A DNA stretch of 64,000 nt from Alphaproteobacteria bacterium (GCA_963422645.2 CAXXVO010000006.1:192001-256000); one strand, 5' to 3'. Shown: positions 1 through 64,000, numbered from the stretch's first letter. Numbers and translations are program-made. Notes: generated by a model from the sequence alone, not told the origin.

Positions 1-137
1 CGTTTCCACAACCAGCATCTCCCCCACCACCCCGTCCGTCCAAACGACGAGGTGTGTTCATGGACACAAATCCAAGGGGGTCAATTTTGGACGCCGATCA
101 CCCCCAATAGGGGGTCACTTTTCCACGCTTAACAACA
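1..137 (-). mobile_element. Left end of an IS21-family element (same element as 8309-10859), cut by the window edge
   Basis: Sequence matches 10723-10859, including the istA start and the terminal ...TTAACAACA. It abuts the interior of the unclassified transposase at 138. Confidence 0.93.
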
Positions 138-607
138 GTCAGGGACCTCCAGGATGTCCGCGACATCGTCAGGGCCAGCCGCAGGGAGACGCCCAAGCAC
201 TGCCGGGCCGGCGACCTCGACGAAGCCGAGCAGCTCGATGCCTTGCCCGCGCGCGAGCGCCTCCTCCTCGACGTCATCCGGATGATCGCCTACCGCGCCG
301 AAACCCGCATGATGCTTCCCGTCATGCAGGCGCAGGGCCACAAGCCCCATCCCCGGAAACTGCTTCAAGCGCTGCTCACCGCCGATGCCGACATCCTGCC
401 GGATCCTGGCAATGGCCTCCTGCGGGTCCACATTCTTGGCCTCGCAAACGACGCCTGCGACCGTTGGATCGATGCGGTTCTGAGCGACCTGAACGCCACC
501 GAAACGGTCTTCCCCGGCACCCGTCTGCGCATAGTCTACGACATCGACGGGGCCTCGGAATCCGCGCGGCTCGTGTCACCTAAAATCAGCAGAGGTCAGG
601 AAGTCTG
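138..607 (+). mobile_element. 3' 470 bp of the unclassified IS, interrupted by IS21
   Basis: Matches 37205-37674. Ends in GAGGTCAGGAAGTCTG followed by AGCCT. Confidence 0.93.
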
Positions 608-879
608 AGCCTTAGCCAGTCCTCTAGTCACTTTCGTATATAATTTCCCATTTTTGCCGCTTCTCGATAACTATCCACTGCAAATATCGATAATTCCTGA
701 GGTGTACCTGGCTGCAGGGGAAGGGGCTTAATCTGTCAGAGTCTAGCTATAGGCGAAACACCAAGTTTAGTGCATCAATCCCGCTGCTCAGCACCTTCTC
801 AGTCGATTCAGATGATATCACTTACTCAGTGTCCATCCTAGCACCACAACCAAACGCCCACCGTTACCCAGCCCATCGC

Positions 880-2069
880 CTACGCATCCGTCTGGTGGAG
901 GAAATCGTCCTGGCGTTCGTCCGCCTCACCGCCGCGTCCGCTGTTGGTCACGTCGAACGCTCCGCTAGCACGCAGCTCATCGGCGATCAGCAGGGGGCCG
1001 TCGCAGATGCGGTTGAGGAGGTCCGCTTGCCGGAATTCGAGTGCGACCAGGCGACCGAGGACGTGGAGCACGTTCATCAGTTCCGTGGTGTACTCGGCCA
1101 GCCAGCCCTCGGGTTGGATCTTTTCGAGCGTCGACGGCGGACGCCGGTCGCCGACAATGGGCCGGGAGCGGTCGAGGCGGCGGTAACTGAACCACTGCAG
1201 AAGCACTTGCTTGCCCGAGACCTCGTACTCCCACACCCCTCGCGACACGTTGTCGATGAAGCCATCGCCGATCTTCAGGCGGCGGGCGGCGGCATCATAT
1301 GCTATGCGATCGGGAAAGCGCCCCGGTTCGGTCGGGATTGCACCGTTCTTCGGAATGACGGCGCGCTCGCCCGCCGGCATTCGCGGCGCGGCCTTGGGCC
1401 GCTCCGCGCTGGGCTCGACGAAGCGATCACCGAAACAGTGGAGCCAGACGACCTCTCGCCCGATTTCGACGGCCTCCGAGAACAGCGAGGCTTCGGCGGT
1501 CATCGGAAAGCGCAGGCCCGGATGGACCAGGTCGGAGCGGAAACGAGCGGTGTACGCAGGATGCGCCGCAATGGCCGCGATATAGGCCATCAGATCGGGT
1601 GCGCTGATAGAGACGGCGAGAGCATCCGCTACCTCGCGCAGCAGACCCGCCTTGAGATTTGACTTCCGTTGATGGCGGTCAGCCCAGAGCGGAAATACAC
1701 GACCTCCAAAAGAACCCCTGTAGTGGTGTAGATCCGGTATCGCCGCAGAAAACGTCACCGCCGGTCCCGTTTTAGGCGCATGTGCTTGAAGCGCCGTCAA
1801 GTAGACTTGCTGGTTCGAATAGTTCTCCCAAAGCGTCGGGTTTGGTTGATTGATCACTCTTCCGTCGGGGATAATCCACTGCCGATCGAAAGAACGGAAA
1901 CCGTATCGAACAGGTGGAACAATTGAGCCCTTGTCCTTGGCAATAGAGCCGGCGCGGAACTCGTGACCGTAAAGGCCCTTGTAAAGCGGTTTATTGAGGT
2001 GTTTATCTCCGGGTTTTCCATCCCGAAGATGAGGATGGAACAGCATCTCCCGTTTTCTGGGAGTAGTTT
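880..2069 (-). pseudogene. C-terminal specificity domain of a Type ISP-like restriction-modification enzyme, 5'-truncated at an IS
   Basis: The C-terminal ~395 aa of ORF 880-3099 contain VRYGFRSFDRQWIIPD and VWEYEVSGKQVLLQWFSYR, typical of Type ISP C-terminal domains. The upstream part of that ORF is only the antisense of the IS. Confidence 0.78.
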
Positions 2070-3275
2070 CAGACTTCCTGACCTCGTGATGCTGGCTGTT
2101 CTGGGCGGCAAGCCGCTGCTCTGTCTGCACAAGCCGCTGGACCCGAAGATGGTCGCGGCCATCGAAGCCGACGTGGTGCCGGCGCTGCAGGAGCTTGGGA
2201 TCGTTGGCGCCGGGGCGCCGGACCTGACCGCCGAGCATCCCGGCCAGCCGGCGCTCACCCTGGTCTTCGACCGCGAGGGCTGGAGCCCGGATCTGTTCCG
2301 CCGGCTGGCGAGGCGCGGCGTCGCCTGCCTGACCTGGCACAAGAACTTCAGGGGCGAGGACTGGCCGGCCGAGGACTTCGGCGCGATGACCGTTCCCATT
2401 CACGGACCGGCGGCGGACGGCAGCGCCACCATGCGGCTGGCTGAGAAGCCGGTGACGTTGCCGAACGGCTTCAGGGTGCGCCAGATCCGCCGCCTGCTCG
2501 ACAACGGCCGTCAGGTGCCGCTGATCACCACCGATCCGCACAAGCCGATGGCTGAGGTTGCGGGCGCCATGTTCTCGCGCTGGTCGCAGGAGAACTTCTT
2601 CAAGTACATGCGTGACGAGTTCAATCTCGACGCCCTGCCGACCCACGAGCTCGAGCCTCTCGATCCCGCCGCCATGGTCGTCAACCCGCTGCGGCGGGCC
2701 TATGACAAGGCAATCCATCGCCTCGACCGCCAGCTTGGCCGCCTGCGCAACCGCATCGCCGACACGGCCCGGAAGAAGCAGCCGACGGCGGAACTCAGGA
2801 GGGAAGTCAGGGACCTCCAGGATGTCCGCGACATCGTCAGGGCCAGCCGCAGGGAGACGCCCAAGCACTGCCGGGCCGGCGACCTCGACGAAGCCGAGCA
2901 GCTCGATGCCTTGCCCGCGCGCGAGCGCCTCCTCCTCGACGTCATCCGGATGATCGCCTACCGCGCCGAAACCCGCATGATGCTTCCCGTCATGCAGGCG
3001 CAGGGCCACAAGCCCCATCCCCGGAAACTGCTTCAAGCGCTGCTCACCGCCGATGCCGACATCCTGCCGGATCCTGGCAATGGCCTCCTGCGGGTCCACA
3101 TTCTTGGCCTCGCAAACGACGCCTGCGACCGTTGGATCGATGCGGTTCTGAGCGACCTGAACGCCACCGAAACGGTCTTCCCCGGCACCCGTCTGCGCAT
3201 AGTCTACGACATCGACGGGGCCTCGGAATCCGCGCGGCTCGTGTCACCTAAAATCAGCAGAGGTCAGGAAGTCTG
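2070..3275 (+). mobile_element. Internally deleted (non-autonomous) copy of the unclassified IS, 1206 bp
   Basis: Both terminal IRs are present (CAGACTTCCTGACCTC / GAGGTCAGGAAGTCTG), with AGTTT on each side. It lacks the equivalent of 35199-36505, joined at TCTGGGC. Confidence 0.93.
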
Positions 3276-3901
3276 AGTTTATCCAAGCGCGCAATGACCA
3301 GATTGTTCTCCAAAAACCAATTACCGGTTCTCGCCGATTCCCACTTGTCGTTGGTCATAATTTCAAACGGCAACTGAAAGCGACGATAGAGCTCGTCCTG
3401 CCACTGCTCGGCAAGACTGCCAGGGCAGACGATCAGACAGCGATGCAAGTCTCCGCGGGCTACTAGCTCGCGAATGAGCAGCCCTGCCATGATGGTCTTT
3501 CCGGCACCGGGGTCGTCAGCCAACAGAAACCGTAAAGGCTGTCGCGGCAGCATTTCCTCATAAACAGCTGTGATCTGGTGTGGCAGCGGGTCAACAAGGG
3601 AGGTGTGTACTGCCAGGACTGGATCGAACAGATGGGCGAGCCGAATCCGGTGCGCCTCGGACACGAGCCTAAACAGTCGGCCATCGCCGTCTAAACTCCA
3701 TGGCCGTCCTTCTTCGATAACTTCCAATCGAGACTCATCGTGGCGGTACAAGAGTTCGTTGGCTACCTTACCTTTCGAATCCTTGTAAGTGAGTTCTACC
3801 GCTTCGGAGCCAAACCATTGGACGTTAACGACCGTGACAAGGCCATGGGGAAGGATGCCGCGTATCGACGTGTTGGGAAGAAGGTCATCAAGGCGCGTCA
3901 T
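3276..3901 (-). pseudogene. N-terminal fragment of an SNF2-family helicase, truncated by an IS
   Basis: PLPHQITAVYEEMLPRQPLRFLLADDPGAGKT (Q motif and Walker A) and LIVCPGSLAEQWQDEL (motif Ia). The frame runs into the IS right end after LDKL. Confidence 0.88.
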
Positions 3902-4342
3902 GTCAGTCCGGTCCATTTGCGAGAAGCCAGAGTGGTGCTTCCGACAGCGACCCAGCTGACCGCCGGAATCCCAGGCGGGGCCTCGATACTCCGGTCCGCT
4001 CTGAACAATGGGTCGCGACGCCGGTCATCGTAGCGAAAGCGCGCGCGTGCAAACTCGGGGGCCCGTTTGTCCGCCTGTGTCCTTCGACCATCTATCGCTC
4101 CGTCTTGCGCCGGTCACGCTGCGCGGCGGTGATAACATGTTGGACGTTCGGCCGCGAGACCCGGAACTCCTTCACGATCGCCGCGAGCCTGAGGCTGGCC
4201 GCGAGACGTCGAGGGTTCTCGCCGGCGACCGGCCGGCTTTTCCTCCCGATCTATCCTGTGTTACCGACGCAATCCCCACATGGCCTTGACATGGTAAGGA
4301 ATATTCCTTACCATCCTGCGCGGCACAGAAGGAGCGGCGATC

Positions 4343-4663
4343 ATGTCGATTATCCACGAAGTCGCCACGATGACCGCGAAGGGCCAGATCACCCTGCCGA
4401 AGTCGGTCCGTCAGGCGCTCGGGGTCGATGTCGGTGCCAAGGTGGCATTCGAGCTCCACGAGGACGGACAGGTCGTCGTCAGCCGTGCCGACACCGAGCA
4501 TGAAGATCCGGCCATCGCTGCTTTCCTCGACCTGCTCGCCGGCGATATCCAGGCCGGCCGGCATGTTCGGGCGATTCCTGACGATCTGGCACAGGACATG
4601 CTCGAACATTCGCAGCGTGAAGCAGGACCGGACGAGAACATCGACGGCGACGTCGACCTCTGA
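4343..4663 (+). CDS. prlF: PrlF/SohA-family (AbrB fold) antitoxin
   Basis: TMTAKGQITLPKSVRQALG and EDPAIAAFLDLLAGDI with an acidic tail. The stop overlaps the toxin start. Confidence 0.88.
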   Translation: MSIIHEVATMTAKGQITLPKSVRQALGVDVGAKVAFELHEDGQVVVSRADTEHEDPAIAAFLDLLAGDIQAGRHVRAIPDDLAQDMLEHSQREAGPDENIDGDVDL

Positions 4664-5121
4664 TGCAGCGCCATGGATGGACGCTGCTGTTCCACGATTG
4701 CCTCATCGAGCAGCTGCGCAAGCTCCACAACGCGGTCCAACGCGCGCAACAAAGCGATCCGGCGGGGTTCTCATCGAATGCGAACGTCAAGCTGTTCCAC
4801 GCACTGAGCCGGCTGATGCTGGAAGTCATCCCGCAGGATCCATCCCGGGACGAGTACCGCCAGGGCACCACGCTCGGCCCGCGCTACCGCCATTGGCGGC
4901 GTGCCAGGATCGGCAGACGGTTCCGACTGTTCTTCCGCTATGACGCCCGGGCGAAGGTGATCGTCTACGCGTGGGTCAATGACCAATCGACGCTGCGCTC
5001 CTCGGGGAGCAGGACCGATCCGTACACGGTCTTCGCCAGGATGCTCGCGCGGGGAAATCCGCCCGACGACTGGACCTCATTGATGACCGCATCGAGGCAG
5101 GACTGGCAGTCGGGGAAATAA
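4663..5121 (+). CDS. yhaV: YhaV-family type II toxin (RelE superfamily RNase)
   Basis: IPQDPSRDEYRQGTTLG, RFRLFFRYD, IVYAWVND, DPYTVFARMLARGNPPDDW. Confidence 0.9.
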   Translation: MQRHGWTLLFHDCLIEQLRKLHNAVQRAQQSDPAGFSSNANVKLFHALSRLMLEVIPQDPSRDEYRQGTTLGPRYRHWRRARIGRRFRLFFRYDARAKVIVYAWVNDQSTLRSSGSRTDPYTVFARMLARGNPPDDWTSLMTASRQDWQSGK

Positions 5122-5420
5122 CCGCCTTCAGATTGCGCCGGCCCGCGAAGGGGCGGAGACGCTCCAGCGAATACCCTCTGAACGCGCCACCGGGCAGTCG
5201 GCTGACAGCATGCCCACGGCTTCGGACAATCTGCGCGTGGGCGCGGGATACCACAGCGCCGAAACGCCGCGGAGTAGTGTGAGGCGGCGCACGTAGCCCG
5301 CTCGCGTCCAGAGAGACCGCAATCATGCTCGGAACCCGGCTCACCAGCGAGGACATCGCCTCACACATCAGAGAGGCAGGAGAGACCTGTCTCCTCATCG
5401 CACCGGGTGTGGATGTCAAC

Positions 5421-5580
5421 GGCGGCGCTCGGCGAAGGCCTGCCGATGATCGGCAAGCTGCTCGGTCACACCCAGGTGCAGACGACCGCCCGGTACGCCC
5501 ACCTTGCCCGCGATACCGTGCAGGCGTCCGCGGCGCGCATCGGCGACAGCATCGAGAACGATCTCGTCACCACGCCATAA
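5421..5580 (+). pseudogene. Tyrosine integrase C-terminal fragment
   Basis: Manual translation GEGLPMIGKLLGHTQVQTTARYAHLARD contains the LLGH...T..Y catalytic box. There is no upstream body. Confidence 0.82.
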
Positions 5581-5645
5581 GCTGCTTTCGATTCTACGGA
5601 TTATGCGTTTATTGAGGCAAGTCTCTGTCGCCCAGGAAACCTGCC

Positions 5646-5729
5646 ATGCCCACCGTGAGCGCCCTCGAATTCCAGCGCAATTTCCGCCGGTTCCAGCACG
5701 AGGCGGGGCGCGAGCCGGTGGAGATAACC
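5646..5729 (+). pseudogene. Phd/YefM antitoxin N-terminal fragment
   Basis: MPTVSALEFQRNFRRFQHEAGREPVEIT, then an abrupt join to an IS66 remnant. Confidence 0.7.
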
Positions 5730-5863
5730 CCCACACCAGGCTCAGGGCGAGCCTCGAAGCAATCGCCGCCGGCCATCCGAACAGCCGCATCGACGAGCTC
5801 CTGCCCTGGAACTTCGACGGTCCGTCAAGCTGACAAACCGGGTGGGGCGCTCGTGGCGCTTAC
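5730..5863 (+). mobile_element. IS66-family right-end remnant
   Basis: LEAIAAGHPNSRIDELLPWN is the IS66 TnpC C-terminal signature, followed by the terminal ...GCGCTTAC. Confidence 0.82.
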
Positions 5864-5921
5864 GTACTTGACGCTACTTGGAACGCCTGTATCGCCACCC
5901 AAGGATATGAAGAGAACTATC

Positions 5922-7809
5922 GTAACTGCCCAGGTTCTTGCTGTGAAAATTCTCTGGGATTCGGCACAACGCTACCCACGCGACGCCCGTGTGCTCCTCT
6001 GGGGTCGCCGGGTTTCACAGCTCACGATGCCCCTCTTGCGGACTGCGACCGGTAAGCTACCCCGATGTGGCCCGAAGTCCGCCCGCGCGACGGGCACCGA
6101 TTTTCATTCTATGGGGTGGTCCAGCACGGCGTCGACCATGATCGTTTATGAGAATGGCTCCGCTGTTGGAGAACCCGTGCCAGGTGAGCTTACGCGCACT
6201 TGACGGTGGCGATGAGCCGATCCGATGGGCTGGTCAGGGCTTCGATGATATTCCAGCCCTGCTTTCTGGCGGTGGTGATGACGCTGCGCAGGATGGCGAA
6301 GTTCTCGGCCCCCTGCGCGGACCGGAAGCCCCCGGAGATCTTCTGGCGCAGCTTCATCATCCGAAGGTCGCGCTCGGCCTCGTTGTTCGTGAACCCGACC
6401 TCGAGGTCGATCAGGAACCGGAGCACCGCGCATTTGTGGTCGCGCAGCCTCAAGGCCGGATTGTGACCGATCCTTCGCTTCCGGCGCTTCTTCCTCTTGC
6501 CAGGCGAGAACGGTGGTTGGCTCTCGTGAAAGGCCAGCGCATCGGCGATGATCTCGTCGTATCGGCGCTCGATCAGCGCCACAAGCCTCGCCGGAACGGC
6601 GATATCCTTGTCCAGCGCGATGCGGGCGGCGCGATTGGCTCGGCGCAGGAGCTGCTGCATCCGCCGGGCCCAAGCCTCCCCTTCGATGTCCACCAGCGCC
6701 TGCAACTCCCGCAGGTGATGGGCGTTGCACAGGCCGTGCTCCACCCCTTCCATCGCGAAGTACGGCTTCCAGTGATCGTGCACGACGATGCCGGAGACAC
6801 CCGAGAGCAGGGCGCCGCGCTTGCCGCTGACCCGGTACGCCGCCAGCAGCGGCGTGCAGATCACATGAAGCCACTGCGTCTGACCGCCGATCCGCAAGCC
6901 GGTCTCGTCCATGTGTTTCACCCGCGCCGTGCCCGCCGCCAGGTCCTGTATGTGCAAGGCCGCGTCCCGCAGCCGCTCGGCCGCCCTCTCGCTCATCGTC
7001 GCCAACGTCGCAGCCGTCACCGGCGCGCCGAAGAGCTCGGCCATCACCTGCGACAGCCGATCCTCCGGCAGGAAGTGAGCGTGCTGAAGGTAGACCGCCA
7101 CCCCGGCAATGCGCGGGCCGTACTGCACCGGCGCCGACACCCCGTCGGGGAACGCCGCCCGGGTCACCGTCCCGCAATGCCCGCAGCACTTGGCATGCGC
7201 CCGGTGCTCGGTCACCTCCAGGGGGCTCGGCTCGGGCAGATCGAACACCTGGCGGGCGACGGGCGTTCCCGCCCTGGCCGCGTCCGAAAGCGGCGAACCG
7301 CATCCCTTGCAGGAAGCCGGGACGTGATCCTTCACCCGATCCGGGTGATCGGCGCGGCGCAGCGTCTTGCCCTTGTGGCCGGGCTGGCCACCGGGCTTGC
7401 GGCCCGATTTGCCGCGCAGGCTTCGGGTTCGCCGCTTCGAATTCGGCTTCCTCAGCCCATCGCTCGAAGGCGGCTTGCCGCTGTTGCCGCTGTTGAGGCC
7501 GAGACGGCGCTCCAACTCCTCGATGCGCTCGACGAGACGCGCGACTTGCTCTTCCAGCCGCGCGTTCTGCTGCCGAAGCCAGGCATTTTCCTCCCGAAGC
7601 CGGGCGTTCTCCTCCTCCAGGCGGGCGATCTTCTGCGCGGGCGTTTCGGGCGCTGCTCCCGTCGAAGGGCCGCGCGGCGACTCGGGATTGCTCATGTCGT
7701 TGTTGAGTCATTTCCCGAAATTCCCGTCAAGCCCTTTCCACCAACTCCGAACGAGAAACGCCTCAATCCACTGGCCCAAAATGACAAATCAGACGACCTG
7801 GGCAGTTAC
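5922..7809 (-). mobile_element. Complete single-ORF IS66-family element (ISBst12-type organisation), 1888 bp
   Basis: 14-bp IR GTAACTGCCCAGGT / ACCTGGGCAGTTAC. 8-bp target duplication GAACTATC at 5914-5921 and 7810-7817. Confidence 0.93.
6190..7695 (-). CDS. IS66-family transposase
   Basis: Leucine-zipper N-terminus, NSGNSGKPPSSD, CxxC zinc fingers, HMDET, VHD, TNNEAERDLR. Confidence 0.93.
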   Translation of the reverse strand: MSNPESPRGPSTGAAPETPAQKIARLEEENARLREENAWLRQQNARLEEQVARLVERIEELERRLGLNSGNSGKPPSSDGLRKPNSKRRTRSLRGKSGRKPGGQPGHKGKTLRRADHPDRVKDHVPASCKGCGSPLSDAARAGTPVARQVFDLPEPSPLEVTEHRAHAKCCGHCGTVTRAAFPDGVSAPVQYGPRIAGVAVYLQHAHFLPEDRLSQVMAELFGAPVTAATLATMSERAAERLRDAALHIQDLAAGTARVKHMDETGLRIGGQTQWLHVICTPLLAAYRVSGKRGALLSGVSGIVVHDHWKPYFAMEGVEHGLCNAHHLRELQALVDIEGEAWARRMQQLLRRANRAARIALDKDIAVPARLVALIERRYDEIIADALAFHESQPPFSPGKRKKRRKRRIGHNPALRLRDHKCAVLRFLIDLEVGFTNNEAERDLRMMKLRQKISGGFRSAQGAENFAILRSVITTARKQGWNIIEALTSPSDRLIATVKCA

Positions 7810-8014
7810 GAACTATCTTGACGACTATATCGAAGCTGCAATCGAGCTTGCCGATGCCATTATTGACAAGGAATTGTACGGCATGCGTGACACGTTGGTA
7901 TTGCCAATTATGTACAACGCCAGACACGCCGTCGAGTTGACACTGAAATTTTCTACCGATCGTCTCATTCAATCTTGCGTGGTGAGGGACGAAGGGCGGA
8001 AACTACCATCTTCT

Positions 8015-8308
8015 TCACTGGGCGTATCCGAGCCCATTGGCAAGAGAGCGTAGGAGTTGCGCGGAGCGCGCGGCAATGATGCTGCTTTCTCGAAAGGACG
8101 CTTCGTTGATGGCCCGGATGTCGCGATCATCCACCAATTCCACCAGCATTTCCGTTGCAGCGTGACCATACGGCTGCACGGCGACATCGTGCGAGATCGG
8201 AAGCCAAAAGTGGTTCTCCCCTCGGTACTTCGCGAACGCAAGGGCATAGCTACCGATGACAAAACTCTTACGGGGCTTTGCGATTCGGGCGATTCTGAGC
8301 CCCATGAC
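8015..8308 (-). pseudogene. C-terminal fragment of a hypothetical (DUF4238-like) protein truncated by IS21
   Basis: KSFVIGS...FWLPISHDVAV...IRAINEASFRESSIIAARS. Its upstream frame is IS21 sequence. Confidence 0.5.
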
Positions 8309-8510
8309 TGTCAATCGGCTTTCAATACTGACCCCCGATCGGCGTGCAAAATTGACCCCCCTGAGTGGCACGGCGGAGGTTGTCCCGGTAGCCAATAGGG
8401 GGGACCCGCGCGGCTTCGTGTGGCGCCCTGCGCTACGCGGAGCGAAGCCGCGTGGGGGGTCCCTGTTGGCCCACCGGGGCAACCGGGCCGCAAGGGAGGC
8501 CGGCGGCGGG

Positions 8511-9239
8511 TCAGGAGCGGTTCTTGAAGCGCCAGCTCTCGTTGCCGGTCTCGATGATCTCGCAATGATGGGTGAGGCGATCGAGCAGCGCTGTGGTCAT
8601 CTTGGGGTCGCCGAAGACGGATGGCCATTCGCCGAAGGCGAGGTTTGTGGTGATGACGATCGAGGTGCGCTCGTAGAGCCGGCTCATCAGATGGAAGAGC
8701 AGCTGCCCACCGGCCTGGGCGAAGGGCAGGTAGCCGAGCTCGTCGAGGATGACGAAGTCGCGGCGGACGAGCTGGTCTGCAGTGCGGCCCTGGCGTCCGG
8801 CGCGAAGCTCGGCCTCGAGGAGGTTGACCAGGTCGACGACGTTGTAGCACCGGCCGCGCGCGCCCTTGCGGATGCAGGACCGCGCGATGGCGACGGCGAG
8901 ATGGGTCTTGCCGGTACCGGTGCCGCCGACCAGCACGATGTTGCGTTTGCCCTCGAGGAAGCCGCCGCCGGCGAGCTCCTGGATCAGGGGCTCGTTGACC
9001 GGCGAGGCGGCGAAGTCGAAGTCGGCCAGCTCCTTGACCGTCGGCAGCTTGGCGGAGGCCATCTGGTACTTGATCGAGCGGGCCCTCTTGTCGGCGATCT
9101 CGACCTGCAGCAGCGTACCGATGATCTGTTGCACCGGATGGCGGCGCTTGAGCCCGTCGGCAAGGATGTCGTCGTAAGCGGCGCGCATACCTGCGAGCTT
9201 CAGCTGGGTCATCATCTCCAGCACATCATGACGCTCCAT
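8511..9239 (-). CDS. istB: IS21 helper AAA+ ATPase IstB
   Basis: [35 protein letters not shown]. Confidence 0.96.
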
Positions 9240-10740
9240 GACCGGCCTCCCTCAGGCTGTCGTAGCGCTGACAGTCGGCTACCGGCTTGTGGCGAAGCTG
9301 CAGGCCCTCGGGCGTCGGGATGATTGCCGGCGGTGCCGGCTGGCGCTGCCGGGCGAGGATGTTGAGCACCACGTCGGCGCTGCAGGCACCGCAGTCGAGC
9401 GTCTCGGCACAGGCCGCCTCAACCGCCTCCAGTCCGTCCTCCAGCACCGCCGCGAGCACCTTGACGAACTGCCGGTCGCCGTCGTCGTGGCCCGCGAGCC
9501 GGGTTCGCAGGCGGCCGAGCGCGTTGGGCAACTGCCAGTCCTTGAAGGGCGCGCCATTGCGTAGCGCGCCGGGCTTCCGCGTCAGGATCGGCACGTAATG
9601 CCACGGATCGTAGACGAACCGGCCGCGCCCGAAGCTGCGGGGGTGCTCGGCAACGGTCTCGCCGTCCTGGCGGATGACGATCCGATCGGCATAGGCCCGC
9701 ACGTCCACCGGCCGGCCGACGGCGCGGGCCGCGACGCTGTACTGGTTGTTGTCGAAGCGCACCAGACAGGTCTTCGAGACCGACACCTCGCTGGCATGGA
9801 AGCCGTCGAAGGGGCCGCGATACGCCATCAGGAAGGGCTGCTCCTCCTCGAACACCTGCCACACCGTCTTGCCCGGGATTGTCGGATGCGGATGCTTCTT
9901 GGCGTCCTCGATGCACCGATCCATCAGCCACTCGTTGATCTCGGCGTAGGAGCGGCCCCGCGGGATGGGCACGAACAGGCGGCCGCGAAGGTCACCCACC
10001 TGCTTCTCGACCTGCCCCTTCTCCCAGCCAGCCCCTGGCGTGCACGCCACAGGCTCCACCAGATGGTGCGAGCACAGCTCCTGGAAGCGGCGGTTGTAGT
10101 CCCGCTTCTTGCCCACGAAGATCGTGCTCACCGCCGTCTTCATGTTGTCGTAGATGCCCCGCCGGCAGACCCCGCCGAAGAAGCGGAAGGCACGCTCGTG
10201 CGCCTCGAAGACCATCTCCTGGCTCTCGCGGGGAAAGATCTGGACCAGATACATCCGGCTGTGGCACAGCCGCATGTGCGCCGCCTTCACCCTGGTCGTC
10301 GCGCCCGACAGACGCGCGTACTCGTGGCTCCAGTCGAACTGGTAGGCCTCGCCGGGATCGAAGATCAGCGGCACATAGGCCTGCGCCGGCGACAACAGCC
10401 GCCACCGGCGCCGCCAGGCCCTGGCATAGCGGCGAACCGCGTCATAGCCGCCCTTGTAGCCCAGCGACACAAGGTCTTCATGAATCCGCAGAAGAGACAG
10501 CCGATCCTTGCGTGCCTTCTTCTCGTTGGCCTTCAGCTGGCGCTCAAGCTCCTCCACCCACAGCCCAAGCTTCGGCATCGGCTGGATCTTGCGCTCGTAG
10601 CTGTGCGAGGTCGCATCGCCCCGCACCACCTTGCGTATCGTGTTCTTGGAAACCCTCAAATCCCGGGCGAGCTTCTTGATCGGAACGCCCTTCACCAGAT
10701 GATCCCGACGGATCTTCGCGATCGTTTCCACAACCAGCAT
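9226..10740 (-). CDS. istA: IS21 transposase IstA
   Basis: N-terminal [21 protein letters not shown] (DDE triad). Confidence 0.96.
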
Positions 10741-10859
10741 CTCCCCCACCACCCCGTCCGTCCAAACGACGAGGTGTGTTCATGGACACAAATCCAAGGG
10801 GGTCAATTTTGGACGCCGATCACCCCCAATAGGGGGTCACTTTTCCACGCTTAACAACA

Positions 10860-10928
10860 GACGATTTTCCAGGCCATTCGCAAAGACTTCCGGCCGCGAT
10901 TCGCAAAGACTTTCGGCCGGCTACAACA
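10860..10928. mobile_element. Orphan terminus of a different IS21-like element
   Basis: Two tandem ATTCGCAAAGACTT(C/T)CGGCCG repeats ending in ...CTACAACA, the usual architecture of an IS21 end. Confidence 0.6.
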
Positions 10929-10981
10929 GGAACACTGAACATGCACTTGACACCATATGTGGTGAAGAACATAAAATGTCG

Positions 10982-11349
10982 ATGAGTTGGAAAGTGGAGT
11001 TCCACGACGAGTTCGTGCCGGAGTTTCGAAGTCTGCACAAACGGGTCCAGGACGAGGCCTATGCCACCGCTCACCTGCTGGAACAGTTCGGACCGCAACT
11101 AGGACGCGACCCTGGGTGGACACGCTGAACGGCTCTCGGCACGCGAACATGAAGGAGATGCGCTTCGGCGCAGCGGATGGGGAATGGCGCATCGCCTTCG
11201 CCTTTGACCCGAAGCGCAGAGCCATGCTTCTCGTCGCCGGCGACAAGTCGGGAAGCGGCGCCAGGCGGTTCTACCGCGCACTCATCCGTAAAGAGGACCA
11301 GCGCTTCGACCATCACCTCGCGCGCCTCGCGCAGGAAGGAGGATCGTGA
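10982..11349 (+). pseudogene. RelE/HigB-type toxin with a frameshift
   Basis: MSWKVEFHDEFVPEF...EQFGPQLG in one frame and RPWVDTLNGSRHANMKEMRF...WRIAFAFDPKRRAMLLVAGDK in another. There is an extra CG in GGACGCGACCC near 11105. Confidence 0.85.
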
Positions 11350-11675
11350 TGCCTGTAAGTCTGGAGACCATGATGGCGAAGCTCGACCCCGAGAGGCGGC
11401 GGCGGATCGAGGAGCGGGCGGCCGAGCTCATCGCCGAGGAAATGACGCTGCGCGAGCTTCGCAAGGCCCGGCAGCTCACCCAGGCGCGCGTTGCCGCCGA
11501 GCTCGGCATCAGCCAGGACGGCGTCTCCCGGCTTGAGCAGCGCAGCGACCTTCTGCTCTCGACCTTGCGCAAGACCGTGGAGGCCATGGGGGGCAGCCTC
11601 TCGCTCATCGCCAAGTTCCCCGACCGCCCGCCCGTCGAGCTCGCGGGCATCGCCGAGAGCGACCCCCGCGACTGA
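11349..11675 (+). CDS. XRE/HigA-type HTH antitoxin
   Basis: [41 protein letters not shown]; coupled to the toxin stop. Confidence 0.9.
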
Positions 11676-11691
11676 CGACCGAGGCAGCCAT

Positions 11692-12216
11692 ATGCGCGAA
11701 CGGATAGAGGTCTTCGAGGGCGATATCACCACGCTCGCGGTGGACGCCATCGTTAACGCGGCCAACAACAGCCTGCTGGGCGGCGGCGGGGTCGACGGCG
11801 CCATACACTGCGGAGCCGGCCCTCGCCTGCTCGAAGAATGTCGCACGCTCGGCGGGTGCGAGACCGGGGACGCCAAGCTCACCGGTGCCTACGACCTGCC
11901 GGCCCGATTCGTGATCCACACCGCGGGCCCGGTGTGGCATGGCGGCGGGCAGGGAGAGCCCGCGCTTCTGGCGCGCTGCTACCGCCGCTGCTACGAGATC
12001 GCGGCCGAGCAGGGGATCGCGTCGATCGCATTTCCCGCGATCAGCACGGGCGTCTACGGCTATCCGCTCGACCAGGCGACGCGCATCGCCGTCAGTGAAA
12101 CCCAAGTTCACCTCGAAGGCGGCACTACGCTCGAGCGGGTTGTGTTCGCCTGCTTCGGCGCGGAGGCCGCCAACGTGTACCGCGCCATGATCGACGACAT
12201 CTTCGCCGGCGGGTAA
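11692..12216 (+). CDS. Macrodomain protein (O-acetyl-ADP-ribose deacetylase, YmdB-like)
   Basis: [52 protein letters not shown]. Confidence 0.93.
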
Positions 12217-12334
12217 TCGGTCACAGCAAGCAGCGACGCCCGGCGGCTGGCGAGCACCCGCGAGGCTTGCCGTCTGCGCCCCCCGGTGGTTCGTTAGGGC
12301 CCGAGACAATCACGCATTTCCGGAAGCAGGGTCC

Positions 12335-13623
<1,289 letters not shown>

Positions 13624-13627
<4 letters not shown>

Positions 13628-14412
13628 GCTATGTGCGCGGGGCGTGCCGGCGGCGTCTCGGGCTCGCCGCCGAGATCGCGCAGGATCGTGCAGAGCTCGT
13701 CACCGGCGCGCGTGATTTCGTCCTCGTCGGTGCCGCGCAGGACCAGTGTCGTGCCGAAGTTGCCGTCGCGGACGAAGGGGTAGCTGCCGATCTCCAGCGC
13801 CGGGTAGCGCTCCTGCAGACCTTCGAGCCGCGCTGCCACGTCGCCCTCGCCCAGCAGCACGGCGATTTCGCGCGACCTTACCGTTCGCCCGCCCTTCAGA
13901 GTCGGCGCCACGCTCTCGAACATCGCCCGCATCACTGCCGGAATGCCGGCGAGCACGTGCACGTTCTCGACCCGGAAGCCCGGCGCCCGGCTCACCGGGT
14001 TGTCGATCAGCGTGGCACCCTCGGGCGTATAGGCCATGCGCATGCGCGCCTCGTTAAGCTCGCGCCCGGTGTCCCGGTAGAAGTCCTCGAGGATGCGCTT
14101 CGCCTCCGGATGGATCCGGTAGGGCAGGTTGAACGCCCTGGCAACCGCCTCGCAGGTGATGTCGTCATGGGTCGGCCCGATCCCGCCGGTGGTGAAGACG
14201 TAATTGTGGGATGCGCGCAGCGTGTTCACGGCGGCGATGATGGCACGCTCCTCGTCCCGCACCATGCGGACCTCGGCGAGCTGGATACCGAGCGCGGTGA
14301 GCTGGCGGGCGAGATAGGAGACGTTCACGTCCTTGGTCCGGCCCGAGAGGATTTCGTTGCCGATGACGACGAGGGCTGCGGTGACGGTGACGCCCGGCGT
14401 GGATTCCGGCAT
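13624..14412 (-). CDS. CinA-like molybdopterin-binding domain protein
   Basis: [39 protein letters not shown]; divergent from sfsA. Confidence 0.9.
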
Positions 14413-14565
14413 GGCGTTGCTGCTCGCTCCTCTTGGCGCGTGCCGATTGCCCGCGCGACGGCGCAGAGAATAGAGCGGCGCGCCCGGCGCGGCCACCGCA
14501 CGATGGTCCGAAGCGACGGCACCGCGCCCCTTGAGCCGGTGGCGGCGCGCGGCTTATGAGACGGG

Positions 14566-15270
14566 ATGCAATTTCCCCATCCTCTCCGCCGCGCGACCCT
14601 GCTCAAGCGCTACAAGCGCTTCCTGAGTGACCACCGCCTGGACGACGGCAGCACCGTCACCGCCCACGTCGCCAATCCGGGTGCGATGACGGGGCTCAAG
14701 GACGAAGGGCTCGAAACCTGGCTCTCGCCAGCCGCGAATCCGAAGCGCAAGCTCCCCTATAGTTGGGAGATGGTTCGGGCCGATGGCGGGCTGGTGGGCG
14801 TCAACACGGCGTGGCCCAACCGCCTCGCCGAAGAGGCGATCACGGGCGGCGCGATCCCGGCGCTGGCGGGCTATGAGAGCGTCCGCCGCGAGGTCGCCTA
14901 TGGCACGGGCTCACGCGTCGATTTTCTGCTCGAAGCGCCTGACCGGCCGCCCTGCTATGTCGAGGTCAAGAACGTCCACCTGAAGCGTGGCCCCGCCGCG
15001 GAGTTTCCGGACAGCGTCACCGCGCGCGGCACGAAGCACCTGCGCGAGCTTGCGACGGTGGCCGAGAGCGGCGCCCGCGCAGTCATGCTCTACATCGTCC
15101 AGCGCGAGGACTGCGACTGTTTCACCCTCGCCGCCGACATCGACCCCGCCTACGCCACAGCCTTTGCCGAGGCCCGCGCAAGTGGGGTGGAGGCGCTGGC
15201 CTACGCCTGCCGGCTGAGCACGGAGGGCATCGCCGTCGACCGCCCGCTTCCCATCGACGGGACGGCTTAG
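14566..15270 (+). CDS. sfsA: DNA/RNA nuclease SfsA
   Basis: KRYKRFL, HVANPGAM, YVEVKNV, FPDSVTARGTKHLREL. Confidence 0.95.
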   Translation: MQFPHPLRRATLLKRYKRFLSDHRLDDGSTVTAHVANPGAMTGLKDEGLETWLSPAANPKRKLPYSWEMVRADGGLVGVNTAWPNRLAEEAITGGAIPALAGYESVRREVAYGTGSRVDFLLEAPDRPPCYVEVKNVHLKRGPAAEFPDSVTARGTKHLRELATVAESGARAVMLYIVQREDCDCFTLAADIDPAYATAFAEARASGVEALAYACRLSTEGIAVDRPLPIDGTA

Positions 15271-15379
15271 CGCGCGATCCTTTGGAACGCGCGCCGATAG
15301 AAGCTAGATTGCGGCCGCCGGGTGCGCCCTCCCTGAGTCGCGCCCGTCGCCAGAATTGAGTGAGCGAGCGAGGTCATTC

Positions 15380-16195
15380 GTGTCCACTGCCGGCGGCGCG
15401 CCAGTCATCGAACGCAGCGTCAAGACCCACGGCGCGGAGGGCTTCGCGGCGATGCGCAAGGCCGGCCGCCTCGCGGCGGAGGTGCTCGACGCGCTGACGC
15501 CGATGGTCGAGCCCGGCGTCACCACCGACGCCCTCGATCGGTTCTGCCACGACTACATTGTCGCTCACGGCGCGGTGCCGGCACCGCTCGGCTACCGCGG
15601 GTATCCGAAATCCATCTGCACCTCGGTCAATCACGTCGTCTGCCACGGCATCCCCGGCGACAAGCGGCTGCAGATCGGCGACATGCTGAACATCGACGTG
15701 ACCGTGATCTTGGACGGCTGGCACGGGGATACGAGCCGCATGTTCTACGTCGGCCAGCCGAGCGTGAAGGCGCGCCGGCTGATCGACATCACCTACGAGG
15801 CGACGATGCGCGGTATCGCGGCGGTGGGGCCCGGCGCCCGGCTCGGCGATATCGGCCACGCGATCCAGAGCTACGCCGAGGGCGAGCGCTGCTCCGTGGT
15901 GCGCGATTTCTGCGGCCACGGCATCGGGCGCATCTTCCACGACGCGCCGAACGTGCTGCACTACGGCGAGCCCGGCACCGGCCCCACGCTCAGGCCCGGC
16001 ATGTTCTTCACCATCGAGCCGATGATCAATCTCGGCGGCTGGCAGGTGAAGCTGCTCAAGGACGGCTGGACCGCGGTGACCAAGGACCGCTCGCTCTCCG
16101 CCCAGTTCGAGCACACGATCGGCGTGACCGAGGACGGTCACGAGATCTTCACGCTCTCCCCGCTCGGGCTCACCAAGCCGCCCTACGATTGCTGA
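15380..16195 (+). CDS. map: Type I methionine aminopeptidase
   Basis: SICTSVNHVVCHGIP, NIDVT...GWHGDTSR, GHGIG, FTIEPMIN, SAQFEHT. The start codon is uncertain. Confidence 0.96.
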   Translation: MSTAGGAPVIERSVKTHGAEGFAAMRKAGRLAAEVLDALTPMVEPGVTTDALDRFCHDYIVAHGAVPAPLGYRGYPKSICTSVNHVVCHGIPGDKRLQIGDMLNIDVTVILDGWHGDTSRMFYVGQPSVKARRLIDITYEATMRGIAAVGPGARLGDIGHAIQSYAEGERCSVVRDFCGHGIGRIFHDAPNVLHYGEPGTGPTLRPGMFFTIEPMINLGGWQVKLLKDGWTAVTKDRSLSAQFEHTIGVTEDGHEIFTLSPLGLTKPPYDC

Positions 16196-16208
16196 GGGCA
16201 CCGCTGCC

Positions 16209-16895
16209 GTGGCGGACAAGCCCCATTTTCACGGCCATCGCGAGCGCTTGCGCAAGCGCTTCGACGAAGCGGGCGCGGACGCGCTCCCCGACTACGAGCT
16301 TCTGGAGCTGCTGCTCTGCCAGGCGCTGCCCAGGCGTGACGTCAAGCCGCTCGCCAAGCGGCTGATCGATCGCTTCGGCACCGTCGGCGGCGTGCTCGGC
16401 GCCGAGAAGGCGGCCTTGAAGGAGGTGGCGGGTGTCGGCGACGGGGTGGTGCACACGCTCAAGCTGGTCGAGGCGCTCGGCGTGCGTACGCTGCGGGAGG
16501 CGGTGATTGGCCGCCCGGTCATCGGCACCTGGCAGGCTGTGCTGGACTACTGCACCGCGCGCCTCGGCAAGCAGAAGACCGAGCATTTCCGCGTGCTCTT
16601 CCTCGACAACCACAACGCGCTGATCGCCGACGAGGAGCAGCAGCAGGGCACGGTCGACCACGTGGTGCTCTATCCGCGCGAGGTGATCAAGCGGGCGCTG
16701 GAGCACGGCGCGAGCGCCGTCGTGCTCGTGCACAACCACCCTTCGGGCAACCCCAGCCCGTCCCGCGCCGATATCGAGCTCACGAAGGAGGTCGCGAAGG
16801 CCGGCGCCACGCTCGGCGTGACCGTCCACGATCATCTGGTGATCGGCCGCTCCCGTCACGTCTCCTTCAGGGAGGCGGGCCTGCTGCAAGACTGA
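16209..16895 (+). CDS. radC: RadC-family JAB domain protein
   Basis: HGHRERLR, DYELLELLL, LVHNHPSGNPSPSRAD, VHDHLVIG. Confidence 0.95.
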   Translation: MADKPHFHGHRERLRKRFDEAGADALPDYELLELLLCQALPRRDVKPLAKRLIDRFGTVGGVLGAEKAALKEVAGVGDGVVHTLKLVEALGVRTLREAVIGRPVIGTWQAVLDYCTARLGKQKTEHFRVLFLDNHNALIADEEQQQGTVDHVVLYPREVIKRALEHGASAVVLVHNHPSGNPSPSRADIELTKEVAKAGATLGVTVHDHLVIGRSRHVSFREAGLLQD

Positions 16896-16902
16896 AGGGG
16901 AG

Positions 16903-17926
16903 TCAGGAATAGGGTCGTGGAGTTGGCTCCGGTGAGGGCGTGTCCTCTGCCAACTTCAGTCGCTTGTCATCGCCGTGGGCCTGGCGGTATCGCAGTTCGG
17001 CGTATTCGCCATACCTAATCGCCGGGTACTTCGGTGGCGCGCCGGCCTCGCGAAAGGGGGGCAGACACTCGATCACCGTGTCGCGCGGCAAGTTGTGAAA
17101 GTAGGCGATCGACTGGCGTCGTGTCGGCTGGCCCGGATCGGTCGGAGGGTTCACCACGCGGTGCCGCGTCGAGACCCAGCGGTCGTTGGTCCAGCGCATC
17201 ATCGCGTCGCCGATATTGACGACGAACGAGCCGACGATGTGCGGAACGTCGCTCCAGCAGCCGGCGCGCGTGCACACCTGCAACCCACCGGGCGCATCCT
17301 CTGTGCGAAGGATCGTGAGGACGCCGTAGTCCGAGTGTGCACCGGCCCGGAGCTGCCCCGGCGCGGGCGGCGCCGGCTGCTCCGGGTAGTCGATGACCCG
17401 CAGCGACGAAAGGTGACCCTGAAACTTGTCCTCGAAGTAATCCGCCTCAAGTCCGATAGCAGCGGCGAAGATGTGTCTCAGCGTTGCCGCGAGTTCCGAC
17501 ATCGCCTCGTAGTACGCCCGCCAGGCGGGCTCCAGATCCGGCGGGTTCGCCGGCCACCCATCGCCCCAGAATCCCGGTCCGAAATCCAGGGTCTCCTTCA
17601 GATCGCCGATGGCCTCATCGCCGAGCGTCGCAGCCAACGCCTCCTTGCCGAGCGGAAAGTGCATCAGCCCGCCCATGACCGGACCGGTCTCGCCGATGGC
17701 GTTCTTCTCCTCGGCGGGCAGGTCGAAGAAGGCCCGAGAGGCATCGTAGATGCGCGCGACCAGCGCCTCGGGAACACCGTGGCCGTTTTATCACGAAGAA
17801 GCCGATGTCCTCGCAGGCGGCGCGGACATCGTCGACGACGCCCATTCGTCCGGCAGTCTGCCCGGCCGCAAAGGGGGTGATATCGACGATCGGGACGGGA
17901 CTCCGCCCATCCCGGCCGAAAGTCAT
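16903..17926 (-). pseudogene. Isopenicillin N synthase-family 2OG-Fe(II) oxygenase with a +1 frameshift
   Basis: N-terminal VPIVDITPF...RAACEDIGFFVI, then GHGVPEALV...GAHSDYGVLTIL...STRHRVVNP...RRQSIAYF in a shifted frame. Extra base in the T4 run at 17786-17789; total length is 3n+1. Confidence 0.83.
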
Positions 17927-17931
17927 CCGGA

Positions 17932-18882
17932 CTAGGGTGCCGTCCCGAAGGCCTCGCGCAGCGCGGCGCAGGCGGTCGCGTGCGCCTCGTCGGTCACGTC
18001 GAAGCGCCCGTTGGCGGTCCAGAAGCCGTGGATGTGGCCCTCGTAGTTGCGGTGGTCGGTGGGCACGCCCGCCGCCTTCAGCCTCTCGGCGTATGCGCGG
18101 CCGTCGTCGAAGAGCGGGTCGTGGCTCGCGGTCATCACCATCGCCGGCGCCAGCCCGCTCAGGTCGTCGGCTCGGATCGGCGCGGCGCGCACGTCCGCGC
18201 GCTCGGCATCGTCGTTGAAGTAGCAGTCGAAGAACCAGGTCATGGCCTCGGCGGTCAAAACGTAGCCCTCGGCGAAGCTCTTGTAGGACGGGCGCCCTTC
18301 GTCCGTATCGGTGACCGGATAGACCAGGAGCTGGAAGACCAGCGGCGGCCCGCCCTCGGCCTTCGCCCGCTGCGCCGTGACGGCGGCGAGGCAGCCGCCC
18401 GCCGAATCGCCGCCGACCGCGATGCGCGCCGGGTCCGCGCCGATCTCGGCGCAGTTCTCGGTCACCCATTTGAGCGACGCCCAGGCGTCTTCCGTGGGCT
18501 TGGGAAACTTGTTCTCCGGTGCCTTGCAGTAGTCGACGCCGACGACGATGCAGCCCGCGCCCTTGCAGAGCGCGCGGCAGGCGCCGTCGTGGGTCTCGAT
18601 GCTGAGCACCACGTAGCCGCTGCCGTGGTAGTTGACGTAGACAGGCAGCGGCTCGGCGGCGTCCGCGCCCTCGGGCCAGTAGAGGCGGATGCGGATCGGC
18701 CCGTTGGGGCCGGGGATGTCGCGGTCCTCGACCCGGCCGACGTCGACGCCCGGCGCCTGCGCGGCCATAATCAGGTCGTGGAAGCCCTCCCTGATCTCGT
18801 CGAGCGGGCGCTCCGCGAGCGGCGGCACCTCGATCGCGTTGATTTCGTCGCAGTACACCTGAACCTGCGGATGCAGTGCCAT
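17932..18882 (-). CDS. Alpha/beta hydrolase (HSL family esterase)
   Basis: GDSAGG nucleophile motif, HDPL and GHIHGF. The oxyanion motif reads HGSG. Confidence 0.92.
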   Translation of the reverse strand: MALHPQVQVYCDEINAIEVPPLAERPLDEIREGFHDLIMAAQAPGVDVGRVEDRDIPGPNGPIRIRLYWPEGADAAEPLPVYVNYHGSGYVVLSIETHDGACRALCKGAGCIVVGVDYCKAPENKFPKPTEDAWASLKWVTENCAEIGADPARIAVGGDSAGGCLAAVTAQRAKAEGGPPLVFQLLVYPVTDTDEGRPSYKSFAEGYVLTAEAMTWFFDCYFNDDAERADVRAAPIRADDLSGLAPAMVMTASHDPLFDDGRAYAERLKAAGVPTDHRNYEGHIHGFWTANGRFDVTDEAHATACAALREAFGTAP

Positions 18883-18948
18883 GATCCCCCCTCGCCCGTG
18901 CTGGCTTGACCGTGGCGCATCTTAGCGCTGGCGCTGAGCTTTTTCATA

Positions 18949-19233
18949 TCCCTCAAGCGCCGGGCGCTCGCTCCGCTCGCTTGGCTACGCGCCGTTCGGC
19001 GCGGCGCGCGGTCGCGCGCTCCGGGCCTGACGGCCCGGCCCTAACATTCCATACCTCGTTCGCTCCCGTCCGGAGCCCCCACCGATTGAGGGATCGGAGG
19101 AAGTTCCGGGCCGCAGGCCCGGACGGCGCGACCGCGCCGCGCGCGTAGCGCGTAGCCAAGCGAGCGGAGCGAGCGCCCGGCGCCTGAGGGAAAGAGACTA
19201 AGTATCGGCGACCCTCCGGCGCCTGAGGGAAAG
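18949..19233. repeat. Long palindromic element (MITE/REPIN-like), copy 1
   Basis: 18949-18992 is the reverse complement of 19148-19191 with 1 mismatch in 44 bp. Arms extend imperfectly to about 90 bp. An extra partial end lies at 19216-19233. Confidence 0.85.
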
Positions 19234-19331
19234 TGAAACCAACCCCCCCACCGATGTTGGGCTAGCGCGCCGAAGCGCACTCGTGAACAATGCGCCGGGG
19301 CAGGAGCCGCACGCCAGGGAGGCCAACGGCG

Positions 19332-21326
19332 ATGAACGAGAGCGCGACCAGCAACATCACCGTCGGCGCGGAGACGCTCCGCGATCTCTACGTCACCATG
19401 CGCCGCATCCGCGCCTTTGAGGACAAGACCGCCGACCTCTTCCAGGAAGGCGTCGTCAAGGGCACGGCCCACAGCTACAAGGGCGAGGAGGCGATCGCCG
19501 CCGGCGTCTGCGCGGCGCTGCGCGACGACGACACCATCGCCTCCTACCACCGCGGCCATGGCCACTGCATCGCCAAGGGCGCGCGCATCGACCGCATGAT
19601 GGCGGAGCTGATGGGCCGCCAGACCGGCTACTGCCAGGGCCTCGGCGGCTCCATGCACATCGCCGACATGGAGCTCAACATCATGGGCGCGAACGGCATC
19701 GTCGGCGCGGCCATGCCGCTCGCCACCGGCGCCGGCCTCGCTGCCAAGCTGAAGGGGACGGACAATATCGCCGTGGCCTTCTTCGGCGACGGCGCGTCCA
19801 ACCAGGGCGTCTTCCACGAATCTCTCAACCTCGCGGCGGTGTGGAAGCTCCCGGTGATCTTCGTCTGCGAGAACAACCAGTACGCGCTCTCCACCTCCTA
19901 TCGGAACACCACGGCGGTCACCCAGGTCTCGGACCGCGCGGCCTCCTACGAGATCCCCGGCATCACCGTGGACGGCAACGACGGCGTCGAGGTCTACCTC
20001 GTTCTGCGCGACGCGGTGGACCGCGCCCGCGCCGGCGAGGGGCCGACCCTGATCGAGGCGATGACCTACCGCCACGGCCAGCACTCGCTCCGCGTCAACC
20101 TGCGCGACCCGCGGCCGGAGGACGAGCTCGAGTCCTGGCTCGAGCGCGACCCAATCGCGCGCATGGAGAAGCGCCTCAGCTCCGAGGGCAGCTTCTCGGC
20201 GGACCAGTTCGACGAGACCACGCAGGCGGTGGACGAGGAGATCGAGACCGCGGTCACCTACGGCCGCGAGAGCCCGGAGCCGCCGGTGCAGGCGATGCTC
20301 GATGCCGTCTACGCCCCGCACGCGACCTATACGGAGCCGGGGCCGAATACCGAGCGCATGCTCTCCTACCCCGAGGCGCTCAACGAGGCGCTGGACCAGG
20401 AGATGCTGCGCGACGACCGGGTCTTCCTCATGGGCGAGGATGTCGGCGCCACCGGCGGCATCTTCGGCGTCTCAAAGGGGCTGATGGACCGCTACGGGGC
20501 AGAGCGCGTGCGCGACACGCCGATCTCCGAGGCCACCTTCGTCGGCTGCGGCGTCGGCGCCGCCATCGCCGGCATGCGCCCGGTGGTGGAGATCCAGATC
20601 TTCGACTTCGTCGCGCTCACCATGGACATGCTGGTCAACCAGGCGGCCAAGTTCCGCTTCATGCTCGGCGGCAAGCCCTCCGTGCCGCTGGTGGTGCGCG
20701 GGCCCCAAGGCGGCGGCATCCGGCTCGCGGCCCAGCACAGCCAGAGCCTGGAGGCCTGGTTCACCCACGTGCCGGGGCTGGTGGTGGCGGCGCCGTCGAC
20801 CCCCTACGACGCCAAGGGGCTATTGGTCGCCGCGATCCGCGACAACAACCCCGTCGTCTTCCTGGAGCAGAAGCTGCTCTACCTCGGCGGCACGGGTCCG
20901 GTGCCGGAGGAGCTCTACGCCATCCCCCTCGGCAAGGCCGACATCAAGCGCGCGGGCACGGACGTCACCGTGGTCGCGACGTCGGCCATGGTGCCGCGCG
21001 CGCTGAGCGCCGCCACGGTGCTGGAGCGCGACGGCATCAGCGTCGAGGTCGTCGACCCCCGCACCCTGCAGCCCTTGGACGAGGAGGCCATCCTGGCCAG
21101 CGTGCGCAAGACCAACCGCCTCCTCATCGTGCACGAGGCCTGGGTGCGCGGCGGCTTCGGCGCCGAGGTCGCGGCCATGGTGGTGGACAAGGCCTTCGAC
21201 TACCTCGACGCCCCGGTCGCCCGCCTCGGCGCTCCCCACACCCCGATGCCCTACAACGACCGCCTCGAGCTAGAAGTCATCCCCTCCCAGGAGCGCATCG
21301 TCGAGGCGATCCGCGCGCTGCTCTAG
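19332..21326 (+). CDS. Fused alpha/beta E1 component of a ThDP-dependent 2-oxoacid/acetoin dehydrogenase
   Basis: GDGASNQG...CENNQY (ThDP motif) and YRHGQHS, then beta-subunit [27 protein letters not shown] in a single frame. Confidence 0.93.
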
Positions 21327-21353
21327 CCCCGGCCGGCCACGCCCTTTCACTCC

Positions 21354-21443
21354 CACATCGTCATGCGCGGACTTGTTCCGCGCATCTCCAGCAGGCGCGC
21401 CCTCTCTCACATCGTCATGCCCGGACTGGTTCCGTGCATCTAC
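21354..21443. repeat. Two tandem REP-like palindromes
   Basis: CACATCGTCATGCGCGGACTTGTTCCGCGCATC and CACATCGTCATGCCCGGACTGGTTCCGTGCATC, resembling the alphaproteobacterial GTCAT...GGnCTTGnnCC REP type. Confidence 0.78.
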
Positions 21444-21480
21444 TGGGACGCACGCAACAATTATTTTGCCGGGATTCCCC

Positions 21481-21553
21481 GGGATCAAGCGGGATAAGTG
21501 GGATTAAGTGGGACAAGTGGGACAAGTGGGACAAGTGGGATAACTGGGATTAG
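21481..21553. repeat. Tandem 9-10 bp repeat, 8 units, consensus GGGA(C/T)AAGT
   Basis: gggatcaagc/gggataagt/gggattaagt/gggacaagt x3/gggataact/gggattag, ending exactly at IS21. Confidence 0.9.
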
Positions 21554-21755
21554 TGTCAATCGGCTTTCAATACTGACCCCCGATCGGCGTGCAAAATTGA
21601 CCCCCCTGAGTGGCACGGCGGAGGTTGTCCCGGTAGCCAATAGGGGGGACCCGCGCGGCTTCGTGTGGCGCCCTGCGCTACGCGGAGCGAAGCCGCGTGG
21701 GGGGTCCCTGTTGGCCCACCGGGGCAACCGGGCCGCAAGGGAGGCCGGCGGCGGG

Positions 21756-22484
21756 TCAGGAGCGGTTCTTGAAGCGCCAGCTCTCGTTGCCGGTCTCGAT
21801 GATCTCGCAATGATGGGTGAGGCGATCGAGCAGCGCTGTGGTCATCTTGGGGTCGCCGAAGACGGATGGCCATTCGCCGAAGGCGAGGTTTGTGGTGATG
21901 ACGATCGAGGTGCGCTCGTAGAGCCGGCTCATCAGATGGAAGAGCAGCTGCCCACCGGCCTGGGCGAAGGGCAGGTAGCCGAGCTCGTCGAGGATGACGA
22001 AGTCGCGGCGGACGAGCTGGTCTGCAGTGCGGCCCTGGCGTCCGGCGCGAAGCTCGGCCTCGAGGAGGTTGACCAGGTCGACGACGTTGTAGCACCGGCC
22101 GCGCGCGCCCTTGCGGATGCAGGACCGCGCGATGGCGACGGCGAGATGGGTCTTGCCGGTACCGGTGCCGCCGACCAGCACGATGTTGCGTTTGCCCTCG
22201 AGGAAGCCGCCGCCGGCGAGCTCCTGGATCAGGGGCTCGTTGACCGGCGAGGCGGCGAAGTCGAAGTCGGCCAGCTCCTTGACCGTCGGCAGCTTGGCGG
22301 AGGCCATCTGGTACTTGATCGAGCGGGCCCTCTTGTCGGCGATCTCGACCTGCAGCAGCGTACCGATGATCTGTTGCACCGGATGGCGGCGCTTGAGCCC
22401 GTCGGCAAGGATGTCGTCGTAAGCGGCGCGCATACCTGCGAGCTTCAGCTGGGTCATCATCTCCAGCACATCATGACGCTCCAT
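21756..22484 (-). CDS. istB: IS21 helper ATPase IstB
   Basis: Identical protein to 8511-9239. Confidence 0.96.
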
Positions 22485-23985
22485 GACCGGCCTCCCTCAG
22501 GCTGTCGTAGCGCTGACAGTCGGCTACCGGCTTGTGGCGAAGCTGCAGGCCCTCGGGCGTCGGGATGATTGCCGGCGGTGCCGGCTGGCGCTGCCGGGCG
22601 AGGATGTTGAGCACCACGTCGGCGCTGCAGGCACCGCAGTCGAGCGTCTCGGCACAGGCCGCCTCAACCGCCTCCAGTCCGTCCTCCAGCACCGCCGCGA
22701 GCACCTTGACGAACTGCCGGTCGCCGTCGTCGTGGCCCGCGAGCCGGGTTCGCAGGCGGCCGAGCGCGTTGGGCAACTGCCAGTCCTTGAAGGGCGCGCC
22801 ATTGCGTAGCGCGCCGGGCTTCCGCGTCAGGATCGGCACGTAATGCCACGGATCGTAGACGAACCGGCCGCGCCCGAAGCTGCGGGGGTGCTCGGCAACG
22901 GTCTCGCCGTCCTGGCGGATGACGATCCGATCGGCATAGGCCCGCACGTCCACCGGCCGGCCGACGGCGCGGGCCGCGACGCTGTACTGGTTGTTGTCGA
23001 AGCGCACCAGACAGGTCTTCGAGACCGACACCTCGCTGGCATGGAAGCCGTCGAAGGGGCCGCGATACGCCATCAGGAAGGGCTGCTCCTCCTCGAACAC
23101 CTGCCACACCGTCTTGCCCGGGATTGTCGGATGCGGATGCTTCTTGGCGTCCTCGATGCACCGATCCATCAGCCACTCGTTGATCTCGGCGTAGGAGCGG
23201 CCCCGCGGGATGGGCACGAACAGGCGGCCGCGAAGGTCACCCACCTGCTTCTCGACCTGCCCCTTCTCCCAGCCAGCCCCTGGCGTGCACGCCACAGGCT
23301 CCACCAGATGGTGCGAGCACAGCTCCTGGAAGCGGCGGTTGTAGTCCCGCTTCTTGCCCACGAAGATCGTGCTCACCGCCGTCTTCATGTTGTCGTAGAT
23401 GCCCCGCCGGCAGACCCCGCCGAAGAAGCGGAAGGCACGCTCGTGCGCCTCGAAGACCATCTCCTGGCTCTCGCGGGGAAAGATCTGGACCAGATACATC
23501 CGGCTGTGGCACAGCCGCATGTGCGCCGCCTTCACCCTGGTCGTCGCGCCCGACAGACGCGCGTACTCGTGGCTCCAGTCGAACTGGTAGGCCTCGCCGG
23601 GATCGAAGATCAGCGGCACATAGGCCTGCGCCGGCGACAACAGCCGCCACCGGCGCCGCCAGGCCCTGGCATAGCGGCGAACCGCGTCATAGCCGCCCTT
23701 GTAGCCCAGCGACACAAGGTCTTCATGAATCCGCAGAAGAGACAGCCGATCCTTGCGTGCCTTCTTCTCGTTGGCCTTCAGCTGGCGCTCAAGCTCCTCC
23801 ACCCACAGCCCAAGCTTCGGCATCGGCTGGATCTTGCGCTCGTAGCTGTGCGAGGTCGCATCGCCCCGCACCACCTTGCGTATCGTGTTCTTGGAAACCC
23901 TCAAATCCCGGGCGAGCTTCTTGATCGGAACGCCCTTCACCAGATGATCCCGACGGATCTTCGCGATCGTTTCCACAACCAGCAT
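22471..23985 (-). CDS. istA: IS21 transposase IstA
   Basis: Identical protein to 9226-10740. Confidence 0.96.
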
Positions 23986-24104
23986 CTCCCCCACCACCCC
24001 GTCCGTCCAAACGACGAGGTGTGTTCATGGACACAAATCCAAGGGGGTCAATTTTGGACGCCGATCACCCCCAATAGGGGGTCACTTTTCCACGCTTAAC
24101 AACA

Positions 24105-24419
24105 ATCTCAGGCGGCTTCCGCTCCCTGCAAGGCGCCTGCAACTTCGCCGGAATGCGCAGCGTCATCGTCACCGCTCGAAAGCAAGGCTGGAACATCCTG
24201 CAAATCCTGGCGCACCCGGAACCGATGCAGCTGATCCCTATACTGCGCTCCTGAACTTCTCCGGCTCATCCTGAGTATCGCTGTCCTCTCATCTTGTTCG
24301 CGACGCGGCGTTCATCATCCTCTCGCGCTCAAGAGAGTAGGCACCCCCGCGGCGTGGGGGCGTTGACGCAAAAGGAACTGGCTTGTTCCATAAGAGAGAG
24401 GGGGTACCTGGGCAGTTAC
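24105..24419 (+). mobile_element. IS66-family right-end remnant truncated by IS21
   Basis: ISGGFRSLQGACNFAGMRSVIVTARKQGWNIL is homologous to the C-terminus of 6190-7695. Ends in ACCTGGGCAGTTAC. Confidence 0.88.
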
Positions 24420-24730
24420 AAAACAAATAGGAACCAGCATGATCACCAGCATCATTATGCTTGCTTAAATACTCTGAAATGCGTCCGATTTCTTGATCTT
24501 TTGCAACATTGATAACCCCCTTATAGACGTAAAGTTCGGCATATCTAATGCGCAAGATTTCAAGGATTTCGGGAACGCCCATTTCCATCTCTCGCTTTGC
24601 TCTACAATAAGTATAAGTGACGAGATGACGTTTGCTCGCCTCTACTATCCTAGCAGCCGTGGTGCCGCTGAGGAATGAATAGGCAGCCACTTGATTGTTC
24701 CCTGTTGTTATGGTGTCGATCTTGTCGTCG
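24420..24730 (-). other. AT-rich foreign segment, probable remnant of an unknown gene
   Basis: Sharp GC drop and an open frame on the minus strand (within ORF 24289-24756). No family recognised. Confidence 0.4.
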
Positions 24731-24825
24731 CTCGGCAAGCCACCGCCGCCCCCCAACCTCGGTGCTGTGCTAAGGTCGGCGCCCGCTCATCTGCGGCGCC
24801 GCGCGAAAAGGAGTCAGCAGCACCC

Positions 24826-25998
24826 ATGACCTCCAACCGAATGCCAGGCCTCGATTTCGGGCTGGGCGAGACCGCCGACATGATCCGCTCTTCCGTGGAG
24901 AGCTTCTCGCAGGCGGAAATCGCGCCGCGCGCGGAAGAGATCGACGCGAGCAACGAGTTCCCGCGCGACCTCTGGCCCAGGCTCGGCGACCTCGGCCTGC
25001 TCGGCATCACCGTGGAGGAGGAGGAGGGCGGCAGCGGGCTCGGCTACCTGGAGCATTGCGTCGCCATGGAGGAGGTGAGCCGCGCGTCCGCCTCGGTCGG
25101 GCTCAGTTACGGCGCGCACTCCAACCTCTGCGTCAACCAGTTGAGGCTCAATGGGACGCAAGCCCAGCGCGCCCGCTACCTGCCCAAGCTGATCTCGGGC
25201 GAGCATGTCGGCGCGCTCGCCATGAGCGAGCCGGGCGCGGGCTCGGACGTGGTGGGCATGCGCACCCGGGCCGAACGCCGGGGCGACCGCTACGTCCTCA
25301 ACGGCTCCAAGATGTGGATCACCAACGGGCCGGACGCCGAAGTATTGGTGGTCTACGCCAAGACCGACGCGCAAGCCGGCAGCCGGGGCATCACCGCCTT
25401 CCTGATCGAGCAGGGCATGGCCGGCTTCTCCACCGCCCAAAAGCTCGACAAGCTCGGCATGCGCGGCTCCAACACCTCGGAATTGGTGTTCGAGGACTGC
25501 GAGGTGCCGGCGGAGAACGTGGTCGGCGAGGTCGGCGGCGGCGTGCGCGTGCTGATGAGCGGGCTCGACTATGAGCGCACGGTGCTGGCCGCCGGGCCCT
25601 TAGGGATCATGCGCGCCTGCATGGACATCGTGCTGCCCTACGTCCACCAGCGCCAGCAGTTCGGCCGGCCCATCGGCACCTTCCAGCTCATGCAGGGCAA
25701 GATCGCGGACATGTACACCGCGATGAACGCGGCCCGTGCTTACGTCTACGCCGTGGCGCGCGCCTGCGATCGGGGCGAGACCAGCCGCAAGGACGCCGCC
25801 GGCGCCATCCTCTTCGCCGCCGAGAAGGCGACCTGGATGGCGCTCGAGGCGATCCAGGCCTTGGGCGGCAACGGCTACGTCAACGAGTTCGCCACCGGCC
25901 GCCTGCTCCGCGACGCCAAGCTCTACGAGATCGGCGCCGGCACCAGCGAGATCCGCCGCATGCTCATCGGCCGCGAGCTCTTCGACGAGACGGGATAG
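24826..25998 (+). CDS. ivd: Isovaleryl-CoA dehydrogenase
   Basis: [59 protein letters not shown]. Confidence 0.95.
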
Positions 25999-26010
25999 AA
26001 GTTTTTCTCT

Positions 26011-26228
26011 TCCCTCAGGCGCCGGGCGCTGGTCTTTTTTGATTTCCCTCGACGGCGCTCGCTCGCTCCGCTCGCTTGCCTACGCGCTTTGCGCGCGGCG
26101 CAGTCGCGCCATCCGGGCCTTTGGCCCGGGAGGGCGGAGGGAGAGCGTGGTCGGCGCCCCCGAGGTGCTGGACAGTAGCGGACCGGAGCGCGAAGCGGGC
26201 CGGAGCGCGCGACCGCGCGCCGCGCCGC
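26011..26228. repeat. Long palindromic element, copy 2 (right arm truncated)
   Basis: TCCCTCAGGCGCCGGGCGCT partial end, then CGCTCGCTCCGCTCGCTTGCCTACGCGC...TCCGGGCC...GGCCCGG as in copy 1, a different core and a partial right arm. Confidence 0.78.
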
Positions 26229-26229
26229 T

Positions 26230-26430
26230 TTGCGCAACTGCTTCATCACGGTGGCCGAGCGTGAATTGATGCTGCCCTCGACGCTCACCAAGCGTCTGGT
26301 CAATCACGCCCGGCCCAACGATGTGACCGAAGGCTACGCCGCCGACTGGACTGTCGCCCAACTCCGCGAGCCCGCTCAAAGGATCGCCGACCGGATTGAG
26401 ACGCTGATGCGCGAAGTCGCGGCACCGTAG
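26230..26430 (+). pseudogene. Tyrosine integrase C-terminal fragment
   Basis: LRNCFIT...KRLVNHARPNDVTEGY (R, H and Y catalytic positions). Confidence 0.75.
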
Positions 26431-26660
26431 CCTCTCCACTGGTACGGCCCCGTTCACCCCACGCTGAGTGGCCGGCGCGCAGGACGGCAATGGCCGCGGC
26501 AAGCTGGTCCCCATCACGCTCGGCCAGCAGTCTGTCGGATTTGACGGCGCCGTTCGCGACGCCGAGCTGCTCCGTCCCTATCATCGTCGCGACCGCACAA
26601 CCGATCGTGGGAAAGCCAATGACGAACGAAGAACTGATCGTGCAGTTCATCGGACGGGTC

Positions 26661-27186
26661 GCCTGGAATTGGCGCCGTCGGCGGCGACGGCAAGGCGCGC
26701 ACGCACTCACCTGCCGTCCGCGAGCCGGGCCAGGGTCGCGCCGTCGGCAGGCCCCAGCGCCTCGACCGAGGCCGGCGCGAGATGGCGGAGGGCCGGCAGC
26801 GCCGCAGCGCGCGCCCAGGGCGTGGCGGATGGCCCGGTTCTCGACGATGAAGCCGAGCGGCCCCGCGCCCGCGGCCTTGTGATCGTAGTGCAGGAAGAGC
26901 GGCGCATCGCCGTCGGAAACGCGGATCTCCAGGATCGGCTCGGCGCCGCCGGCCACAGCCCGATGCCGTCCAGCACGCACTTGGAGCCAAGCGCGATGGA
27001 CGAGACCCGGCCGTCGAACGCGGCATCACGCATCGCCTCCGGCGCCGCGCCGTCGACCACCACCGTCTCGATCCCGGCGCCGACGAGCGCCACACCCAGC
27101 GTGAGGCCGACGAGGCCCCCGCCGATGACAACAACGTCGCTCTCGATCCGCCCGTCCGGTTCGCCATCCGCGGCCAAGCCCGTCAC
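26661..27186 (-). pseudogene. UbiH/UbiF/VisC-family FAD hydroxylase, frameshifted and truncated
   Basis: DVVVIGGGLVG, FDGRVSSIALGS, PILEIRVSDG, GFIVENR and AADGANS spread over different frames with an internal stop. Confidence 0.83.
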
Positions 27187-27402
27187 ACTCCCGGCTCGAT
27201 CCAGAGACCGGCCCATCTTAGCCCGCATGTCTCGCCAGGGTCATGGTCTGCGCTACCAGGCCGACAGGGCGCGGGTCTGCCGGAGGCCTCGATTTGACAG
27301 GCGCCTGCGACGCCGCGCTATGCTGCGGCTTCGGCTGGGGCCCGAATACTCCAGACCATCGCAACGGGGACGGCCGACAATAGACATGATGGGGAGGATG
27401 TC

Positions 27403-28464
27403 ATGCACGTGGGGAGAATCCTGAGACGGGCGGCGATCGCGGTTGCGATTGGGCTCGGCATCGCGCTTGGCGGCCAGACGGCAAGCGCCGATGGGTACAA
27501 GGTCATCTATATCGCGCCGACGCTCGGCAACGCTGCCGACGTGGTGATCGCCAAGAACTGGCAGGAGCAGTGCGAAGCCCAGGGCATGGAGGCGGTCATC
27601 AAGAACGCGGAGAACGACCCGAAACGCGAGGCCGACGAGTGGGATACGGCAATCGCGTTGGGCTATGACGCCATCGTCGGCGGGCCGGTCGACAGCAATG
27701 CCACCGTCGTCTCGGTCAAGAAGGCCAACAAGGCCGGCATCCCGGTGTTCATGCTGGGGCGGACGACCGCCGCCGGCAAGGTCGAGCTGATCTCGCGCGC
27801 CGATCAGGTCGCGCTCGGCACGCTGGCCGCCGAGGAACTGGTCAAGCGGTTGGAACAGCAACGCGGCGCCGTGGCGGGCATCATCCTCGAGCTCCAGGGC
27901 GAAATGGCGAGCACCAACGCCAAGGTGCGGAGCGACGCCATCAACGCCGTGCTCTCGCGCTATCCGGACCTGGAGGTCATCTCGCGCAACACGCACTGGG
28001 ACGCCGCGCAGTTCCACGACCTCACCAAGTCGATCGCGAGCGCCAACGACGTGGTCGGCATCACCATGGGCAGCGATGTGATCCCGGGCGTGGACGCTGC
28101 GCTCAAGTCCATCGGCAAGTGGAAGCCGATCGGCGACCCCGATCACATCGTGGTCACCGGCATCGACGGCGACCCGCGCATCCTCGACCTGATCGGCGAG
28201 GGCTACTGGGATGCCTCGGCACTCCAGGACATGGTCGGTTACGGCACGATCCTGGCGGAATACATGAAAGACTATCTCGACGGCACCTTCAGGATCGAGG
28301 CAGCCGGCGCGATCAGCGCGCCCGGCCGAGCGCATGACGGGCAGGTGGCGATACGGGCGGACGACACCGAGGGCTGGGAGATTCAGACCCCGAGCAAGGT
28401 GATCGACAGCTCCAACCACACCGACCCGACCCTCTGGGGCAACGCGATCAAGAGATATCAGTAA
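27403..28464 (+). CDS. Sugar ABC transporter substrate-binding protein (RbsB-like)
   Basis: Signal peptide, KKANKAGIPVF, VTGIDG; followed by permease and ATPase genes. Confidence 0.88.
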   Translation: MHVGRILRRAAIAVAIGLGIALGGQTASADGYKVIYIAPTLGNAADVVIAKNWQEQCEAQGMEAVIKNAENDPKREADEWDTAIALGYDAIVGGPVDSNATVVSVKKANKAGIPVFMLGRTTAAGKVELISRADQVALGTLAAEELVKRLEQQRGAVAGIILELQGEMASTNAKVRSDAINAVLSRYPDLEVISRNTHWDAAQFHDLTKSIASANDVVGITMGSDVIPGVDAALKSIGKWKPIGDPDHIVVTGIDGDPRILDLIGEGYWDASALQDMVGYGTILAEYMKDYLDGTFRIEAAGAISAPGRAHDGQVAIRADDTEGWEIQTPSKVIDSSNHTDPTLWGNAIKRYQ

Positions 28465-28634
28465 GCGGGGCGGCCGTTCCCCTTCCCCGGAGCGGGAAGG
28501 GTGCGGCACGGGACCGGGCCGGGGGCGTCGCAGGCGCGCCCGGTTCGCGGCCCCACTGCGCCGCACCCGGTGCCGCACACCCGGCGCCGGGTGCCTCCAG
28601 CCATGACCGCTGCGCGCGCAGACGCAGGCGTGCC

Positions 28635-29696
28635 GTGACCGCCGCCGATCAGGACCGCGGCGCGTCCCTGCCCGAGCCGGCGCCTGCGAGCGAGCATCCG
28701 GCCATGATGAGCGGACCGACGCGCCTCGTCCTGCGCAACATGGTCTGGCTCGTGCTGATCGTCGTCACGGTGGTCTTCATCCTGATCGAGCCGCGGCTCA
28801 TCTCGGTCCGCATCCTGATGAACGTGCTCGAGCATTCCTCGATCCTCGGGATTCTCGTGATCGGCATGACGCTTTGTCTTCTGACCGGGCGCTTCGACCT
28901 CTCTACCGAATCCACGCTCGGGCTGACGGCGCTGGTGGGCGCCTGGATGGTGTCCACCAACGCGAATTTCGGCTCCGAATGGTATCTGCCGGCGCCGTTG
29001 GTGATCGTGCTCATGCTCGCGATGGGCGCCGCCATCGGCGCGGTCAACAGCCTCTTCATCCTCAAGCTCAAGGTGAACGCCTTCATCGTCACGCTGGCCA
29101 TGCTGCTGGCGCTACGCGGCTTCACCTATGTCTTCACCGACGCGAAGTCGATGTACGACATGCCGGACGGGTACATCGCGCTCGGCAGCCACAGCGTCGC
29201 AGGCATGCTGCCGCTTTCGGTGATTCTCTTCCTGGCGCTCTTCGGCCTCGGCCACGTCTTCCTCGCCCACACGCGCGTCGGCCGCGATCTCTATGCCATC
29301 GGCGGCAACCAGTCGGCGGCCTTCGCTGCCGGCATCCCGGTGGACCGGCGCATCTTCGCGGCCTTCGTGGTCTCCGGCATGCTGGGTGCCCTGGCGGGCT
29401 GGGTGCTCGCCGGCCGGCTCCAGGCCGTGACCATCAATCTGGGCCAGGGCATGGTGTTCGAGGTCTTCGCCGCCGCCGTCATCGGCGGTGTCAGCCTCAC
29501 GGGCGGTAAGGGTACCATGCTCGGGCCGCTGGGCGGCGTGCTGTTGCTCGGCGTGATCGCGACAGGCCTCAGCGTGCTGCCGATCTCGGCCTTCTGGGTG
29601 GACGCGGCGCGCGGTATCGTGATCCTCGCCGCCGTGGTCATGTGGCGTGTGACGGAGATCTTCGAGGAGCGATGGCGCACGGGGACGGTGCAATGA
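28635..29696 (+). CDS. Sugar ABC transporter permease (RbsC-like)
   Basis: TGRFDLS, FIVTLAM, GRDLYAIGGN, AAVIGGVSLTGGKG. Confidence 0.93.
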   Translation: MTAADQDRGASLPEPAPASEHPAMMSGPTRLVLRNMVWLVLIVVTVVFILIEPRLISVRILMNVLEHSSILGILVIGMTLCLLTGRFDLSTESTLGLTALVGAWMVSTNANFGSEWYLPAPLVIVLMLAMGAAIGAVNSLFILKLKVNAFIVTLAMLLALRGFTYVFTDAKSMYDMPDGYIALGSHSVAGMLPLSVILFLALFGLGHVFLAHTRVGRDLYAIGGNQSAAFAAGIPVDRRIFAAFVVSGMLGALAGWVLAGRLQAVTINLGQGMVFEVFAAAVIGGVSLTGGKGTMLGPLGGVLLLGVIATGLSVLPISAFWVDAARGIVILAAVVMWRVTEIFEERWRTGTVQ

Positions 29697-30436
29697 ACGG
29701 GACGGAGGGGGAGGAGCTGCTCCGCGTGCGCGGCCTCTCCAAACGCTTCGACCATGTCGTCGCGCTCGACGACGTGAGCTTCGAGGCCCGCCGGCACGAG
29801 GTGCTCGGCCTCGTCGGCGACAATGGCGCCGGCAAGTCGACGCTGATCAAGCTGGTCTCGGGCGTCTACCGCGCCAATGCGGGCGAGATCGTCTATGCCG
29901 ACCGGCGGGTAGCCTTCGCGACACCGCGCGAATCGCGGGAGAGCGGCATCGAGGTCATCTACCAGGACATGGCGCTGGTCGACGATCTGGAGGTCTGGGA
30001 GAACGTCTTTCTCGGCCGTCTGCTCCGCACCCGCTTCCGCACCGTCGACCGGCGGCGCATGATCGCCGAGGCGGCGACCTTGTTGGAGAGCCTCGGCCTC
30101 GGCTCGCTGTCGCCGACCGCGCAGGTCGGCTATCTCTCGGGCGGGCAGAAGAAGGCGGTCGCTATCTCGCGCGCGCTCTACTGGGACACGCGGCTGATCT
30201 TCATGGACGAGCCGACCGCGGCGCTCGCGGTGGTCGAGATCGGCAAGGTGCTGGAGCTGATCGGCCGCCTGCGCGATACCGGGGTCGCCGTGGTGTTCGT
30301 GAGCCACAACCTGCAGGAGATATTCTCCACGGCCGACCGCATCATGGTGCTGCACCGGGGCCAGCTCTCCGGCATAAGGCAGACTGAAGAGACCGACCAG
30401 GACGAGATCATCAAGCTCATGATGGGCGCGGGCTGA
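29693..30436 (+). CDS. Sugar ABC transporter ATP-binding protein
   Basis: [26 protein letters not shown]. Confidence 0.94.
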   Translation: MNGTEGEELLRVRGLSKRFDHVVALDDVSFEARRHEVLGLVGDNGAGKSTLIKLVSGVYRANAGEIVYADRRVAFATPRESRESGIEVIYQDMALVDDLEVWENVFLGRLLRTRFRTVDRRRMIAEAATLLESLGLGSLSPTAQVGYLSGGQKKAVAISRALYWDTRLIFMDEPTAALAVVEIGKVLELIGRLRDTGVAVVFVSHNLQEIFSTADRIMVLHRGQLSGIRQTEETDQDEIIKLMMGAG

Positions 30437-30470
30437 CGATCGCGCGCGACGGCGAGCGGGAGGAAGCGCG

Positions 30471-31454
30471 ATGACGATCAGCGCGGAGCAACTGGCGACC
30501 TACGAGCGGGACGGTTTCCTCATCATCGAGGGAATGTTCTCGGACGACGAACTCGCGCCGGTAATCGAGGAGATCGAGGCGCGCGTTGACTCGCTCGCCC
30601 AGCGCCTGTTCGCGGCGGGCAGGATCACGAGCACCTACGCCGAGGAGGGCTTCTACAGCCGCATGGCCAGGATCGCGGCCGAGTACGACAAGGCTCCCGG
30701 TCTCCTTCAAATCTCGATGCCCATGGGGCCGGAGCTCGCGGCGCTGTGGTCGTTGAACCGCCTGCTCGACATCGTGGCTGCGATCATCGGTCCCGACATC
30801 GAGGGCGGGGCGATCTGGAACGTGCGCCCGAAGGTGCCGGACAACGCGCTGATGACAGTGCCGTGGCATCAGGATTCGGGCTATCTCGCACCCAACGGGC
30901 AAGCCACGGCGCAGCCCGCCTGCTGGATCCCGCTGCTTGACGTGGGCACGGAGAACGGCTGCCTTCAGGTTGTGCGCGGCGGCCACAGGCCCATCGGCAA
31001 CGCCCGCCATCGGGTAGAGAAGAAGGTCGCCGATCCGCGTTCGTGGTATCTCTACATCGCCGACGATGACCTGCCGCCCGGCGAGCAGGTGACCTGCGCG
31101 ATGCGCAAGGGCTCGGTGCTCTTCATCCACGAGAACATGCCGCACCAAGGGCTCTGGAACCGCTCCGACCGGGTGCGCTGGGCGATCGACGTTCGCTGGC
31201 AGCGGCCGAGCGACCCGACGGGGCTCGAGAACGTGCTCATCCGCGGGCCCCGGATGCGCAAGGGCGACGACCCGGAATTCCGCCCGGACATGATGGCCTG
31301 GGCGGCCGAGGAGCGGGAGAAGTACGACGCTTGGGTGAACCGCGGCGACGACGGCGACCCGCTGGACCCGGCAATCGACGGCTCTTGGTACTTCGCGCGC
31401 TGGGACCCGTCGTTTCGCGAGGACGGTGCGGCAGCGGCCGGGGAGACCCGCTAG
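30471..31454 (+). CDS. Phytanoyl-CoA dioxygenase (PhyH) family protein
   Basis: YERDGFL, PWHQDSGY, WIPL...ENGCLQVV.GGH, PHQGLWNRSDRVR. Its TAG stop is the IS target. Confidence 0.9.
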   Translation: MTISAEQLATYERDGFLIIEGMFSDDELAPVIEEIEARVDSLAQRLFAAGRITSTYAEEGFYSRMARIAAEYDKAPGLLQISMPMGPELAALWSLNRLLDIVAAIIGPDIEGGAIWNVRPKVPDNALMTVPWHQDSGYLAPNGQATAQPACWIPLLDVGTENGCLQVVRGGHRPIGNARHRVEKKVADPRSWYLYIADDDLPPGEQVTCAMRKGSVLFIHENMPHQGLWNRSDRVRWAIDVRWQRPSDPTGLENVLIRGPRMRKGDDPEFRPDMMAWAAEEREKYDAWVNRGDDGDPLDPAIDGSWYFARWDPSFREDGAAAAGETR

Positions 31455-33074
31455 GAGTGTGCGCCGCAGGAATCGCGGATCGCAAGGGATTGCTTTCCTG
31501 CGAAGCGACTGTGTGATCTGATAAGGCATCGCGTAGCGAGGACGGGTTGGATGTCGACGACGTATCGTCCCTATCAGCCGGACCAGTTGCTGTTGCTGGC
31601 GCCGGACCTTCGGGAGTGGCTCCCGGCGGGTCACTTGGCGCATCACGTGAGCGATTTGGTGGATTCTCTGGAGTTGAGCGCGTTGTACGCGCCGTATGAG
31701 GGTGACGGTCGGCGCAATTCCCCGTACGAGCCCTCGATGATGGTCAAGGTGTTGATTTACGCCTATGCGACGGGGGTGTTTTCCTCGCGCGCGATTGCGA
31801 GAAAGATCGAGGAGGACGTGGCGTTTCGGGTGCTGGGGGCGGGGAACTTCCCGCAGCACCGCACGATTTGTGAATTTCGCCGTCGTCATCTCGAAGACTT
31901 CGAGCGGATGTTCGTCGAGGTGGTGCGGGTGGCGCGCGAGATGGGGGTGGTGCGGTTTGGGACGCTGTCGGTCGATGGGACGAAGGTGCGGGCGAACGCG
32001 AGCAAGCGCAAGGCGATGAGCTATGGGCGGATGTTGACCGAGGAGTCTCGGCTGAAGGAGGAGATTCAACGGCTGCTGGACCGAGCGGGCGCGGTCGATG
32101 CCGAAGAGGATGAACGCTACGGTGATGAGGTGCGCGGTGATGAGTTGCCCGCGGAGCTCGAACGGCGCGAGAAACGCCTGGCGGCGATTCAGGAGGCGAA
32201 GGCGCGGCTGGAAGCGGCGCAACGTGAGGCCGATGACGCGCGCGGGCGCGAGCCCGGCCAGGACCGCAATCGCAAAGGAGGCCGGCCGTACAAGCGCGCC
32301 TACGGTGAGCCCGACCCCGGTGCGCAGAGCAACTTCACCGACCCCGAGAGCCAGATCATGAACACCTCCACCGAGGGGTTCCAGCAGTGCTACAACGCCC
32401 AGACGGTGGTCGACGAGACGCATCAACTCATTGTCGCCACCGATGTCGATGCGAACGCCAGCGACCAGGGCCAGTTGCTCCCATTGCTCGATGGGGTGAG
32501 CGAGACCTTCGATGTCGAGCCCGAGGTGGTGTTGGCCGACGCGGGCTACTGCAACGAGGCGGACTTGGTGGCGTTGGAGCAGTGCGGCATCGATGCTCAT
32601 GTCGCGCTGGGGCGCGAGGGCAAGGCACGAGTGGCGGTGGACCCCGAGACGCGTCCGGCCACCCACCGCATGGGCGAGAAGCTGGCCAGTAAGACGGGCC
32701 GGGCTCAATACGCCAAGCGCAAGTGGTTGTCCGAGGCACCGAACGGCTGGATCAAAGAGGTGCTGGGGTTCCGGCGGTTCAGCGTTCGGGGTGCGCACCA
32801 AGTCCGAGGTGAATGGCATCTGGTGTGCCTGGCATTGAACATCAAGCGCATGGCGGGGCTGGCGGCATGTTGACGCAACCAATGGCGCTTCGCGGTGTCG
32901 ACTGGCGGGGGTCGTTCGCCCCCGCAACGCGCTCTCTACGCCTTCGAGCGTTCCCGGCGCAGTTCCTCGGCTCCGGACCATGAAAAACCCCAATCACCGC
33001 GTTCGGTCAATCGGCCGACGTCACTACGGCCAAACGCCGTTTGCCCGACGCGAAAACTCCTGCGGCGCACGCTC
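31455..33074 (+). mobile_element. IS1182-family element
   Basis: IR GAGTGTGCGCCGCAGGA / TCCTGCGGCGCACGCTC, flanked by CTAG on both sides. Confidence 0.92.
31551..32873 (+). CDS. IS1182-family transposase
   Basis: YAYATGVFSSR, SVDGTKVRANAS, NFTDPES, LADAGY, YAKRKWLSEAPNGWIK. Confidence 0.93.
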   Translation: MSTTYRPYQPDQLLLLAPDLREWLPAGHLAHHVSDLVDSLELSALYAPYEGDGRRNSPYEPSMMVKVLIYAYATGVFSSRAIARKIEEDVAFRVLGAGNFPQHRTICEFRRRHLEDFERMFVEVVRVAREMGVVRFGTLSVDGTKVRANASKRKAMSYGRMLTEESRLKEEIQRLLDRAGAVDAEEDERYGDEVRGDELPAELERREKRLAAIQEAKARLEAAQREADDARGREPGQDRNRKGGRPYKRAYGEPDPGAQSNFTDPESQIMNTSTEGFQQCYNAQTVVDETHQLIVATDVDANASDQGQLLPLLDGVSETFDVEPEVVLADAGYCNEADLVALEQCGIDAHVALGREGKARVAVDPETRPATHRMGEKLASKTGRAQYAKRKWLSEAPNGWIKEVLGFRRFSVRGAHQVRGEWHLVCLALNIKRMAGLAAC

Positions 33075-33078
33075 CTAG

Positions 33079-34695
33079 CCCCAATTATTCACGGCGTGTC
33101 TGATTTTGGGGTGGCGGACGTAGCGTAAGCCGTTGCCATCGGGTAGGAATTCGTTGTCCGAGCGTCTTCCTCTCCGAACAACGAAAACGCCACGCCCGCC
33201 ATGACCGACGATAGCCTTCTCCCCTTCGATCTGCCAAGCGTCCAACGCAAGAAGGTGAGTGCCGCCTTCGATGGTGGCCTGATCTCGTCTGACGGCGGCC
33301 TCGTCCTGTTGCGCGGGGCGGAGCGCCGCTTGCGCCTCGCCGAGACCCTGGCAGGCTGCATCCGCGACCGGCGCAATCAGGCGCAGGTGGTCCACTCGCT
33401 CTCGGCCATGCTGCGCTTTCGCATGCTGGCGATCGCCTGCGGTTACGAGGATGCCGACGACTGCGACGCGCTCCGCACGGACCCCCTGTTCAAGCTCGCC
33501 GCGGGCCAGGCGCCGGAGAGCGGGGGCGCGCTCTGCTCGCAGCCGACCATGAGCCGCCTGGAGAACGCACCGTCCCGCATCGAGGTGGCGCGCATGACGG
33601 CGGCGCTGGTCGATCTCTTCTGCCGCTCCTTTCCCGCCCCTCCCGCCGCCATCACCCTGGATATCGACGACACCTGCGATGCCGTGCACGGCCACCAGCA
33701 GCTCTCGCTCTTCCACGCCCATTACGACACGCGCTGCTTTCTCCCCGTCCACGTCTACCATGTGGAGAGCGGCAAGCCGGTGGCGGTCCTCCTGCGCCCG
33801 GGAAAGACGCCGTCCGGGCCTGAGGTCCGCACCCTGCTGAAGCATCTGGTCCGCCGTATACGCCGCCACTGGCCCCGCACCCGGCTCACCTTCCGCGGAG
33901 ATTCCCACTACGGCCGCCCGCAGGCCATGGCCTGGTGCGAGGAGAACGGCGTCGACTACATCTTCGGCCTCGCGGGCAATCGCGCGCTGCATGCCCTCGC
34001 CTACGAGGTGGCCGACGACCTCAAGGTGCGCCGCGCCGAGGCCGGCGCAGACAGGATGCGCAGCTTCGCCGCCTTCGCCTACGCCGCCCGCTCCTGGGGC
34101 CGCGAACGCCGGGTCGTCGCCAGGCTAGAGGCGAGCACGCGCGGCTTCGACGCCCGCTATATCGTCACCTCGCTCAGCGGCGAGCCCCGCCATCTCTACG
34201 AAGTCCTCTACTGCGCCCGCGGCCAGGCCGAGAACCTGATCAAGCTGCACAAGGGCCAGCTCGCCTCGGACCGGACCTCTTGCCAAAGCCCGCTCGCCAA
34301 CCAGCTCAGGCTGGTCCTGCACACCGGCGCCTACTGGCTCATGCTCGCCCTGCGCGACGCCATTCCCCGTGCTGCGCCGCTCGCCCGCGCCGAGTTCGCC
34401 ACTCTCAGGCTGCGCCTGCTCAAGATCGGTGCCCGCGTCATCGAAAAGGCCGCCCGCATCCGTATCCACTTCTCCTCTGCCTGCCCGGACGCCGCCCTCT
34501 TCCGCCTGCTCGCAGGGCGCCTCGCAGCAGCAGGCCCCTGACCGCCGGGGCGCCGTGCCCCGTAAACCCGAACTCCCCCTCAACCCCCAACGCCTGTCAC
34601 AACAAAGCTCGAAACCGGATGCCTATGGCGTCAGGGGGAAAGCTCACGCCGTGCCATCGTGACCTCCAAAGGCAACGCAGGATGAATAGGTCAGG
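33079..34695 (+). mobile_element. IS1380-family element
   Basis: Imperfect IR CCCCAATTATTCA / TGAATAGGTCAGG, with CTAG at 33075-33078 and 34696-34699. Confidence 0.88.
33201..34541 (+). CDS. IS1380-family transposase
   Basis: FDGGLISSDGG, GYEDADD, TLDIDDT, RGDSHY, YCARGQAENLIK. Confidence 0.94.
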   Translation: MTDDSLLPFDLPSVQRKKVSAAFDGGLISSDGGLVLLRGAERRLRLAETLAGCIRDRRNQAQVVHSLSAMLRFRMLAIACGYEDADDCDALRTDPLFKLAAGQAPESGGALCSQPTMSRLENAPSRIEVARMTAALVDLFCRSFPAPPAAITLDIDDTCDAVHGHQQLSLFHAHYDTRCFLPVHVYHVESGKPVAVLLRPGKTPSGPEVRTLLKHLVRRIRRHWPRTRLTFRGDSHYGRPQAMAWCEENGVDYIFGLAGNRALHALAYEVADDLKVRRAEAGADRMRSFAAFAYAARSWGRERRVVARLEASTRGFDARYIVTSLSGEPRHLYEVLYCARGQAENLIKLHKGQLASDRTSCQSPLANQLRLVLHTGAYWLMLALRDAIPRAAPLARAEFATLRLRLLKIGARVIEKAARIRIHFSSACPDAALFRLLAGRLAAAGP

Positions 34696-34744
34696 CTAGT
34701 ATCCTGATCGAGAAGTTCGTATGCATTTCGGGAAACCCCAACAC

Positions 34745-34835
34745 GTCCTGGCCGGGCTTGTCCCGGCCATCCACGCGCTCGCCCAGCGTCCGACGGGTCT
34801 GGCTGAGCGAGATGCCCGGAACAAAGCCGGACTGA
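34745..34835. repeat. Inverted REP-like pair
   Basis: GTCCTGGCCGGGCTTGTCCCGGCCATC and a degenerate inverted GATGCCCGGAACAAAGCCGG enclose a CTCGCCCAG...CTGAGCGAG stem. Same family as 21354-21443. Confidence 0.7.
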
Positions 34836-34946
34836 ATTGCCCATCATTCCGATAACGCATTGTTATTATTCATGAAACAGCCTATCTTCCGAGAGCGCTA
34901 AAGCGGAAACGCAGAATCAGTAATCAAACCGAATGCGGATTTTTTC

Positions 34947-35118
34947 AAAAGGCTTATCCCCTTGGCTCCGGGAGCGCATGATGTTGCGTGCCTTCCCACT
35001 GCTGGAAGGCCCGGACAAGGCACGGACTGCGCTGTGATTTTCTGAGTCCGCCAGCTGAAACCGTTGCATTGCGTAGGTCAATATCTAGACGAACCGGAGG
35101 CAAGGGGATAAGCCTTTT
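34947..35118. other. 172-bp structured element closed by a 25-bp inverted repeat (candidate ncRNA, MITE or invertible segment)
   Basis: AAAAGGCTTATCCCCTTGGCTCCGG (34947-34971) pairs with CCGGAGGCAAGGGGATAAGCCTTTT (35094-35118) with 1 mismatch. Internal stems are present. Confidence 0.6.
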
Positions 35119-35161
35119 TGTCAATACTGGGATCCTCGCTGACTGCGTTTGTCATCAGAAT

Positions 35162-37674
35162 CAGACTTCCTGACCTCGTGATGCTGGCTGTTCTGGGCAG
35201 CGTGCCGGGAACTCCTTGAATTCTGATACATTTCGGTTGTTTCAGGCGGTTTTTCGCTGGGTGTCGCGCCCGAGGTCTGATAGTATAATTTGATACCAAT
35301 TGCACGGGGTCTCAACCATGCCCAGTACCCTCCCAATGTGCCCTCCAGAGGCGGTCTCGATCGGCAACAGCTGCTTCGCCGTCCTGATCTCGGACGACAC
35401 CTTCACCTACTTTTCCAACCTCATTCCCTTTGACAGCCACGCCGCCGATGACCGCACGGCCATGCTCTTGCGGATCGGCCGCCTCGCGGCGATCAGCGCG
35501 GTCTCGCCGCAGGAACTGGCTGACGCTTTCGCTGTCTCGCGCGCGACGGTGCAGCGCGCACGACGGCGCTACCTGGCCGAGGGCGAAGCGGGGTTCATGA
35601 AGCCCCGGCGCGGTCGCGGGCCGTCGGTGTTCACTCCGGAGTTGGCGGAGAAGGCGACGGCGTTGCTGGCATCGGGCCTGAGCGGCTCTGCGGCGGCCCG
35701 GGTTCTCGGCGTGTCAGCGCCATCGGTCAACAAGTGGCGCCGTCAGGGACTGATCGGCAACACGGAGGCGGATGGGGAGCCCGGACGCTCAGCGCTGGCT
35801 GCGCCGCCTGACGCGGGTGCGGCTCCTGAAGGCCGTGTCGATGAAGAGAGTACCGGTGCCCCGGGGCCGGAGACGGCGCCGGGGCTGGAAGCGCAGCCGC
35901 AAACGGATCGCAGCGCGCGCGATCGGCGGGACCGGCAGGCGCCGATGGGGCGTGCGACTTGCGATGTTCCGGCTCGGGTTCTGGCCAGTTGTGGACAGGC
36001 GGGGCCGGTCGAACCGCAGTTCGCCGCCGCCGCCCGCGGTGTCCGCTTCGGCGGCGTGCTCGCCGCCCTGCCGGCCCTGCTGAAGGAAGGTCTTCTCTCC
36101 GAGACCGGTCTCCTGCCATTGCTGCCGAAGGGCTATTACGGCTTGCCTACGATCCTGCTCTTCCTGGCCTTCATGACCTTGGCGCGGGTGCGCAACCCCG
36201 AGAGCCTGCGCTACCAGGCGCCGGGCGAATGGGGCGCCATTCTCGGCCTCGATCGCTGCCCCGAGGTCAAGACGCTGCGCCGCAAGATCGCTCTCATCGC
36301 CGACGACGAGGCCGGCGTGCGGGCGTGGCAGCTCGCCCTTGCCAGGCGCTGGCAGGCCGACGAGCCGGAGCTCTGGGCGACGCTGGCCATCGACGGGCAC
36401 GTCAAGGTCTACTCCGGCCGCAAGGGGCGCTTGCCCAAGCACTTCGTCTCGCGCGAGAAGCTGTGCCTGCCGGCGAGCGCCAGCTACTGGATCAACGCTC
36501 TGGGCGGCAAGCCGCTGCTCTGTCTGCACAAGCCGCTGGACCCGAAGATGGTCGCGGCCATCGAAGCCGACGTGGTGCCGGCGCTGCAGGAGCTTGGGAT
36601 CGTTGGCGCCGGGGCGCCGGACCTGACCGCCGAGCATCCCGGCCAGCCGGCGCTCACCCTGGTCTTCGACCGCGAGGGCTGGAGCCCGGATCTGTTCCGC
36701 CGGCTGGCGAGGCGCGGCGTCGCCTGCCTGACCTGGCACAAGAACTTCAGGGGCGAGGACTGGCCGGCCGAGGACTTCGGCGCGATGACCGTTCCCATTC
36801 ACGGACCGGCGGCGGACGGCAGCGCCACCATGCGGCTGGCTGAGAAGCCGGTGACGTTGCCGAACGGCTTCAGGGTGCGCCAGATCCGCCGCCTGCTCGA
36901 CAACGGCCGTCAGGTGCCGCTGATCACCACCGATCCGCACAAGCCGATGGCTGAGGTTGCGGGCGCCATGTTCTCGCGCTGGTCGCAGGAGAACTTCTTC
37001 AAGTACATGCGTGACGAGTTCAATCTCGACGCCCTGCCGACCCACGAGCTCGAGCCTCTCGATCCCGCCGCCATGGTCGTCAACCCGCTGCGGCGGGCCT
37101 ATGACAAGGCAATCCATCGCCTCGACCGCCAGCTTGGCCGCCTGCGCAACCGCATCGCCGACACGGCCCGGAAGAAGCAGCCGACGGCGGAACTCAGGAG
37201 GGAAGTCAGGGACCTCCAGGATGTCCGCGACATCGTCAGGGCCAGCCGCAGGGAGACGCCCAAGCACTGCCGGGCCGGCGACCTCGACGAAGCCGAGCAG
37301 CTCGATGCCTTGCCCGCGCGCGAGCGCCTCCTCCTCGACGTCATCCGGATGATCGCCTACCGCGCCGAAACCCGCATGATGCTTCCCGTCATGCAGGCGC
37401 AGGGCCACAAGCCCCATCCCCGGAAACTGCTTCAAGCGCTGCTCACCGCCGATGCCGACATCCTGCCGGATCCTGGCAATGGCCTCCTGCGGGTCCACAT
37501 TCTTGGCCTCGCAAACGACGCCTGCGACCGTTGGATCGATGCGGTTCTGAGCGACCTGAACGCCACCGAAACGGTCTTCCCCGGCACCCGTCTGCGCATA
37601 GTCTACGACATCGACGGGGCCTCGGAATCCGCGCGGCTCGTGTCACCTAAAATCAGCAGAGGTCAGGAAGTCTG
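35162..37674 (+). mobile_element. Complete unclassified IS, 2513 bp
   Basis: Perfect 16-bp IR CAGACTTCCTGACCTC / GAGGTCAGGAAGTCTG, AGAAT on both flanks, one long ORF, and three further pieces in the window. Confidence 0.93.
35284..35289 (+). promoter_or_regulatory. Candidate -10 box for the transposase gene
   Basis: Perfect TATAAT 28 bp upstream of the ATG at 35318. No convincing -35 box. Confidence 0.4.
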
Positions 37675-37675
37675 A
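35318..37675 (+). CDS. Large putative DDE transposase (785 aa), family unassigned
   Basis: Two N-terminal HTH-like segments (ELADAFAVSRATVQRARRRY; AAARVLGVSAPSVNKW). Candidate triad AIDGH / VFDREG / MFSRWSQENFFKYM, the last resembling the IS4-superfamily YREK motif. Confidence 0.85.
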   Translation: MPSTLPMCPPEAVSIGNSCFAVLISDDTFTYFSNLIPFDSHAADDRTAMLLRIGRLAAISAVSPQELADAFAVSRATVQRARRRYLAEGEAGFMKPRRGRGPSVFTPELAEKATALLASGLSGSAAARVLGVSAPSVNKWRRQGLIGNTEADGEPGRSALAAPPDAGAAPEGRVDEESTGAPGPETAPGLEAQPQTDRSARDRRDRQAPMGRATCDVPARVLASCGQAGPVEPQFAAAARGVRFGGVLAALPALLKEGLLSETGLLPLLPKGYYGLPTILLFLAFMTLARVRNPESLRYQAPGEWGAILGLDRCPEVKTLRRKIALIADDEAGVRAWQLALARRWQADEPELWATLAIDGHVKVYSGRKGRLPKHFVSREKLCLPASASYWINALGGKPLLCLHKPLDPKMVAAIEADVVPALQELGIVGAGAPDLTAEHPGQPALTLVFDREGWSPDLFRRLARRGVACLTWHKNFRGEDWPAEDFGAMTVPIHGPAADGSATMRLAEKPVTLPNGFRVRQIRRLLDNGRQVPLITTDPHKPMAEVAGAMFSRWSQENFFKYMRDEFNLDALPTHELEPLDPAAMVVNPLRRAYDKAIHRLDRQLGRLRNRIADTARKKQPTAELRREVRDLQDVRDIVRASRRETPKHCRAGDLDEAEQLDALPARERLLLDVIRMIAYRAETRMMLPVMQAQGHKPHPRKLLQALLTADADILPDPGNGLLRVHILGLANDACDRWIDAVLSDLNATETVFPGTRLRIVYDIDGASESARLVSPKISRGQEV

Positions 37676-37690
37676 GAATACCATTTCAAG

Positions 37691-38751
37691 TGCGGAATCC
37701 GACGCACTTGACCGCCGTTTCCGATTTTACTTGACCGCGATTCCGACGACACTTGACCGCGCCGCGGGCGCGCCATCGCTCTGTCTCTCCCGGATGTGTT
37801 TGTGGCCCCCTCCCTTGGTGATTGCAGGGGGCTGGCCAGTGGCCAGCCCGAGCCGAGCGTATGCCGAGGCCCCTTAGCCGTGCAGAGGACCGGTGGGCGC
37901 GGCGGCAACCCCTCACATCAGGCATGCCGCCGCGCCCCTCCGCCCTCGCAGCCAGGAAGGCGCCGCAGGCGCCCATGGACCCCGGCCGTCAGGCCGGGGC
38001 TCTGTTGCCGTCGTCGCCGCCGTCGAGGGGCGGAAGCTTGTTGCGCTTGCGCTTCGACCCGCCCTCGAGGTCGATGCGATAGGCGTTGTGGACGATGCGA
38101 TCGAGGATGGCGTCCGCGATCGTTGGCTCCCCGATCACCTTCGGCCAGTGCTCTACGGGGATCTGACTGGCGACGAGGGTGGACCTCCACTCGTGGCGCT
38201 GCTCGACGATCTCCATCAGCTCGCGCCTGCCTTCGGTTGAGAAGTCCTGCAGCCCCCAGTCGTCGAGGACCAGGAGGTTGTACTTGACGAGGCGGCGCAT
38301 GAGCCGATCGTGACGCGCCGTGTCGCGGACCCGGGCGAGTTCTGCGATCAGCTCGGGGACGCGTCGATAGAGGACGGCCTGCTTCTGGCGGCAGGCCTGA
38401 TGGGCGAGGGCGCAGGCGACGAATGTCTTCCTCGATCCCGTTGCGCCGCAGATGATCAGATTGATGGCCTGCCGGATCCAGCCGCCGGCGGCGAGCTGGG
38501 TGAGCGTGGTGCGCGCGATGCCGCGTCCGGCGCTGCAGTCGATGTCCTGGATATCCGCCCGGACGCGCAGCTGGGCCTGTCGGAGATGACCGAGATAGCT
38601 GCGGTTGTCGCGGTGCTGGCACTCGCGCTCGAGCAGCATGGCGAGACGGTCGTCGAAGCCGAGCTGGTCGATGTCGGCGATATCGCGCTGCTCCTCCATG
38701 GCCTCGGCCATGCCGGAGAGGCCGAGCTGGAGCATGCGCTCGATATTGGGC
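37691..38751 (-). mobile_element. Right part of another IS21-family element (terminus plus istB)
   Basis: TGCGGAATCCGACGCACTTGACCGC terminus with three ACTTGACCGC repeats, followed by istB. Confidence 0.82.
37989..38751 (-). pseudogene. istB: IstB ATPase, 5'-truncated, with degenerate Walker A
   Basis: GATGSRKT (G to R), LVLDDWG, PTIADAILDRIVHNAYRI. The start is removed at the IS terminus at 38752. Confidence 0.85.
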
Positions 38752-38778
38752 TGTCAATCGGCATTCAATATTGACCCC
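38752..38778. mobile_element. 27-bp terminus of an IS21 related to 8309-10859
   Basis: TGTCAATCGGCATTCAATATTGACCCC versus TGTCAATCGGCTTTCAATACTGACCCC. Cut by the IS3 end. Confidence 0.78.
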
Positions 38779-39958
38779 TGACTGGAGTGGGCCCCTGGGG
38801 CCGGACAGTTTCATGCGGCCGATTTGACCGGCTTGCGGGACTGCTCCTCCTCGAAACGGTCGGGGCTCAGGTATCCGAGGGCGGAGTGTAGGCGTCTCTC
38901 GTTGTAGCTGTCGATGAAGCGGGGCAGGTGCTCCGCCACGTCTTCCGCGCTCTCGAGGGCCATGGGATAGACGCCCTCGACCTTCAGGGTCTTCATGAAG
39001 CTTTCCATCATGGCGTTGTCGTAGGGGTTGCCGCGCCGGCCCATCGAGCCGACCAGGCCGTGTTCGTCGAGCAGGGCCCGGTAGGCCTGGGCGGCGTATT
39101 GCGAGCCCCTGTCGGAGTGGTGGATGCAGCCGGGTGGCGGGTTGCGGCCCTCGATCGCCGTCGCCAGCGCCGCAAGGGTTAGCCGGGCATCGATCCGCCG
39201 GCCGAGGGCGTAGCCCACGATGCGCCGCGACCACGCATCCATGATCGCCGCCAGATAGACGAAGCCGCCCAGGATCGCGATGTAGGTCAGATCGGCGACC
39301 CAGAGCTGGTTCGGACCATCGACATCGCGCTCCCTGGAGCGGTCCGGGAAGACGGGCTCGTCGTGGTCGCTGTCGGTGGTGGCGACGAAGCGGCGCCGGC
39401 AGGGCGGATGCAGCGCGTGCTCGCGCATCAGGCGCTTGATCTTCTTGTGGTTCACCACCCAGCCGCGATGCCTCAGCGCCGCCTGCATGCGCCGCCAGCC
39501 GTAGGCTTCGAACTCATCCTTGATCGCGTGCATGGCCTCCACCAGCGCGGTGTCGTCTGCCGAGCCCTTGGGCTTGTCGTAGTAAGTAGAATGCGCGATC
39601 CCCATCAGTCGGCATCCTTCGGCGACGGAGAGGCCTTGGGGCCGGTGATGACGGACATGGGCGCGTTTCTCGGCCGGCGTCCTTGCCGCTGAGCCCCCTT
39701 TAGAAACTCGAGCTCCAGGGCCTGCTTGCCGACCAGGCGCTCGAGCGCCGCGATCCGGGCCTCGTATTCCTGGATCGTGTCGGCCGCCTCGGCGTCCTCG
39801 TCGAAGGCGCCGGCCTCGTACTTGTCCACCCAGATCCGGATCAGGGTGCGGGAGAGCTCGTGCCGACGGGCCAGGCCGTGCAGCGTCTCGCCGGCGAGAT
39901 ACTCCTGAACGACCTGGCGCTTGAACGCGATGCCGTGGGTGCGGTGGGTTCGGTGCTT
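38779..39958 (-). mobile_element. IS3-family element lacking its left end
   Basis: OrfA HRTHGIAFKRQVV...ELEFLKGA, slippery A AAG GGG near 39694-39701, and OrfB WVADLTYI / HHSDRGSQY / DNAMMESF ending at 38811. Confidence 0.9.
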
Positions 39959-42105
39959 TGTGGAAACGGCGGTGCGAAATTAGTCCACGGTAGCGGCGGG
40001 ATTGTCTCGCAGCGGGCGGAGCAAGACTCTGCCAGATAGGCCCTTCCCGGCGACGGGGAGGGCGGGGGCATGCATACCGTGGAACTTTATCGGAAGGTCC
40101 GTCTCGCGTGTCGGGACGGGATGAGTGAGCGGGCTGCGGCGCGTCATTTCGGGATTTCACGCGAGAGCGTGAAGAAGATGCTGCAGTTTTCGGCGCCGCC
40201 GGGCTATCGGCGGACGGCGCCGCTTCGGCGTCCGAAGCTGGACGGGTTCATCGAGATCATCGACGGGTGGCTGCGGGACGATCTGGAGCAGCTGCCCAAG
40301 CAGCGGCACACGGCGAAGCGCATTTTCGACCGTCTTCGGGCCGAGCACGGGTTCAGCGGCGGCTACACGATTGTGAAGGATCATGTGCGCGAGCATCGGC
40401 GCCGGCGGCGAGAGATGTTCGTGCCGCTGATCCATCCGCCGGGGCATGGGCAGGCGGACTTCGGCGAGGCGCGGGCGGTGATCGGGGGTATCGCGCGCAA
40501 GGCGCACTTCTTCGTGTTCGATCTTCCGCACAGCGACGCCTGCTACGTGCGGGCCTACCCTGCGGCGACGGCCGAGGCGTGGATGGACGGGCATGTGCAT
40601 GCCTTCGCCTTCTTCGGCGGGGTTCCCCGATCGGTTCTCTACGACAACGACCGCTGCCTGGTGTCGCGCATCCTGGCCCGGCGCAACTTCATGGTGCCGC
40701 TGCCACGGTTTGCGAGCTGGGAAGAGTTCAACCTGCGGCTCGAGGAGCAATGCCACAGCCGCCAGGGCGATATCCTGCGCGGACACCGCGAGACCATCGG
40801 AGAGCGCCTGGCGCGGGATGTGGCGGCCATGGCCGCGCCGCCGGCTACGCCCTTCGAGGCCTGTGACCAGGCTCCCGGCCAGGTCAGCTCGCAGTCTCTG
40901 GTTCGCTATCGGACCAACGACTACTCGGTGCCGGTGGCCTATGGCCATCGTGACGTCTGGGTACGCGGTTACGTCGATCGAGTGGTGATCGGCTGTGGCG
41001 GAGACGTCATCGCCCGCCATCCCCGGTCCTATGAGCGTGAGGACATGATCTTCGAGCCGATCCACTATCTGCCCCTGATCGAGCAGAAGATCGGCGCCCT
41101 GGACCAGGTAGCGCCGCTCGCCGGATGGGACCTGCCGCCCGCCTTCCAGACCCTGCGCCGCCTGATGGAGGCACGCGCGCTCAAGGCGGGGCGGCGGGAG
41201 TACGTGCAGGTCCTGCGGCTGCTGGAGAGCTTCGGGCTGGAGGATCTCCACGCCGCAGTGAAGGATGCCCTGCGCCTGGGCGCCATAGGCTTCGACGCGG
41301 TCAAGCACCTGGTGCTGTGCCGCCTCGAGAAGCGCCCGCCGAAGCTCGACCTCGATGTCTACCCCTATCTGCCGAAGGCTACCGTCGGCAGGACCTCGGC
41401 GGCCAGCTACATGTGCCTGCTGTCGGAGGACGCGGCATGACGGACACGCCCCACATCCTGCTGGCGCACCGCCTCAAGGCCCTGAAGCTGCCGACCTTCC
41501 TGCGCCAATACGAGAAAGTGGCGCACCAGTGCGCGGCCGAGGGCCTGGATCATATCCAGTTCCTGGCCCGGCTGGCGGAGCTGGAGTTGATCGAGCGCGA
41601 AGGGCGCATGGTCGAGCGGCGCATCAAGGCGGCGAAGTTCCCGCTCGCCAAGAGCCTCGACAGCTTCGACTTCAAGGCCATGCCCGCGCTGAACAAGCCG
41701 CGGGTGCTGGAGTTGGCGCGCTGCGAATGGATCGAGCGGCGCGAGAACGTCATCGCCCTCGGCCCATCGGGCACCGGCAAGAGCCATGTCGCCCTGGGGC
41801 TCGGACTGGCCGCCTGCCAGAAGGGGCTGAGCGTGCGCTTCATCACCGCAGCGGCGCTGGTGCATGAGCTCATGGAGGCGCGTGACGAACGACGACTGCT
41901 GCGGCTGCAGAAGCAGCTGGCAAGCCTCAAGCTGTTGATCATCGACGAGGTCGGCTTCGTCCCGCTATCGAAGACAGGCGCCGAGTTGCTGTTCGAGCTG
42001 GTCTCCCAGCGCTACGAACGGGGCGCCACCCTGATCACCTCCAACCTCCCCTTCGACGAATGGACCGAGACCTTTGGCTCCGAGCGCCTCACCGGGGCGC
42101 TCCTC
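39959..42105 (+). mobile_element. Third type of IS21-family element, defective (right end lost)
   Basis: TGTGGAAACGGCGG terminus, istA and partial istB. Confidence 0.85.
40070..41440 (+). pseudogene. istA: IstA with an in-frame internal deletion
   Basis: QADFG and YDNDRCLVSRIL are joined directly to ARRNFMVP near 40675. The segment carrying the catalytic KGxVE motif is absent. Confidence 0.82.
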
Positions 42106-42624
42106 AACGACGACCGCGACATGCTTCTGGAGATGCGCATGGTGCTCAACGTGCACCGCGAGCCGGGCTTCGACGACAGCGTGCCGACCTCGGCCCAGGT
42201 GCTGCGCATGGCGACGTCGAATGGCGCGCAGACGACACCGTTCGGCACCGAAATCGGTTCGCTCGAGGTTGGCAAGGCGGCCGATATGGTGCTCATCAGC
42301 TGGCGCGACATCACCGGCCCGTTCCTCGATCTCGACATCGACGTCTCGGTAATCGACGCGATCGTCCTCCGCGCCAAGTCGTCGGGCGTCAAGACGGTGC
42401 TGGTCGCAGGCGAGCCGATCCTGCGCGACGGCCGCTTCACGCGGCTCGACCGCGAGGCGGCGCTGGCCGAGCTCGCCGCGTCGCTCAGGCGGCCGGCCGA
42501 CGACGACGAGCTGCGGCGCATCGCGCTCAGCCGCAACGTGCTGTCCCATGTCCGGAAGTTCTATGACGGCTATCTCGACGCCGAGACGCGCGAGCCCTTC
42601 TACGCCCGCAATTCGCGTCGCTGA
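41437..42624 (+). pseudogene. In-frame chimera: IstB (to 42105) fused to an amidohydrolase C-terminus
   Basis: GPSGTGKS, IIDEVGF, LTGALL, then NDDRDMLLEMR...MATSNGA...IGSLEVGKAADMVL...VKTVLVAGEPILRDG. Confidence 0.85.
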
Positions 42625-42789
42625 ATTTGGCGGCCGATCGAGTCGACGGCCCGCGCCGCCGACGTCGAACAACAGCTTACCGCTGACACCGCGTTGTTCG
42701 AGCCGTCGCTGCAGGTCGGCGCGGCGTTCGAGTGTCAGCAGGCGTCAACTCCGGCGCGAGATTCAGCCAAAGGGCGGCGCAAAAGACTG

Positions 42790-42886
42790 CCACTCGGACT
42801 GGTGAGTTGATCCAGGTTCCGGCGGCACGCGCCGGTTCGCGAAACAACCGCCGCCACCCGAACACCTGATTGGCGTTGAGGTTGTC
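42790..42886 (-). pseudogene. Possible IS66 accessory (TnpA-like) fragment
   Basis: NLNANQVFGWRRLFRE resembles the IS66 Orf1 HTH. It is very short. Confidence 0.45.
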
Positions 42887-42889
42887 CAG

Positions 42890-43255
42890 ATGCAATCGGA
42901 GCTGACCCGTCTCCACCGCCAGCTCGGAATCACGTTCCTCTTCGTCACGCACGCCCAGTTGGAGGCACTGGCGATGGCGAGCCGCGTCGCGGTGATGAAC
43001 GAAGGGCGGATCATGCAGATCGGCGCACCGCTTGCCGTCTACCGCGCGCCGACGAACCGCTTCGTCGCCGAGTTCGTCGGGATGAACAACATTCTCACGG
43101 GCCCGGTCGGCCGGCTCGAGGGAAGCGCGCTCGTGCAGACGGAGTTCGCCCGCCTGCGCGCCCCGATGGCGGCATCGCATGGCGTCGCCCCGGGCGAGCG
43201 CATCTCGGTCGTCATCGGCGCCGACCCTGTCACCCTCTCGGCCGACCGGACGCCA
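42890..43255 (+). pseudogene. Internal fragment of a PotA/MalK-type ABC ATPase
   Basis: LHRQLGITFLFVTHAQLEALAMASRVAVMNEGRIMQIG...PTNRFVAEFVG. No Walker A. Confidence 0.85.
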
Positions 43256-43368
43256 CTCGGGCGCGACACCCAGCGAAAAACCGCCTGAAACAACCGAAAT
43301 GTATCAGAATTCAAGGAGTTCCCGGCACGCTGCCCAGAACAGCCAGCATCACGAGGTCAGGAAGTCTG
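43256..43368 (-). mobile_element. Isolated 113-bp left end of the unclassified IS, inverted
   Basis: Reverse complement of 35162-35274. Outer flank is AACCT. Confidence 0.92.
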
Positions 43369-43459
43369 AACCTATACAGTCAAGCGGAGATCAACGACGC
43401 GCCGACGGCGAAACGGCACCGACGGCAAGCAACATCAGCACGCACTCAGAACTGGCGGC

Positions 43460-43478
43460 GGGGTACCTGGGTAGTTAC
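43460..43478 (+). mobile_element. IS66-family terminal IR remnant
   Basis: GGGGTACCTGGGTAGTTAC versus GGGGTACCTGGGCAGTTAC at 24401-24419. Confidence 0.7.
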
Positions 43479-43766
43479 GAATTGTTATGGAAACATCAAC
43501 AAAAATGAACAGATTGTGGCTCTTACACATTTCCTAAGAGGGCCCATCCGCGTCGGGCACGGTCACCCGACCCCGATAACGAACGAGACGGCGCTTTGCG
43601 GTCGCTGCCCGCGCGACAGCCGGCCACCGCGGAAAGCGAATCGTCAGGCCGCGTCCCTATACCGATTCGGCGGACCGCGCCATTGCTGCTAACATTCGTT
43701 CCGCGCTGGCGGAATCGCGTACCGAACGGCGCGACACACACACACGGGTTAGAGCGGAGACCGGGG

Positions 43767-44558
43767 GTGGCGCTGACCACGTTGAAGGAGATGGCGGGCA
43801 CGCGGCGGGCCAAGTTCGGCACGCTTGCCATCGAGCTCACCTCGCCCGGCATCGGCCATATTCTCAAGGCCGCCGGCGCCCAGTTCCTCTTCCTCGACAT
43901 GGAGCATTCCGGCTTCGGCTTTGACACGCTGAAGCAGATGCTGCGTTACACGGAGGCCGCGCAGCTGCCGACTCTCGTGCGCCCGCCGTCCCGCCACTAC
44001 CACCACATCGCCCGCGCGCTCGACATGGGCGCCGAGGGGATCATGCTGCCGATGGTGGGCTCAGGTGAGGAAGCGGCGCGAATCGTGGCGCACGCGAAGT
44101 ATCCGCCGCACGGGCATCGCGGGGTGGCGTTGGGTGTCGCCCACGACCGTTACGCGCCCGGCGCGCCGGTGACCAAGATGCGCGCCGCCAACCGCCGGGT
44201 TGCCGTGTTCCCGCTGGTCGAGACCCGGCAGGGCGTGGAGAACGTCGAAGCAATCGCCGCCACGGAGGGAGTCGATGGCATCTGGATCGGCCACTTCGAT
44301 CTCAGCACCGCGCTCGGGTATCCCGGCCAATTCGATCACCCCGTTGTCATTGAGGCGGAGCAGCGGGTCGCGCGCGCCTGCGTCAAGAACAAGAAGTCCT
44401 TCGCCTGCATCGTCCCCAATGTCGAGGCCGGCGTCGCTGCCTACCACAAGGGCTACGACATGATCTGCTATTCCGGCGACGTCTGGCTGCTGCGGGAGAC
44501 GCTGCGGCAGGGCATCGACGATCTGAAGGCCGCGCTCGCCGACCGACGGAAAGGATAG
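43767..44558 (+). CDS. HpcH/HpaI-family aldolase, paralogue 1
   Basis: FLDMEHS, LVRPP, RALDMGAEG, YPPHGHRG, VET, IWIGHFDLS. Confidence 0.9.
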   Translation: MALTTLKEMAGTRRAKFGTLAIELTSPGIGHILKAAGAQFLFLDMEHSGFGFDTLKQMLRYTEAAQLPTLVRPPSRHYHHIARALDMGAEGIMLPMVGSGEEAARIVAHAKYPPHGHRGVALGVAHDRYAPGAPVTKMRAANRRVAVFPLVETRQGVENVEAIAATEGVDGIWIGHFDLSTALGYPGQFDHPVVIEAEQRVARACVKNKKSFACIVPNVEAGVAAYHKGYDMICYSGDVWLLRETLRQGIDDLKAALADRRKG

Positions 44559-44567
44559 GAGCAGAGG

Positions 44568-45374
44568 ATGCCGAGCGCCGCGCTGCGCGCGATGATGGGC
44601 ACGAAGCGGGCCAAATTCGGCTCGTTCGTGATCGAGTTCGACAGCCCCGGCATGGGGCAGATCCTCAAGGCCGCCGGCTGCGAGTACGCGCTACTCGACA
44701 TGGAGCATTCCGGCTTCGGCTACGACCAGCTCAAGCGGATGCTGCGCTTCTATCAGGCGGCCGACCTGCCGGTGATCGTCTCCACTGTCGGCGGCGACTA
44801 CGACATGGTGGCCCGTGCGCTCGACATGGGGGCGGACGGTATCCAGCCAGCCAAGGTCGGCAACGCCGCCGAGGCGCGCGCCATCCTCGATCACGTCCGT
44901 TATGCGCCGAAGGGTGCGCGGGGCGTTGCCGTCGGCATCACCCACGACCGCTTCGTCCCCGGTGCGCCGGCGCCCAAGCTCCGCGCCGCCAACCGGGACG
45001 TGGTGTTCTTCCCCAAGATCGAGACGCCCGAGGGGATCGAGGACATCGAGGCCATCGCCGCGCTCGACGGCGTGGACGGCATCTGGATCGGCCACTTCGA
45101 TCTCTCGGTTGCCATGGGCATTCCCGCGAAGTTCGACCACACGAGATTCCAGGCAGCGATGCAGCGGGCCGCCGCCGCCTGCGCGCAACACGGCAAGTCG
45201 CTGGGACGCATCTACGACGACACCGAAACCGGCTTGGCGCTTTACGAGATCGGCTTCGATTTTCTGTGCTGTTCGGGCGATAGTTGGCTGCTTCAGCGCG
45301 GCGTGGCGGAAGGTATCGCTGCGCTCCGAAAGGTCTGCCGCGGCCCGCGGGCAGGAGCCGCAGGCGGCCGATAG
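44568..45374 (+). CDS. HpcH/HpaI-family aldolase, paralogue 2
   Basis: LLDMEHS, RALDMGADG, YAPKGARG, KIET, IWIGHFDLS. Confidence 0.88.
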   Translation: MPSAALRAMMGTKRAKFGSFVIEFDSPGMGQILKAAGCEYALLDMEHSGFGYDQLKRMLRFYQAADLPVIVSTVGGDYDMVARALDMGADGIQPAKVGNAAEARAILDHVRYAPKGARGVAVGITHDRFVPGAPAPKLRAANRDVVFFPKIETPEGIEDIEAIAALDGVDGIWIGHFDLSVAMGIPAKFDHTRFQAAMQRAAAACAQHGKSLGRIYDDTETGLALYEIGFDFLCCSGDSWLLQRGVAEGIAALRKVCRGPRAGAAGGR

Positions 45375-45422
45375 TTTGGAAGAAAGCGCGGCGCCGCCGC
45401 GCCCAACATGGGGAGACCATCG

Positions 45423-46838
45423 ATGGCAATGAGGTCCATACGATCCACAATCGGCGGGATTGCCGCGCTTGCGGTGCTTGGGGCAGGGGCAAGCGCCGCC
45501 TGGGCCGAGAGCGCTGCGGAGATCGCGGTGCGCGAGGCTCAAGAGTATTCCGGCACCGAGATCAACGTGTTCTGGGAGGCCGGGTTGCAAGCGCTGGGCC
45601 CGCAGAACTTCTCCGGCCCGCTCTGGGAGGAGCTCACCGGAATCAAGGTCAACATCGTCGAAGCCCAGCATGACGAGATGTTCCCCAAGATGCTGCAGGA
45701 GCATCGGGGCGGCACCGGCGCCTATGACGTCCTGAACGTCGTACCCGCCTGGATGGGCGACATGGTGCGCGCCGGCGCGGTCGAGCCCCTTGATGCGTAC
45801 GTGGACAAGTACGGCTATCGGGCGGAGCTCGACGATATCGGCGACGTCTATCGCGAGAACCAGATGCGGATCGGCGACACCATCTACGGCTTCCCGGATG
45901 ATGGCGACGTGTTCATTCTCTACTACCGCAAGGACATCTTCGAGGAGATGGGCCTCTCGGTGCCGACCACGTGGGACGAATTCTACGAGGTCAGCAAGGC
46001 GATCACCGACGCGAAGGCGCCGGACGTCTACGGCTCGGGCTTCATGCGCGCGCGCGGCCTCCTGCAATACTTCTATCAGGAGCGGGCGCGGGTCGAGGGC
46101 TGCAAGTTCTTCGACGCCGAGTCCATGAATGCGACGATCAACGGCCCCGGCTGCGTCAAGGCGCTCGCGGGCATGGTCAAGGACAACACCACCATGCCGC
46201 CCGGCATCGAGGCGTGGGGCTTCGTCGAGACGCTGGCTGCCTTCAACGCCGGCCAGACCGCCATGCTCCAGTCGTGGCCGCCGGTCGGCCGCTGGTCGGC
46301 GGGCTACGGCACCGACGACATCGCCATGCAGTGGGTGCCGCCGTCGGTGGTTTCGGGCAAGGTGGGCTACGCGCTGCCGCCGGGTGGCCACCCGCAGCTT
46401 GCGGCCGGGTTCGCCATGGCGGTCTCGTCCAGCAGCGAGAACAAGGACGCGGCCTATCTCTACATCCAGTGGATCAACAGCATCGACATCAGCCACCAGC
46501 GGGTGCAGCTGCCCTACGCACTGCGCGATCCCTTCCGCAAGTCGCACTTCTCGTCTCCGGAGTACCAGTCGCGCTGGCCGGACGCGAAGTACTATCTTGA
46601 AGCGGCTGAGAAGGGCGCGGTCTCGGGCCTGCTCGATCTCTCGATCATCAATACCTTCGCGTATATCGACGCGCTCGCGGCCGGGCTTCAGGCGGTGATG
46701 GGCGGTGGCGATCCACAAGAGGAGCTCGACGACGTCGCCGCCAAGTGGGACGCGCTCACCGAGAAGGTGGGCGTCGATGCGCAGCGCGAGGCCTACATGG
46801 AGTGGGCCTCCAAGCCAGCGGCTTATCCGGGCGACTGA
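45423..46838 (+). CDS. Carbohydrate ABC transporter solute-binding protein, paralogue 1
   Basis: Signal peptide, EELTGIKVN, YGFPDDGD..ILYYRKD, PTTWDEF. Confidence 0.88.
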   Translation: MAMRSIRSTIGGIAALAVLGAGASAAWAESAAEIAVREAQEYSGTEINVFWEAGLQALGPQNFSGPLWEELTGIKVNIVEAQHDEMFPKMLQEHRGGTGAYDVLNVVPAWMGDMVRAGAVEPLDAYVDKYGYRAELDDIGDVYRENQMRIGDTIYGFPDDGDVFILYYRKDIFEEMGLSVPTTWDEFYEVSKAITDAKAPDVYGSGFMRARGLLQYFYQERARVEGCKFFDAESMNATINGPGCVKALAGMVKDNTTMPPGIEAWGFVETLAAFNAGQTAMLQSWPPVGRWSAGYGTDDIAMQWVPPSVVSGKVGYALPPGGHPQLAAGFAMAVSSSSENKDAAYLYIQWINSIDISHQRVQLPYALRDPFRKSHFSSPEYQSRWPDAKYYLEAAEKGAVSGLLDLSIINTFAYIDALAAGLQAVMGGGDPQEELDDVAAKWDALTEKVGVDAQREAYMEWASKPAAYPGD

Positions 46839-46852
46839 TCCCGGTTTCTTTC

Positions 46853-46879
46853 GGGGAGGGGCATCGTCCCCTCCCCTTT
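46853..46879 (+). terminator. GC-rich hairpin with short T tail between the two binding-protein genes
   Basis: GGGGAGGGG-CATCGT-CCCCTCCCC-TTT. Confidence 0.55.
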
Positions 46880-46919
46880 GCTTTCTGGCGTCTTCGCGCC
46901 GAGTCGAGGGAGAACAGCA

Positions 46920-48335
46920 ATGGCAATGGGAACGATGCGGTCAATGATGGGCGGGCTTACCGCGCTCGCTCTGCTTGGGGCGGGGGCAAGCGCCGCCTGG
47001 GCCGAGAGCGCCGCCGAGATCGCGGTGCGTGAGGCCAAGCAGTACGCCGGCACCGAGATCAATGTGATCTGGGAGGCCGGGCTTCAGTCGCTCGGCCCGC
47101 AGAACTTCTCCGGCCCGATGTGGGAAGAGCTCACGGGGATCAAGGTCAATGTGATCGAGTCCCAGGTGAACGAGATGTTCCCCAAGATGCTGCAGGAGCA
47201 TCGGGCGGGAACCGGCGCCTATGACGTGCTGAGCGTGGTGCCCGCCTGGATGGGCGACATGGTGCGCGCCGGCGCGGTCGAGCCCCTCGACGAATACGTC
47301 GACAAGTACGGCTATCGCGAGGAGCTCGAGGATATCGGCGACGTCTATCGCGAGAACCAGATGCGGATCGGCGACACCATCTACGGCTTCCCGGATGATG
47401 GCGACGTGCTGATTCTCTATTACCGCAAGGACATCTTCGAGGAGATGGGCCTTTCGGTCCCGACCACGTGGGACGAGTTCTACGAGGTCAGCAAGGCGAT
47501 CACCGACGCGAAGGCGCCCGAGGTGTACGGCGCCGGCTTCATGCGGGTACGCGGCCTCCTGCACTACTTCTATCAGGAGCGGGCGCGCAACGAGGGTTGC
47601 AAGTTCTTCGACGCCGAGTCCATGAAGGCGTCGGTCAACGGCCCGGGCTGCGTCAAGGCGCTTGCCGGCATGGTGAAGGACAACACCACCATGCCGCCCG
47701 GCGTCGAGCAGTGGGGCGCGATCGAGTCTTTGGCCGCCTTCAACGCCGGCCAGATCGCCATGACCCAGTGGTGGCCGCCGGTCGGCCGCTGGTCGGCGGG
47801 CTATGGCACCGACGACATCGCCATGCAGTGGGTGCCGCCGTCGGTGGTTGCGGGCAAGGTGGGCTATGCGCTGCCTCCGGGCGGCCATCCCCAGCTCGCT
47901 GCCGGGTTCTCGATGGCAGTCTCGTCCGACAGCAATAACAAGGACGCGGCTTACCTCTACATCCAGTGGATCAACAGCATCGACATCAGCGGCCAGCGGG
48001 TGCAGCTGCCCTACACGCTGCGCGATCCCTTCCGCAAGTCGCACTTCTCGTCGCCGGAGTACCAGTCGCTTTGGCCGGATGCGAAGGAATACCTCGATGC
48101 CTTGCAGGCGGGCGGGGTCTCCGGCCTGCTCGATCTCTCGATCATCAACACCTTCGCCTACGAGGATGCACTGGCGATCGGGCTTCAGGCGGTGATGGGC
48201 GGTGCCGACCCGCAGGAGGAGCTCGACGACGTGGCCGAGGCGTGGGACGCGCTCACCGAGAAGGTGGGCGTTGACGCGCAGCGCGAGGCCTACATGCAGT
48301 GGTCCTCGAAGCCGGCCGCCTATCCGTTCGACTAA
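46920..48335 (+). CDS. Carbohydrate ABC transporter solute-binding protein, paralogue 2
   Basis: Same length (1416 bp) and collinear with 45423-46838. Confidence 0.88.
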   Translation: MAMGTMRSMMGGLTALALLGAGASAAWAESAAEIAVREAKQYAGTEINVIWEAGLQSLGPQNFSGPMWEELTGIKVNVIESQVNEMFPKMLQEHRAGTGAYDVLSVVPAWMGDMVRAGAVEPLDEYVDKYGYREELEDIGDVYRENQMRIGDTIYGFPDDGDVLILYYRKDIFEEMGLSVPTTWDEFYEVSKAITDAKAPEVYGAGFMRVRGLLHYFYQERARNEGCKFFDAESMKASVNGPGCVKALAGMVKDNTTMPPGVEQWGAIESLAAFNAGQIAMTQWWPPVGRWSAGYGTDDIAMQWVPPSVVAGKVGYALPPGGHPQLAAGFSMAVSSDSNNKDAAYLYIQWINSIDISGQRVQLPYTLRDPFRKSHFSSPEYQSLWPDAKEYLDALQAGGVSGLLDLSIINTFAYEDALAIGLQAVMGGADPQEELDDVAEAWDALTEKVGVDAQREAYMQWSSKPAAYPFD

Positions 48336-48504
48336 GCCGAACACTCTCGGAGGGGGCGCAACCCGCGTCCCCTCCCCTCTTCCCCCCTCTCGCAGGTAAC
48401 TCGGCAGACGCCGATGTTGACGTGCGTGCCGTGCGCGTGGAACGTCGGGACGCTGTCTTCCGCCGAGTCGGAAGCGCTCGGCCCGCTGCACGAGGGGAAT
48501 TGGG

Positions 48505-49152
48505 ATGAGAGCAATTCTGTCAGCCGTGGCCGGGAGCGCCTTTGCGACCCTGGCACTGTTGTCCCCCCCGAGCCACGCCGAACAGGTTGGCCTCTACTTC
48601 GGCGCCGATGTCGGGGTGTTCGATTTCGATCTCCCCGGTGAGCTGTCGCGGCTCCAGGGGTGCAGCAACGGCAGTTGCAGCGACTTCGAGACTCCCACCT
48701 ACGACGACACGAACTTTCGGATCAGCGGCGTCGTGGGCATGGGCCTTACCGAGATGCTTCGGGCCGAGGCCGAAGTCTTCTTCGACATCGACACGGCTTC
48801 CGGCAGCGAGCGTCAGACCCACGGGCTGAGCGCCTCGGTTTCCGGCGATGTCCGCACCTATGGCGTGATGCTGAACTCCTGGGTGGACCTCGGAGCCGGC
48901 ACGACGTGGGGTTTCTATGCCGGCGGTGGCGCCGGCATGTTGTTTGCCGACACCAGCCACCGAATCCTCGATAGAGCACAAATTGCTCTCGAGGGCGGCG
49001 ACGAGACGGACACGGAATTCGCCTATCAGCTGGGCTTGGGCGTTCACTTCCAGGGCTGGCATGTGGGATATCGCTTCCTCAAGACCGGCGACCTCAACGA
49101 CTACGGCGATATCACCCAGCACGTCTTGATGGCGGGCCTGCGCATGTGGTGA
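48505..49152 (+). CDS. Outer-membrane beta-barrel protein (opacity/OmpA-transmembrane-like)
   Basis: Signal peptide, LRAEAE, MLNSWVD, FYAGGGAG, FAYQLGLG, VGYRF, and a terminal aromatic residue (GLRMW). Confidence 0.8.
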   Translation: MRAILSAVAGSAFATLALLSPPSHAEQVGLYFGADVGVFDFDLPGELSRLQGCSNGSCSDFETPTYDDTNFRISGVVGMGLTEMLRAEAEVFFDIDTASGSERQTHGLSASVSGDVRTYGVMLNSWVDLGAGTTWGFYAGGGAGMLFADTSHRILDRAQIALEGGDETDTEFAYQLGLGVHFQGWHVGYRFLKTGDLNDYGDITQHVLMAGLRMW

Positions 49153-49244
49153 GGCGTCGAGCCTCCGACCTGCCGAAGAGCCATCGACGCGACTAGGCGC
49201 CGCGGTTATTCTCCGGCCCGCTCAGGTTTGGGGAAAGCGCGCCC

Positions 49245-50231
49245 ATGCGCATCGTTCGGCACTGGCAGTCAACGCCCGCGGAGGCGCGGGGCGGGGTGGT
49301 TGCCGTCGGCAATTTCGACGGCGTCCATCTGGGCCATCGTGCGGTCATCGAGGAAAGCCGGCGTATCGCCCACTCCCTCGGCGCGCCGCTTGCCGTGCTT
49401 ACCTTCGAGCCGCACCCGCGCCAGGTGCTTGCGGCGCCCGGGGAGCCATTCAGGCTCACCCCCTTGAGAATCAAGGCCCGCCACCTCGCCGCACTCGGTG
49501 TAGACATCCTCTTCGTCGCGCGCTTCGACCGCGCCTTCGCCGCCCGCGAGCCCGCGTCCTTCGTTGCGGACGTGGTGGCGGCGGGCATCGGCGCCCGCCA
49601 CGTCGTGGTCGGCCACGACTTCGCCTTCGGCCGCGGGCGCGCCGGCACGGTCGCCCTGCTCACCGAGGTGGGCGGCTCGCTCGGGGTCGGCGTGACCAGC
49701 ATCGAGGCTGCCGGCACGGGCACGACGATCCATTCGGCGAGCCGGGCCCGGCGCCTGCTGGCGGACGGCGACGTCGCCGCGCTGCCTGAGGTGCTCGGCC
49801 GCTATTGGGAGATCGACGGACATGTCGTCGCGGGTGATCGCCGCGGGCGGACCATCGGCTTCCCCACCGCCAATCTGCGCTGCGCCGGCATTCTGCACCC
49901 CGCGCGCGGGGTCTATGCGCTGTGGGCCCAGCCCGGCGGCGACGCACACTGGTACCCGGCGGTGGCCAACCTCGGTCGCCGGCCGACCTTCGACAAGACG
50001 GAGGACCTTCTCGAGGTGCATATCTTCGACTACGCCGCCGATCTCTACGGCAAGCGGCTGCGCGCCGCCTTCGCCGACCGCGTGCGGCCCGAGCGCCGCT
50101 TCGACGGCATCGACGCCCTGAAGGCGCAGATTGCCAACGACTGCGACACCGCCCGCACCATCCTCGCCCGCTCGCCCGCGCCGGACGCCGAAGAGTCCGC
50201 CGCCCTGCCCCGCCGCCAGGCCAGCTCATGA
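49245..50231 (+). CDS. ribF: Bifunctional riboflavin kinase/FAD synthetase
   Basis: GNFDGVHLGH, TFEPHP, GRTIGFPTAN, RPTF, LEVHIFD. Confidence 0.97.
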   Translation: MRIVRHWQSTPAEARGGVVAVGNFDGVHLGHRAVIEESRRIAHSLGAPLAVLTFEPHPRQVLAAPGEPFRLTPLRIKARHLAALGVDILFVARFDRAFAAREPASFVADVVAAGIGARHVVVGHDFAFGRGRAGTVALLTEVGGSLGVGVTSIEAAGTGTTIHSASRARRLLADGDVAALPEVLGRYWEIDGHVVAGDRRGRTIGFPTANLRCAGILHPARGVYALWAQPGGDAHWYPAVANLGRRPTFDKTEDLLEVHIFDYAADLYGKRLRAAFADRVRPERRFDGIDALKAQIANDCDTARTILARSPAPDAEESAALPRRQASS

Positions 50232-53098
50232 CCACCGACTATCGCGATACCGTCCTCATGCCGCGCACCGCCTTCCCCATGAAGGCGCGGCTGCCCGAAC
50301 GCGAGCCGGCGACGGCCGCGCGCTGGGAAGAGATCGACCTTTACCGGCTCCTCAGGGAGGACTCGGCCGGCCGGCCCAAGTTCGTGCTGCACGACGGCCC
50401 GCCCTACGCCAACGGCCACCTTCACCTTGGCACGGCGCTGAACAAGATCCTGAAGGATGTCGTCGTGCGCTCCCAGCAGATGCTGGGCAAGGATTCGGTC
50501 TACGTTCCGGGCTGGGATTGCCACGGCCTGCCCATCGAATGGCAGGTGGAGCAGGCCTACCGCAAGGAAGGCCGCGACAAGGATTCCGTCCCGGTCAGCG
50601 ACTTCCGCGCCGACTGCCGCGCCTTCGCCGACCACTGGATCGACGTGCAGCGCAACGAGTTCAAGCGCCTGGGCGTGATCGGCGACTGGGACAATCCCTA
50701 CACCACCATGAGCTTCGCGGCCGAGGCGCAGATCGTGCGCGAGCTTGGCCGCTTCCTGGTAGATGGCAGCCTCTACCTGGGCGCGCGGCCGGTCATGTGG
50801 TCGCCGGTCGAAAAAACCGCGCTGGCCGAGGCCGAGATCGAGTACCACGATCACAAGTCGGTGGTGATCACCGTCGCCTTCCCGGTGATCGAGAGCCCGC
50901 TGGAGGCTCTGGACGGTGCGGCCATCGTCATCTGGACGACGACGCCCTGGACCATCCCCGGCAACCGCTGCATCGCCTACGGCGACGCCGTGCGCTACCA
51001 GGTGCTCGAAGTGACCGAGGTCGCGGACAGCGCGGCAATCTCGCCCGGCACGCGCATCGCCGCTGCCGAGGAGCTCGCGCCCACCCTCTGTAAGGAGAGC
51101 GGAATCACCGGCCACCGGGTGATCGCCTCCGGCCTCCCCGGCACCGCCTTCGCCGGCACCGTCTGCGCCCACCCCCTGCGCGGCAGGGGTTACGACTTCC
51201 CGGTGCCGCTGATCCCTGCCGATCACGTCACCACCGAGCAGGGCACCGGCTTCGTCCACATCGCACCGGGTCACGGCGCGGAGGACTTCGAGGCGGTCGC
51301 AAGCTATAACGCAGGCCTCTCTGCGGGCGGCGGCGATGGCGCGCCGATCGAGACCCCTGCCACGGTGGACGACGACGGCTGCTTCTACGACCACGTGCCG
51401 GCCTTCGCCGGCAAGCACGTCTACAAGGTTAACGGCGAGATCGCCGACGCGCTGGCCGACGCCGGCCGGCTGCTCGCGCGTGGCGCGCTGGTGCACTCCT
51501 ATCCCCACTCCTGGCGCTCCAAGGCGCCGCTGATCTTCCGCAACACGAGCCAGTGGTTCATCAGCATGGAGACCACCGGCCTTCGCAGCACCGCGCTCGA
51601 CGCCATCGACCGGGTGCGCTGGGTGCCGCCTGCGGGGCGGGCACGCATCCGGTCCATGATCGAGACCCGGCCGGACTGGGTGCTCTCGCGCCAGCGGGTC
51701 TGGGGCGTGCCGATCACGGTCTTCGTCTCGCGCGAGGACGGCACGCCGCTGCGCGATCCGCAGGTGGTCGAGCGCATCGCCGCCGTGGTCGAGGCGGAAG
51801 GCGCCGACGCCTGGTTCACCAGCGACAACGCGCGCTTCCTCGCGCCGGAGTACGACCCGGAGGCCTACGACAAGGTCACCGATATTCTGGATGTCTGGTT
51901 CGAGAGCGGCACCACCCACAGCTTCGTCCTGGAGCAGCGGCCGGAGCTGATGTGGCCGGCGTCGCTCTACCTTGAAGGCTCGGACCAGCACCGGGGCTGG
52001 TTCCACAGCTCGCTGCTCGAATCCTGCGGCACCCGCGGCCGCGCGCCCTACGACGCCGTGCTCACCCACGGCTTCGTGGTCGATGGCGAGGGGCGTAAGA
52101 TGTCGAAGTCGCTGGGCAACGTCATCGCACCGCACCAGGTGAACGAGCGCTACGGCGCCGACATCCTCCGGCTCTGGGTGGTGAGCACGGACTACGCCGA
52201 AGACCTCAGGATCAGCGACGAAATCCTGCGTCACCAGGTCGATTCGTACCGGCGGCTGCGCAACACGCTGCGCTACCTCCTGGGCAATCTTGCCGATTTC
52301 CACCCGGGCGAGCGCCTGCCGGCGTCCGAACTGCCCGCTTTGGAGTGCTGGGTGCTGCACCGGCTCCACGGTCTCGACCGCGACGTCCGCCAATGGTGCG
52401 AGGACTTCGCCTTCCACGAGATGTTCGTGGCGCTGCACCACTTCTGCGCGGTCGATCTCTCGGCCTTCTACTTCGACATTCGCAAAGACGCGCTCTATTG
52501 CGAGAGCGCGGGCTCGGCCCGCCGTCGTGCCGTGCGCACCGTGCTCGACACGCTCTTCGACTGCCTCAGCGCCTGGCTCGCCCCCTTCCTCTGCTTCACC
52601 GCAGAGGAGGCCTGGCTTGCCCGCTATCCGGACGATACGAGCGTGCACCTGCGCGTCTTCCCCGCGCTGCCGGCCGAGTGGCAGGACGACGCGCTCGCCG
52701 AGCGCATCGAGCGCATGCGCGCGGTTCGCCGCGTCGTCACCAAGGCGCTGGAGTGGCACCGGTCTATCAAAGATATCGGCTCGTCGCTGGAGGCGGCGCC
52801 GACGGTGTTCGTGGACGAACACTACCGAGATGCGCTGACCTATGACGATGACGATTGCGCGACACTCTTCATTACTTCGGCCGCGACGATCAGGCCGTTA
52901 AGAGAAGCGCCCGTCGACAGCACCGTCGTCAACCTGCCGGAGGTACCTGGAGTCCATGTCGTGTTCGCGCCGGCAAGGGGTGAAAAGTGCGCGCGATGCT
53001 GGCGGCTCCTGCCCGAAGTCGGCGGCGACGAGCGCCATCCGGACATCTGCGGCCGCTGCGTGAGCGCCGTCGAGGCTGCCCGCCCGGCAGCCGCCTAG
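50228..53098 (+). CDS. ileS: Isoleucine-tRNA ligase
   Basis: HDGPPYANGHLHLGT, GWDCHGLP, WTTTPWT, GTGFVH, EGSDQHRGWF, KMSKS, and C-terminal CARCW...CGRC. Confidence 0.97.
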   Translation: MTTDYRDTVLMPRTAFPMKARLPEREPATAARWEEIDLYRLLREDSAGRPKFVLHDGPPYANGHLHLGTALNKILKDVVVRSQQMLGKDSVYVPGWDCHGLPIEWQVEQAYRKEGRDKDSVPVSDFRADCRAFADHWIDVQRNEFKRLGVIGDWDNPYTTMSFAAEAQIVRELGRFLVDGSLYLGARPVMWSPVEKTALAEAEIEYHDHKSVVITVAFPVIESPLEALDGAAIVIWTTTPWTIPGNRCIAYGDAVRYQVLEVTEVADSAAISPGTRIAAAEELAPTLCKESGITGHRVIASGLPGTAFAGTVCAHPLRGRGYDFPVPLIPADHVTTEQGTGFVHIAPGHGAEDFEAVASYNAGLSAGGGDGAPIETPATVDDDGCFYDHVPAFAGKHVYKVNGEIADALADAGRLLARGALVHSYPHSWRSKAPLIFRNTSQWFISMETTGLRSTALDAIDRVRWVPPAGRARIRSMIETRPDWVLSRQRVWGVPITVFVSREDGTPLRDPQVVERIAAVVEAEGADAWFTSDNARFLAPEYDPEAYDKVTDILDVWFESGTTHSFVLEQRPELMWPASLYLEGSDQHRGWFHSSLLESCGTRGRAPYDAVLTHGFVVDGEGRKMSKSLGNVIAPHQVNERYGADILRLWVVSTDYAEDLRISDEILRHQVDSYRRLRNTLRYLLGNLADFHPGERLPASELPALECWVLHRLHGLDRDVRQWCEDFAFHEMFVALHHFCAVDLSAFYFDIRKDALYCESAGSARRRAVRTVLDTLFDCLSAWLAPFLCFTAEEAWLARYPDDTSVHLRVFPALPAEWQDDALAERIERMRAVRRVVTKALEWHRSIKDIGSSLEAAPTVFVDEHYRDALTYDDDDCATLFITSAATIRPLREAPVDSTVVNLPEVPGVHVVFAPARGEKCARCWRLLPEVGGDERHPDICGRCVSAVEAARPAAA

Positions 53099-53133
53099 CC
53101 GGCTCAGCGGCGCCGGGCTCGGGAAGGGCGGCC

Positions 53134-53613
53134 GTGCTCCGCCTCGGACTGCCGCTCGCGGCCGCCGCCATCGCCGCCGACCAGATCAGCAAGTGGGCCG
53201 CGCGCGATGCGCTCTGGGACCCGCTCCGGCGCATCGAGCTAACCTCCTTCTTCAATCTCGTTCCCGCCGAGAACAAGGGCATCAGCTTCGGTCTGTTCCA
53301 GAGCGAGGGCGCCGGCATGTTGCTGATTGTCGGCCTCGCCCTCGCGATTTCGGTCGGACTCGGTGTCTGGCTGCATCGCAGCCGCTCCCGCTGGCAGGCG
53401 TGCGCGCTCGGCCTCGTCATCGGCGGCGCGGTCGGCAACGTGGTCGATCGGCTGCGCCTCGGCTGGGTCATCGACTTTCTCGATTTCCACGGCGGCGGCT
53501 ATCATTGGCCGACCTTCAACCTAGCCGACTCCGCGATCAGCGTGGGCGTCGTGATGCTGATCGTGCACGGCTTCTTGATGAAGCCACGGAAAGAGCCTAG
53601 AAAAGAATCATGA
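53134..53613 (+). CDS. lspA: Lipoprotein signal peptidase II
   Basis: DQISK, NKGISFG, GAVGNVVDR, VIDF, FNLADSAI. Confidence 0.95.
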   Translation: MLRLGLPLAAAAIAADQISKWAARDALWDPLRRIELTSFFNLVPAENKGISFGLFQSEGAGMLLIVGLALAISVGLGVWLHRSRSRWQACALGLVIGGAVGNVVDRLRLGWVIDFLDFHGGGYHWPTFNLADSAISVGVVMLIVHGFLMKPRKEPRKES

Positions 53614-54143
53614 AGCAGGTTGCACATCGCCCGTTCCGACGCGAGAGAATCGGCCGCCGTGTGGCGGCGGGCCTCGGCGCTCTGGCGCTGGTGGCGTCCC
53701 TTTCCGCCTGCGAGAGCCTCAACGAGACCTTCGGCTTCGGTAAGAAGGCGCCGGACGAGTTTGCGGTGGCGCGAAACGCGCCGCTCACGGTGCCGCCAGA
53801 CTACACGCTGCGCCCACCCCAGCCCGGCGCGCCCAACGCCAACCAGGCCTCAGTGCGCGATCAGGCCGAGAGCGTCCTGTTGCAGGAGGCCGGCGTCAGC
53901 CCTGCCGAGAGTGCGGCGGCAACGAGCGGCGAGACCGCCCTGATCGAACGGGCCGGCGCGACCGACGTGGACCCGAACATCCGGCAGAGCCTGGATCGCG
54001 GGGTCTCGCGCGACGGCCCGAAGGACAAGAGCTTCCTCGATTCGCTCATGTTCTGGCGGGATGACGATCCGCCGGGCGACGTGATCGACGCGGATGCTGA
54101 GGCCGAACGGCTGCGCGAGAAGGGCGGAGAGGACAGCCAGTGA
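53610..54143 (+). CDS. DUF3035-family lipoprotein
   Basis: Lipobox LSAC and PDEFAV...PLTVPPDYTLRPP, in its usual position after lspA. Confidence 0.85.
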   Translation: MKQVAHRPFRRERIGRRVAAGLGALALVASLSACESLNETFGFGKKAPDEFAVARNAPLTVPPDYTLRPPQPGAPNANQASVRDQAESVLLQEAGVSPAESAAATSGETALIERAGATDVDPNIRQSLDRGVSRDGPKDKSFLDSLMFWRDDDPPGDVIDADAEAERLREKGGEDSQ

Positions 54144-54197
54144 GGGCGGGCGGGATGCCGGCCGTCAAGCGGCGCAAGAAGGCACCTCTGGAAGGGA

Positions 54198-55511
54198 TTG
54201 TCTGAGTTGACGCGGCGAGGCCGCGCCCCGACCGAGTCCGAACCATCTGTCGAGACGTCGCCGGCCGTGACGCAGGGCGTGGACGCCTGCTTCGCCGATG
54301 CCGTAGGCCCGGGCGGAATCCCGCGCTCCGCATTCCAGGAACTGCTGCATGAGGCGGCGGCCGCGCTCGAGCGGCTGCGTCAGGCACGCGCGTCCGGGGC
54401 GCATCGCTTCCTCGCCTGTGCCGACTCGCGCGACGATCTCGCCGCGTTGGAGGCGCTGGCTCGCGACTGGCGCGGGCGCTATCGCCGCCTCGTCGTCCTC
54501 GGCACCGGCGGCGCCAGCCTCGGCGGCAAGGCGCTCGCCGCTGCCGGGCCGGAGAGCGAGCGGCTGCTGGTCCTGGACAACGGCGACGCCGACCGCTTCG
54601 ACAGCCTGTTGAAAGGACCGGGCCTCGACCGTACCGGCTTCCTGGTCATCTCGAAATCAGGCGCCACCGCCGAGACTCTCGCGCAAGCGCTGCTCGTGCT
54701 GGGCGATGCGGGTCCTGCAAGCGTCGCTGCCGTCATCACCCAGCCCGGCGCGAGTCCCTTGCGCCGGCTGGCCGCACGCTTCGACCTGCCCGTCCTCGAT
54801 CACGATCCGGCACTGGGAGGCCGGTTCTCGGCGCTCTCCCTGGTCGGCCTCCTGCCCGCGATGTTCGCCGGCATTGACGGCCGGGCCGCCCGGGACGGTG
54901 CGCAGGCGGTGCTGGCGGCGGCGCTGGCGGCGCGAACGCCCGGCGAGTCGGCGCCGGCGGTCGGCGCGGCGCTCGCGGTCGCCGCCATGCGGGCCTGGCC
55001 GGCGGCCAGCATGGTGCTCATGCCCTACGGCCCCAACCTCTACCCCTTCGGGCTCTGGTATCGGCAGCTCTGGGCCGAATCTCTCGGCAAGGACGGGCAT
55101 GGTTCCACGCCGATTCTGGCGCCCGGCCCGGTGGACCAGCACAGCCAGCTGCAGCTCTTCCTGGACGGCCCCGGCGGCAACCTCTTCACCATCCTCGAGG
55201 CACCTGACCCGGTGCCCCGCAGCGTGGACGCCGCGCTGGCCGAAGCGATCGGTGCGGGCTACCTGGGCGGGCGCAGCATGGGTGAGCTGATCGCGGCGCA
55301 GGCGCGCGCCACGGCCACAATGCTCAGCGAAGCCGGCCGGCCCGTGCGCCGCCTGGGCGTTGCGGCGGCCGACGCTTGCGCTGTCGGTGCGCTGATGATG
55401 CACTTCATGCTAGAGACCGTGGTGGCCGCGCACCTGCTCGGCGTCGACCCCTTCGACCAGCCGGCGGTGGAACGGGGCAAGGAGTTGGCGCGCCGCGACC
55501 TGGAAGCCTAG
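54198..55511 (+). CDS. pgi: Glucose-6-phosphate isomerase
   Basis: [58 protein letters not shown]. Confidence 0.9.
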
Positions 55512-55513
55512 CC

Positions 55514-57342
<1,829 letters not shown>

Positions 57343-57346
<4 letters not shown>

Positions 57347-57437
57347 AGCGCGTCCGTCTTTGACGGACGAGCAACAGGCCGGCCGCCGTGAGCGACAAAT
57401 TCCTAAAGCGTTTCCGTGCAAATCGGAAACGCTCTAA
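57343..57437. repeat. Double-hairpin intergenic palindrome between convergent genes (REP-like or bidirectional terminator)
   Basis: Outer TTAGAGCG...CGCTCTAA, with inner CGTCCGTC-TTT-GACGGACG and AGCGTTTCCG-TGCAAAT-CGGAAACGCT. Confidence 0.65.
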
Positions 57438-57443
57438 GCACCC

Positions 57444-58148
57444 TCAATCCCCAAAGTACGCCGCCGCGATGTCGGCGGATTCGCGCAGCTCGTCGGGCGT
57501 CCGCCTGTCGCCGATGCGGCCGGTCTCCAGCAGGTAGACCTCCTGCGCCAGGCTCATGGCGAAGTTCGCGTTCTGCTCGGTGATCATGATGGTGAGGCCG
57601 AGCCGCTCGTTGAGGTCTCTGAGCACGGCGGCGATCTCCAGGCACACACGGGGCGCGAGGCCGAGCGTCGGCTCGTCCACCATCAGCAGCTTGGGGCTCG
57701 ACATCAACGCCCGGCCGAGCGAGGCCATCTGACGCTCGCCGCCCGATTGGGTCACTGTCTCCTGGTTCTGCCGCTCTTCCAGCCGCGGGAAGAGGTCGAA
57801 GACGGTGCGTAGATTGACCTCGATCTGGTCGCGCTTGCGGTAAGCGCCGACCAGCAGGTTTTCCTTCACCCCCATGAAGGGGAAGAGGTTGCCGCGCTCC
57901 GGCGCGTAGCCGATGCCGAGCCGGACGATCCGCGCCGGCGACATCCGGCTGATGTCGCGGCCCTCGAATTCGATCCGGCCGCGCCGCCGAGTGAGCCCGA
58001 TGACCGAATCGAGAAGGGTCGACTTGCCGGCGCCGTTGGGGCCGACGACGGCGACGATCCGGCCCGCCTCGACGTCGAGCGAGACGCCGTGCAGCGCCTG
58101 CGCGCGGCCGTAGAAGACGTCGAGATCGCCGATGCTCAGCAGCGCCAC
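57444..58148 (-). CDS. Branched-chain amino acid-type ABC ATPase (LivF-like)
   Basis: [29 protein letters not shown]. Confidence 0.92.
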
Positions 58149-58169
58149 GGCCCTCTCTCCTCCCCCCTC

Positions 58170-58922
58170 CTATTGCCCGAGGTAGGCATCGCGCACCGCC
58201 TCGTCGCGCACCACGTCGTCGAAGGTGCCCTCCGCGATGACCTCGCCGAAGGACATCACGATGACCCGGTCCACCAGGGGCGCGAGCGCGCGCAGGTCAT
58301 GGCTCACGATGATGTAGGTGAGCCCGTCCTTGCGCTTCTTCTCGACCAGCAGCTCGGAGATCTGGGCGATCTCGCGCAGCGTAAGGCCGGCGAAGACCTC
58401 GTCGAGAAGCAGCAGCGTGGGCGCGACGGCGACGTTGCGCGCCATCTCCAGCCGGCGCAGGTCGCCCATGGCAAGCTCGCTCGGCAGCATACCGATCTGC
58501 TCGTCGGAGAAGCCGACGCTGTGGCCGATCTCCGCCTCGGCCGCGTGGTCCGCTCCCTCGCCGATGAGCTTCCAGATATCGTCCGGCGCCATGCCGACGC
58601 GGATGTTGGCGCCCACCGACATTTCGGCGAAGGGCTGGGGCACCTGATAGGTCCGCGCGATGCCGCGCTTGACCCGCTCGTAGGTGGGCACGCGGGTGAT
58701 GTTCTCGCCCTTGAACCAGATCTCGCCGCTGGTGGGCTTGAGCTCCGCCATGATCATGTTGAAGACGGTGGTCTTGCCGGCGCCGTTGGGGCCGATCAGG
58801 CCGAGGGTCTCGCCCTCCGCCACCTGGAACGAGATCCCCTGCACGGCGCGGATGCCGCCGAAGGTCATGTGGAGGTCGCGCACCTCCAGCAGCGGACCCG
58901 CGCTCGCCGTCACCGCCGCCAC
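58170..58922 (-). CDS. Branched-chain amino acid-type ABC ATPase (LivG-like)
   Basis: [35 protein letters not shown]. Confidence 0.92.
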
Positions 58923-59863
58923 TCCTGCACCTTGCGGCCGGCGTCTACGATGATGCTATAGATGCCTTCCGGCCGGACGACGTAGAGCACCAGCGCGATT
59001 CCGCCGTAGAGCAGATAGCGTTCCATGCCCGGCATCACCGGCCGCAGGTATTCCAGCAGGACGGTCAGGAAGTAGGCGCCCAAGATCGGGCCGATAATGG
59101 TTTCCGCCCCGCCCAGCAGCGCCGCAACCAGGATGGTGAAGAGGAAGTTGATCTCGAACATGCCGCGCGGCGCGATCGAGCCGATGTAATGGACGTAGAA
59201 GGCGCCGCCGATGCCGGAGACCGCCGCGCTCACCGTGAAGGCGAAGAGCTTGAGCTTGGTGGTGTTGTGGCCGGTGCTGCGGACGGCATCCTCGTTCATT
59301 CTGATGGCGCTCAGTGCGACGCCGAGCCGCGTGCGGATGAGCAGCCAGAGCACCACGCCAATGATGAACATGATGCCGAAGCTGAGGTAGTAGTTGTTGA
59401 CGGCGCCGGTGACGATGGAATCGAGGCCGGAGATGCCCCGCGTGCCGCCGGTGATCTTGGGCGCCACCACCTTGGTGAGCTGGTAGAGGATCTCCATGAA
59501 GGCGAGCGTCACCAGGGCGAAATAGGTGCCGCGGATGCGCAGTGCCGGCAGGAAGAAAAGCGTGCCGCCCACCATGGTCGCGACGACCGCTGCCGGAATG
59601 CTGTAGTAGATCGGCACGTCGAATCGGAAACTGAGGATCGCCGTGGTATAGCCGGCGATGCCGATCAGGAAGGGGTGGCCGAAGCTGATGTAGCCGGTCC
59701 GGCCTGAGAGGAAATCCCAGCTCATGGCGAACATCGCCAGGAAGTGGGCGAAGATCAGGATGCGCAGCGTGCCGGTGCCGACCACCAGCGGCAGCAGGCA
59801 CATGAGCACGCCGAAGGCGAGCCACCAGCCGAGATAGCGCAGCGTCTCGCGGTCGATGGCCAC
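58910..59863 (-). CDS. Branched-chain amino acid-type ABC permease (LivM-like)
   Basis: [33 protein letters not shown]. Confidence 0.92.
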
Positions 59864-59866
59864 GGC

Positions 59867-60721
59867 TCAGAGCTCCGCCCTGCCGAAGAGGCCCTTGGGC
59901 CGCACCAGCAGCACCAGGATGATGAGCAGCATGGTGGAGACGCCGCGCAGCTCGGCCGCGATGATCGTGGTCGTGATGGTCTCCACGAAGCCGATGATGT
60001 GGGCCGCAATCAGGCTGCCCACGATGCTGCCGATGCCGCCGACAATCACCACGGCGACCGAGATGATGAGCGGGAACACCCACATGTGGGAATCGAGCTG
60101 GGTAAAGGTGGCGAAGAAGACCCCGGCGATGGCCCCGAAGGCACCTGAGAGCGCCCAGGTCACCATGCTGATGACGCTGGGCTCGATGCCCGAGATCACC
60201 GCGCCCTTGCGGTCCATGGAGACCGCGCGGATGGCGCGGCCGAGGTGGGTGTAACGCACGAAGGCAATGAGGCCGCTGAGCACGATCCAGCTCACGCCCG
60301 TGGCCAGCAGGATGTTCATGGTGACCGAGATGCCCTCGAAGCGCAGCACGCCGCGAATCACCGGCCACATGGTCTTGGGCGCGGCACCGAAGATCACAAC
60401 GATCAGCGCCTGCATGACGACGGCGAGAATCAGCGTCGATATCTCGACCGCGATCGGGTTGTCTTCCAGCCGACGTACCAGCAACAAGTAGGTGAGCAGG
60501 CCGAAGGTCACGCCCGCCAGTATCGCCAGAATAAAGCTCGCGAAGACCGGCAGCCCCGCCCCCGGGAGGGCCGCGTAATAAATGTAGCCGCCGAGCATGA
60601 TGTAGACGCCGTAGGCGAGGTTCAGCACCCGGCCCACGCTGAAGATCATGGTGAAGCCAACGGCGATCAGCGCATAGAGGCCGCTGAGTACAAACCCTTG
60701 GATCAGGATCTGGAGCGCCAT
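59867..60721 (-). CDS. Branched-chain amino acid-type ABC permease (LivH-like)
   Basis: YALIAVGFTMIF, LNLAYG, GRAIRAVS, VIVGGIGSIVG, VRPKGLFG. Confidence 0.92.
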   Translation of the reverse strand: MALQILIQGFVLSGLYALIAVGFTMIFSVGRVLNLAYGVYIMLGGYIYYAALPGAGLPVFASFILAILAGVTFGLLTYLLLVRRLEDNPIAVEISTLILAVVMQALIVVIFGAAPKTMWPVIRGVLRFEGISVTMNILLATGVSWIVLSGLIAFVRYTHLGRAIRAVSMDRKGAVISGIEPSVISMVTWALSGAFGAIAGVFFATFTQLDSHMWVFPLIISVAVVIVGGIGSIVGSLIAAHIIGFVETITTTIIAAELRGVSTMLLIILVLLVRPKGLFGRAEL

Positions 60722-60868
60722 CCGGGTCCGCTCAGCCGCCGTCGCGTCGATGTTCGTGTGCCGGCCGAAACAGCGCTCTCACTCTCTGCTCCGGCCGGCT
60801 ACAGTCAGGCTACAGACAGATTAGCCCGGGCGCGACCCGTGAGGCCGCGCCCGGAACTATAACGTTGC

Positions 60869-62173
60869 CTACTTCAGCCAGTCCGGCACCTCGAACTCGC
60901 CGTTGGCGTATTTCGGCGGATAGACCACCTTGGTGGTGCCATCCGAGTACCACTGGATGACCACCATCGACGGCGCCCCTTCGTCATAGGGCGGATCGAT
61001 GTCGAACTTGATGTTGTGGGTGTACTCCCGCTGGGTCCGGGGCTCGATCTCTCCCGGCTTCCAGAAGGCGTAGCGGAGCCAGATCTCGCCGTCCTTCTCG
61101 ACGATGATATCGTCGTTCTCCATCTCGCGGACCCAGTCGTCGAGCGGCGCGAAGCCGCCGGCGCGCTCGGCTGCAGAGAAGGCGTTGAGCATGCCGTAAT
61201 AGGCGTTGAAGCCGTTGAAGTGCGGGAAGACCGGCCGAGAGTCACCGTACTTGGCGGTGTAACGCTCGAGGAACTCCGCCGTGCGCGGGTCGATGTCGGA
61301 GCCGATCGAGGGCACCGGGCTCAGCGTCGAGATGCCGCCGCCGAGGCCGCCGGTGTCGTCCCAGAACTCCCGGGCGAAGGCAGAGACGTTGATCCCGGTC
61401 ATCGGCACCGGCACCTCGAGCTTCACGTACTGCGAGGCAGGCACCTGGCTGCGCACCGCCGCGATCAGGTAGATGAAGTCGGGCTCGGCCGCCGCCGCCT
61501 TGTTGTAGATCGGCCCGAAGTCGACCGTGTTGGTGTCGTAGACGGTGTGACCGATGATCTCGATGCCGGCCTCCGGCGCGAGAACCTGCTCGATCAGTTC
61601 GTACACGCCGCCGCCGAACGCCGTGTCCTCCTGCAGCACGTACACGGTACTCCAGCCCATCTGCTTGGCGAGCACGTCCTTGCCGAAGTCGACATAGAGG
61701 ATGGCCAGCGCGTAGTCGTTGGAGACGTTCATGAAGTACATCTTGTACTTCTCGTACTCCTCGACGACCTTGTCGATGATGCCGACGTAAGAGGTCCAGG
61801 TATCCAGCGTCGGCGTCCGGTACTCCGCCATGCGTTCGAGCCAGCCCAGCGACACGTCGTCGATGCAGCCCGAGATGATGAAGTCCACGTTCTCGACTTC
61901 GTTGAGATACTCGTAGGCCCGGATGCCTTCCTGCACGTCCTCACGCGTATCGGCCATGACCAGCTCGATCATGCGTCCGCCGAGTACACCGCCGTTCGCA
62001 TTGAGCTCCTCGATGGCGATCTCGGTGCCCCGGATCGTGCTCTTGCCGGTATCGGTATCGAAGGAACCGATATAACCAACTTTTATGGGGTCGGCAGCGG
62101 GCGCTGCCGTAGTTAGCGACCAGACGGCCACCGCCGCCGCGGCGGCTCCGATCAAGAGGTGACGGAGTCTCAT
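60869..62173 (-). CDS. LivJ/K-type ABC substrate-binding protein
   Basis: Signal peptide, IKVG, AIEELNANGGVLGGRMIELV..D; first gene of the liv-type operon. Confidence 0.9.
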   Translation of the reverse strand: MRLRHLLIGAAAAAVAVWSLTTAAPAADPIKVGYIGSFDTDTGKSTIRGTEIAIEELNANGGVLGGRMIELVMADTREDVQEGIRAYEYLNEVENVDFIISGCIDDVSLGWLERMAEYRTPTLDTWTSYVGIIDKVVEEYEKYKMYFMNVSNDYALAILYVDFGKDVLAKQMGWSTVYVLQEDTAFGGGVYELIEQVLAPEAGIEIIGHTVYDTNTVDFGPIYNKAAAAEPDFIYLIAAVRSQVPASQYVKLEVPVPMTGINVSAFAREFWDDTGGLGGGISTLSPVPSIGSDIDPRTAEFLERYTAKYGDSRPVFPHFNGFNAYYGMLNAFSAAERAGGFAPLDDWVREMENDDIIVEKDGEIWLRYAFWKPGEIEPRTQREYTHNIKFDIDPPYDEGAPSMVVIQWYSDGTTKVVYPPKYANGEFEVPDWLK

Positions 62174-62283
62174 GACCACCCTCCCATTCCTGTTATTGGT
62201 CTCGCGCGCGTAGCACTCTAGAGGGGTTCCCGATCGAGGGAAACCGCGTCCGTTGCAGGCCACCGATGCGTTTGGTGCATCCC

Positions 62284-63150
62284 TTAGACGCCGCCCCACC
62301 CCCCGGTCAGGTAGCGCTCGATGAAGGACGAACGATGGCCTGCGGCAGTCCAGAGGATGGGAAAGAAGGTCTCGTCCATGGCCGTCTCGCCCACGCGCTT
62401 GTAGCGGCCGTAGATGGCGCCGACGTTGCTTTCGTGGAATCGAGCCTCGCTCGAGAAGCAGTGGACGACCAGGCTGCGACGCCCGACTCCGGCGGCCTCC
62501 ACGAGCGAGCCGTGCCAGGTGCGGCCGTGGTGGAAGGCTCCGCCTCCTGCCGGCACTTCCACCGGCACCAGCTCCGGCTTCACGCCTGCCCGCGACGCGG
62601 CGTCGTTCAGCGCCGCAAGCGGCTCATCGGGTGCATGGAAAGCGTCCGGCTGCGGCGAGAGGCCCCAGCGATGCGAGCCTCTGACATAGTTGACCGTCCC
62701 GGCATCGCGCGCGGTGTCGTCGAGGGCGATCCAGCAGCTCGTCATCTCGGGCGGCAACACCCAGTCCAAGTAGCTCGCATCCTGATGGAAGCCGAGGGAC
62801 TTGCCGCCCGGCGGCTTCCACAGCAGGTTGTCCTGGGCGAGCCGCGCACCGGGCCAGCCGGAGAGCTGCGCACAGGCCGCGCCGACCTCGGCGGAGAGAA
62901 TGGTCGCGGCGACAGCGCGGTCCGCTTTCCAGCCGTTGCAGATCTGGCGGGTCAGGTCGGGGGCGTCGCGGCCTTCGCGCCAGTTCCACTCGTCAGGCTG
63001 GAGCCCGGTCTCGAACTCGCCGCGAAAGAGCGGCTCGAAGCGCTCGCGCAGGCGCGCCGCTGTCGCGGGCGGAATGATGCGCGGCACAACGGCGAAGCCG
63101 TCCTCGGCAAAGGACGCACGCTGCCGGTCGGTCAGCGTGAATCCTGCCAT
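62284..63150 (-). CDS. Phytanoyl-CoA dioxygenase (PhyH) family protein
   Basis: FAEDGF, FHQDASY, CWIALDD, YVRGSH, HHGRTWHGS. Confidence 0.9.
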   Translation of the reverse strand: MAGFTLTDRQRASFAEDGFAVVPRIIPPATAARLRERFEPLFRGEFETGLQPDEWNWREGRDAPDLTRQICNGWKADRAVAATILSAEVGAACAQLSGWPGARLAQDNLLWKPPGGKSLGFHQDASYLDWVLPPEMTSCWIALDDTARDAGTVNYVRGSHRWGLSPQPDAFHAPDEPLAALNDAASRAGVKPELVPVEVPAGGGAFHHGRTWHGSLVEAAGVGRRSLVVHCFSSEARFHESNVGAIYGRYKRVGETAMDETFFPILWTAAGHRSSFIERYLTGGWGGV

Positions 63151-63279
63151 GCTCCCCCTCCCTTCGACCGTGCTTGGCGCACTCGGGCCAATGTCTCGCC
63201 ATCATAGAAAGGCCCCTTAGCTGCACAACGGCCCGACCAGCGCTTTGCAAATCCGTCCGACGGATGGGACAAGGCGCCC

Positions 63280-64000
63280 ATGAACGAAGCGATCGACATT
63301 CCCATCCTGCCCGGCCTGGCGCCCCTGACGGCCGATTACGACGGCTACATCCTCGATGTCTGGGGTGTGATGCACCAGGGCGGGCCGGTCTACCCGGAGG
63401 CGCTCGCCTGCGTGCGCCGGCTGCGCGCAGCCGGCAAGCGGGTGGTGTTCCTCTCCAACGCGCCGCGGCTCGCCCCGCAGGTCGAAGCCGTGCTCAAGGG
63501 CAAGGGGGTCGATGCCGGGCTCTACGACGCCGTGGTCGCCTCCGGCGATGCCGCTCGGCACGCGCTTGCGGATCGCGCGCGTCCCCCGGTCGAAGGGCTT
63601 GGCACTCGCTACCGTCTGCTCGGGCCGCCCGGGTCCGACGACGTGCTCGACGGTCTCGACTACACCGCCGCAACCGACATCGCGACGGCGGAATTCTTGC
63701 TCGGCATCGGTCTCGACGACGCCAGCAACACGGTCGAGGCTCACGAGCCGATTCTGCAAGCCGCAGTCACCCGCCGCCTGCCCATGATTTGCGTCAATCC
63801 CGACCTTCTCGTGATCCGACTCGGCGTTCAGGAAGCCTGCGCCGGCGCCCTTGCCGCGCGCTATGAGGCGCTCGGCGGCCGCGTGCGCTACTTCGGCAAG
63901 CCCTACCCGGACGTTTACGACCTGGCGCTGGCCAAGCTGGGCCTCCCGTCCGCCCGCGTGCTCGCGGTCGGCGACGGACTCGCCACCGATATCGCAGGCG
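63280..64000 (+). CDS. HAD-superfamily subfamily IIA hydrolase, partial (runs off the window)
   Basis: Manual translation YDGYILDVWGVMHQG, FLSNAPR, ICVNPD, GKPYP, LAVGDGLATDIAG. Absent from the ORF track because it has no stop in the window. Confidence 0.9.
   Translation, partial: MNEAIDIPILPGLAPLTADYDGYILDVWGVMHQGGPVYPEALACVRRLRAAGKRVVFLSNAPRLAPQVEAVLKGKGVDAGLYDAVVASGDAARHALADRARPPVEGLGTRYRLLGPPGSDDVLDGLDYTAATDIATAEFLLGIGLDDASNTVEAHEPILQAAVTRRLPMICVNPDLLVIRLGVQEACAGALAARYEALGGRVRYFGKPYPDVYDLALAKLGLPSARVLAVGDGLATDIAG

Follow-up and report, generated by a model that had tools for sequence, protein, structure and literature searches.

Tn5 moves by cut-and-paste, through hairpins at the ends of the element. 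In the portion available of the survey by De Palmenaer et al. (2008, PMC2266710), the IS4 family is characterised by catalytic spacings of 60–110 and 100–150 residues, a target duplication of 7–13 bp and, as a hallmark, the absence of a frameshift, while the ISH3 family is assigned a duplication of 5 bp that begins with A and ends with T. Recoding is listed for IS1, IS3, IS5 and IS630 in the available text of PMC5009743, which describes +1 ribosomal shifting as not known among insertion sequence (IS) elements. A poly-A run of eight or more combined with shifts in both directions has been treated as a sign of transcriptional realignment, with clusters reported for IS630 and DDE_Tnp_1 transposases (excerpts of PMC3711429), and two-way slippage on A9 is described for IS1447 (excerpts of PMC6211511). 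Here we analyse an element in a 64-kb stretch of alphaproteobacterial DNA (the window, 64,000 nucleotides) that combines features of these systems. We consider it probable that this is an IS, present in 67 full copies, which duplicates a 5-bp A-NNN-T target, moves by Tn5-type cut-and-paste and encodes a permanently fused transposase, and that most of its relatives join the two parts of that protein by slippage on 8–10 A's.

The full-length copy (35162..37674, forward strand, 2513 bp) is bounded by a perfect 16-bp inverted repeat (IR), CAGACTTCCTGACCTC, at 35162..35177 and, on the reverse strand, 37659..37674; the left motif recurs in relatives. AGAAT is present on both sides (35157..35161 and 37675..37679, forward strand) and is read directly from the sequence as a 5-bp target duplication. 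These boundaries agree with the initial annotation, as do the other pieces that it had matched to this copy by eye, all of which are 100% identical to it. An internally deleted copy at 2070..3275 (forward strand) retains both IRs and AGTTT/AGTTT flanks and splits a type ISP-like restriction/helicase gene; its deletion joins two 7-bp TCTGGGC repeats (element positions 31–37 and 1338–1344). The left end of an inverted copy (element 1–113, flank AACCT) was confirmed by sequence comparison at 43256..43368 on the reverse strand. A 3' piece (element 2043–2513, flank AGCCT), whose left side is cut off by another IS, had been placed at 138–607 and starts one base earlier (137..607, forward strand). 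A promoter scan of the element's left end found no consensus site.

The transposase ORF (35318..37675, forward strand) encodes 785 aa in a single frame with no A-run of five or more. Its last codons overlap the right IR, and its stop codon TGA (37673–37675) consists of the T-G of the IR and the first A of the target. Target-completed stop codons, which occur in IS630-family elements, were seen at 19 of 113 distinct right ends of relatives, and in one relative with a TGGTT flank the ORF continues past the element end.

The genome assembly comprises 5.9 Mb in 23 contigs (completeness 99.6, contamination 8.5) and contains the element, which makes up 4.4% of its sequence, in 67 full copies; left ends number 121 and right ends 117. 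The full copies are >99.6% identical, and the element has been active recently. All four pieces in the window had been noted to have ANNNT flanks, and when the genomic copies were collected this proved to extend to every end (121/121 left and 117/117 right, 238/238 in the whole genome), without a single exception, over 90 distinct flanks at left ends and 89 at right ends. The pattern occupies 2.7% of genome positions, and the flanks are therefore not due to chance. The extended preference is T-A-R-N-Y-T-A, the next base outside the pentamer being A in 52% of 161 distinct half-sites compared to a background of 6%. Matching flanks were found at 5 bp for 34 of the 67 full copies and at 6–8 bp for none. 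The independent short-read run X1 contains the empty site with one AGAAT, skipping 2518 bases (2513 + 5), so that the presence of this copy is polymorphic, with 5 bp as the net duplication.

A 17-bp IR with a 3-bp duplication would look the same in this genome, and was excluded using relatives whose duplications do not end in T (AATTG/AATTG at L027, AGGGC/AGGGC at L070 and AATCA/AATCA at L131), which fix the element end at C. At 80 relative loci from genomes the ends follow CAGAC-n-TCCTGA(C/T)CT, and A-NNN-T flanks 56/63 left and 64/72 right ends, two of the exceptions being doubtful end calls; at 79 metagenome loci the figures are 53/64 and 58/67. The CAGA..CCTGA ends and the target rule are thus common to relatives from many phyla, the rule being family-wide and strict in this genome alone. 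In short-read metagenome contigs, where repeats collapse, duplication flanks match in only 6 of 56, and apart from single matched cases these contigs were excluded from the evidence on duplication length.

The sole perfect extended target within the element, T-AGTCT-A at 37599..37605 (forward strand), has received other copies in both orientations. Special self-targeting was considered and rejected: no other site in the element fits the target profile better than this one, at element position 2439, and the number of hits that the profile predicts is equal to or above the number observed, so the nested insertions need no special mechanism.

Thirty-three of the 67 full copies carry two different A-NNN-T flanks. 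End pairs match in 49 of 90 cases, with about 7 expected by chance, and for many unmatched flanks a reciprocal partner exists at another place in the genome. We infer that the mismatched flanks arose by recombination between copies, or from mis-joins in the assembly; comparable IS-mediated recombination is described for other IS in the available parts of PMC11708052 and PMC7002104. A Tn916-like coupling that exchanges the inner NNN is unsupported, since shared flanks mostly keep one pentamer, and is also opposed by the reciprocal partners of the unmatched flanks.

The window copy carries minority alleles near its left end, namely a G at element position 122 and two extra G at 145–146. The two extra G are missing from 88 of 111 genome copies and from all short-read contigs covering the place, and the usual element is therefore 2511 bp long. 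At 36353..36355 (forward strand; element 1192–1194) most genomic copies have an insertion of one or two bases that the window copy lacks: among 95 copies, 33 have +A, 45 have +GC, seven have both and ten have neither. As a result 78 of the 95 are out of frame at this site, and most copies may not be autonomous; if the out-of-frame alleles are real, most copies are passengers. The contigs of runs X1, X2, X4, X5, X7 and X8 list no insertion here, while run X3 has +GC at a depth of 111 of 487. On the basis of X3 the +GC allele is real somewhere, whereas +A may be a consensus artefact. The in-frame allele of the transposase is backed by short-read contigs.

The predicted protein (pLDDT 90.2) begins with a module of residues 1–147 (35318..35758) containing a small beta sheet and two HTH units, which corresponds to OrfA of the split relatives discussed below. 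This is followed by a low-complexity linker (35759..35900; pLDDT <50 at residues 152–189, indicating disorder), the location of an A8–A10 run in those relatives. The initial annotation had proposed two HTH-like segments and such a linker, and the model agrees. It had also proposed a D-D-E triad, and the three residues are strongly conserved: D359 (36392..36394, in DGHVKVY) and D451 (36668..36670, in FDREG) are each invariant (89/89), and E558 (36989–36991) is conserved in 88/89. Together they form the predicted active site. E558 lies in a helix resembling the YREK signature, M551-x2-R554-W555-x2-E558-x3-K562-x2-R565 (36968..37012), in which R554 and W555 are each conserved in 87/89 sequences and M551 in 71/89, and the Lys position is R in 49/89. 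The suggested link to the IS4 superfamily holds by fold; the R and E of this motif are retained and its Tyr is absent. The helical region noted after the catalytic residues is present, and is more specifically a predicted antiparallel coiled coil (residues ~590–646, 37085..37255; helices H590–618 and H624–646) inserted in a Tn5-like chain. All of these features are on the forward strand.

A Foldseek search with the predicted model returned Tn5 transposase as the top match (E 1e-8), and Tn5 was also first among 48,161 structure representatives (Z 18.2, rmsd 4.3, 338 aligned), followed by piggyBac (Z 13.5). Model residues 248–723 align to Tn5 residues 7–471, so that the whole Tn5-like chain would lie within the transposase; identity is 11–14%, and a match of this kind does not fix the chemistry. 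The fold is accordingly predicted to be Tn5-like, of the RNase H type with an insertion domain, with three additions, the N-terminal module (1–147), the linker (152–189) and the coiled coil (590–646). The last of these matches generic helical hairpins alone. The N-terminal module weakly resembles the bipartite DNA-binding domains of paired and Tc1-mariner proteins (E 0.02–0.2) and the IS630 N-terminus, its fold search giving nothing under E 0.001. A PDB sequence search yielded no matches with the single protein, and HTH and coiled-coil matches alone with a profile. Pfam PF21804 matches residues 220–765 (E 6e-101, 338.8 bits against a cut-off of 27) and all 66 relatives tested.

We examined 161 relative loci, of which 146 were scoreable and 15 lacked one module and were left out; the loci are not independent, there being several per genome, and L081–L099 and L181–L194 are excluded from the counts as comparators or partial matches. 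The N-terminal module and the catalytic core are separate ORFs at 90 of the 146 loci. In 88 of these 90 a run of 8–10 A's lies exactly at the junction, 75 requiring a −1 and 13 a +1 shift to join the frames; the two remaining split loci are broken copies of a fused element. Four loci are in frame with A9–A10, and 52 are fused without a run. The protein thus owes its length of 785 aa to the fusion of two ORFs, which most relatives keep separate and link by a frameshift. This cause of the protein's length had not been recognised in the initial annotation.

Within these catalytic ORFs, runs of eight or more A's are found only five times in 145 kb. The junction run occupies all three codon phases. 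In 83 of 86 distinct sites it is preceded by a pyrimidine (T or C), in 64 of 86 it is followed by G, and OrfA stops 4–97 bases after it. Between the run and the first ATG of the second frame (at column 11 in 63 and column 13 in 12 of 83 distinct split sequences), an Arg and an Asp are invariant in 83/83, and entropy is highest at the third codon position (1.45, compared to 0.85 and 0.97). This coding-type variation upstream of the ATG, together with the invariant residues, indicates that the second frame is read as protein from the run. Separate clusters of ~150-aa and ~560-aa proteins are present in the ESM Atlas, a single source.

In a FastTree phylogeny of 115 distinct cores the window protein falls in a branch of 20 rows (SH-like support 100) spanning Pseudomonadota, Acidobacteriota, Spirochaetota and Verrucomicrobiota, of which 19 are fused and none has an A-run. 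The other 95 rows include 87 with the run and eight that are fused without it, and the tree implies at least five to six origins of fused forms that lack a run. The tree is midpoint-rooted, so the direction of change (run lost, or never present) depends on that root; on this basis the fused clade would have lost slippage. One record within the branch is named Ca. Porisulfidus, which we take to be a sponge symbiont. Five other genomes of the branch have 22–37 ends each, compared to 238 here. Many split relatives also look multi-copy, being found on element-sized contigs, so that fusion need not raise activity. In the phylum of the genome studied here PF21804 matches 9 of 401 genomes. There were no matches in 14 control genomes or among the 72,556 plasmids of PLSDB, and viral contigs gave one weak HTH match and nothing else.

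The A8–A10 runs at the junction (88/90), with shifts in both directions (75 and 13), agree with the published signature of realignment and point to programmed transcriptional slippage, which from the sequence pattern appears to be the best reading of the split loci. The main rival is −1 ribosomal frameshifting on A_AAA_AAG or A_AAA_AAA, the +1 cases being dead or mis-assembled. At the 75 loci needing −1, eight or more A's permit a ribosomal slip too, these loci are the large majority of the 88, the run is often followed by G (64/86), and one of the +1 loci, L055, has a stop in its second frame. On the other side, the 13 +1 loci are spread over several separate branches, and the available text of PMC5009743 gives +1 ribosomal shifting as unknown for IS; runs are never shorter than eight, although a ribosome would manage with six or seven; and the run occurs in all three phases, without an SD-like or hairpin stimulator at any of the junctions searched in relatives. 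We regard ribosomal shifting as rather unlikely for these reasons. That the split is unprogrammed, the run being a hot spot of mutation or assembly error with the in-frame alleles alone functional, is much less likely still. Homopolymers are certainly error-prone, the split loci come mostly from short-read assemblies, and four loci are in frame with A9–A10. Yet of the 92 loci with a run 88 are out of frame, a proportion far from random, the position of the run is homologous across many phyla, with OrfA ending shortly beyond it, and the many separate ~150-aa and ~560-aa clusters in the ESM Atlas also argue against such an origin.

Under the slippage reading, RNA polymerase slipping on the A8–A10 run of split relatives would yield a fused OrfA-core protein, while the short OrfA made without slippage may bind the ends and damp transposition, a control that the fused clade would have lost. 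In the element studied here, a predicted dimeric DDE enzyme would excise the element and join it to a 5-bp staggered A-NNN-T site, and excision would pass through hairpins at the element ends as in Tn5, to judge from the fold and the R-W-x-x-E helix; copies with unmatched flanks would derive from later recombination between copies. Alternatively, transposition could be of the IS3-type copy-out-paste-in kind, in which one end attacks 5 bp from the other and a circle with an IR-5 bp-IR junction integrates. Three dimers with IRR-5 bp-IRL junctions are present in the genome (spacers AGACT, AACAT and AACCT), along with one further junction to the IR of a sister element, where ~0.3 junctions are expected, and the AACAT junction is confirmed in runs X4 and X5. 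These head-to-tail junctions are more readily explained by a circle pathway than by simple cut-and-paste, and the very high copy number and the OrfA/OrfB recoding of relatives, a layout shared with IS3-type elements, are also in its favour. However, the spacers are all A-NNN-T and would equally be given by insertion into the flank of an existing copy, the junction is covered in X4 and X5 at a low depth of 5 and 10, as would be seen with one dimer in the chromosome, and circle junctions were found neither in short-read runs X1–X3 nor in the five other genomes with 22–37 ends each. The predicted fold is moreover Tn5/piggyBac-like with an R-W-x-x-E helix, and not IS3/IS256-like (ISCth4 Z 9.1). 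We therefore consider the copy-out route unlikely and retain cut-and-paste as the working model.

The same degree of doubt applies to the possibility that this group has already been named, for example within ISNCY of ISfinder or as a side branch of ISH3 or IS1634. A Pfam model exists, so the protein has been noticed before, and ISH3 (ISH27, ISH3B) has CAG ends, the A-NNN-T target and, as the first motif, D-x-H-x-R-x-Y-x-G in common with the element. Against this, no NCBIfam family matches the core, the short HTH matches at the N-terminus being far below cut-off, and the 66 relatives match NCBIfam models only weakly (IS4 20, IS1380 10, IS1634 8). The ISH3 model NF033541 was scored on 11 of 33 candidates in this genome, none of them a match, and is absent from the 25 top families of the 66 relatives, and in an hhalign comparison with a 19-row ISH3 alignment the first two motifs pair over 145 columns without significance (E 0.1, probability 0.6%). 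The order of the motifs hints at kinship with ISH3 without reaching significance, and the support for membership is likewise not significant. The absence of the group from the 72,556 plasmids, and of any paper among those searched, also speaks against an earlier name.

A broader reading, to which we would give somewhat less than an even chance, is that a widespread IS family found mostly in uncultured bacteria consists of an IS630/mariner-like two-HTH gene and a complete Tn5-like transposase joined by A8–A10 slippage, with CAGA..CCTGA ends and a target that may also provide the stop codon, and that one clade, transferred between four phyla, fixed the fusion and lost the control, reaching ~120 copies here. 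What is new is the two-ORF layout joined across A8–A10 in relatives, and a clade marked by a single fused ORF without the run. If this is correct, the recoded and fused forms are a natural pair with which to ask whether recoding restrains transposition, as has long been proposed for frameshifting, and the ‘putative transposase’ of PF21804 becomes a defined IS family with ends, a target rule, a gene layout and a likely form of expression control. Annotation pipelines will label most members as two hypothetical genes or as pseudogenes. With a 5-bp rule that holds at 238/238 ends, this Tn5-type enzyme offers a clean model of how DDE enzymes read their target, and the element drives rearrangements in its genome. 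It involves no new kind of chemistry, and every one of its features has a precedent in another family.

Compared to the NCBIfam models and the literature, the element is a member of an unnamed family of the IS4 superfamily. Searches by PF21804, ANNNT target and Pfam/InterPro names, with subscription journals mostly outside their scope, found no description of the family, and the one paper that names PF21804 gives it as an entry in a list. The initial view of a poorly described group is thus supported, there being no named family model and no paper found that describes it. That of an unclassified element with strict ANNNT targeting holds with two qualifications: a Pfam entry exists and an A...T rule is published for ISH3. 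The entry (PF21804, Transposase_29, ‘Transposase protein’) models the second ORF alone and is silent on ends, target, upstream HTH ORF and A-run. The A-NNN-T rule itself is not new, since the archaeal ISH3 family has it, and we saw the 5-bp A...T rule again in two ISH3 copies. ISH3 elements are mostly archaeal and 1.2–1.5 kb long (1225–1500 bp), with a single 388-aa ORF, CRGT ends and a Y(2)R(3)E(3)R motif, while the present element is 2513 bp long (relatives mostly 2.3–2.7 kb), with CAGA ends and no Tyr in that motif.

The likeness to IS50/Tn5 and IS4 lies in the structural match of residues 248–723, the R and E of YREK, and D-D-E spacers of 91 and 106 residues, which fall within the IS4 ranges D(60–110)D(100–150)E. 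It differs from IS4 in having M (71/89) in place of the Tyr of the Y(2)R(3)E(6)K motif, a duplication of 5 bp and not 7–13 bp, a length of 2.3–2.7 kb, and the additional two-HTH module and coiled coil. The single-ORF rule of IS4 holds for the window copy and its clade, whereas 88 of 146 relative loci are frameshift-linked. IS1634 and IS701 are IS4-related families with short duplications (5–6 and 4 bp) and an incomplete YREK. In IS1634 the Arg of that motif is mostly absent (kept here in 87/89) and the length is 1500–2000 bp compared to 2.5 kb, its model NF033559 matching 8 of the 66 relatives weakly (best E 6e-7), and the element shares with IS701 neither the 4-bp duplication nor the length of 1400–1550 bp. 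The IS630 model NF033545 scores 35 bits against a cut-off of 100 and covers residues 61–113 alone, not the full length. With IS630, IS3, IS1 and IS5 the group shares a layout in which a DNA-binding ORF lies upstream and is linked over poly-A, by shifts in either direction, to the catalytic ORF, as described in the available parts of PMC5009743, PMC3711429 and PMC6211511. Poly-A recoding, already published for DDE_Tnp_1 clusters, thus has precedents in this fold class. The group differs from all four in that the downstream ORF is predicted to form an entire Tn5-like chain, including an N-terminal domain of its own, and in its ends and target. The element is Tn5/IS4-like by predicted fold, ISH3-like in its target and IS630/IS3-like in the probable expression of its relatives, and it departs from each of these families in the features that define them.

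The deleted copy of the element (2070–3275) interrupts a type ISP-like restriction/helicase gene on the minus strand of the window (880–3916), dividing it into an SNF2/ResIII piece and a Type_ISP_C piece; with a single AGTTT retained, the reading frame continues for ~70 codons beyond the insertion site. The window also contains other IS-like elements (9226–10752, 22471–23997, 31551–32873, 33201–34541 and 37989–42624), namely IS21-like (IstA/IstB), IS3-like, DDE_Tnp_1_4 and DUF772/DDE_Tnp_1 elements, and across the genome that carries it (G000) 20-mers occurring at least five times cover ~23% of the sequence.

Eight left-end pieces in G000, comprising the one at window 43256–43368 and seven elsewhere, all end exactly at element position 113, and most of them adjoin the ends of another IS. 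The shared breakpoint suggests either a hot spot or a single event that was subsequently amplified. G000 additionally harbours a 1.03-kb non-autonomous derivative, in which element positions 1–833 are joined to 2319–2513, at several sites (C3:206712, C5:624719, C5:633898, C8:359796, C8:517865, C8:778611 and C16:9280), some of which display their own matching duplication. In G405, the genome of the related locus L024, several IR pairs are spaced only 400–550 bases apart (e.g. C1:1317934–1318371) and are probably miniature non-autonomous forms.

A second family member in G000 (34% identity, ~760 aa; C6:263092, C7:38239, C8:671111, C10:130410, C11:40151, C12:71541 and C16:97638) has the fused single-ORF layout without the A-run and a left IR of CAGAACTCCTGACAT, with A-NNN-T flanks at 7/7 left ends. 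A third form, of ~78–85% identity, lies at C8:737383, with pieces on C6 and C16. In the relatives L024 and L036, the N-terminal module has an additional, third HTH repeat.

A recurring unit in G000 consists of 739 bp between two direct copies of the element (C21:19857–25622, C5:566169–571934 and C8:866588–872347). The outer flanks of the unit on C21 match (AAACT/AAACT), and in this respect it resembles a composite transposon.
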